This document shows positions 1 to 64,000 of a stretch of DNA of 64,000 bases, piece after piece. Source of the stretch: Mizuhopecten yessoensis (Eukaryota). The stretch lies in the NCBI RefSeq assembly GCF_002113885.1, contig NW_018403528.1:596433-660432 (forward strand). Direction: 5' to 3'. Under the pieces are notes generated by a model. It made no database searches and was not told the DNA's origin. It saw only the letters and a list, made by a program, of their open reading frames with translations. The translations under genes were made by a program, and so were the position numbers. Every line of letters begins with the position of its first letter. The stretch's first letter is position 1.

Positions 1-676
1 GAACCATCAGGCCAACAAACCCTGATAGCCATATGTACTGAGACACTGCGAAGAACCATCAGGCCAACAAAGCCTGGTGGCCCTATGTACTGAGACACTG
101 CGAGGAACCATCAGGCCAACAAACCATAATGGTCATATGTACTGAGACACTGCGAGGAACCATCAGGCCAACAAACCATGATGGTCATATGTACTGAGAC
201 ACTGCGAGGAACCACCAGGCCAACAAACCCTGATGGTCATATGTGCTGAGACACTGCGAGGAACCATCAGGCCAACAAACCCTGATGGTCATATGTACTG
301 AGACACTGCGAAGAACCATCAGGCCAACAAACCCTGATAGCCATATGTACTGGGACACTGCGAAGAACCATCAGGCCAACAAACCCTGATAGCCATATGT
401 ACTGAGACACTGTGAGGAACCATCAGGCCAACAAACCCTGATAGCCTTATGTACTGAGAAACTGCGAAGAACCATCAGGCCAACAAACCCTGATAGCCAT
501 ATGTACTGAGACACTGTGAGGAACCATCAGGCCAACAAACCCTGATAGCCATATGTACTGAGACACTGCGAAGAACCATCAGGCCAACAAACCCTGATAG
601 CCTTATGTACTGAGACACTGCGAAGAACCATCAGGCCAACAAACCCTGGTGGCCCTATGTTCTGAGACACTGTGAG
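1..676. repeat. Minisatellite, 52-bp unit, ~13 copies (runs off the left edge)
   Basis: Unit gaaccatcaggccaacaaaccctgatagccatatgtactgagacactgcgaa recurs head-to-tail every 52 nt. Confidence 0.97.
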
Positions 677-1393
677 CCTGGTCGTGGTGGTCCTAAGTTC
701 TAAGACATTTTTTGGAACCAGCAAGACACTCAACTCTGACTGACCAACGTATACTTCGGTTTCATGATAGCTATGATGTTTCGTGCGATAAGTTTTTTTT
801 TATTTATTTCACTAGTTCAGTTAAAAATGTATACAGCTGATGAAACACACAGCGCCGTCCTTTAGCTGATGTATATCTTATAGGTGACAAGGGCTGCTGA
901 CAAATCGATCTCTCATGATCAAAAGCTCTCAGGTCTAAGATAAAACTGCCCATGTGAAAATTTCTTTTCACTTTGTTTACATACATCTTGATTAAACATT
1001 GTCGGAGTCACGCTATCGGGGTTTGTAGACATCTGATGAAGCGTGAACGCTCTGTTGTTGCGCTGCCATGGTACATGTTTTAATTATAAATGCCGGTTAG
1101 TCAGAGAAAATGTGTTATACTGATCAACGTAAGGGAATTTCAATTTCTTTATTACCAAATGCAACAGATAGCATATAGGAGTTGCAATCTACATGTACAT
1201 ACAAGTAAATATTACAACTCATTGATGTAAGATGGCGGAGAACATGGAGTAAGATAAAAGATGACATCATAGCAATGTTGACAACATACAAAAGAAAATA
1301 TATAATCATTGTTAGTGGCACAAAGCTGGAACATACACGATTGCTCAGATATTAAGTATAGACTTTCATTTAGAAGTAGCTTGAATTAGATAC

Positions 1394-2310
1394 TTATTNG
1401 TTTCTATTGCAAAGCGGACACCGCCGTTGAGCTCTAGATATACCATTATACCTGCCTGTTTCTATACTTAGTGTATGAGATTGTAACCTATACTTACTGA
1501 GGATATTTTTACACTTATAAGTTAGTGACTTGGTGAGGTAGAACTGCATGTCATAATGATCTACGATATATTTATACAACCTACATTTGGAGGAGTTTTC
1601 AAACATGCTTCTCACTTCTTGGATAAAAGTATCTTGTATACGTTGGGTGTATAAAAATACGAAATGTTTTTCATTAGAAACACACTGAGCCAACCAATCA
1701 TCATGAAAGCCAATTCCACAAAATTTATTTAACAATTTGGTTTTTTAAGATTTAATATTCGACAAGCATATCGTAACAAGATCTCAAAATACAATTGTCA
1801 GTTTTCAATAATTTTAACCAGTACTTTATAATGGATATTTTACGCTTTATCTGTAAAGGAAATCGACCAAACTCAAAGTAAACCATAGAATTATTTACAG
1901 ACTTTTTTACTCCAAGAACTTCTTTCAGGAAATGCAAATGAACTTTTTCAATTTGTGTTGCAGGACAGAATCCCCAGACTTCACAAGCATAGTTAAGTAA
2001 ACAAGTGATATAAGTGTCGAGTAATGACAACTTAGTTTCACAGTTTAACATCAAATTCCTAAAATTCATTTTCAATAAAAAAAACCACCCCAAGCTTTTC
2101 TACCCTTGGCAGCAATGTTATCCAATGCTGAAGTAAATCTGCCATTATAATTGAATACTAGCCCCCAGATAACAAAAAATGTCTACTATTTCAATAGGCC
2201 TACCATGTATGTCCATTTCTCATAAGGGAAAACACGTTTGTTTTTATTGAATATCACTACTTTTGTTTGATCCACATTTACCTTTAAGTTCCAGTATCCA
2301 ACAAAACACT
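1394..2310 (-). mobile_element. Decayed non-LTR retrotransposon ORF2 fragment (RT C-terminal region, RTE-X-like)
   Basis: Minus-strand ORFs contain LLNYACEVWG..IEKVHLHFLKEVLGVKKS..FGRFPL and YRLQSHTLSIETGRY..RCPLC, typical of LINE ORF2 C-termini; frameshifted; broken at the N at 1399. Confidence 0.88.
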
Positions 2311-2454
2311 TATGACGTCAATAATTGGTCCATGGCATTCATAGTTTAGGCATTCATAGCTTATATAAATACCAACTGAATTCGGTAGGGTTAGGGACAA
2401 TGCCATCTTGATGGTAAATATTACTTTTTAATCAACACATGTTTTTCATCATGA

Positions 2455-2642
2455 TATTCCGTCTTTGCGTATTGCAGAGTTATCTTCTCTTGAGAGCAGG
2501 TATTGATTGTTACGTCATTTGTTTGTGGGAGAACGTCATCAATTTTTGAGAAAACGACGTAATTTTCTCACACTAACCAATGACGTAATAATCAATACCT
2601 GCTCTTAAGAGAAATAACTCTGCAATACGCAAAGACGGAATA
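2455..2642. mobile_element. Palindromic MITE with TA ends, copy 1
   Basis: Long inverted arms tattccgtctttgcgtattgcagagttat... / ...ataactctgcaatacgcaaagacggaata; a second copy lies in opposite orientation at 32246-32435. Confidence 0.85.
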
Positions 2643-3368
2643 GGACCTAACGAATGACACCTCTCTCCCTATTATTACCAAACCTGAGGTTTCATTCGGA
2701 CACCCAAACAATTTGAACGGAAGCGGGTATAATTAGCTTACGTGTTCAACTCAAGGGAGTAGCGTCCCTTTACAGAAAGGTTTGGAGAACGGTAGGATGT
2801 AAAAACACTGGGTATTTTTTGTTTGTTTGTTGTTGTTAAATGTCATGATATTCAAGGAAGACCTCGTGTATGTCATTTTATCTAAACCACCGTTCTCACT
2901 TGCATCCATTCGAACTGAATAAGTAGTGCAAGCTGCATTTTATATGGACCAAAAATGGATTGGACTGTATCACCTGGCATCTCCTGGGTTCTAACTAGCA
3001 TCAGCTGTTACAAACTGTGACGACACCATTGTACCTGGTGCTTTGATATAGAAGTCAGTGTACACATAAAAGTACGAGACATAGATAATATGAAATAGGC
3101 ACTGCCTATAAGCGAGCGCACATAGTTCAGTACCCTTTGTGATGATGGTGTAGATTTCGGGCGTCTGCGGCGCCCCAGCTAAGAACTTTAAGGTTACAAA
3201 ACGAACAGAATTCCTCCTTAGGACATACGTGCACTGAATATTCTTCCATGAAAATAAAATGAATGGTAGTTTAAAAAAAAATGTATTTTAGTTAAGAAAA
3301 CCTGTCAGATGTTCCATGTAGGCCTGTTTGTTGTTACTAATTTACTATTATTGTAACACCCTTGTTAA

Positions 3369-5500
3369 TTAGTCCGAATTATTCTGACGTTTTATCAACT
3401 TTTTTTTATATCGGTCTGTCGTCGATTAACGTCAGACAGGCGGCCCTCAATAATATGCGGAAAATAAGCGACCCGCGCCTGGGTCGCTCTTCAAACTGAC
3501 ATTTTAGCAACAAATCGTCTTTAAAGTATATATATATTTACATTAACATCCCCTTTATTTTGTTTTGGGTATATAGAACTGTAGCTAAAGTATTGGTATT
3601 TATATATACATTAACCTCCCCTTGGTTTTGTTTTGGATACATACATTTAGCACATTTGTGCAAGGACAGTTCCGAACAATGATCATGCAGCTCAATCAGC
3701 TCAGTCTGCTATATATATAGTGCAATCTGAAGTCCACTGGGTTCAAATCCTGGACTAACCCTGCAGAATTTTACACTTAGAAAACTGCTTTTTATTATAT
3801 TTTGTTCATTTCATTTTTATTATAATGTTTTCATTTAAGTCCCACAAGCTATGCTTTTCTTTTCAGACTTTATAAGAATCTTTCTTTGTGAAAGAGGGTA
3901 TCAAATTGTAAATTTGGGGACTCTGCCGTTACCCCAGGGGTTAGGATATATATGGGGCTTCAAAGGGAAAATTGATCAATATTTCAAAAATCTTCTTCAG
4001 ATTCAGGTGAACTGTTCTTGGACAGAAATGTCCCTAGGTGTTATTTATCTAAATTGCCCCATAGTCATCAGGTCATCCTTTGGGAAGGGGTATAGTTTAT
4101 TTAGGGAGATGATGTTTTTAGGCATATTTTGTCTTTAACTCTACAGGAAATAATTCAAATTTGCTTGAAATAATAATGAGATATCAATTTGATGCTATCA
4201 GAAAGTAGTATTCTGACTCACCCCTTGGTTCGGAGGGGCAGGGCTCATTGGAATATTGGCTAAAATCTTCTTCTCTAGACTCAGATTTACTAGAATCCAA
4301 CACTAGTACTCTTGATGGATGGAAATGTCCATACATGCTTTATCTGAATTGTAAAGTTTATTATCCAAGGGTCATCTGTTGACCCTTTGGAAATCGGTAG
4401 ATTTTATAGATTATGTATAATAGGTAAAAACACTGTGGGTACATTTTGTCCAATTTCTAACATGTAATATTATTAGCTTTCTGGTATTGTAAAATGACAC
4501 TTAAAGTCCATTTGAAAATATTCATATATTGTAATTTATTCCTATCTAATATAGCATTATTAAACCCTGGACTTTAATTAATTCCGTGATTTTACCTGTA
4601 CCAACAAGACACATCTGTTTTTAATTTACAATTAGATGTAGATCTAACAGGTGATATTATTAGCTTTCTGGTATTGTACAATGACAGTTAAAATTCATAT
4701 TAAAATATTCATACATTGTTATTAGTTCCTTCCTAAAATATAATTAAAAAAAAATAACTGTCACAACATGACACAAATTTGTAATATACACTATTTTATT
4801 ATTGCAAACTTCCAGATAAAGCTTTTAAACACCCTTTTTTCTGTGACTGGTGTTGGCGAAATGTTCAAATACACGCTGGTATGATATTTCAAGCACATTT
4901 AAACATTACGATTTATTATGATGAATTCTGCAACTTTCTGCAAACTTAGGCAGGTGTGAAGATTTGATTGTATCTAAAGTTTAATTATATCTCAACATGT
5001 TACTCCACGTAATTCTGGAAAATTGATAAATTTCATTTGTTTATAATATTTGTGTATATGGCCCGTATGGGCAGAGGGGTGGGGCTCAAAAGGGAAATGG
5101 AGGAAAAATTGAAATTTGTACAAATTAAAGGATATTAACTTAATTTGTTTTAGAGCACCTTTTAACAGACCCTAGGGTGTTGATGGGTTTTTTTTGGTTT
5201 TTTTTTTGTTTTTATACTTTTGACAAACAATTGGCAATATGAAATTCTACAAACCTTCTTTCATTAGTGCCCTATAGTAATTACAGTGTCTGTCTTTCAG
5301 CACTTTTGTTTCCGGAAATTATCTCGGGACTCCAAAAGGCCGAAATTTCTATAACTTCACATATTGATACAGTGTGATACATATAGATGTGCAAAGGGCC
5401 AGGAATTTCACGATTTTATCTGGTCAAAATCGAGGTCACTGTTACTAAAAATTGCAAAATCCATTTTCTAGCTTAAGTTCACAAATCATAAATGTAATAC
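3369..5500. mobile_element. Unclassified interspersed repeat region with internal degenerate repeats (possibly HINE/Helentron-type)
   Basis: First ~60 nt match the left arm of the hairpin element at 46939-47035; internal direct repeats (e.g. ~4468-4540 vs ~4655-4725). Right boundary uncertain. Confidence 0.4.
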
Positions 5501-5681
5501 TCACTGCCTACCAAGATGTTCGAATGTCCTGTTGTTGTATGCAGTAAAGATCAAATTAACAAGTATATATATATATTCATATGAAATGTACCAAGTAATT
5601 GGAAATGAGTTGTATATAACTAGTTGTTTCTGTTTATATATGTTTGCAGTTTTTACATAATTTAAAGTTGTACTATTATTT

Positions 5682-5743
5682 CCACCAGGATTTGAACCTG
5701 GGTCTCCCACAATAGAGTGGCCAGTGTGATGACCGCTACACTA
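5682..5743 (-). mobile_element. tRNA-derived SINE head (pol III A/B boxes)
   Basis: Minus strand reads tagtgtagcgg (A box) ... ggttcaaatcc (B box); no intact acceptor stem. Confidence 0.55.
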
Positions 5744-6959
5744 TAGAAATACATATGGCACAACTGACATTTTCTTTCACGATTTATTTCCATTTTTGAA
5801 ATGTTTCAACTTTTACATTTATATTTACGTTCTCCCTCTGCTTTTCTTATCACATTGGAAATTAATATACCGGTATTTTGAACCAAGTTTATGCCAGGCT
5901 CAGAACTTCAATTTGCAATGTGTAAAAATTAATTATGATTTTTTTTTTATTCCAAGATATATACAAGTAAAATAAAAAGATCCTTAATTATCCATTAATA
6001 TTAAATATGATTCTGCAATATAATTCTCAAAAATAAGATTGCACACATATACTGGTACATGCAATTCAAATCGGTACATAAGGTTATTTATGACAGGTTA
6101 TCACGGTTCTCCCCATTTGAATCTCTACATTTACTTGTAGTTTACAGGGGAAACCCCTTAAATTCCCATAATTATAAGAACCTTCATACAATATGTTTCA
6201 GTTTTAGATTTCTCATATACCAGTATTTAGTTATCAAAATGGTAAACCTCATAAAAATTGAGGGTAGGTTTTAGAATGTGTATAAACACCGGATAAAAAG
6301 TGCTGCTGTTATTTACTGGTGTGTATAGGTTTATTACTAACCGAAAGTATCCCGAAACCGAGCCCCTGTGTGCTATTTACACCCATGTACCAAACATCAG
6401 CTAGATATTTGAAAATTGACCGAGTTATGATAAATTATTTTTTTACAACCGGTGGCGTGGTACATGTGTGTAAAGAAATCTACAGATCGTGAAGCGTCTT
6501 CAAACTGTATCTCTAACAAATATCTAAAAAAACAATCGACATCAGAAGATATGTTATTCATATGACTATTAAACACTAAATTGGATGCACAAAACCAATA
6601 CATTAAAAAGTTAAAAGCTTTTAAGGGTGCGTCAGTTATGAAATTATTTAGATTTGCTCAAGACAACAAACCTGACGTGTTCACAGTTGCAAGGCTTTTA
6701 AATTACCTCCAAACAATACAGTCAAAACCTGCCATACTACATTTTTTTAATTATGTAAATTATACACCTAACTTTCACACTTGTATATATCTCGATACGT
6801 AAGGCTATGAATACAAATAACATATTAAAGCAGTGCTCCTCATGAAGTTGTTTACAAACTAACAACTCAATTATGTAAACACCTCACAAACGTGATGATT
6901 TTTTTTTATCTTGACTGGTCTTGATCTCTGAGGAAGTGTTGCGTCAATAGTCTAATGTA

Positions 6960-7600
6960 GGTGTTTGTAACCAGGTATCTCAATGATCTATGATAAGTGT
7001 TTGTAACCAGAGATCTCAGGGGTCTATAGTGGGTGTTTGTAACCAGGGATCTCAGTGGTCTATAGTGAGAGTTTGTAACCAGGGATCTCAGACGTCTATA
7101 GTGATTGTTTGTAACCAGGGATCTCAGTGGTCTATAGTGAGAGTTTGTAACCAGGGATCTCAGTGGTATATAGTGAGAGTTTGTAACCAGGGATCTCAGA
7201 CGTCTATAGTGATTGTTTGTAACCAGGGATCTCAGTAGTCTATAGTGAGAGTTTGTAACCAGGGATCTCAGTGGTATATAGTGAGAGTTTGTAACCAGGG
7301 ATCTCAGTGGTCTATAGTGTGAGTTTGTAACCAGGGATCTCAGTGGTCTATAGTGAGAGATTGTAACCAGGGATCTCAGTGGTATATAGTGAGAGTTTGT
7401 AACCAGGGATCTCAGACGTCTATGGTGATTGTTTGTAACCAGGGATCTCAGTGCTCTATAGTGAGAGTTTGTAACCAGGGATCTAAGACGTCTATAGTGA
7501 TTGTTTGTAACCAGGTATCTCAGTGGTCTATAGTGAGAGTTTGTGTCAAGGTATCTCAGTGAACTATATTTTTTGGTAATCAGGTATCTCAGTTGTCCAT
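6960..7600. repeat. Minisatellite, 36-bp unit, ~17 copies
   Basis: Unit gtttgtaaccagggatctcagtggtctatagtgaga; accounts for the 12-aa repeat ORFs in the track. Confidence 0.97.
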
Positions 7601-8837
7601 AGGTAGTGCGTCTGTTACTGTTCGTGACTAGGTACATGTAACTCAGTGAACTATAATCAGTGTTTTTATTACGTTTTTAAAAAATGGCACGTGCGACGAC
7701 TATGCGTTCAGTTTTGGACTATAGGAATAATTCACACTATAGAAATACTTTTTTGTCATAGAAATTATAAAGGTCATCATAAAATATTTATATGCTGACA
7801 AAAAAATATTCATTTGAAGCGTAAGATACTGCAAAATTCAAGCCTTGATCCGATTTGGGTCCCGATATTCGAAAAGAAACTGGAGCCGCTGATTGGTGAT
7901 TTCAGAGCGTTCTATAAATAAATACCCATCGAAATTCGTCCTTTGATACAACCATAAATGGATGTAATTCCTCCTCAGATTTTTCGATGATTAAATAAAA
8001 TGATGGTTTGGTGATCCGATTTGGGTACTGTCACCTTAGGTGTTATTGTGTGTGCTGAATAGGCTCATGTGGAACTCTCACGAATAAAACAATTTGAATG
8101 TGAATTTGTATATATATACATCTAGGTCCGGTTTTTCAAAGCCTATAAGTTTATATATATTTTTGTATCCAAAATATTGAAATAAATTAATCAAAATACC
8201 ATTATCGTGGTTCCAAATCTAAGAACGAAAAGGCACAAAGTTATTGTTTATTTTCCAGCTGAATTTCTGAATTAATTTGTTTCACAATTCACGGATAATG
8301 CTTCGTTAAGCTAACCATGCTCTCACTAACAAGGTTCGGGTCTGAACCTTTCGTAAGATGTCCTATTGTTGTCCTTTCGTAAGCTCATGTATCCCCCTGT
8401 AGGTTATGTACTTAGAGAAGTAGGCTAGGAACGGCACATATTCTGGTAAGCCATCCGGTAAATTTTCTATGGTTAGCCCTCCAACAAGCATGGTTGTGAA
8501 AATCTTCTCTGGTCAGCCGTCCAACAAATAAAGCTGTGAAAAATGTCTCAGTGTCAGAACCACAAATATGTTAGCTTTTCAGTTGAAAAACGGAATAAAA
8601 AGAGAACAAAAGGAATTAAAATGCAACGAAAACAGAATGTAAACGGATTGAAATTTAACAAATGGAACGAAAGAAGATGGAACGAAACGCCAAAAACGGC
8701 TGAAAACGATGTTATGTAACACTAAGTACTCCAGTTAGCCCTGAAAGTCCAGAATTTCGTCGCGGGGTTCCTTTTAAAGAGACAACTGTCTTAATTACTA
8801 TGCTCAAATTGTAGGGCCATGCAGGTTGTTTTCCCAT

Positions 8838-8908
8838 CATCCCCAATATTCCAGGGGATATATCCCGCTCTCTGCGTTAGTGAGGGTAACCCCTGGAGTA
8901 TCGAGGAT
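8838..8908. mobile_element. Small hairpin MITE, same family as 57731-57816
   Basis: Arms catccccaatattccagggg / cccctggagtatcgaggat match the arms of the 57731 element. Confidence 0.6.
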
Positions 8909-10779
8909 TCTCCGCCTGACAATATTTGAAAAAACCCGTCTCTCTAGTTTGGTTGTAAGTGCAAATGAGACTCTGTGATTGATCAAACTATGTTATATAT
9001 ACATGACCTCTTGTTACACATATTATGTGTGTCTGAGTGAAATAAAAATCGTGAAATAAAAATCTTGAATCTTGTGATTGATGACGAGATTGGGCATTTT
9101 ATTGACTAATACAACGACCAGACCGAGATTCGAACCCGGGGCCTCCGCACGCAAGATAATTACCGGCGATCGAACCAGTCTAGTTCCGCGTCAAAAATTA
9201 TGTATTTATGAAGATAACTTTTCATTAGTAACTACACTATAGTATTTTATCGTCCAAACCAGGGTCTATTTCGTTTGAAATCCGAGGTCAAACGCAGTCT
9301 TCCTTTTTATCCTGGCAGTAAATACCATTCGGAACCCCTCGGAAAGTATCAGAAGATAAGAGAATCTGTGCTTGCCGAAAAGGCTCGAATATGTTCAATT
9401 CATTAAATATTTACGAGTACGCTGATAGGACTTGTTGCCCGAACGCCATATAGTTCCATAATGGTGATAATATGAAATGCATCAGTAATTAATCATCAAG
9501 AACTGATATACAGAAGATCAGCGTATGGACGTTTATCTGTGAACTGATCTGATGGGGAAACCAAGGAACCTATCAATCACCTTAAAATGGGGAATAATTT
9601 TCAGTTTAACGAATTGGAATGTAATATAAGTAGTTTGATATTGCTTATATGTTAAAAGAACTATTTCTCATGGTGACACTCGGAACACTGGCCAATGTGT
9701 TCCTGAGTTATTAATCTGTATGCTATTTCGGGAAAGACGGTGTAGATGGGTTATTTCATAATCCAATCGACTAACGCTTCAGAATGTTTCATAAGGATCT
9801 CAAATGACACTCGGAAAATCGGCAGAGGTGTCTGAGTGTACCACTCACTCACTGACACACGACATCACACTGTGTGCAGTTTTGTTTCCTATTTTGTCAC
9901 TGTTTGACGTCTCTGCGTAAATATCACCACACGATATCCGTGCTGGAAACGAGAGCTGTACAAATGCAATTATTGAAGTACTGAGTATTATATCAACAAC
10001 CTGTCCAACTTTTTATACACAAAGTAAATATTTGATCAACCAATATGGAATCTGTCGCGACATCTCATGAAGTTGCCGTGAAACTTCGGTTGAATTACCG
10101 CTGTTCGTCGGAAAAAAACGATCCCAGGACACATTTATTTGGAATCCAATTGTTTTTCTTTATTTTCCGGTGACGCCGATCATTGCGGCATGTATAGGTG
10201 TATTTAGCGATGTCCTTATTTAAAAACAAAATGCATTGTACGTGTAGTTCTCATAAATTGACACGTTCCCACTTTGTTAAATAGTGCTATTTTAGTTAGA
10301 CGGAAGTTGCCAAACTAAAGCTATTGTTTACTGTAGTGTAGAGATCCGTATCTGATCCTCTGATAGCTTCCTTATTTACAACAAACACAACCACGGATAT
10401 AACATAAACACAGTGGATAGGCCCGAGGGTGCTCGAACGGACCGAGTTTCACTGGCTGATCCAAGTAGAAAGCGAATTGTATTCGCAGGGTGACCAAATG
10501 ATAATGTTTTGATATATATGCATAATTTAAGTGACCGGAGACAATGATACAAGTGACTTCTTCTTAAAAACCATAAGGATTGGGTCATGGGATATAAGTG
10601 ATAAAGGGTTACTACATTATTATATAGGTTATTAAATAAATGACATCGACACTGTTCAAGTTCCAGGTGCCAATTCTGGTAACATTTGTTACTTATTAGA
10701 TTAAGTTTAGATAAATGTCAATCTTTTTTTTTAGATAAACGTCATTGACTTTCATTTGATCTTGGTCACGCGGGTTGAT

Positions 10780-10980
10780 ATAAACTTTGTTGTTTCAACT
10801 AACATAAATCACTCTTGTTGGCCCGGGTGTTAGCGCGGGTGGGGTTGGGGTTAGTGTCTTAATGTGGGAAGAAACCCGAATATCCGGAAAAAACCCAAGA
10901 GGTTGGTCATGTGACCCCGTACCTTTTCAAGGAATCGAACCCCGGTAGCCTTGCGTTATCCACTACGCCGACCGACCAAC
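10780..10980 (-). mobile_element. tRNA-derived SINE with Deu/Nin-like core
   Basis: Minus strand has a B-box-like gggttcgattcc and a gggttttttccggatattcgggtttcttcccac core; resembles 19660-19820 in reverse. Confidence 0.65.
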
Positions 10981-13900
10981 GAACCGGTGGATACTGGGGT
11001 ATGATATTTAGGCTGTAACCAGCTGGCCTGGAGGGTTCGTATTTGTTGAAGCAAACGATGTTGACCTTTATCTAAGGATATGTAAAAAATCCTTTATCGA
11101 CATTTAAGATTGAGCTATGAAGCCTTGGGTCATGACATTTGACCAGTAGCTTGCTTGGACTATAAGATTGCTACTGAAATTAGAAAACTTTGGTCTTTTA
11201 CTCGGATGACCGTGAGTTCCATTGGGTTCTTATTTGTTTATGCTTTAACAAACAACAACAATGATAAACTGAGGACGTTTGAAGATTTGAATACGACTTT
11301 ACAGCAGAATGCGCTTTGCAAGGTTTTGTTGTGCCGTAGTGTCTTTCACAACAGACTGGACAGCACGTTCTAGGACATACCCTACCTATTTGTAATGGAT
11401 TTTGTTTGTTTGGCGTTGTATGTCTTCCTGACATCCCATGAAGACATCGCGATGCATTTGTGCTATGCATAAAGCACGTGTTGATGAAAATATCCAATGC
11501 ATACCGATCGACAGACAGTTATTTCGGGAGGTAGAATAAGCTAAGGAGGATTCCAAAAACCTGGCAAAATTTGAAAAATTGTGTAATGTTGAATTATTGT
11601 ATACAGCTGTCAATATCTACAAATCATTATCAGAGCGCATACGGGTTTTAACGAAGACCACAGAACTTGCAGCGGCCGCTGTATTTTACCGTGTGCGTTT
11701 TCAGTAACAGTTTCCTATCGTAAATGCGGGGGATAATCTTTGTCCATTAGTTCCTAGTATTCCAATATTTTCTGTATTGATTCTGTCAACTGGCTTGTAC
11801 AGATATAGCTATATGGATTTTGATATATTGTTTATATATATATATATCTGTATGAATTTGGATAAAAATATATAGAAAAAAATGCTCAGTATCAGTTTCG
11901 TCTCCACCCTGCCATCGAACTCCAATAACTGGTTTGTTTCGTTTCTTTTTTTCCCATTTTCTTTTTCAACTTCACCAACATCATACACACGGACTTTCGT
12001 GTTGAAAAATTCTACATTTACAACATGTTCTGTACAGCGGCGGACCACAGGTGTCACCGATGGATGAAGTACAGTTCTGAAGTAGGTGTCTAATACCTAA
12101 AAGAAACATTTTCGCCATAGCCATGAATTAATCGAATAAAACGGTCTCCTTTAACCTGCGCTGATCACTATTCTACACCATGACGTCCCCTAATCGGTAA
12201 TAATATACCGTAACAACCACAATACCAAGCAAAGTCTTGTAAAGCATTTTTTATGAGTATGTGGAACAGTTTTGGTAGGTGGTGTCAGAGCCTGCAGTAC
12301 CAAGCCGGATCGATAGCACTGGATACGTCGTCACGACAGCCGACGATCATATAGGTCCGTCTGATCAATATCATTTTCGTGCCGTTCCGTCTAATTAGCA
12401 TCAAACTTGGTTTGAAATGTTGAGACCCCCACGAGTATATACGTGACCAAATCTATATACCTCATCGTCGAATGTTTGCCTCGTGAGCGCGCGCATTGCT
12501 TTTGCCGCACTGTTGGCGGTTTTGTCGCAGAGATAGGTTGTAACTATGGCGATGTGATATGAGTGGTCGGCATTACAACAATACGCCGTGTCTATGAAAT
12601 GATGGCTTTGATTTTCTCGTCTCCCTGTATCATGCGACGTTTCATTAACGTGATACGGCTGGCCGCCATTTACATGAATCCACAATATCGATACCTTGAC
12701 AACGGACGATTGGCAGGCAGGGCACTGCGGCAATCAGACATTGCTCCGCCTATAAAATTTGCTATTGACAGGGATTTGGCCTTCAGTGTCCTAATCAATC
12801 AGAAATGTAATGCACATGACGTTTCATACAATCGATATCATACACGCGTTATCATCAATAAAAACATAACACAACAACCAGACGGTTTTTGTTACAAGTA
12901 TTGATTTAATAAGATCTGATCAGGGAAAAAGACAATAACAAAAATGAATCTACGAACAATATGTACCAAAACAATGGCATTAACGTCAGTGAAATGTTAC
13001 AGAGTAGCAATGGCCTGTCTGAAATGCTTGATTTGTATAAGAGATGCATTAGAGATTATATGTATTCAAAAACAGACATTGCTACACCCTGGAAAATCTT
13101 CTCTGTCGTCAAACCAATTGATTTTTACACAAATACAGGAGAGTCGCGTTACCATTATTAATTGATCTTCATGTGTTTAGTGCTAAAGCAAACTGAAACG
13201 CATAGGACAAAGAGCAGAAATATTATGGGATGGATATGCCCGTGAGACAGGTTATCGATAATCCTTATCGATTTCCTCGATCGATTTTGCGATATTAATA
13301 CCGTTCAATCTCCGTCCCATCATCACGCTTTGTGGCAATACAGCAAGCCCCAGACGGTTTGATCAGCTCTGCTACACAGAAAATACATTCTAGAAATTCG
13401 GTAGATATCTTTTTTCATAAACGATATTCAGGGAAAATCTATTATTATAGTTGAGTCGTTCTGCTGAATAAGCTTACACGGATATGCCATTAAAGTTATG
13501 AAACATGAAACTACCCTAAAACCCAGTTCGGGTGTCGTGTTCTTGTAACGACCGTTTTCATTGGTCAAGAAAACTGATAGGCGTATATCATTATATTCTG
13601 CGACAGAAAAGCACCCTTTGTATTACGACTTCCCTGGCGCAATTGTACTTACATGACACCATTCATAATAGACCATCTCGATAATTAAAACTGGTTATAG
13701 ATAGTTCTTGACTTCTAGTAGTGATGTCTTAAAACCTATACAAGCAACAAGAAAAATAACAAGTAGTTTTTCCCGAAATAATGATTTTAATGATTTAACC
13801 TCTTATGATATCTGCGTTTGGTCAGTTGGATGTCGACACGCCAGATCAAATTCAATTATCTGCGAACATGGAGAACAAAGTTAAAGCGCGAGGTCTGTCA

Positions 13901-16245
13901 TTTCTACCTGCGCAAATGGTTTCTATGACAACCAAATGCAGCTTAAGCAATACGATCTACCTAGTACAACGCTACCAATAAGGTATTCCTGAAACGTGTG
14001 AAAAATTCATTAGACAGTGTATCAATTATACATCACATGTTTGGCAAGATTGGCCTCGAACACACACAAAGTCCGTACCATACATATACATGTTTTTGAA
14101 ACTGAACAAAGCTGTTGTCCCACCGGACGTGACGTGCACGCATGTCGTTCGTGACCCCATTTTATTACGGCGGGCGCCGTCTGGTGAGCGGGTGCTTGGG
14201 GATCTGGGAGCTAAACGCATGCTGAAAATCAAATTGGAATTTGAAAGTCAAATTAATCACCGCGTGAGAGAAAATGATTGACTCCGAACGTCCTAAGGAT
14301 ACCCGTGGGTCCTCCTGGGTCACGTCGGATCAGGTGGGCCCCAGGACCAGAGTCTCAACGTTACCCGCCTGATGTTTCTGAGATTCTTCCTTTTATTAAT
14401 TTTGGAGTCCACCACAAACGCCCCTGTCAACTTTCGGACCATTCGGTATGCGTCCAAGTTCGCTGTAATCAAGAGAATGATAAACATATTACGTCACTTG
14501 ATTTGGTTATAACCCCTAACTACGATGTAGGAGCAGTGCATTTTATTAACATAGTTTTTACATTGTCCGTGTGACATGTTTTCTGTCGGGAAGTGTCCAA
14601 TTATTCGTAATATAAAAATGTGGGCCTGATATAGTATTTTGAAGTGTTTCCTGCTGACCTTAATTCAAAACCGGAAGTAGATGCATGCCAGTGACGGCGA
14701 ACTAAATCGTACCGTGGCATGTTCTATATAAAGAACACAAATTATACACCATTAGTGAAACACTGAGTTTCATTAACACGTTACGACGTAAAGTGCCCCG
14801 TCCCTGGGATCACCCGTGTTGTCACTGGAGCATAATGGAGGAAAGATTGATTGTCGGAAAGGTTTAACCTTGTTATTCCGGAGTCTGAGGCTAAAGTTTC
14901 CGGATAAGGAAGTGCCATGGTAACTAAAAGCTCCAAAATGCGATAATGATTTAAGAGATATAAATCAAATTAACCAACCAAAATAAAAATTACATCAAGT
15001 TCGAACAAGGTATGAACCCTGTCTGACGCCCTGTTTAGAGAGAAACAATACGTCCCTCAACTGTAAATATTTTGCATAGTTCACGAGATTTTAATTTCGA
15101 TTTAATTGTCGAAGAGTCCTTCGAGTAAACATTTCCCGATCAAAGTTCCTAAAAATAACTGTATAGATAACATAACATAACATGTATAAATGTTCTTAAT
15201 GCGATTTCTTACATCCACCCTTTAAAATTCTTTCATAACGTTTTCACACAAAAAATATTCGCGGAAAAAAATTTGAATGAAAATAATTAATTTATTTATC
15301 ATACAACAATTAACAAAGCAATTTTCCTCAGCTTTTCCCTACCGTTGACCCGGAAGAACGCGCACAGTTTGTCTTTTTATTGGAGGAAACCGGATAACTC
15401 GTGCAAAATGAAAGTCGAAATACATCGCCTTGCTTCTTGCCTATATCTTACACGTGCATCTTCATCCAGTGTGATCATTACCCTACCAACAAGCCTATTC
15501 GCGAGGGGGAGGGGCACACTTTGTATACACGTGCATATATTGGCGGTGTAACATTTCTCTGATCGAAAAACTACACCAGCTCGACACGATATAAATATTC
15601 TCGTAAAGTGTTTATTGTTTCTTTTTTCCTGATGGTTTGGCAAGCGTACCTATTTCCCCATACTTTGTGATTCAGCATAAAATGAACGCACCTCCCCAGC
15701 TATGATACAACGTTACAGAGCCCTCGCCGTGTGCGAGCAGGCACAGCAACTCGGCCTGAATCATTATCCCCCAACTGGGGGATACAATTAGAATCATGAA
15801 TGAAAACGACACTTCCATGGCAAACAAAATATCGTGCAAAGAATCGTGTAAATATACTGCTGTATTCATAGAAAACTGATCGCAACCGAGTCAGAATCGC
15901 GTCTAGATGGAGCTATCGAGAAGTGTGTCATAAAAAAGAATTATCGTTCCTTCGGAACACATAAGCCGATGCCGGAGGTTTCTAGTGTAAGCTGGTAATA
16001 TTGTCAAGGAACATAAAACAAACCCTTGCAGACCACAAATTAGAGGCTTTAAGGACCGATAAAAAACAGGAGGGTGGACATTATCACCACCTCCTGGGAC
16101 CTGGGTCGTTTGCAAAGCCAGAGCAATACGAGAATGGCGCGGACCATTTATCTAGTAGTGCTAATCGTGGCTGACACTCGGAGAGAATGAAGTGTCCCGA
16201 GGGGATCAGAATGCAACGAGCTACCGAAGGAACGATCTCAAATGA

Positions 16246-16518
16246 CTGGTCCATATTGCGCCAGGTCGATATTGGCAGAGGTACGCTGAAGGTTTCTTGG
16301 ACAGATATGAGAATTCTGTAAACTTCCGGTAGATCTTCAAATATCAAACCATATATCTAAAACTTAGTCTATTGTATTCAGGATGTTGCTAATGAGATTT
16401 AAAAACCGGATAGCGACAAAGAAACAAAAAATGTGCTCTTTCAATCTTAGGAAATTTAACTCCAATGGGGCTGCTGATTCAAATAGTTCGGTTCTGAATA
16501 TGAATTGTCCTATTGTAC
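16246..16518. repeat. ~270-bp direct duplication, copy 1
   Basis: ctggtccatatt...tgtcctattgtac aligns with 18953-19223 at roughly 90% identity by eye. Confidence 0.93.
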
Positions 16519-16614
16519 TGTTGACCTCTCTGGACCGAATATTTTTGCGGTAATCGATCATCTTAGTTTATATTTTCTTCAAAACTTTTCACAAATACTT
16601 AACAAAATAACCCC

Positions 16615-18175
16615 TCCTCTCTTGGGGACCTTGTATTGTCCTGTCGTCAACCCTTCCCTCTATTTGGGACCTACTGGTGTCCCGTCCCTGTCGTCAACTC
16701 CTCCCTCTATTTGTGACCTGCTGGTGCCCCTTCCCTGTCGTCAACTCCTCCTTCTCTTTGGGACCTGCTGGTGCCCCTCCCTGTCGTCAACTCCTCCTTC
16801 TCTTTGGGACCTGCTGGTGCCCCCTCCATGTTGTCAACTCCTCCCTCTCTTTTGGACCTACTGGTGTCCCGTCCCTGTTGTCAACCCCTCCCTCTCTTTG
16901 GGACCTGCTGGTGCCCCCTCCCTGTGGTCAACCCCTCCCTCTCTTTGGGACCTGCTGGTGCCCCCTCCCTGTGGTCAACCCCTCCTTCTCTTTCGGACCT
17001 GCTGGTGCCCCCTCCCTGTGGTCAACCCTTCCTTCTCTTTGGGACCTTCTGGTGCCCCCTCCCTGTCGTCAACTCCTCTCTCTCTTTTGGACCTGCTAGT
17101 GCTGCCTCCCTGTGGTCAACCCCTCCCTCTCTTTGGGACCTACTGGTGTCCCGTCCCTGTGGTCAACTCCTTACTCTCTTTGGGACCCGCTGGTGCCCCC
17201 TCCCTGTGGTCAACCCCTCTCTCTTTTTGGGACCTGCTGGTGCCCCCTCCCTGTGGTCAACTCCTCCCTCTCTTTGGGACCTGTTGGTGCCCCCTCTCTA
17301 TGGTCAACCCCTCCTTCTCTTTGGGTCCTGCTGGTGCCCCCTCCCTGTGGTCAACTCCTCCTTCACTTTGGGACCTGCTGGTGCCCCCTCCCTGTGATCA
17401 ACTCCTCCCTCTCTGTGGGACCTTCTGGTGCCCCCTCCCTGTGGTCAACTCCTCCCTCTCTTTGGGGCCTGCTGTTGCCCCCTCCCTGTCGGCAACCCCT
17501 CCCTCTCTTTGGGACCTGCTGGTGCCCCCTCCCTGTCATCAACTCCTCTTTCTCTTTGGGACCTGCTGATGCCCCCTCCCTGTCGTTAACCCCTCCCTCT
17601 CTTTAAGACCTGCTGATGCCCCCTCCATGTGGTCAATTTCTCTCTCTCTTTGTGACCTGCTGGTGCCCCCTTCCTGTGGTCAACCCCTCCCTCTCTTTGG
17701 GACCTGCTGGTGCCCCCTCCCTGTTGTCAACTCCTCCTTCTATTTGGGACCTTCTGGTGCCCCATCCCTGTGGTCAACCCCTCCTTCTTTTTGGGACCTG
17801 CTGGTGCCCCCTCCCTGTGGTCAACCCTACCCTCTCTTTGGGACCTGCTGATGCCCCTCTCCCTGTGGTCAACCCTTCCCTCTCTTTAGGAGGGACCTGC
17901 TGGTGCCCCCTCCCTGTGGTCAACCCTTCCCTCTCTTTGGGACCTGCTGGTGCCCCCTCCCTGTGGTCAACCCTTGCTTCTCTTTGGGTCCTGCTGGTGC
18001 CCCACTCCTGTGGTCAACCCTTCCCTCTCTTTGGGACCTGCTGGTGCCCCCTCCCTGTGGTCAACCCCTCCCTCTCTTTGGGTCCTGCTGGTGCCCCCTC
18101 CCTGTGGTCAACCCTTCCCTCTCTTTGGGACCTGCTGGTGCCCCTCCCTGTCGTCAACCCCTCCCTCTCTCCTTC
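16615..18175. repeat. Minisatellite, 47-bp pyrimidine-rich unit, ~33 copies
   Basis: Unit ctctttgggacctgctggtgccccctccctgtggtcaacccctccct; generates the Pro/Leu/Ser-rich ORFs in all three + frames. Confidence 0.97.
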
Positions 18176-18952
18176 CCTTCCACTTGAATTACTTAATCCC
18201 CTCCCCTCCATTTTGCTGATCCTCTCCTAGAGACTTGTCCCCCCCCCCCTCTTGGTTCCTTTCCTTGGGCCGTTTGGTGGTCCCCTCAATCCCTCCCGCT
18301 CCTGTCGCAGACGGACAGTTTGCTACTGTAACTGTTTCATCAATATAAAGCATTTTTGAATTGAAGTGCCGCATCATGGCGAATGACTCATAATCTGCGG
18401 TAACGTATAGACCCGACGGCTGTCCCACAGCAATACCACTTAGTATAATCGTCTCACGGACGGCCGGTTTGTAATGTTCCTATTTGTAAGCTTTGTAGAA
18501 ATACAATGACATTTCTAGTAATTTCAGTAATCACAATTTCGTATAAGAGTGAGACGACTGGAACGGTGCAAGTACTTTCATGGTACAAAGAATTCGTATG
18601 AAATATCAAGTGAATTATGTATACAATATATATGTACATGCTGGCAGAGTTACCAATAACAATATCCCAAATCTGAGTTATTAAATTTCGATTGTTTCTC
18701 AGACGTGGTACGGATTGCGTGGTATGGACACTTTGTATTGCCAGTGACATCATTTATTAAAGGTTCTGAACACAAAATTAAATTGGAATATAACTAATTT
18801 GTTTCCTGACCATAGAAACCATGACAAACATATAAAGCTCTAACCGTGGAAAGTAAGGAATCATCAACATGCATATTGTCCCACAAATCTTTTGGGTGTG
18901 TCTGGGTATTTAGATTTGATGGCCTGTCGTAGTTTGATCTACCACCACCGGG

Positions 18953-19223
18953 CTGGTCCATATTTCGCCAGGTCGATATTGGCAGAGGTACGCTGAAGGT
19001 TTTCCTGGACAGATATAAGAATTCTGTAAACTTCCGGTAGATCTTCAAATATCAAAACATATATCTCAAACTTAGTCTTTGTATTCAGGATGTTGCTAAT
19101 GAGATTTAAAAACCGCATAGCGACAAAGAAACAAAACTGTGCTCTTTGATCTTAGGAAATTTAACTCCTATGGGGATGTTGATTCAAACTGTTCGGTTCT
19201 GAATATGAAATGTCCTATTGTAC
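18953..19223. repeat. ~270-bp direct duplication, copy 2
   Basis: Same sequence as 16246-16518 with substitutions and different small indels. Confidence 0.93.
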
Positions 19224-19659
19224 AGCAAAAAAAGTTTTTTTAAAAGCGCGCTCTCTAGCGGAGAAAATTGGTACTAAAGCAAGTAATCCGGTTAACTCGG
19301 TGGTGGTTCTGAACGTGCTATGTTCTCGTACTGATGTTTTTGAAATGTTATGAAAAAGGTGGGTAAGAAAGTGTTTTGGCATTATTAATTGTTTATAATT
19401 TCTTGGCATTCATTCTTCGTTGCTGTACTGTGGTACACTCTCGCGTGGTACACAAACGAAACAATAATATTTTGTTTCTGAATCGTGGTACACTTCTGTG
19501 TGGTCGACATCGGCCCCAGATATCTTATGACCAAAAAGTGAATCATGGCCGATTTTGGCTCTAGTACATTTGTATGGGACAGAAACAAGAAATAAAACTG
19601 AAACTTAAGTGTACCTCGACAGTGGAACGTGGTACAAAAACGAAGTATAAATCCGCCAA

Positions 19660-19820
19660 ATGTACCCGGATCGGACGTGAATAGGTATAGGGTCACCTGT
19701 CCGCCTACGTGGGTTTTCTCCGGGTACTCCGGTTTCCTCCCACACTGAGACCCCACGCGCGCTAACATACGGGCCAACAATAGTGATTTATATAAAATGT
19801 GAAAACTTGTTTCATAATTG
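19660..19820 (+). mobile_element. SINE fragment with Deu/Nin-like core
   Basis: gggttttctccgggtactccggtttcctcccac core followed by an A-rich end (aaataaataaag). Confidence 0.7.
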
Positions 19821-21714
19821 TTTTAAAATAAATAAAGTTTATGTTTTAAATGTACTTAGACGTCGACACACGCAAACTCATATTACAAATGAAATTCCTT
19901 TAAGATAGACCCACCCTCATGAGTCTTTACATGTACAATGTAGGTCCGGAACACGCAGGTTTTACCGCACCCGATCATTATATTACCATGGGTACCCTTC
20001 TCTTTGTTTGTGTCTTCAGGTGCATAATGATTTACTGGTGTACAAATGCTGTACAATTGTTAAAGGTAATTGTATACAACTCGTCATCATTTACATTAAT
20101 CATTTAAAGTAATGTTCATAGCCCGGGAAATCTACACAAATAATCATATCTATTTTTTCAATATCAATCGATTCAATATCGCTGAAATATTAATTTCATA
20201 TACAGTTTGTCATCGCAATGCTTTTAGAATTTTTATTTGATGAAGTCATTAATTTTATTACAAAAATAAGGCTAAGATATGGAAGCCTGATGGTCCATAC
20301 ATTCTCGACAACCTTGTTCTAACGTAACACGGACAGACACGTGTTTTATTGCCCTTTTCTGTTCCAAGGACAACGTTTCATGACGACATACATGTATCTT
20401 GTTTGTTTTGACGAAGCTTACCTAGCGAGTAAACCGGATACTTCTACGCATTTTAAAGCGTTCCTTTAGATATCAGTTATCAACTAGATTTTAACACAGA
20501 TTTCGTGTATAAACTTAAAAAAACCCATATACCCTGTACACCATAGTCACAATGGCAAGATAAAATTACACGTTCCTAGTCACGGCTTATCCATGGACGC
20601 GTGCAACATAGACATCTAATGTTGTTTACCCCCACCCCAATTCATCACATTGGGTTACAGCTTACACCTGGCGAATAGCAAGTTAATAATGGGCTAACAC
20701 GCAACGGGGTTTTATTTTCATTTTTGTTTTTAAACTCCTTGTACAATTGAGGATGAGCGCCAAAAGAACCTTTGACAAATTGGTGACGGTAAATCACGTA
20801 TCTGGATCGCTTTGATCACAAATCCGAAAAGAAAAAAAACATGTAACACTATCAGTTTTTGTGTTCATTGCAGAATGCACATTTCAAAGTCGTCTCTCAA
20901 GTGTTTAGGACCGTCTTCACTAATGTTCAACTTACTCCCAGCAGAAAAGTCCATCGATTCACGCCATATTTCTTTTCGACGATCTGGCAGATGGTTCTTT
21001 AACTTCCGGTGAGATTTTAGTCACATGACAAGCTGATCTTCTTGCGAAAATGTGGTCGAAATTTCATACTATGGTATTCAGAATTTGAAATCTACATGAC
21101 TTGAAATGAAAACACTAAAATCAATCAACATTTACAATGTTTCAGTCTATACCTAAGGATATGTAAGTCCATGCATTTTAATTTGAAGAATCTATAAAGT
21201 CACAACAAGTGTAATGAGAATATTAACAGTTTATTCTTGCTTCTCTCGGCCTAATCCGATGAAAACCGAATAGTCGATATTTGGCGTCAATCCCGAGGAC
21301 AGCCGAATGGTCAATTGTTTTGTTGATATGTATTGTCACCGAGAACAATCAGGTTGGAATCACAAGGACACCTGACTCGGAAATCAATGTAACACCGGTA
21401 CAGGGTGATCATTCTATTGATGCTGCCGCGCCGCCGGAGAAATAGAGATTCATCTGTTCAGAGAGGTGAGCACCTTAAACCCAACCGCAGCCCATTGCGA
21501 ATGCTATCATTTCTATCAAAATCATATACACACATTAAAACAATGTTTCTATACAAAAACACGTTCAAACCTGCGATTTTGTATGTGAAGGTTCATAGTT
21601 TTCCTTCTGATCATCATTGAAATATGGAGGATTTTTTTTCTTGGAATAAACTCCTTTGATTTTCTTTAGTTTTGGCTTCATGTTGGCGCAACACATACAT
21701 GTATAGGTTTGCTT

Positions 21715-21975
21715 CGGTCTTAATGTATTTTCTCATCTTATTGACAGCCAAGGTCATTTGAGCACGTGCCTGTGTGTGTAATATATGCGTGGGTGCTGAA
21801 GGCGGTTTGTTGATGTATTGTCCTTGCAATATCACGGTTCTGATGCCGACTTTGGAGTGTTACTTCATTGATATACAAAGCCAAGGGCACCCAGTATGGT
21901 ATTCCGCCGGGTTTACCAGTTGTAGTGATTACCTTAAATGCTGAACGTTAAGTAGGGAATAACAACTAGCAGGTC
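21715..21975 (-). mobile_element. Degenerate SINE (Meta-like mollusc family)
   Basis: Shares blocks (acagccaaggtcattt; ctgatgccgactt) with 22065-22400. Confidence 0.5.
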
Positions 21976-22064
21976 ATATGTCACATGACGACGGCTGTCA
22001 AAGAGGAAACCTGGAAAGGCTGGCAATAAAATATAGAAACGACACCTACGTCATTTTACAACGG

Positions 22065-22400
22065 TTTGGTTTGGTTTAATTTTGTTTGGCGTCCTATTAA
22101 CAGCTAGAGTCATTTAAGGACGTACCTCCATGTGTGTAGTATATGCGTGCTTGTGTGTTTGTATACAGGACACAGGGTATGTTGGTGTGCTTGCCTCCTT
22201 GTGATAGCGCGGATCTGATGTCGACTTTATAGTGCTTTCTCACGGAACAGCCTTGCCGAAGGCACTAAGCACACCATTCCGCCCGGTCACCCGTTGGTAT
22301 GTCCCGGCCTGGGGACAGAACCCATTGCCTTCCTCATCTGGGTGAACGCTCAATTAACAGTCAAGCCAAAAGTTAGGTTCTGCCAGGCAAGGCGCTAGGA
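22065..22400 (-). mobile_element. SINE (Meta-like mollusc family)
   Basis: (ggttt)n tail at left and ctgatgtcgactttatagtgct...gccgaaggcac core; related to 60470-60700 in opposite orientation. Confidence 0.6.
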
Positions 22401-22484
22401 AATAAAAGATAGTTAGAAGTAGAAGAAGGATAAATATCCTGTACACAAATAGAGGAACCCCCCCCCCCATTCTACAGTGGGTTT

Positions 22485-22562
22485 CCACATGAGCCGCTTC
22501 CTACGATACATGCAGTGGGTAACAGCAGGTGTATTCTTTTTCCGATCCCCCACCTGCAGGGG
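22485..22562 (-). other. Dispersed ~80-nt structured element, copy 1 (pseudoknot plus hairpin on - strand)
   Basis: Related copies at 29530-29611 and 48903-48982; complementary blocks cccc/gggg, gcaggtg/cacctgc, ccac/gtgg. Confidence 0.6.
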
Positions 22563-25500
22563 TGAATTTACAACGGTCTCTAAGAGAGACAGAATAACAC
22601 GAAACGATAGAAACAAGAAACGACATCTAGGTCATTTGACAAAGGATGGAGATAAAAGTTAGAAAACAGAGGATAGAGAACATTATTTCAATTCTAGACA
22701 ATGTATACCATATTTTAAGCACACGGAACAGATGAGTCTACTGTCAACTAAGTATAGGTGTCCTTGATTTCGCTTGTGGACGTTTTGATTTCACGAACTT
22801 TTCGATATTGAAGACGTTTTGACTATGTGGCGTTTAAGACAAGAGGCATAAAGTACTTTGCACCCCGTGAACAACTGACAACACGCCACGAAGAGCTGTA
22901 TCAATAGACAAGAGTAACTATTTAAATACGGAGAATCGAACCCCTGTAATACATGGAGGGTCCTTTCTGTTGAGAGGACGTTAAACTACATCCAAACAAA
23001 AACTGACCAATTGTCCACCATTCACTTGACCAATGAACTTAAGGTGTCTACCGGTGTAGCCAAGGGGACGTCACTCCGGGTGGTTAAAGTACATGACTGA
23101 CACGTTTCCGGTATTAGACCTTGTAATAATTAACCAGACCCTGTGTGATAAATACAGGAGAAAAGTGCCGTATTTCTCACTAATACACAATATGACAGGA
23201 TTGCCAACGATGAATGGATGCGTGTCAACATCGCAGCTTTGCTAAGTAGAATGTCCTTGCGTGTCAGATATACTAAAGTATCAGAATACCTCAGATTGGT
23301 AGACTACTATTCCTTAATGATAATTCCATATGTTCCCAATTCTTCCCCAACTAGCTCGCACTCTGTAGTCAGGAGAAAGTGTGCTACGCCTGCAGTATAC
23401 CTCTCAATGCACTCGCTGGAGTAGCCTAGCTAGTTCTAGTAGGTGCAGTACACATACTTAGGAATTACATTCAAAGCTTTGTTAGCTTGACAATATTGAA
23501 CCGCAGTTTTCAGAATTCATTTGTTTTGACATGTATCATACGCCTTTTTCATCCACAGAATTTCAATTATTATTTCTAGATAAGTATCAATACTTTTGAG
23601 CAATAAACGTCAAAATGACAGGCTTACGGCTTGTCATCTTGTTTCATCAGTTTTATACATGTTCGACACCCTACAATAGAGCCACGCAGGTCTGGTTTAT
23701 ACAGAATTCCGAACAAAACAGGTTCGGTGAGCTAACTGTGGGTCTAGGTCGTGCCGAACAAAGCAGGCTCGGTAAGGTACTATACAGGTTATAGCAGATA
23801 TTGTACACTTACAGACATTAGTCCGCCTGAAGATTTATTATATATATATATATATTTGAATATTGTAAAAATAAAGCTTTCTCGCTAGGCTAACCAGGCC
23901 GGAGATACAATAGTAAACGGTCCAGACACGGTGGGTGAGGAGAGATTCGCTGTTTATTATGTAAAGTAGCACACTTGGGTACAATCTACACGTACTTGGC
24001 AGCGCGTTCTGGTAGTCTGACGATGATGATACAAAGACATCAGCGCCTCAGTAAGTAACACAATGTGTCCTTGAGGTAGTGATCCACTTACGGCGAACCT
24101 AGTAAAAACTTAACCTGTACCAGAAAACCAGGCCAAAACTACTCTCCGGAATGAGACTCAATATTGTGTTCAATAAATGAACTCCTTAGTTGAATGACTG
24201 TTGATCGATCGTAAAAATTAATCGAACGATTTACGCGGAAATAATTTCTCAACGAGTTGCGTTGTTCAAAGATGCATTTCAATGATGAAAGGTTTACAAT
24301 GAGTTGTTATTAGCACATGTTGTAAACTCAAGCAACAAGGACAAACAGCCATTGAAATCGCGCCACTTTGTAATTACATTATACTTCGGCTCGAAAGATA
24401 AAATCAATTTGATTTGATGCTAATACAATAAGCGCCATTTAAACGTGTCAGTGTTGAAATTAAATTGAATAGAAAAAATCGAAACGTAGATCGCCTAAAA
24501 TACATCAATAAGTTTGAAATAGAAATGATAATTGGAATGATTCGATTGATTTCAGGTACACGAGTGGTCCTTTAGACGATGTACGTCACGGGTGGTTTAA
24601 TTTGTGACGTTGGTTGTCCGCCTGGTAATGACAAGATAGACAGAGTAATACCATGAATACGTGTCCCTACCATGCTGGCAGCATGGTTGGCTGTACTGTC
24701 GCATTGCGTCAGAGCGAGCCCGGCCGTGATTTCTCGTTCTCATCACAAACTGTGGTCTGTTTCGTAGAGTGGTATCGATCACAATCAGATAAACGCTTAT
24801 GTTATCCAGCATGGCGACTCGTGAACAATGCCATTGTTTAGTGAGACGAGCAATATAAAGGACATGTCGAAAAGTTTGGAACTCATTCCTTTGGTATTAC
24901 GACACGTCCATTCTCATCCTCCGCCGGAAACAATGCACAACTCCTGCGAGCGTTGCCAATCCATTTGTTTATTCCCGCGCTAAGCCTAATAGACATTTGC
25001 CAGTGTTCACTGCTTCCAGCTCTAGCTGTGCATTTGTACCCCAATCATCCCTTACTCTCCGCCCTACCATCCACGTGAAAAAATAATCGCATAGCCAACC
25101 TTTATGCTAGGCACTTAAAGCAGTCGAATCGAAACAACACCATCTATTTACTAAGACGAAAGTAAGTTTCGTCTGAGAACAAAACGTTTCGCTACAGTTT
25201 AGTGTTGCCTTGAAGAATGTAAGAACATAGGAGACACAAACGGTGTTATTTACGGTCGTAATTTTGATGACTGAGTTGTTCAACAGACGTAGTGAGCGTG
25301 TAAACTTATTCCAACCGGCAGTCGACGGTTGAAAGCTCGAATCTCGTCGGGATTGTCGCATCTAGTGTACGCCTGCATTCCTCGCCTGTTCTCTATCATA
25401 GTGAACGATCGCGTTCGATGACGTCACCATATCCCTCCATGGTGTAGCGTTCTGAAGAATTTCTTTTGAGAGTCCTCAGCGTTTGCCTTATAAATTTGTT

Positions 25501-27299
25501 TGTCACGATAATGATTGAATCAACTTACAATTTTATCCGTTATTGTGAATCCTATAGGCTACTACCTAACGATATGCTGTTATCACTACTCACTAGGGTA
25601 TTCTTTGTTTTATTATCATTGCTATTAATCACTTAATGAATAATTGTCATCGATAAAATTCATTAAAGACAGAATGTTATCTTAATTTTGCATTAGAGTT
25701 TATCAACGATTTAGAAAATGTCCAGGATCAAAATGAAACTGGTAAATGTGGATGCCATCTGTTGGTTAGCTACTGAACGATGAAATATATTAGGGTGCAT
25801 AGCGTTTGTATTTTTTTGTACTGAACACCTCTTACAAAGTATTAAAATTCTCGCCGATGACAAAGATATAAATGACCGATTTCCTAACTGTTCCGGTGTC
25901 ATACATCTTACTACAAGTCCAAAAACGTAGTTTTAGATTATCGATCCTTTAAAAACAGAATTAGTTCGCAGCTATATTACATTGTAATTCGTCTTTAAAA
26001 GTACGTGAACAAAAACTAACCTTATTGACTATACACTAGTTGGCACATCTTGATACATTTTGATTGTTGAAGAAATATATACACTATATATCTTATATTA
26101 TATTAACACTATCAGTATAGCTTATCTGTATACAAAAGCATTTGTTTGGATTATAATGATGACATGCTAGGGAAATAAAACGTAATGTTTCCCTTTTGCG
26201 CTCAAGTGTCCCTGTCATATTCCCCTCACTCGGGACCTCTCTAGAAAGTTATGTAAGAGATGTCACTCCTGGGTTTCGAAGGGCTGCATCAGAGGACCGC
26301 AATGGAGCATGCTTTTGATATTTTTACTGTGGTGTAATTGTTCAATAACGGTTAAATTCTCCGTCATTTTTCGGGGGAAATTTTCCCATTTGTTTTCCAA
26401 CTGAAAATATCGCTAAGGCTGAATATCACCTTATACCTGTGATTTGTATTCAAGTTGCTAACTTGGGATTAGTTTTAATTGTTGATGTTGATTATCCATT
26501 AATTTATAACCAGCTGAATGTAAGCAACGCGTTCATAAAGTTAGTTTACGGATTGTTAGTGAGTGTTTACTGTGGCAGAAAGATGAAGTGTTTACGTGAA
26601 GACAAGACGAACTGATAAACTATACATGTACATTGTATGTCTTGGGATGATTTCCATGCAGATGAGACTTTTAACTGTGTGTGTCGAAATCTTGTCAAAA
26701 AAGTTAAGTATCTGTCTTTCATCTGCGGCGTCTGAAAATTAGTTCTTATGTGAGCCAACCTTCTATCGTAAGCCGCCATTGTGTCCCATCCAGACTCATA
26801 GAAGCAATACGATTTTATCTGAAGCAACCCGTTCCGTGTGTACATAGCCTTAAAACCAACCATTGTTTTCTTCATGGCAATTCAAATAACTGCTTTATAA
26901 ATAAGTAGGTTTCGGAAGGGTTTATTGACTCAAGTGGTAGTTTCTTTAACATAAAATCGATTTGTATCTCAGCTTTTGTAGCTTTGTCCGTGGGTCCGTG
27001 CGTATTGTCAAAGGTCACTTCAACGACACGACCACGGTCTCTATCAAACATGCATCATATCTAAAGTTATCAGGACCATTGGATTATGTGTCTGTGTCAA
27101 CAACAGTATTTTTCTACAAGAAACCTCAAAACCTTTATAAATATATAACACAGACAAAACGCATTCTTTACAAGCGTGAAACAGAGCGTCTTGGAATGTT
27201 TTTATTTCTGTTGTGTTCTTGTTTGTTTTAAATCTCCCTAAGTACAAACAATTACGTACCGTCTACCTACATCTATAGACTAAATGGCGCGGTATATAT

Positions 27300-27506
27300 N
27301 NNNNNNNNNNNNNNNNNNNNNNNNNNNNNNNNNNNNNNNNNNNNNNNNNNNNNNNNNNNNNNNNNNNNNNNNNNNNNNNNNNNNNNNNNNNNNNNNNNNN
27401 NNNNNNNNNNNNNNNNNNNNNNNNNNNNNNNNNNNNNNNNNNNNNNNNNNNNNNNNNNNNNNNNNNNNNNNNNNNNNNNNNNNNNNNNNNNNNNNNNNNN
27501 NNNNNN
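27300..27506. other. Assembly gap (N run) next to a poly-C tract
   Basis: 207 Ns; single Ns also at 1399, 35419 and 50559. Confidence 1.
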
Positions 27507-28269
27507 CCCCCCCCCCCCCCCCCCAATACAGACTGTTTGGACTTAACAACCAAAGAACTGTTTGTTCCTTTTTTTATTAGTTCATATTTACAAAGCACCG
27601 TGAACAAAACAGATTATATGTGGAGGTGGTTGCCAGGAACAAGAAACAATATTTCCAGCCCCCTCGCCCCGGACTGTCTAGTCCTGACCTGCTATTGCAA
27701 GACATAACAAATAAAATATGAAATTAGCATTTAGGTTTAAAGTTATAGAACACCGAACATAAGACTAGCCCCTGTCTCTAGAATATTTAATTCACAGAGA
27801 AATATGTGAAAATAACACCAGGATACAGCTGTACAGTTTCTTTACAAAGACGTATAGGCTGGTAGTCAGTCCAGCGTTACAGCTGTAACTTTGAATAGAG
27901 TTAAGAGTGCATGCTACCTAACATTTATATCTATTATTTGAGTTTGATGGGCGAAGAAAAAATAACGACAGTGCAGACAAAGAAATGTGTCACATTGTTC
28001 AGGGCAGTCCGCCCCTTTATTTGCACATGTTACGAACCCGCAATCTACCCAAACCCCTTTCTAAATTGCACCAGGAATTAAACCCCCATACAGACTGTGT
28101 TTGGACTTAGCAATCGGAGAACTGTTTGTAAAGGGCGGGTCGCCCTGAAAATTTGACAAAGTTCTTAGTCTGGACTAGTTTGCCCATATATCAATTTAAC
28201 ATGTGTTTGTGCGGACCCAGTGCCAATTTTGGATCGTACTGTCGGTATTACTTAGTGAGACCTATATAT

Positions 28270-28830
28270 CAACTGAGCTTGAGTTATGATTATATACTAC
28301 CTAAAGCTGACATTTTCTTTTTTAGATTGAGTTAAGGTTATGCGCTACTTAGCACGTGCATCTTTTGTTTGAGTTAAGGTTATATACTACCTTAGACTAA
28401 CATCTGTTATAAATACGAGTTTGAGTTAAGGTTATATACTACCTTATACTAACATCTGTTATATAAGTTTGAGTTAAGGTTGTATGCAACCTAATACTAA
28501 CATCTGTTATATAAGTTTGAGTTAAGGTTATATACTACCTTATACTAACATCTGTTATATGAGTTTGAGTTAAGGTTATATACTACCTTAGCCTCACATC
28601 TGTTATATGAGTTTGAGTTAAGGTTATATACTACCTTAGACTCACATCTGTTATATGAGTTTGAGTTAAGGTTATATACGACCTTATACTAACATCTGTT
28701 ATACGAGTTTGAGTTAAGGTTATATACTACCTTATACTAACATCTGTTATATAAGTTTGAGTTAAGGTTATATACTACCTTAGACAAACATCTGTTATAT
28801 GAGTTTGAGTTAAGGTTGTATGCTACCTAA
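28270..28830. repeat. Minisatellite, 48-bp unit, ~11 copies
   Basis: Unit gagtttgagttaaggttatatactaccttatactaacatctgttatat (consecutive starts at 28561 and 28609). Confidence 0.95.
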
Positions 28831-29529
28831 TATTTGCAGTTTGACAATTGAGTTATCGCCCTTGTAGAGAGAAAACATTATCAATTGTTGACCGTTAATT
28901 GTTTCCCGGAATTAAGTCATCATTATGCAGATGTCGAACATTTTGAGAATAAGTGACACGTGAAGTCGTTAGTTTGTGCTACTTATTAAAACGTACATAA
29001 CTGCGTTTAGTTGTCAAAAGTCTAATCAGATTTACTAGTCGCGAATTGTAGTCAAAATGGCTTTTCAAAAATATATCAAAATTTTCCAATGACCAAAATG
29101 TGGAATGATATCTAATACACTGTATACGGGTTCATACAGCACAGCCAGTGAAGTGTTAAAATGTGTGAGGTTTTGTTGTCTGGAACGTTATGTGCTCTGT
29201 CACCTTTATCAGACAAATCTGATTTAAGTCTTAGTTTGATACTGATGCATGTTACAATATAGAAGGGTGTTTTAAGGAGGATATCCGCTACCACAAATTG
29301 CCTTCCATCTCCATTACAGAAGAGTTACACATATTCACAGATTTGGGATAAAGTAATATTAACCCGGATTTGTTTTTTTGAAATAACATTTGATGTTGTC
29401 ACTAAAGCCAAAAAACACAGATAGAAAATATGTAGGGTGAAAATAAAATGAATATGGCAATGGGTGCAGCAGGAGATCACTTCTCAAAGTCGAGGAAGCA
29501 TACACAAATCCCCTTTTCTGCAGGGAGAT

Positions 29530-29611
29530 CCCACATAGTAGTCTGTTACAACATACGGTGGATAACAGCATACAGTACAATATATTATTCTATCAATCCC
29601 CGACCTGCAGG
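29530..29611 (-). other. Dispersed structured element, copy 2 (degenerate)
   Basis: Minus strand cctgcaggtcggggat...tgctgttatccac...gtggg aligns with 22485-22562. Confidence 0.5.
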
Positions 29612-29984
29612 CGTGCAAAGCATAGACATAGTGACTATGAAATTGGTGAGGTAGTATACAAACTTGTGTTGGTGATGTGTGTCTAAACGTCATTTTCATA
29701 GACCCGATGATATTGGTGGTAAATCAGTATCAATTTGCGTTAACATTAATTCAATTCAAACCACTTTATATTGACGTCATTATTCCATTTTAAATAAATA
29801 AACTTGACTTTTAAGGAACCCGGATTTCCTGCTGTGTACGCCCCTCCCTCGTATAGCCGTGTATAGTCCTTGATGCCTACAATGGAGTGCCTGGGAGTGG
29901 AGTCATTGTGACGGAGTGTTGGTATATGGGGATCGTAATGGCTGAAAGTTAGTATCGGGCTGAGGGAAGATATGATCTAGGATT

Positions 29985-30650
29985 GGTATGGGTGAGGGTT
30001 GGTATATATGACTGATGGTTTGGCGAAGGTTAGTATTGGGTTGGGAAAGATATTGCTTGGTGTTGGTATGTGTGAGGGTTAGTATGGGTGAGGGTTGGGT
30101 ATGGGTGAGGGTTGGTATAAGTTAGGGTTAGTATGGATAAGGGTTAATGTTGGGTATGGGATAGCAACGATTATTGCTGTCATGTATGACTGAGAGTCTG
30201 CCTCAAAATGGTTTGCCGAATTAAGGTTAGTTAGCATCGGGTGCTGAAAGTTGCCGCATAGGGTTGTTATAGGTGAGGTTGCTATGACGTTGGGTTTGAC
30301 GAAGGTTAGTATTGGGTTGGGAAAGATATGGCTTGGAGTTGGTATGTGTGAGGGTTGACTATTGGTGAGGGTTGGGTATGGGTAAGGGTTGGTATGCGTT
30401 AGGGTTGGGTATGGGTGAGGGTTGGGTATGGGTAAGGGTAAGGGTACGTAGGGTATAGGTGATTGTTGGTGTATGCGAGAGTTGGGTATAGGTGAGGTTT
30501 GGGTATAAGTGAGGATTGGTTATGCGTGAGGGTTGGGTATAGGTTAGGGTTCGGTATGCGTGAGGGCTGGGTATAGGTGAGGGTTAGGTATGCGTGAGGG
30601 TTGGGTATAGGTGAGGGTTAGTATGCATGGGATAACGTTTGCTAAGGGGT
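29985..30650 (+). repeat. Degenerate G-rich, telomere-like simple repeat (~18-nt period, gggttgggtatgggtgag)
   Basis: Many GGGTT/GGGTA/GGGTGA/GGGTTA variants with strong G/T strand skew. Confidence 0.85.
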
Positions 30651-32202
30651 TGGGATGATTATTACACAAAGCTGGTATGACTGAGGAGTATTGGGTCGGG
30701 TTGGTACATGTATAACTGAGCTTGGTGTGGGTCGGGTCGACATGGCTAAGATTAAGGATTAGAACAAGTATAGATAGGAGCAAGCTATACTAAAGGTTAC
30801 TGAAGATAAATATTTGAGACATAAACATCAAACAGTTTACAAATCATTGGTGGTCGTTATTGAGATCAGAGAAAATGAATTTGTTTTATTTCTTTATTTG
30901 CTGAAGTTTAAATGTTTATTAGAAGGGAGTGTTAGGTCTACATTTCAGTGACGGTTGATCGCCTTGCGCAATTCGAAACGATGTCGCTCATCTACTAAAC
31001 ATGCATAATTTACGTGCCTTCGTCGGACTACAGCCGACACAGCGTTTGATGCTTGTGTAGTTAGGGTTCAATATTTTATCTCTATGACCAGTATCTATGT
31101 TACGAAATACCAAACTCTGGTAACGACACGATGACGAGGACATTTCAATCACGTGACATCACTACACGTTAAGTGTAATGCACACTGTCAGTGGAAATGT
31201 GACATATTGCTTACAAATATTTCATGAGCAATTGTATCGGATATCTGTACAGGATTGTGAAGCGACATATCACACTTTTGTAACCCGTTCCACCTGTAAA
31301 GGCATGGCTTAAAACATTTTTTCCGCATGCGCAGTGAGGGAAATTATAACTCCCATTATATGAATAATAAATCATTAACCAGATATTCCGATAACATACA
31401 CACTTTACTAGATGTTATCCGAGAGATCAGTTATCTAGTGGGTGGGTTGTGGGTTATCATGCAGTATTTGTTCAACCTTCGCTTTGAAACATTTGAAACC
31501 TGTCAGACAACATGGTACAAAATTATATATACACGAGTATATACGTACGTCTTCCAGGTAAATTATCTAGATTACAAGTCATGTTTTAACACACAGTGAG
31601 TGCAGTATGCAGATCGTCGGGCTCCGTGGGACTTGCTCCGTGTGTGATCGGTACACATATCGACATTGAATGCACTTTGCAGGGTTGCACTACCAGTTTT
31701 ACCCACTGCGAGAGAGTACTTAACAGTAATAAGCACCAAGGCCATTCATTCTTACGGGTCTGATCGTTTCCTGGGTGTCCGCCAGGCGTATCTTACACAC
31801 TAACCTGCAGGGGGACAGTGATCTCTGTGGCGGGACATGACACATTTGGATAGACGATATCTGACGTAGACGATATAACGATATCTGAATTTAGATCGAC
31901 AATATATTTCTGAAAGAAAAGTTATTGTCTTAAATGCATTTCCTTCCCGAAGGAAGTAAACGGTCTCTCTCCCTTGGGGCAGTTTCTTTGGTAAAGTCTA
32001 CCGATAGCGCCCCAATGTTCGTTAGTAATTTTTTTTTGTAAAACAACCGGCTTGTTTAAAAAAACGTAATAGAACCTTAATACATACAAATATCAAAGAA
32101 TCATTTTGCATCCCTTTTCTGTCAAATCATCCGTAAGAGGGCGTCTGTTCGTATGTCTGCCTTACAACGAGAGATAGAGATTTCCCTACATTGAGAGTAA
32201 TA

Positions 32203-32478
32203 AAAAAATCAAACATCATTCGCCTTAATTAATTAAGGGGTTTGTTATACCGTCTTTGCGTTTTGCAGAGTTATCTTCTCTTGGGAGCAGGTATTGATTG
32301 TTACGTCATTGATTTGTGTGAGAAAATTACGTCGTTTTCTCGACAATTGATGACGTTACTCTCACAAACAATTGACGTACCAATCAATACCTCCTCCCAA
32401 GAGAAGATAACTCTGCAATATGCAAAGACGGAATAACAAACCCCTTAATTAATTAAGGGGAATGATGTTTGATTTTTT
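32203..32478. mobile_element. ~275-bp foldback: palindromic MITE copy 2 (32246-32435) plus ~43-bp outer inverted arms
   Basis: Outer arms aaaaaatcaaacatcattcgccttaattaattaaggggtttgt / acaaaccccttaattaattaaggggaatgatgtttgatttttt enclose the same MITE as 2455-2642. Confidence 0.88.
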
Positions 32479-32559
32479 GAATACAGTTATTTGGTATCTG
32501 AGTAATTTTAGTTTAATGCGATGTCCCTAACCCCTCCTGCATTCACTACTCACCATATA

Positions 32560-33510
32560 TGAGACTTGGGGTGAGGGGGGTTACGAAGTTTTAGGACCAG
32601 ATGTAAAAGAAAACTGATAATATACCTTAACACTCTAACGGTATTCCTGCACATAGTTCTAACTCATTGATATTATATTACTAGTAAGGATATTAATTTC
32701 TTCTCAAGTCAATCCAAAATGCTATCATCAATCTTCAAACATACCAGAGAACGCTGTTATTTTACTGACTAACGAAGAAAAACAATGTTATGATATATTA
32801 CATAAAGATTGAATCATTAAATAGCAGTTCTATGGCTACTTTTAACTTTGCTAATGATCATTCGAAATTTTATATCAGAAAAAAAGGAAAGGGCTCTATC
32901 TAGCATTTCAATCGGTTCTTTTATTCTAAAACTAACTTGATAATTATGAGTTACAACAGATATGGTATGTGAAATCAGAGACATATATATCTGCAATTAA
33001 AAAATTGACACAGGGAATTAAAACTAGCATTTTTAAAGAATTTTAAACTAACTTTTTCAGGAAACTACAAGCGATGACAGATACAAATATATTATTCTTG
33101 TATAAAGATATTAAAAAAAATATACACACAAGAAAAATACCTATCTATCACTTATAAAAACATAAGAATGTTGTATACAAAATTCAGATTGTGTGAGCGT
33201 AACCTTAAACTGGCAATAGGAAGATCAAGAAAAAAACCTAGAGAGCAAAGAGTATGTAAAAATATCTTGTTCTAGAAGATGAAGAATACTTCTTCTTCAG
33301 GTGTGGCTATAATACACGGCTGAGACAGGAATATTTTTAAGTATAAATATTCAAAACTATGCTATACTTGACACAAATACTTTAACACATATTCTATCTT
33401 CTGACAATATGCAACTCACCGGCCACTTAAACTGAGGAGTGTGGGCCTGGCTTCTGTGTAAGTTTGTATATTGTTCACCCTTGCAGTTATAAATGGGCAA
33501 TAACATTATT
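32560..33510 (+). mobile_element. Highly decayed LINE ORF2 3' fragment (RTE-X-like)
   Basis: At ~33180, KFRLCERNLKLAIGRSRKKPREQRVCK echoes the RLxSHxLxIETGR..RxC motif of the two other copies. Confidence 0.6.
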
Positions 33511-34439
33511 TAATTGAATATACGTCTCTGGTGATATGATACATGCAGAACAAATCAACTCTGACGTGCAAACACAATCGTGACCGATTTGAATTTGAAA
33601 TTTATTCAGGTTAAGATTTCAACGAATTTAGTTCTGGTTAGCTTGAAATTCATTTCGATTTCTACATTTCGGAATAATAAATATTTTTAGCGAAAGATAG
33701 AGTATAATAAATGTATTATTTTAACAACTCAATACAAATTCCGATTTATTCATTTCGGAATAGTAGATATTTATAGCGAAGGACGACAAAGTTTAATAAC
33801 ATACGTTTTTACAACTTTAAAACACAAATAATGAGAACAAACAGTCAAAGTAACGACGTATCATGATCTATCTGTATTTGTGGGCTAACAGTGCTCTATC
33901 AATTTAGACCAGAATTAATCAGCAATCGACAAAAAAAAAAATCGAAATGAGAAGTTACTTCTCTAATATCACAGAATATATGTTCAAGATAAATTAATTA
34001 AAAAAGAGCTGTCAGCAGCTGTACTGCCTGTAGCCAGTGTAGGCCTATAATGGGATATACCACGGAATTAGTTATCCGAGTCCGTGGCTAACACTATTAG
34101 AAAAATAACAGAAAATCTAGCCGGCGGGACAGCATTTAGTGATTACGTTTGTTACGACTGACATAGAACTAGATACGTATCGTATTTTGTTTACTGAATT
34201 GAAGTTTCCAGTATAACCGTGAGTATGACGGTGTTATCATGAACCCAGCTAGCTATCTACGCTGTGTTAGCCTAAATAACGTGTGACCACGTACATTTAA
34301 ACAGCCCTTTGTTCCACAATGAAAGCGATGTTCATTTAACTACTGAATGATTCCTATGAAAACAATGCTAGTTTCACATAATTGATGTCGTCTAGTCTAA
34401 ATTTGATCCTCAAAGAATGTGAAATTATGAATTTCCCCG

Positions 34440-34855
34440 TGCGACATGTGAGTATGCTGCCTCTCCGGAACTCTCCTCACAAAATAAACATCCATCTGCC
34501 GCAGTGCGCGTTGTCGCATTGCAGGTGTAACCGAACCAATGAGCGTTACCGTTACAAACGTTTCCGTGGTAATTTAGGGCGAGATACGAGCCATTTCCGC
34601 GATGTTGATGGAAGCTGAACTGAAAATAGTCCATTCTTAATTCAACGATTCCTAGTTTACACGTACATTTTCTGCTGTGGAATTATACGATATTTGTGAA
34701 TACAGATAGTTTGTATAAGAACCAAGGAAGCCATTTGGATTTATCTACAAATACAACACAGCGGACTAATATAACCGACAGGACTACCGGTGTAAACTAA
34801 ACACGGGGAATATAGAGCATCTGAACACGGCAGACAGCTTAGTTTAAAATCCACA
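34440..34855 (+). promoter_or_regulatory. Probable calmodulin promoter / 5' UTR
   Basis: Locally CpG-rich; NF-Y-type aaCCAATgag at 34534-34543; directly upstream of the ATG exon. TSS not determinable. Confidence 0.45.
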
Positions 34856-42154
<7,299 letters not shown>

Positions 42155-42726
42155 TTACGGACTATGGACATATTAGATTTTTTCATTAAATTTGTTGTCA
42201 TTAAAAATCACGTGGAATGTACGTTGTTGGTACACTTTTGTGACCAAACTGGGGGATAAATGCAGTCAATATGTTGCTGATGGAAGCCAGACTGGATGGC
42301 CGAAGGTTGTAGGATCCCTTTGACAGCGACACTGTATTTCTAGGCCAAGGGATGATGAACAAGACTCCTGTGGGATACATGTCCCAGTTTTTGTTGTAGA
42401 GCTGCTATTTTGCTCTACAGATGCTATGGATTTTCAGGCAGGGAGATTTCTAGTTGTTAGTAAAGTGTAACTAGCTTAGACACTAAAGTATTTGTAAAAA
42501 AAAAAAGATGGAAAAAGTTGTATGTTACAGGTGTCTATTGACTGTTGTTGTTGACAGACGTTTCACTCATCGACATTTTTCTCATTACCTGTTAACATTT
42601 GTTGTTACATCCTGTGCATTTCTCTTCATTATCCATTCTTCAGGAAAACATTAAGGGTGTACAAATCGGTAAATTCACCTTTCATCGTGAGATTATATGG
42701 ATAAAAGATAATCATGATTGTCTCAA

Positions 42727-42940
42727 AATAAATATTATTGTAATTTTTCAGAGTTCTATTTTGTCATCCCTTCTTCGAAGTTGTTGCTAAAATCTTTTCA
42801 ATCTGGGTTGGGAGCATGTAGCTGCACAGAACTAACCGTACATGTATGTCTGGTGGATAGTATTTAAAGATGTTTATTTATATTTCAAAACTGTTTACTT
42901 TCAGGAGATATGTATATATATTATATATATAGTTAATAAA
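42727..42940 (+). promoter_or_regulatory. Candidate CaM polyadenylation signals (AATAAA at 42727-42732 and 42935-42940)
   Basis: Canonical hexamers ~570 and ~780 nt after the stop codon. Confidence 0.55.
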
Positions 42941-43703
42941 ATTGAATATATGTCAAGATTAATTGATTTCCAACAGTTCCTTTCTACATGTGTTTACACA
43001 TAATTTACTAAACTGTTTCACGGAAGTCTACCTACATTTAATACATGTGGTAGCAGGGTTTTTATTAAGACACCAATCCTTATGGAAACTATTGCTATAT
43101 TCTGCCAAATTCTTTTCAAAATTCATTCCTATTGGGAGTAAAATATATAAGAAAACAAAAAATATATTCTTCAATAGGTCAATACGGTCACTATTTATCA
43201 GAAAAATCTGAAATTAAATTTTCTGAAAACAAATAAATCAGGGGGTTTGATGCTTCGTTTAAAAAAACTTGTTCAAAAAATTTACCATTTGGGCTACTAT
43301 TTTCCTGAATTCCAAAGTCACTGGCCGCATTTCCAGAGTGGGATAAAAACCCTGGATGCACTCGACTAACAAAAAGAAAAGATAATTGAATCAATACCAT
43401 AGTGTCGCAAACACCAGACGAAATCAATCTATATAAACATGAATAACGATGCTTCCCTGTAAGTATGGGGATAGATATAATACCATGGGAACGATATTGA
43501 ATTATTTTTGAAGAGTGGTGCAGCATTTAGAAACCACTGAAAATTTGTATAAAGCAGGATGGATCTACAATTGTGAGGAGTGTCCGCCCGCCAACACTTT
43601 GGGTTTACNGATCAGCTCATGGTCCTGACAAAGTTAAGTTAACATTATACTATTTTTTACTCAAATTGGTACATATTTCAACAACAAAAATAAATACTGT
43701 AGA

Positions 43704-43739
43704 CTCAGGTGACCGTTAAGGCCCATGGGCCTCTTGTTT
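43704..43739 (+). mobile_element. Isolated 3' terminus of a Helentron-associated (HINE-like) element
   Basis: caggtgaccg subterminal repeat followed by the aggcccatgggcct palindrome and cttgttt. Confidence 0.6.
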
Positions 43740-44052
43740 ACATGTACACACTACATGAAGATCTAGACTGAGGCTACTTCCTGTTCGAACTTGAGCAAAA
43801 ACTGCATAATTAATTGGCATACTGTGCTCTGATCGGAAATTTTCCTAAACTTCAGTTTCTGCAAGATAACTTGCTTAAGTATCGATCATTTTTTATTAAA
43901 CTTTTTGCATGCACACAAGTTGAAGAACAAGTCTTATTGGAAGTTGAGCAAAGTTCATGCATGATCAATAAGTATGATATGCTCTTATTGGCTGACTAGT
44001 TTCTGCACATAAACTTCTTTAATTATGATGGGAATCTGATGAAACTTTGTCA

Positions 44053-44828
44053 TTAGCTCGCCTGCCTAAAGAGTATGTGAGCTTATGCATGTCATGGCAC
44101 GGCGTCAACCTTTTTGTTTTAACAACTTCTTCTGAAAGTCCGAAAGTACTACAGTCTAATATTTGGCCAGTTACATTCTATGATGGAGTCCAAAATAGTT
44201 TGGGAATGAAAAAGACTCCTACTTTCAAGGTCACAGGGGTCAAATAGGTTTAAACCTTCAAACAACTTCTGAATACCATAAATGCCTGTATCATGATCGT
44301 TGGCCAGTAGCATCCTATGATGGAGCCCCATCAAAGTTTGCAAATGAAAATGACCTTGACCTACTTTCAAGGTCACGGGTGTCGAATATCGATAGGTCTA
44401 AACCTTCAAACGACTTCTGAAGATCCGAAAGGAATCATGTTAGGCCAGTAGCATCATTTGATGGAGCCCGACAAAGTTTGTGATTGAAAGTGACCTTCAC
44501 CTTTTAATTGGGTTGGATCAATGTCTGTATAATGTAACCAGTTGTGGTATCATTGCTACCATGCCTGCGGCCTCTCGCTGTGGTGGCACCTTTTTTTTTA
44601 ATTAAGAGTCCGTCAGTGGTCGCATCATTCTTGGACCCCATCCTTATATGACCTTGGCTGTTGCTAAAACGATAAACAAATAACAACATCCGAAACGTGT
44701 CGAGTCCTGCTCCTATTCCCCCACCAGCAGCCTGTGTGTTACAGGGGTCAAATAACTCCACCTTCCACCGCTTCTGAATATTTGGCCAACAACTCCAAAA
44801 CAAACAGGTGAGCGATGCAGGTCCTTAT
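44053..44828 (+). mobile_element. HINE-like non-autonomous Helentron with internal ~150-bp repeats
   Basis: Subterminal inverted repeats gctcgcctg (5') / caggtgagc (3'); ~3 internal repeats containing acttctgaa, ttggccagt and ctttcaaggtcac. Confidence 0.7.
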
Positions 44829-46938
44829 ACAGTGCAAAGGCTCCACTTAAAAATAGAAAATGAGCAATACCTGCACACAATTTACTTCGTTAATGTTTGA
44901 ACTTCGTCTAATAGTGAAATCCGTCTGTAATTAATAAACAAGATTTATGGTGTAAGAGCAATTTTATCGAAATATACACCAAGGGAGACAATTTCTATGA
45001 AAATGGGGAATCCATAAATATTGCTTTAGCTTAGTTGGTCAAGTGCAGTATGCTTTCTCCTCATTCCACAAATAGTTTTTCAACTTTAATGAGTTATACA
45101 GTACAAATGTTTCTTGCACATGTCCGTTTCTTATATTGATTTTTGGAAAAGGGAGATAATGACATAGTAGAAAATGCAAAAAAAACTATGTCGGTGTGTT
45201 CGTTTTTGTGCTATGATCGGTCAAAGATACCAATTTAACGCAATATGTGATTTTAGGTGAATTTTCGGGTTTTGACCATTTGCAGAACAAATTCATACAA
45301 TTTCTTCCAAGTGTGTTATCAGATATGTATGAATGTTTGTAGAATTGATAAAAATATTATTTTCTTTGAAACTATGTAAGTAAAATGTCTTAAACTTATT
45401 TATTTTACTCAGAAATGCGATTTTAGTTACCCCTACCCCTTATTTTTTAATGAAAAAATGCACATTTTTCACCATTTTTTGCCGATTAAACGCTTGATAT
45501 AAAAAAATCCTGTAATCAACTTTTTTTAGTATTCAATGAATCAAAAGAAAATGTGTTTCTCTTTCTAAAACAGCCACAAAAATGGGGGGTCGGTGTGCTT
45601 CTTTTTTTGTCCCATTATTATTTGTGTTATTTTTCACCTTTTTCGGGGTCAAAAATCAAAAGTGCTTCAGTTACCCTAATATGTAAAAATAATATCAATA
45701 ATCTATAACTTTCCACTTTTTTGCATATTATTTTAATCATATTGAACATTATAAAGTTGTACAGCAAAATTGAACCTGCTACAATTAAAAATGGTGACAC
45801 AATGACAATTTAAGTGATCGATCTAGTGTCAAAAAAGGAGAATTTTGGCCCTTTGTGAAGCGCAAGAAATTCACATAAATACACTTTTTTCAAAATGGCC
45901 GCCAAATTGGTCATTTTTTAAAAATTCTTGTAAAAAATGTTCTACACGCAACAGACATCTAGTTTTTTTTACATGTTTTTCAGATGTGTGTTTGCTATTA
46001 TACCTATCATAATTTGTTAAATATTACAAAAACCCATTACACCAGATCAAAACGAGACTTGAACGTGACTGAAACCTCAGAAGAGTACATCCTTAAGGGA
46101 CTGATATAGTTACCTACCAACCATCAAATTATTTTGAAATGGTTTTAACAACACGAAAATAGATTTAGATTTTAAAAAAGCTCGTTTAAAAATATCCAGA
46201 AAATAGGTTGATATAGGTAGGGAAAGCTGAACACCATTTACATGGTCAAAACTCATTAACCCGTTTCAAGTTCTAACAGAAACTATCTGCTTCGATGACC
46301 ATATAATTCAACTGAGAGCCTCACAAAAAAGCTTCTTGAACTGGGATTTTGTGTTGCTGTGATTTTTTTGAACATAAGTAAGACCGTACAAAAGGTTATT
46401 AAGAAACCTGGAAATAACCACAGCATACAAAGGACATTCAAGCTGTTTATTATTAGAGCGCTGCCATAAAAAAAAAAAATTCTCACTTCTTAGCAGAACA
46501 GAATTGCACAAACCCATCACTTAGCACTTGCCCTGTTGTAAACATCCAAACGCCCAAACGATCCCTATGATCTAATAGATTGATCTTTGGGTGTCTACAG
46601 CCACCAACTGATCCATACATGTAGCTTCTCGTAAACTAGCGTAAAAGCCGATAATATAAATTTGACGGGGGACACCATTAAATTGCAACGAAAATACAGT
46701 AAACTTCATAAAAGTGTGGCAATGCCTTGAACAAGTTCGCGTTTTGGGTTTCTATGTTGAATGTCGAGGTCAATATTTACTATTTTGTCGCTCTATCGAC
46801 TTCATTCCTCAACGGAATTTTATGAAACTTGATACAATTGTTTGCCATGACAATACCTTCAACAGATGCAATCGCTACAGTTACTGTTACATCATTGAAT
46901 TTTCTATTCATTTCCTCATACATATGGCACACAATGTG

Positions 46939-47035
46939 TTAGTCCGAATTATTCTGACGTTTTATCGACTTTTTTTATATCGGTCTGTCGTCGATTATAA
47001 AAAAGCCGATAAAACATCAGAATAATTCGGACTAA
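46939..47035. mobile_element. 97-bp hairpin element / MITE
   Basis: Arms ttagtccgaattattctgacgttttatcgactttttt / aaaaaagccgataaaacatcagaataattcggactaa. Confidence 0.8.
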
Positions 47036-47199
47036 ATGTGTGAATGCGAGGGGATTTTTATCACTTGTGATGCCTTGTTTTGATTTTGTGAAATGTGTAC
47101 GATTTCGGAAATATAACATACCTATGGAACCCAACGATGTTTTAAGTATAGCTCAAAGGAGGTAGATTCCAGATGTGTTACTTTGCCATACTTTAAAAA

Positions 47200-48902
47200 A
47201 AAGTATTGCCAATAAAATTGTACAAGGGACGGGGCACAAGTTATTACAACTTATCACAGCCTTCTCCCGTCATACAGTAACAATTACATGTCAACAATGA
47301 TAATAGGCATAAACATGAAATAGATATACACAACTTTAAAAGAGCATCGTTCAAAAATCTTGCTGGATTTGATGAAGTGATGCACATGTCTAGAAACGTA
47401 AGAGTTAAGGTCCACCGAAAGATCTGAACTGCCAAACAAAATCAGCTCTAAATATAAATCTTTACCTAAAGCATTCAAATTTTGAAACAATACGCCTTTC
47501 ATTGCTAAAAAGTTGACACTCAAAGAAAAAGTGAAAGGTATTCTCACATGGATGTCCACAGATGCAAAATGGACTTTCGACAAGATTAACTATGTAAAGG
47601 TCATACTTAAGGGAACTACAATTGTGCCTCAGTTTAGTATGTATGATATTTAATTTACGTTCTCCAAACCTGAATTAGTTAGGAGGGGATGGTTGTACAA
47701 ATGTATAGAAGGCATCGATCGTACTGATAGATCTATCGAGCTCCAGCTACGAAGAGTGGAAGGTATAAAGGAAAGATTGGTAAGAGAAAGCCCAAATAGA
47801 GGAACTCTATAATCACTGCTATTTCTAAGAGGGTACCTGTTATTTTCTGCAGTAGAAATTGTCAGGAGATCGTTTACATAATCTGGAGTTAAGTTGTTTT
47901 GCATTTTATATAAAAGTTGGAGTTTTCTACGTTTTCTACGATTAGAAAGAGTTTCTAAACCTGTTTCAAAATGTAAATCTTCGATACGGGCATATGAAGG
48001 AAGGCCGGATATAATTCGAGCAGCTTCTCTTTGGGCTTTCTCTTTCTTTTCTGATTCAAATTAAGTACCACCGTCCCATAATTCACAAGTATATTCTAAA
48101 ACTGGTAAAATGAAATGATTTATACATTTTTAAAAGACTATTCCTATTTAGCAAATATTTCAATCTTCGTTAAACGTTAATTTTCTTCATGAACTATACA
48201 TGGCATTAACATGATCCCTCCTCTCACTTAGCGCTTGAATTAAAAACTACTCCCAGATGCTTATGATGGTCTGTAAAATTCCAACAAATTTCAAATCCAA
48301 ATCTTCATCTATGTCAATAGAATTAGAAATAAATATTACCTCAGTTTTGTCTGGATTGAATGTTACCAACCAAGTTTTAGACCATACGTTTAAATACTCA
48401 AGATCCCTATTCAATACTGTTTGGATTTCATGACAAGATGAAGAAGACTGTAATAAAGAAGTATCATCTGCACATCGGCAATATCATTAATGCATATTAA
48501 AAACAAAAGCGGTCCAAGAATTGAACCTTAAGGAACCCCTGCTTCGTTCAAACCTAAATGGGATTAAGAATTATTTAAGAAAAGTTTCTGTTGCCTATTA
48601 AATAAATAATTTTCTAACCAGGTACTCACCAACAATTCCGTAAGATTTTAACTTAACCATCAAACCCTGATACCAAACCCGACCAAAAGCCTTGGAAATA
48701 TCACAAAATACCATACATTCGTATTGTCCTTGAAGAAGGAAAAATATGTATGTTGTGATAAATTTCAATAAAACAATGAGTTTTCTAAGAAAAAAAATAT
48801 GTAGGTGTTTGAAGATAACTCGTTCCAAAACTGTTCCGATAGTAGATAAAAGTGAAATTGGCCTATATATATATAGTTAGAAGGAGAATGACTGTCACCT
48901 TT
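47200..48902 (-). mobile_element. 5'-truncated decayed LINE (CR1/L2-group RT) with 3' UTR
   Basis: Minus strand encodes RPISLL, VFCDISKAFGRVWYQGL, GVP*GSILGPLLFLICIND and ADDTSL RT motifs with frameshifts and stops. Confidence 0.9.
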
Positions 48903-48982
48903 CCCCCCACATTAGTCGCCTCTTACAATACATGCAGTGGGTAACAGCAGATTTGCTTTTCTCGATTCCCGACCTGAAGGGA
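48903..48982 (-). other. Dispersed structured element, copy 3
   Basis: Minus strand ...ctgctgttacccactgcatgtattgtaagaggcgactaatgtggg; abuts the 5' break of the LINE fragment. Confidence 0.6.
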
Positions 48983-49740
48983 TAACTTGGGAGGAATCCA
49001 CAGAAGACTTTTTCATTGACAATACAAAAGTAATGTCTCTTTATAACGCCAGCAATAACCGCAAAGTGAAAATAGCATACACATATTGACCTGAAGTCGG
49101 GGGTAAAATTAGAAGTATATTCGGGGTCATGACTATGATAAGCAATGCTGAAACCTCATATACATGTGAAATTGGCGGTGCGCTACAATGTTCTTACTCC
49201 AATGACACAATTGTTGACTATGGTAATTTTTTATACAAGAAATAATAGCTCGTATTTAATTTACTATCATTATGTTGTATGATAGGTGTAGGTATCTGGA
49301 CTCTGCAGGAGAAGGTCAACATTTATGCATTTCTTTTCTAATGTTCGGTGTTTTTCTGAAAGTATTTTATTGATATTGTACATATAGATATACTATTATC
49401 AATATAGTGGAACAAAATGTGTTTTTAAAGGCAGATAAATCAAGGTTATAAGTTAAAAGTTTGTGTGATCTCAAAGGAAATCGGATAATTCATTTCTCGT
49501 ATAAAGGGACGTAAATCGTACTCTTTCTGAACGAAGAAAAATATATAGAGAAAGAGGGGGAAAAAGACACTAATTCTTAATCCAAAGTCATTATTATGAA
49601 ACATAAAATAAATGCATTTTAGATGTTTAAGTCAGATCCTGGGGTAGAAAAAAATTGTTTCTACGTCTTAAATACTAGAACGCCAACGTTTTGTGTATCT
49701 CACCAAATGATCCCGTCTTCCTTGATTTCACTGCAATTAA

Positions 49741-51501
49741 AGGGGCATCACGTGAAGTAACTTTATTTTTTGTCTTTTTTTCAAATACTACATGAACATA
49801 TCAAGTGAGACTTCTTATGGAAAATAACGATCGGATTTGGCTGAAATAGATTCATAAAAATGATTAAATCTAAGAAAATCATCGGTTGTTCAGGGATTTC
49901 CGGATAGCCGGTTCAGCTGAAATGGAATCGACAGAAATGCTAGCGCTGTTTATGCAATGAATAAATATCTAAAACTATTAAGCTCGCTAGTATCTTTGTC
50001 TGAGTTTGAACACAGATGAACTTAGTTTAATATGTTAATGGGCATGTATTGGAGAGAGTAAGGAAGGGATAAGTGACTGGTTAGTTTGATTTTTCCATGA
50101 GGCCCTCCAAGGGATAACTGTTGTGATGGCCCACGGCGTATTTTCTGGGTCACCAAGATACGTGTTATCGAAGTCCGTGGATTTACATAATTTATAATAT
50201 TACCGGGTTCAATAAAATGGTATGATTTAATTACATTGCTGAATTAAACGATTATTTTTGTTTTTACATGCAAGATTTAAATTAGTACTAATATGAATAC
50301 CCGGCCTCCTCTGCCCCGGCACATATAAAAAAAACCCCAGAAAGGTTTGTCCCTTGGTGTAGGGAAGGTGTTTAGCCACGTACCATCTGTACCGGACACA
50401 TTCTGGTACTATATTCAATATATATTTAAATATATCTACTTTATGTTTATGCCTATTATGATTGTTGACATTTAATTGTAAATGTATGACGGGAGAAGGC
50501 TGTGATAAATTGTAAAAACTTGTGCCCCATCCCTTGTTTAATTTTATTGGCAACACATNCATATGATTGCATTTGACAACGCTGAAATAGCGTGTGTATT
50601 CAGTTAGTGATGGTCGCCATCTTGGATTGTGTAAAGTACAAACCGGAAAGGGGAATGAAATTCCGGATTTGTCGTTTTTAATGAAGAAGAGCTCAAATAA
50701 AAATGCTGTTTTAATCTTTGATCACATTTACTGACAGCAGTATTTAATATAGTTTTAGAGGAAATAAAAACACTGTACATTTTATTAAAACATTTTCTCT
50801 TACAATAATAAGAACTATGATATAAACTTGTTCATGTAAGTGTTTCCCCCTATAGCTTTTAAATATTTCTTCTTTAAATTATTTTAAATGGGGATTAAGT
50901 AAGGGATACATATGTAAAGATAAGAGACAAATGTCACAAATGTCATACATTGTATCTATTATTCAATGTACAAAACTCATCCACCTTTCTATAAATTGTA
51001 TTTTTTTTCAGAATATATTGCTGAAAATTCAGACATAAGAAACACTTATTTATTTCCTTGGTTTTAATGTTCACCAAAAGAAGTTTGGTAAATAAAAGTA
51101 ACTTTTTAAACATTATATTACACCCCCCACCCCCCTTAGGTTTGATAAGGTATTATAAGGTATTATATTAGCGTGTCCGTCGTGAATGTTCGTTGCAAAT
51201 GAAACATATCAGCTTAAAAAAAATCTGGGGAGAACCCTGAAATCATATAACTTGGTTTCATAGTGCGGTAAGAACCGTTAGTTGCCTGACGGCCCCTCTC
51301 TGGGGGCCCCTTTGGAAACCGTTTCATCTCGCTCGCACTGTATCGGCTCTATTTTTAGCAGGGCTTTCCCGAACAATTCAAGTGGTCAAACTGGACATTT
51401 GGAACGGACTATGAATATGGGGATAGCGTGGTAACGTAAGTGGAAGTGCATACAATACATACATTCATTAAAAAAAAAACGCCTTTTCACGTGATGTCCC
51501 T
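49741..51501. mobile_element. Non-autonomous DNA transposon, Kolobok-like
   Basis: TTAA at 49737-49740 and 51502-51505; 16-bp TIRs aggggcatcacgtgaa / ttcacgtgatgtccct (1 mismatch); no ORF. Confidence 0.8.
50430..50558 (+). mobile_element. 3'-UTR fragment of the same LINE family as 47200-48902, nested in the Kolobok-like element
   Basis: Reverse complement aligns with 47205-47330; ends at the N at 50559. Confidence 0.8.
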
Positions 51502-51859
51502 TTAAGGTCTGTCACATCAATGATCAAATTTGCGTAATGCTTTACCTGTTTTGAAATCAATTTTCAGTCTTTTGTTCAGTTGGGTATACTTTTAAAGGCA
51601 CATTTGCAGAATTTTAATTTTCGCGGTATCATTTTCCACGAAAAATTGTCCTGTGTCCTATAGATCTGTCTGAAAACCGCGGAAAATAGATCCTGCGAAA
51701 TTGACCATTGTAGAAAAGCAGCGAAAATCAAGGATTGCCAAAACCCCCCACAAAAGTGGGGTTAAATTTGACCGTTATCTTGTGTGCTGTAAATATCGCA
51801 TGCTGCATAGGATATTTATTTTCGATAAGACAAGTTTGCTAAATATATCGCGAAACAAG

Positions 51860-52060
51860 GGGCCGCGGTGGCAGAGTGGTTAAGGTGTCTGGCCGTCTAT
51901 AATCACTAGCCCTTCACAATTGCGTCGCGGGCTCTAGACTTACGTGGGGCAGTCGTCATGCAGGTACTATCCACAGGTCGGTAGTTTTTCTCCGGGTACT
52001 CCGGTTTTCCTCCACAATCAAATGACCAGAGCTTGTACTAGGACGTAAAACACAGACCGA
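51860..52060 (+). mobile_element. tRNA-derived SINE with Deu/Nin-like core
   Basis: gggccgcggtggcagagtggttaagg A-box head and ttttctccgggtactccggttttcctcca core. Confidence 0.75.
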
Positions 52061-52884
52061 AAACCTAAAATACTTTAAAACAAAGAACAGAACTGTCGCG
52101 AAAATACATATTCCCGACAATTAAGCTATTCGCAGTAAATGCATAATCTTTGCTTTCACTTAAAAGAATAATGTTTGACGTCCACAATCGATGTAATTAA
52201 TTATGTTGAGCTATGCATTTTATTGGTCAATGTAAGTGATATTGTTGATCCTTGTAATATATTTTTTTGATCCATATTTTTTTGATCCATGTAATATATT
52301 TTCTTGATCCATGTAATAGATTTTCTTGATCTATGTAGATTAATTCAAAATGAGAAAACCTGTTTTGTCTTTCATTTTTTTCCACCAAACTCATGAAATA
52401 CAAAAAGAAAACAATGCAGAAATTTCGATTTTTATTGATTACAAAAAATCATCTAAAAAATCTGCTTGGAAAGCTTCGTTGTTGAGGTGGGTAAAATAAA
52501 GATATTGTTCATAAAGATACATCATTATTATAAACATGAACATGGATTTCAGTCGCCATTTCGGGAAGACCTTGGGTACACCAAGAATTGAAATCACATG
52601 ACAGCTCCACCGTTGGATCATGAGAACAGGGTGTGTATTGCACAGTTATCAAAGCGGAAATGTTTGACAAACTTTTGGTTGAGTTAAACATGCATTGTAC
52701 CTTTTACGATTACCATTCCTCACAAAACACGTCGTTTGGTGTAAGGAAGAAACCTGCTACATATGTATACAGCTATTACGCTTGATGTAATGAAAAGATT
52801 TGAGACTTGATAAGATTTGATGATTCGGGAATGAAAATAGATGTAGCATACGAACATTTCTAACATGAAATTTCACACGAGAAA

Positions 52885-52890
52885 TTTATT
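52885..52890 (-). promoter_or_regulatory. Candidate poly(A) signal of the calmodulin-like gene
   Basis: AATAAA on - strand ~205 nt after the stop at 53095. Confidence 0.55.
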
Positions 52891-53094
52891 GAACAAAATC
52901 CCTTAATTGGGACGAATAACAGGCAGAATATTTCGTTAATATAAATATCACGTAACGAAGGTGCTACCCATCTACGGGGATCACATCAGTTTTCAAGGTT
53001 TATTGGGGCGTAATTATAAACTAGAACTGATCATGATATCAGTTCAGGTTTTGTTGTTTGTATTGGTTGATAATTTGTTTTCGTCCGTTGAGCT

Positions 53095-54374
53095 TCAAAT
53101 AGACGCAGTATCGCTTTTCACGCTTCCCTTCGAGTCTGTTCTTTTGAACATTTTTGTCTCAGGTTTTATATTTCCCTTTGAATTTCTTCTTGTTTGGGGT
53201 TTCCCATCACTTTTTATGCTTCCATCAGAGTCTGTTCTTTTGAACATTTTTTTCTCCGGTTTTATGTCCCCCTTTGAATTTCTTCTTGTTTGGGTTTTCC
53301 CATCACTTTTTATGCTTCCATCAGAGCCTGTTCTTTTGAATATTTTTTTCTCAGGTTTTGTGTTCCCGTCATCACTTTTTATGCTTCCTTTTGAATCGCG
53401 TCGTGTGTACGATTTAACGTCCCTTCCCTTTGAGTCGCTTCGTGTGTGCGATTTAGCGTCACTTCCCTTTGAGTCGCTTCGTGTGTGCGATTTAGCGTCG
53501 CTTCCCTTTGAGTCGCTTCGTGTGTGCGATTTAGCGTCACTTCCCTTTGAGTCGCTTCGTGTGTGCGATTTAGCGTCACTTCCCTTTGAGTCGCTTCGTG
53601 TGTGCGATTTCATGTCACTTTTCATGTTTCCCTTGGAGTCTGCTTTTATTTGCAACTTCAGGTCGCCTTTTGATTTTCCAGCAACCGATTTTGTGTTGTG
53701 TTTCGAGTCAACTTTCGGACTGGACTTCCCGTCCGATTTTGTATCACTTCCGGTGTCACTTTTTGCGCTCAACCTACTCTCTTTTTCCTTGGCATTCTTC
53801 CCGTCTGATTTTCCTTGAAGTTTAATGACCGCTTTTATGTCTCCTTGCGCGTCAGATTTTGTCTCACTCTTTGCGTCATCTTGATTTAAACTACTGTCGG
53901 ACTTAGAATCACTTTTTGTACTGTTAGATTTAGAATCACTTTTTATACTGGACCCGGCTTCTGATTTCGAGTCGCTCTTAACGTCCCTTTTCGCACCAGA
54001 TTTACCAGTTTGTTTTGCTTCGCCTTTCACGTTAGACTTGTCGTCCGTTTTGACGTCACCTTTCACGTCACTTTTTGCGGCATGTTTAGCGTCATTTTTC
54101 GAATTTGTTTTACCGTCAGATTTCGTTCCAAATTTGCCTCCAGTTTTATTACTTCCCTTTGTTTTGCTCTTCCCTTCTGATTTGCTATTACTACCCTTCG
54201 TTCCGGATTTTCCTTCGGGCTTTGCTTCACTCTTTTCTTGTGTCTTCTCGTCAGGTTTCTCGTCAACGTTATTGTCCGTTGGCGCGTCGGCATTAGCCTC
54301 CGCCTTCGATTCGTCTTGTTCCTCCCTCCCCTCCTCATCAGCATCATTGCCCCCTTCCATCATCTTTGCGAACT
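53095..54374 (-). CDS. CaM-like gene terminal exon (1280 nt; EFAKMM + ~420-aa K/S/D/G-rich tail)
   Basis: ttttaatccag|AG TTC GCA AAG ATG ATG; uninterrupted frame to TGA. Confidence 0.92.
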
Positions 54375-57300
54375 CTGGATTAAAAACCAAAACAATGCAT
54401 TACATGATCGAGTGCTCAGTTGTGATAAAAAAACAAAAACAAACTTTTCACTTTTTTAAAACTATTTTTTTTTCAGCCGCTCTACCTACTTTAGAATATA
54501 AGGTGTTACACATGGCAATCAAATAGTAAATAACACATTTCTGTCAATCATAAACAGAAGGTTGTGTTTTTGCTATAGTGCTTTGTTACTAATTTCTCGG
54601 GTTATATGTATATAAATGAAATTTTGAAGTTGGGACACCAGTCATGTTAGAGTCTGTAATGAATACGATTTACAATTTCTCTTCAATCTAGACCGACTTG
54701 GAAAAGAAAATATTCAACCGAACAATATTCTAAGTTAAGAGATTAGAAATCATTGTGATATTTTAGCAACGATCGACAGGTGGTGTCACTATTTCAGCCT
54801 GGTGCACTGGGACGAGTTTGAAATCAGCAATGGTAGGTTGTACATATAAAAGCATTTAGAAAGCATATTTTTATGTCAACCGAAGATGCTGTGTTTGTCT
54901 TGCAATGGTTAATTAATAGAACTTTAAAGAAGAAAAAGAAGCTATATTGTTGTTTCATAGATTATAAGAAAGCTTTCGTTTTTATTAACAGACAGGATGT
55001 ATGGTTTAAACTAACTAAGGAAGGAGAAGAAGGAAAATTGTTTGATTCAATACGTTCTTTTAATAACGTATATAATGTTGTGTTTAATTCAACAACTCAA
55101 TGTATACTTTCTTCGAATGCAGGAACGGTTTGTTCCAAGCCGAAATATTATCACCGATTTTATTTTCTCTTTATGTGAATGATTGTGACATGCATGTTTT
55201 AACTGATAAGTGTCCTTCTACAGAACTCCAAACAATTAACTTATTTCTTCTAATGTACAGTACGCAGATCATATAGTTTTGTTAGCTGAATCGGTAGAGG
55301 GATTGCAGGTATTGTTGGACACATTGTTACAATACACTAAAAAATGGAATTTAACTGTTAATGTTGAAAAAAACTAAAGTCATGATTTTTAGAAATGGTG
55401 GTAAGTTGAAGGAGGTAGACGAATGGTTTTATGATGGTAATGTTTAAGAAAATGTTGACAGTTTTAGCTACCAAGGTAGGAAAGCACTATATGCTGTATT
55501 CAATGTTTGTAAAAAGAAATATTTTGATATTGAAACACAATTTAGCGTTTTTGATACTTTTTGTGTGCAGTGTCCTAAACGAAGGAGCTGACGTTCACAA
55601 AGCTCCAGATATTGAAAAAGTGCAGTTGAATTTTTGTAAACGAATTTTGGATGACGAGAAAAACACACCTAATGTTATGATTGATCAAGAGTTAGGGAGA
55701 CTTCCTTTACATATACAATTAGAAAATTCAGATTTTTTAAATATTGGCTTAAACTTAGAATTTCGGATAATTGCATTTTAAAGGCTTGTTACGATGAGAT
55801 GATTGAAAAGGGCAGCGACTGGACAAATAACATAAGAAATGAATTGTATAGGTTAGGTTTGGGACCTTTATGGCTAACAGAAGGTAATGAAGGTCAAATT
55901 CTGAATATTATTAAATGTAGAATGCATTACATTTTTCAACAGGAGTGTCTAGATTTAATTAATTCATCTGCTAAGTGTTCTCTTTATAAATGGATCTGTG
56001 GTATTTTTTGTCTTAAACAGTATTTAATTGAACCTATTGGATTACAAAATATATAAAAAATTGCTAAAAGTTCGGTTGTCATCGCATACGTTGAATATTG
56101 AAACGGGTAGATTTCATGGTTTAGAGAGAAAAGCTAGAATTTGTATATATTGTAACACTGGCGATATTGAAGACGAATATCATTTTATTATTAGATGTAG
56201 TCATTATACTGATTTAAGTAACCGTTTCATTAAAAAATATTATCATGTAAAAACTAAAATATGAAAACATGAAAAGAATAAAGAACTGTCTATGTTCGCA
56301 AAATATCTGAGCCAAAGTCGAAAAATGAGATGCAATACTGTTTAAGGTGAAAGGAATCACTCCCTACACTGTCGCTGTAGTTCTATCATGTAGGCATGGT
56401 CGGAGTGTTGTATACTTTGTTTGTAATAAAGGTAATAAAGAATGAATGAATGAATGAAAAAAAGCTACGCTTTATACACCAATCTCAATAGAACCTTCAG
56501 TTCAGCACTGGGACTGTACTATTGCTTTGCGCATGTCAACATGATTGACGTCATCAAAACTACTAGAAATACTGAACGGGTATCCAGCTGTGTGGAAAAT
56601 TGTCTCAAAATGGGACAGAAAACGATATCAGGATTTATTTTTGTAAACAATATGAATTAATATGTAATCAAATTGGAAATCACGTAAGGTGAAAGACTAA
56701 TGAAACATTGCGCGCTAACAAGAGTGATTAATAAACATTATAATTTGAAAAAAAAACCTTGTTCCATAAATAAAGTTATATTTAGGTACGATGAAAGACT
56801 GGCTTGACATGACGTCATACGTACCTTCATATTGTATGACGTTGTCGTGGTTTTTGTCGAACTGTTCCATTATATCTTCTACGCTTGATATGCCAAGTTT
56901 TTCACCCATAGCGGTTACGACCTCCGCGAGCTCGTCTCGTGTCAGAAATCCGTCCCTGTTTTTGTCAAACTTCCTGAACACTTTTTGAATCTCTGATTCA
57001 TCGTCTGATAACTTCTTTCTCTTTACTGTAATCACCACCATCTCCTCAAACGTCACCTTGCCGTCACCTGTGGACGAAACATCAACGTTACCACGTGTTC
57101 GTAAGGGCGTCACGAAGGACGAACCGTGCAATTTTAAAATGGCAGTTTTAAAAATGACCATTTATAGAATGTTAACTTCATACTATACTGTAAAAATGGA
57201 AATTTCCGCAGTGTGGAAATGTTTGCACTTTTCGCGATGAGTAACTCCGCGCGAAAACATTCACACGCGAATATATATTTATAGGTGACATGACTTATAG

Positions 57301-60300
57301 ACATATAAATGAAGTAAATAGAGATTTCTGAATCATTATCAACGCAAAATGTCCACACCGCAATCTGTTTAGACAGACGTAACACGAACATTTTTTCCAC
57401 ACCTTGTTTTAACTCCTCCTCTGCCCTTACCGTTGACGTCGTGAAGTTTAAGCAGAGCCTCGGCCTCGCCCTCCGCCGGGGACTGGCTGATACATTGTAG
57501 AGCCCTAGCGAAGTCCTCCACTATCAGGTAGCCTCTGTTGGTCTTGTCGAAAAACTTGAATACGTCACGGTACACTGCAATGAAATCATGTTAATCGTAA
57601 CTACAAAAATAAATCACATAAAATAAAATATTCACAATTGCAATCGCTTAAAAGTCACAACATATCCCAAACCCCGTATAACCACCTAACTATGTCGTAT
57701 CCTAGATACTACAGGGGGTTAGACCGTAACCATCCCCGATATCCAGGGGTAACGTTCACTTTCCCTTTGCATGTGCAGAGAGCGAAAGTGAGCGTAACCC
57801 CTGGATATCGAGGATGACCATAGCCGAAAAGACAGATATAAGCGAGGTAACTCTGGCAAAAACACATATGTCTCCACTGAACGCATGAGAGAACTTCACT
57901 GTAGTTTTCAGTCACACAATAATAATAATACTCTCTTTATTTCGATCTGGATATAAATTTAGCGGGTAAGGACACCGAATCCCGGTTTGACCAAATGCAT
58001 TTTAACCAAAAACCCTCTTTCTTTTTGTCTTATAAGGAAAATACTTTTTTTTTTTTTTTTTTTAAATTCCGCAATATGTTGGTTTCTTTAAAAAACATAT
58101 TTTTTTTCTCTCAAATTCATGGTTACAGAGAAACAAATCGGCTCATTAAAATCTCAATAGAATCACACCAGCCAGTCCTAAACACATTCACTACCAAATA
58201 AACGTATTTTACTAAAACGTTTCGGTACACACTGGAAACTAACTAATCCGACATCGAAGAGAAAATACGGGTTTCTGAATGCTTAATCAATACATAAACT
58301 GGAAAAAAATCAATGACGCTTTGTCCTTTTTTTTAAACCCGTGCTTTTTTTTAAATTCCGGGAACCTTTTTTTTGGAGTGTCTTGATTAAAGACATTCTT
58401 CTACATGAATATGTAAGTACACTGTACTTGTTTGTGCTGAAGGTAATAATTCTTTAATATGTATGTGTAAAGGTATTTAACTGTGTAATTGACTGGTAGG
58501 GGTAGGTAGGACATTTTAAGGTAGAGAGTCCAAGTGTTCTGTCCGGTGTATCTTCTACGAAGAAAAGTTCTAATTTGTTCGACTTTTTTTGCTTGAAGTT
58601 GTTGCTTGACGATTTATGAGCCAGTAGACCCCTCCTAACCCAGAGATGACGAATGTGTCACCCTGACAATCTTTTATTACATTTTTTCCTGCAAAATTAT
58701 AATTCGCTAAGTAAGTTTGAGTTGTACTTGATTGCTACCACAATAGCCCCTTAGACCTACCGGACATCTTTTGAATAGTTTTCGGCAGTATTTCGGACAA
58801 AACACAACCCTCTTTACAGTTAGCAGCCCCCTCATTGCCTGTTTCGTTGACTTTGCTGTCGTTTTAGATTGCTTGTAAGCTATTTCGTCCAGTGAATTGT
58901 GTCGGACGCCATCTTTGCTGTTATGAAGAGAGATTCTTGTTTGAGTTGTCTCCCATCGCACGTGCTTCTATAGACCCCGGCAGAGCGGGGTTTATAGAAA
59001 TATAGACCCCGGCAAGATGTCCAATCAGAAAGAGTGTTTAAAATTAGAAGGGTGACACATATATATATTGATATTTAGCCATCTTATGATGTATATGTTT
59101 TATTAAATTGTAAGGAAAGGGTGATTATAATGTTTATGTAACTTGTGCCATATCCTCTTGCTTACAATATGTTTAAACCACCTACTTCATGTTCTTCCTG
59201 GTGGTGTTTTCAACTATAATTTATCTCCATATGAACTGGAGGACTTTAGAATAAAATCCATTGTTATTATTACTAAAATTCCTCAACACAGTGGTATTAT
59301 GTAATTTATCCTTAATTAATTGAATGTTGTATATACTGAGAGATATGTATGTGACTACCATTTTACAGTGTGTGTACCTCACGCTTCAGCAAGATTAATA
59401 CATGAAATACATATATTTCTGTATTCATATTAGTAGGCAAGCATTTCCTGCGTCTTTCCTGTTATACCATTGCACAATTAGGCTGCATGATTATTGCAAC
59501 TTATTACCATTCATAAAATCGTTTGCATTGTATGAATTAATCTTGTGATATGTTTTACTACAACTGAAATCATTGCTTAGTTGCTCTGTTTGTTTAAGTT
59601 AATTATTATATTGTATGTTGTGTATTTCACACCACTGTATGACTTCGTGCAACGGGTTCTACTCAATGTATGATTGTATTGTAAGACTTATGTAACAGTA
59701 ATACTGTCTATAATAATGCTGTATAATTTATTATGTGATGCTTGTAATACTGTTTATTACAATGTTGTATGATTGCTTAGTACGAGAAGTGAATTACTGT
59801 CTATACTATTATATGATAATGTAGTTTGAGGAGTGTAAATATGTCTATTATATCAATGTGTGATTTAATGTGTGATGAGTGTTTTACTGTTATCACCGTA
59901 TAATGACTGTAATAGTACCTTATAGTATCATTGTGTTGTGTTTATAGTACTTTATGGTATGATGCGTGTACTATTAGTATTCTCTTATGTGTGTGTGTGT
60001 GTATGTCGTGTCACTATGTAAGGGTGTGACCATGAGTGTGAATGCATTTTTTTCTCTTTCAATAGTGTTGAATTGTACGTGTATTGTTCGTTATTTCTGT
60101 AACTCTTCATGTTTGGAGGAAATAAAGGAAATAATGATATAAAGCAAAGAGTTAAACAATAATGAAATTCAACGTACAGGTAAGTCTTATTTCATTCTTG
60201 AATTGCAATTCACTTTTCACAAAAAAAACTTTACCGGGGATTCAAACAAGGAGCTTACTCACTACCCTACTGAACATGGTATTTGTTATGTTAGTACTTT

Positions 60301-60809
60301 ACGCAACATTACTGATAACGGTTTCGAAATGTTAAAAAAATTCCTGAAAAGACCCGTCAACTACATAGTTTAGTTGTTTCTGTATATAACATAAATTGAA
60401 CAGGAAAATAACTTGTTAATGGCTCTTTACGGTAAAAGTGACGGGACTCTCGTACTTATAAGTTAACGTTCTGTCAGTATAATGTGACCGGATTGAATAC
60501 CCGGTACTAGGGTAATATGCTGGGTGCTTTCGGCTTGTATTTCGGGTGAGATAGCACTCTAATGTAGGCATCAGATCTTGGCTATCACAAGCAGGCAAAC
60601 ATACCAACATATCGCCTCCTGGACACATACATCACACAAATAAAGGCACGCCAGCTTTTAATAGCACGTTAAGAAATTAAACGTAACAAAACCAAACCAT
60701 AATACACACCAGAAGAAGAAGAGGAAGCAGAAGAAATTCACTTACTGTCTATTTCCGCCTTCTGTAGAGATGAAAACACTTTCTTGTAGCGTACATACTT
60801 GTTGGATGC
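53095..60809 (-). CDS. Calmodulin-like EF-hand protein with long charged C-terminal tail, 5'-partial, >=576 aa: complement(join(53095..54374,56825..57067,57431..57574,60746..60809))
   Basis: Four exons with GT-AG boundaries and compatible phases give one open frame: ASNKYVRYKKVFSSLQKAEID-MYRDVFKFFDKTNRG...DVNGDGKVTFEE...DKNRDGFLTRDE...DKNHDNVIQYEEFAKMM + tail. The 144 and 243 nt exons equal CaM exons 3 and 4 in size. Confidence 0.92.
53110..53620 (-). repeat. Coding tandem repeats: 39-bp x6 (~53385-53620) and 96-bp x~2.7 (~53110-53385)
   Basis: Encode SDAKSHTRSDSKG and KPEKKMFKRTDSDGSIKSDGKPQTRRNSKGNI units. Confidence 0.93.
54850..56456 (+). mobile_element. 5'-truncated decayed LINE (RTE-X-like) in the last intron of the CaM-like gene, antisense to it
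   Basis: LYCCFIDYKKAF, YADHIVLLAES, IEKVQLNFCKRIL, ELGRLPL, RLSSHTLNIETGRF..CIYC..IEDEYHF motifs; ends in aataaa plus (gaat)n tail. Confidence 0.93.
56825..57067 (-). CDS. CaM-like gene exon (243 nt, EF2 exit to EF4 loop)
   Basis: ccacag|GT GAC GGC AAG...TAT GAA G|gtacgt. Confidence 0.95.
57431..57574 (-). CDS. CaM-like gene exon (144 nt, EF1 to EF2 loop)
   Basis: ttgcag|TG TAC CGT GAC...GTC AAC G|gtaagg. Confidence 0.95.
57731..57816. mobile_element. 86-bp hairpin MITE
   Basis: Arms catccccgatatccaggggtaacgttcacttt / aaagtgagcgtaacccctggatatcgaggatg. Confidence 0.75.
58653..59060. mobile_element. Probable MITE (~408 bp) with internal hairpin
   Basis: 12-bp TIRs atgtgtcaccct / agggtgacacat; internal stem ttctatagacccc / ggggtttatagaa at 58966-58999. 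Confidence 0.55.
60470..60700 (+). mobile_element. Degenerate SINE (Meta-like family)
   Basis: tgtcagtataatgtgaccgg...agcactctaatgtaggcatcag core and aaaaccaaacc tail. Confidence 0.55.
60746..60809 (-). CDS. CaM-like gene exon (64 nt; ASNKYVRYKKVFSSLQKAEID + A), counterpart of CaM exon 2
   Basis: ttccttttggcag|GCA TCC...GAC A|gtaagt; phase 0 in, phase 1 out, as in CaM exon 2. Confidence 0.82.
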
Positions 60810-63800
60810 CTGCCAAAAGGAAGAAATCATATTCGTGAAATCAAAACCTGGTGTTGATTACAAAATAACGTTCGCCTTTCTCAGTCGCGACTAGATTATG
60901 AGTATTCCTCGAAGACTGTCGGGGGGTTGTCACATGTCCTGTTTTGTTTGTGTAAGCACGGAATCTTAGTCCGTAGTCCGTGTTGTTATCTAAGTAAAGG
61001 TTATCGTCTAAGTAAAGCTAAGTCGTGTAAGCTGCTTGGCGTCTATAGGACGGTTCAAATCACACTTTCAGCTCGTGTTTTGTTGTGGGCAATTAACACT
61101 TTTGTTGCTAATTTCATTTGATCAGGAGTGTCACAGAATTAGATTAGTAGACAACTCAGAATATGTCATTTAAATCGTGGAAGGTGAGAGCTCCACCTTG
61201 GTGGATGTGGAGTCCGGAGTCCCCCAGAAGTCCATGGTAGTATATAGTCAATAAATACAAAAATGGAAGTCTCTTATAAAAAAATAACACTTTGTTAGGA
61301 TGTATGATTAATCTTTGACATGAATACGTAGATTGATGTTACTTTCGACGATACGGGGGAATTAAATATTTAGCTCCATTTTGGCACTAAACAGGTAAAA
61401 AGTGTTCACTTGTCGTTCGGGCTGTCATTCCATAAGTCATTAGATAATCTAGACCGTGTTAATTTCAGTATGCGACTCATCTTTGCATTGCTAAATCTAT
61501 CATTTAAATAACAAGTGACGGATTTTGGGAAACTCATGATGACTGTTTATTTTTTTCATGATCAGACAATAAAACAGCATTTGCATATTAATGAACCTAA
61601 ATGCAATATGAGAAATAGTGAAAAAAATCCTAGTAGAATCATATTAAGATAATTGAAAAACATATACAAAGAAAAATATATAACAAATAAACGATAGCAG
61701 AATATATTGCTGCCAGTCAAAAATTTTAAAGCGACCAACGATCTACGTTAATCAACAGCTGCAAATCTGAATGATAAGACTGAGAAAATTCAATTGATCG
61801 AGGGAGATAATTCTGGCACAGTTCACAAAACATTGTGTAGAAATACAGCATATACCCTTAACCCTATTATAAATCACCAGGATACTTTATAAGGTAGCGT
61901 GTAACGTTCACTCCAACACAAATCAAGTGTTTAATATGAAAGGTAGCATACACCCTTAACCCTAATACAAATAGCATACATAGTGTAATTGCAGGCTGTG
62001 ATAATCTCCCCCTATCATACCACGCATAATACTGATACCTCTATATGAGCCCGAGGGACGGCTGGCCCGAAGGCTTATATCGGTCGCTGGAGCATCCCAA
62101 CGAGGTGGCCCGAAGGCTTATATGGGTCGCTGGAGCATCCCGACGAGGCGACTAACGTGCAGCGCTAAAGGATTTGACGAGGTCATGCATCAGGTTTTCA
62201 TCTTCGAAGTGAAATAATATTTCGGTATGATACTGTCACATGTGGACATCGTCAGTCATGTGACACGGCCATTATTTTCTCTTTTCAAGTATTGTGTTGA
62301 CCACGCCCGGTAGACAGTTACGTATATACTTACGTTAATCTGTAGAGGACTGAAATGTAATGAGGATTTCTAATATTATACAATGTAGTGTAACGGGTTT
62401 AGCCGTGACGTAATTTTAAGGCGATACTATAAGGAGAGAGCTGACAACAAGTCTGTTACGAATGGTTGACATGACCCTTTCAACGAATAGGATAAACAAT
62501 TATGAAACAAGTCATTTGCCCCGATGGTAGCACGCAGACAGATTAAGGTCTATGTAGACGTTTTGTTAGAAAATAAATGTATTGACCTTTCATGCACTTA
62601 CATTGAATATCTTCATTTGGGCAATTTATCTAATGAATCTGACATTTTTTTTCAATCCCGGAGCTCTTTTGTGAAAAAAAACCCATCAATAACATCAATG
62701 ACGCATACATACTATTATTTACTGTGGTCGCTTTGAATCAACAAGTTGGGAAATTAATTTCACGAAGTGGTGTTGATATCGGCTTCTAAAATCCGTAAAA
62801 CGAAAGTCGTACAACTGTTGTCATAGCGTCGAGAGAACGTGCCTTTTCTGTTTAAATCCATCGAGAAAAATATAAATATTGATTCAATGGGTTAAATTTG
62901 TTTGAAAACAATATAATTTCATTTGGTTTGAAAGGAAAACGATAACATGATTGTGCAATGAAATTCCACCTGGACAACAGAAATAACCGACGCAAAGTTT
63001 ACATAACAATGTAATATATGGACAATCAATTTAATGTGTAGTAAACAGTGGAAAGTTAGGTACACAACGTATAATTACCTCCCTTTACATAGCTCTTCGG
63101 AAAGCCACTCGGCAAACACAGAACGTGCCACGTGTTTCCCCCCCCTTCATGCTAATGCACGTAGTAGACTACAGGCAAGGGAAGTTTGACTTAACAGGCA
63201 ACATTAAACATTAAGGATTGAAATAAAAATAATGAGAGAGACTGGACAAAGAATTGATTGCAAGAACTTGTAAGTAAATAGGTACATATATATCTAAATC
63301 GGGCCCTGTAATCACATCTATCTTCTTTTTACATGTTCAACATAGCGATTATTTTATCAGATTTTTACTCGATTTTTTTTCAAAGCAGACGTAGTTACTT
63401 TTATACGATAATTAGTTACATGGTAAATATAATCTAATTAAAATAGACTTGTAATTTCGCTCTACCACCAAGTGCACATTGTAGGTAGAAGAGAGAAATT
63501 GGAAGTCTCGTTTTAATTAAATAGGATAAATAGGATATATGTATCATAAAGAATTTTATGATAAAAGTGCTAAATTTGAACTTAAATTTAATATATCATT
63601 ATATTCGTTATTTGGCGTATTTTAAATTACCAACTTTTCAACTTTCATTTAATTTAATTAATATCCTGGAACTGTTTTGTGTAAATTGTTTCTCCTTATC
63701 TAATTGTGTCAATTTAAATAAGTTCTATTCACGAAGCTTTTTCTTTGAAGTCGACATGCATAATTCGTTTGAACCATTGTTGTCAAATTAACTTTTTACT

Positions 63801-63890
63801 TAATTTTATTACGTAACGGGATTAACTGGGACAGCCACCAGATCGGACACTGCATTCAGTCTCAGACAAAGGACAGCTAAATTGACTTAC

Positions 63891-63911
63891 CTGGTCGGTT
63901 ACGGCCCGTGT
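63891..63911 (-). CDS. Candidate 21-nt microexon (TRAVTDQ) of the CaM-like gene
   Basis: cctttactttcag|ACA CGG GCC GTA ACC GAC CAG|gtaagt; consensus splice sites, phase 0-0, in frame with the next exon. Confidence 0.55.
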
Positions 63912-64000
63912 CTGAAAGTAAAGGTTATTGCATGGTTTTTCGAGTAACAAGGGATTTATTACACCCGAGCGAAGTGAGAGTGTAATAAGTCCCGGGTGAC

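Follow-up and report, generated by a model that had tools for sequence, protein, structure and literature searches.

The minus strand of the window (the whole stretch of scallop DNA analysed, 64,000 nt) carries a gene for a calmodulin-like protein with a long C-terminal extension. Four of its exons were found (60809-60746, 57574-57431, 57067-56825 and 54374-53095), all with GT-AG borders. Exon 2 (60746..60809, 64 nt) was located by tblastn with the N-terminus of the relative P0018. It codes for ASNKYVRYKKVFSSLQKAEID plus the first base of a Met codon completed in exon A. An equivalent 64-nt exon bordered by ag and gtaagt is present at the related loci L009 (71% identical) and L010 (76% identical). 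Exon A (57431..57574, 144 nt, phase 1 at both ends; acceptor cag before 57574, donor gtaagg after 57431) comprises EF-hand 1, whose loop (57513-57548) is non-canonical, together with the first part of the EF-hand 2 loop. Exon B (56825..57067, 243 nt; acceptor cag before 57067, donor gtacgt after 56825) completes EF-hand 2 and adds the central linker as well as EF-hand 3 (loop at 56931-56966) and EF-hand 4, whose loop is split between this exon and the next (56825-56858 and 54373-54374). The terminal coding exon (53095..54374, preceded by the acceptor cag) codes for the exiting helix of EF-hand 4 (FAKMM) and then runs on for ~418 residues to the stop codon TGA (53097-53095). The 3' untranslated region comprises at least 52900..53094 according to RNA depth, which is ~35 in 52900-53099, and extends below 52900; record 1 of the X1 contigs reaches ~434 nt beyond this position. 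The predicted protein has at least 577 residues, the first ~150 of which form the calmodulin-like head. A similarity search gave no location for the initiator exon, which is expected from the relatives to hold the Met plus a few codons (~1-4). An earlier, sequence-only reading of this DNA had placed the N-terminus outside the window. Most of it lies inside, in the exon 60809-60746, and the exon borders proposed in that reading all proved correct upon inspection of the splice sites.

The run-on from EFAKMM into the tail within one exon, noticed in the same reading, is real: The terminal exon reads (E)FAKMMEGGNDADEEGREEQDESK... and is free of stops over 425 codons, while the two remaining frames of this strand contain 17 and 53 stops. 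Composition-matched shuffles have on average 18-23 stops, and 0 of 2000 were stop-free, a comparison that does not control for inheritance of the open frame from stop-free repeat units. A scan for an alternative short last exon (ag followed by E/D and F-x-x-[MLIVF][MLIVF]) over 8.8 kb downstream of exon B returned only the acceptor at 54374, which is the sole one in this stretch to give the conserved E-F-x-x-M-M continuation. Three plus-strand open reading frames within the 2.45-kb intron match no Pfam family, and an Rfam scan of 52500-61500 yielded no family.

Both junctions that had been named for verification in RNA-seq data were read in the raw reads. The junction 57067^57431 between exons A and B is covered by 42 reads in X21 as well as by contigs of X1 and X2. 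The junction 54374^56825 (CT..AC, corresponding to GT..AG on the minus strand) is covered by 6 reads with 3 start points from one run. RNA depth in X21 amounts to ~27-45 over the tail exon and ~34 in the exon B bin, and drops to ~0 in the intron. It dips on either side of the junction between exon B and the tail, as would result from partial alignment of reads across the 2.45-kb gap, and no contig bridging this junction was seen among the RNA contigs. The X1 and X2 contigs, which originate from two further studies, span the tail without gaps. In the RNA run X24, the locus is not expressed. Five of the eight tail variants found in the RNA reads are synonymous, three change residues, and none is an indel (three independent samples). 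Thus, the long last exon is transcribed, and the outcomes that would have spoken against it, a silent locus or transcripts with another short last exon, were not encountered. The listing covered loose ends with more than a few reads, and a minor alternative 3' exon may exist beyond the stretch examined.

The searches were run exon by exon. Exon A matches the Pfam family EF-hand_7 at 6.5e-5, which is under the gathering cut-off, and exon B matches EF-hand_7 and EF-hand_1 at 1.4e-15. The best PDB matches of exon B are calmodulins (1.6e-17, over calmodulin residues 62-140). Together with an alignment to 161-aa relatives across all four units, the Pfam matches reveal four EF-hand helix-loop-helix units in two pairs. 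Loop 1 (DKTNRGYLIVED) carries Thr at position 3, Arg at position 5 and Asp at position 12, so that only loops 2 to 4 are canonical. This means, the "full four-EF-hand module" of the earlier reading stands as to the number of units but not as to the quality of the first one: EF-hand 1 probably does not bind Ca2+, as judged from these residues. A canonical calmodulin gene is located within the same window on the plus strand (36874-39173 and onward). Intron positions in the two genes are the same (144-nt exon, 243-nt exon, last-exon acceptor between E and F), and the borders of exon A match those of the calmodulin exon 37372-37512. With canonical calmodulin, the scallop protein shares four EF-hand units in two lobes, the intron positions and the best solved-structure match. 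It differs by low identity (21% in exon A, 35% in exon B), a degenerate EF-hand 1, an N-terminal extension and the long tail. Hence it is not a true calmodulin, which would be nearly identical and have four canonical Ca2+ loops; its head appears to belong to a subfamily descended from calmodulin.

On sequence comparison, the head is assigned to an uncharacterised bivalve calmodulin-like subfamily of the P0018/P0164 type. Its members are P0018 (161 aa), P0163, P0164 (162 aa, labelled 'calmodulin [Mytilus galloprovincialis]'), P0066 from Tegillarca granosa and the loci L009 and L010. The 161-162 aa proteins (P0018, P0163, P0164 and the T. granosa fragment KAJ8308803) are collinear with the scallop protein over exons 2, A and B at 43-56% identity; for P0018, identity amounts to 56% over exon B and 45% over exon A. 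Across the subfamily, identity ranges from 47 to 76% in exon 2, from 45 to 55% in exon A, where P0018, L009 and L010 were compared, and from 51 to 58% in exon B. The four-exon layout and the exon borders of the scallop gene recur in L009 and L010. Common to the relatives and the scallop protein is the N-terminal extension NKYVR[FY], and position 5 of loop 1 is Lys or Arg in the relatives. The relatives begin with MAAGLNKYVRF or MAGSLNKYVRF and lack a hydrophobic leader; scallop exon 2 begins with ASNKYVRY. This conserved hydrophilic N-terminus (MA..NKYVRY..) argues against a signal peptide and classical secretion. In the scallop genome, the subfamily is single-copy, and the next paralogs are only 31-38% identical. 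No functional study of the 161-162 aa relatives was found in the literature searched. The scallop protein does not belong to a well-characterised family, which the earlier reading had allowed for; the proteins closest to it are unstudied bivalve ones labelled only 'calmodulin'.

The tail consists of 20% K, 18% S and 12% D. The three zones described earlier, an acidic start, a long K/S/D region and basic repeats, are confirmed by charge, Lys spacing and TRF. The acidic start (EGGNDADEEGREEQDESKAEANADAPTDNNVDEKPDEK..., 54238..54357, residues 1-40 of the terminal exon) has a net charge of -10 and a pI of 4.1. It is followed by a well-mixed polyampholyte composed of degenerate K-x-x-x tetrapeptides such as KSDG, KGDV, KTDD and KSDS (53611..54237). 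Here, TRF found periods of 12, 17 and 27 nt. Of 83 Lys-Lys gaps, 44 are exactly 4 residues, and kappa is ~0.09-0.10. Next comes a 39-nt tandem repeat (53384..53610, 5.8 copies, TRF 95% matches) translated into the 13-aa unit KSHTRSDSKGSDA with one R-x-x-S site per unit. Finally, a 96-nt tandem repeat (53110..53359, 2.6 copies, TRF 90% matches) yields 32-aa units containing KPEKKMFKRTDSDGS and TRRNSKG, the latter with an R-R-x-S site. Being 90-95% identical, the repeats are young. In total, the tail has a net charge of +30 and 11 R-x-x-S kinase-type sites. Only 8.9% of its residues are hydrophobic, GRAVY is -1.67 and the fraction of charged residues 0.41. AlphaFold2 predicted no secondary structure for the tail at a mean pLDDT of 42.5, obtained from a single sequence, where many real folds score low, too. 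Composition and pLDDT agree with the disorder suspected before, and the tail is probably unstructured.

Homologues of the tail were sought in several ways. Pfam returned no family for it at E values up to 1. Word-index protein searches, one with the whole tail exon and one with its first 110 residues, gave no matches in databases that seem to omit the scallop genome and with an index saturated by low-complexity words. An ESM Atlas feature search with the tail gave no usable match. As these databases seem to lack the scallop's own genome and possibly near relatives, the absence of homologues is weak evidence. Within its own genome, the tail is single-copy. Otherwise, only weak matches (E of 1e-10 and weaker) to 39-nt satellites were obtained, e.g. 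G000:C5207, which translates into GSDVSRHTRRNRA. An origin of the 13-aa repeat from this satellite was rejected: ~17 of 39 nt agree in register (hand count), the Ser codons belong to different classes and blastn was empty.

The relatives provide a view of how the tail may have arisen. All four with a readable end stop 7-8 residues after EF-hand 4 (EFEKMLMQ, EFEKMLIQ, EFMKMMAD and, in L009 after the conserved acceptor, (E)FAKMLNLR, each followed by a stop codon), at a total of ~161 aa, whereas the scallop protein continues for ~418 residues more. Because of these short ends, the tail is best read as a lineage-specific stop-loss extension. According to this proposal, the ancestral stop after EF-hand 4 would have been lost, the terminal exon would have run on, and the tail would have grown by expansion of a 12-nt unit encoding Lys-x-x-x, followed more recently by that of 39-nt and 96-nt units. 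We consider it likely that the gene is real and expressed and that its tail is a lineage-specific extension of a calmodulin-like head. The results support the architecture suggested earlier, in which one protein combines a Ca2+-sensor head with a charged, probably disordered tail.

Ca2+ binding by the head, localisation of the protein and the role of the tail we infer. The head might sense Ca2+ in the cytoplasm or nucleus and grip its targets as calmodulin-like proteins do. The tail, an extended, well-mixed and net-basic polyampholyte, could provide a flexible tether or scaffold tunable by phosphorylation. It might hold the sensor on polyanionic surfaces like nucleic acids, tubulin tails or acidic membranes, or multimerise it. 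Such a tether or scaffold role is put forward tentatively and is open to considerable doubt.

The tail may instead be a young, neutral or nearly neutral accident of stop loss: The protein would be produced, perhaps only to be degraded soon, and the gene, if it works at all, would do so via its head, the tail being functionless. Absence of the tail from every relative and the near-identity of its repeats, which implies recent expansion, fit this explanation, as do the three residue-changing variants among eight. Furthermore, low-complexity sequence with a 12-nt period can remain open without selection, and the open frame may be inherited from stop-free repeat units. However, the genome has no second gene of the subfamily, so that a harmful appendage would face counter-selection. 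In addition, 1275 nt are open against 17 and 53 stops in the other frames, the mRNA depth of the tail equals that of the head, and no indels occur in three independent samples. We regard a neutral tail as rather unlikely.

The roles in biomineralisation, sperm or cilia, or condensates that the earlier reading considered possible are based on composition. Two specific functions were weighed against the tether or scaffold reading. In shell formation, the Ca2+-binding head and the Lys/Ser/Asp tail would have their place at the mineralising front, a role proposed for the calmodulin-like protein CaLP of the pearl oyster. The composition resembles that of Ser/Asp/Lys-rich shell-matrix proteins. By contrast, the N-terminus is by homology short, basic, hydrophilic and probably without a signal peptide, and the tail is net basic instead of markedly acidic. 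The tail of CaLP, a 161-aa protein, has some dozen residues, and CaLP resembles calmodulin far more closely than does the scallop head with its 21-35% identity in two exon alignments. A role in the shell appears very unlikely. An equally slim chance is given to a function in the cytoskeleton of sperm or cilia, where the protein would provide a basic scaffold of Lys-rich repeats in the manner of cylicins. The short, Lys-rich repeats of the tail, which include Asp, and its positive overall charge are features also described for cylicins (PMC10684152, PMC2119631), and expression in one RNA study but not in another fits a tissue restriction. This likeness, however, is one of composition, and the tail contains no cylicin domain among Pfam families at E up to 1. 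Lastly, the tail exon might for the most part form a transcript unit that is separate or non-coding, the form spliced to the EF-hand exons being a minor product. This might be indicated by 6 junction reads against 42 next door, the drop in depth where exon B ends and where the tail exon begins, and the lack of a bridging contig. We consider it most improbable, since the junction uses exactly the acceptor conserved in relatives, head and tail depths are equal with a read-free intron, the 8.8 kb scanned contain no other exon that could complete the EF-hand 4 helix, and the dip is expected from partial read alignment.

If the tail is functional, the gene would represent a clean, datable birth of new protein sequence, by loss of a stop and expansion of repeats, on an old conserved Ca2+ sensor without a back-up copy. 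The combination of an EF-hand head and a charged repeat tail in one exon, known from vertebrate skin proteins, would then also have been invented twice independently. A neutral tail, by comparison, illustrates the amount of disordered sequence that is tolerable in a signalling protein. In both cases, RNA evidence now backs the model of a gene that automatic annotation could easily truncate or split.

Three known systems invite comparison. The scallop head probably represents another subfamily than CaLP, one that has diverged further. What the two share is the general plan: CaLP of Pinctada fucata, likewise calmodulin-like and from a mollusc, is described as carrying an additional hydrophilic tail at its C-terminus (PMC5040781). 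Cylicins, proteins of the mammalian sperm calyx, are net-basic with Lys-rich short repeats and, as far as the cited account describes them, have no EF-hand head, so that the similarity to the tail is compositional only (PMC10684152). In profile searches, neither cylicin domains nor cylicin repeats were detected, the tail matching no Pfam family at E up to 1.

The closest architectural analogy is provided by the S100 fused-type proteins filaggrin, trichohyalin, hornerin and repetin, which combine a small EF-hand head with a long, charged tandem-repeat tail. In these proteins, a large last exon codes for the end of the EF-hand domain plus all repeats (PMC2668185). The terminal exon 54374-53095 has the same feature, a single large exon with the end of an EF-hand and tandem repeats, by analogy only. 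S100 fused-type proteins differ in that they have an S100-pair head and unrelated repeats and are restricted to vertebrate skin. An S100-type pseudo-EF-hand domain is absent from the scallop protein, for which Pfam gives calmodulin-type EF-hand families only and no S100. The resemblance would, thus, reflect convergence and not membership. Taken further, a calmodulin-type sensor would have gained a repeat-built, charged tail from non-coding or microsatellite sequence, and this tail would now serve as a structural or condensate-forming scaffold, controlled by Ca2+ and phosphorylation, in sperm, shell-forming epithelium or some other specialised tissue. That molluscs have, by convergence, evolved such a counterpart of the S100 fused-type proteins of vertebrates seems to us decidedly unlikely in this full form.

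The calmodulin-like head and the long low-complexity, probably disordered tail of the minus-strand focal gene are supported as joined on a single mRNA. Direct sequence reading on this strand reproduced the exon placement of the sequence-only reading exactly for three exons: exon A (57574-57431, 144 nt), exon B (57067-56825, 243 nt) and a terminal exon that starts at 54374 and ends with a TGA at 53097-53095. AG/GT is found at every border of these exons, and the codons interrupted by introns give DVN-G-DGK and QYE-E-FAKMM. Using the N-terminus of a relative in tblastn, exon 2 (60809-60746, 64 nt, minus strand) was located, which encodes ASNKYVRYKKVFSSLQKAEID. Its borders, ttttggcag upstream and gtaagt downstream, and its 64-nt length are also present in two related genomic loci. 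Therefore, the proposed upper coordinate 60809 is the start of a genuine exon. A Met codon spans the joint of exon 2 and exon A, with one base from the former and two from the latter. The sole missing piece is the initiator exon; the relatives have five residues ahead of NKYVR, counting the initiator Met. A scan of 8.8 kb revealed no other acceptors from which the EF-hand 4 helix continues in its conserved form.

RNA runs containing the tail exon were identified, and four were compared over 52900-58899. In the raw run X21, the summed depth per 200-nt bin is ~27-45 throughout the tail exon and 3'UTR, 0-1.3 through the intron and ~34 in the main bin of exon B. Support for the joint 57067^57431 comes from 42 reads and from contigs of two other studies, X1 and X2. 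The joint 54374^56825 is covered by 6 reads, with CT..AC ends that correspond to GT..AG on the minus strand. This low count and a dip in depth beside the joint are the weak point; both were attributed to partial read alignment over the 2.45-kb gap. Contigs of X1 and X2 span the tail gap-free. The earlier observation of these exons with a long tail in the last one is confirmed. The second RNA study, X24, yielded no expression of the focal gene, which suggests restricted expression.

A 285-aa Leu/Phe/Ser-rich ORF on the plus strand (52961-53818) mirrors the A-rich coding repeats of the tail. It is not a gene, because the CT..AC intron ends show minus-strand transcription. The 2.45-kb intron harbours a string of short plus-strand ORFs (54873-56264) antisense to the focal gene. 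By eye they look like retroelement remnants, and no Pfam family was found in them; X1/X2 contigs heap up at 55300-55499 (depth 29-56), where X21 has none. At the intronic region 58500-58899, X1/X2 contigs reach a depth of 12-35 and break into unrelated sequence at 58710. X21, which does express the focal gene, is almost blank there, and the region is probably a further repeat or an independent transcript. Between exon 2 and exon A, the intron contains an inverted repeat (57731-57816) with 36-nt arms that are 89% complementary and 14 nt apart, without a match in Rfam. RNA depth over it amounts to thousands in the X1/X2 contigs and ~330 in X21. Since many reads 'go back' 33-46 nt, other copies are in tandem; this is a heavily transcribed repeat family without relation to the focal gene.

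All searches and folds were run exon by exon on unjoined exons. Pfam EF-hand families match exon A weakly (6.5e-5) and exon B at 1.4e-15, and the closest solved structures to exon B are calmodulins (~1e-17). The plus strand of the window also carries a canonical calmodulin gene (36874-39173 and onward). Its exon borders are identical to those of the focal gene, but the two share only 21% identity over exon A and 35% over exon B. Therefore, the focal head is a diverged calmodulin derivative. The canonical gene, which reads NGTIDFPEF...GQVNYE and has the same intron positions, is arranged tail-to-tail with the focal gene at a distance of ~12-14 kb. In the head, loops 2 (DVNGDGKVTFEE), 3 (DKNRDGFLTRDE) and 4 (DKNHDNVIQYEE) are canonical. 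Loop 1, DKTNRGYLIVED, carries Arg at coordinating position 5, which is Lys or Arg in all relatives; by EF-hand rules it is probably a conserved site without Ca2+ binding.

With exon B as query, a full HMMER scan against 1.84 billion representatives yielded few matches well above calmodulin level. They comprise P0018, a 161-aa protein from transcript contigs (56% identical over exon B, 45% over exon A), P0066 from Tegillarca granosa, and ORFs of exon size in environmental assemblies. P0018 in turn led, by word search, to a 162-aa protein (P0164) named 'calmodulin [Mytilus galloprovincialis]' at NCBI. The alignment with these relatives is collinear across exon 2, exon A and exon B. The focal protein is a calmodulin-like EF-hand member of an unstudied bivalve subfamily and not a true calmodulin. 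A second member was sought in the M. yessoensis genome and not found; the next paralogs are 31-38% identical.

Relatives with a known end terminate just past EF-hand 4 (EFEKMLMQ*, EFEKMLIQ*, EFMKMMAD*), and the focal protein lacks this short C-terminal end typical of the subfamily. The related locus L009 has the same four-exon layout, and its last exon reads (E)FAKMLNLR*. The first 14 bases of this exon are nearly the same in both genes, AGTT(T/C)GC(G/A)AAGATG. After the same acceptor, the focal gene reads (E)FAKMMEGGND... and then 418 more codons. Since the relatives and L009 stop soon after EF-hand 4 and the focal gene reads on, the tail is an extension added after loss of the ancestral stop codon.

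The tail consists of 19.8% K, 18.1% S, 12.0% D and 9.4% G, with 8.9% hydrophobic and aromatic residues (GRAVY -1.67, fraction of charged residues 0.41, net charge +30, pI 9.7). It starts acidic, with a net charge of -10 over the first 40 residues. In the tail body, charges are well mixed (kappa ~0.10) and lysines follow a four-residue period, which is the spacing in 44 of 83 Lys-Lys gaps. AlphaFold2 on the single tail sequence gave a mean pLDDT of 42.5 and no secondary structure, which is consistent with disorder, short of proof. No Pfam family was found for the tail. Word search and Atlas returned no tail relatives, a weak negative as the protein databases seem to be without the M. yessoensis genome, in which the tail sequence is single-copy.

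The main rival explanation regards the tail as a recent, tolerated accident. In the C-terminal third of the tail lie a 39-nt array (x 5.8, 95% matches) and a 96-nt array (x 2.6, 90% matches), both young. The tail frame is stop-free for 1275 nt, the other frames have 17 and 53 stops, and none of 2000 shuffles was stop-free; descent from stop-free units could partly explain the open frame. Eight variants were found in the tail, five synonymous, three non-synonymous and no indels. Elsewhere in the genome, a 39-nt satellite (G000:C5207:505400-511300, loci L002 and L004-L008) has 83 copies in 3.2 kb with 99% matches and is open in one frame over 1764-1935 codons (translation GSDVSRHTRRNRA); its likeness to the 13-aa repeat of the tail is confined to the protein level. 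The readings as a shell-formation or a sperm protein are drawn from composition only. The earlier interpretation is partly supported: the head/tail architecture on one mRNA stood up to the tool results.

The protein most likely works as follows. The head would bind Ca2+ at three sites and grip targets in the manner of calmodulin-like proteins. The protein is predicted to be intracellular because its N-terminus is hydrophilic and conserved with the relatives and no leader is seen. As an expanded polyampholyte, the tail may tether or scaffold the sensor on polyanionic partners and could be tuned by basophilic kinases. It contains 11 R-x-x-S sites, most from the 39-nt and 96-nt arrays, which also hold all three R-R-x-S sites.

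The tail reported in papers on the pearl-oyster CaLP is hydrophilic and only short. Cylicins have only the Lys-rich basic repeat character in common with the tail (PMC10684152). The nearest known architecture is that of the vertebrate S100 fused-type proteins, in which the end of the EF-hand domain and charged tandem repeats are encoded in one large last exon (PMC2668185). This likeness is one of convergence rather than kinship.
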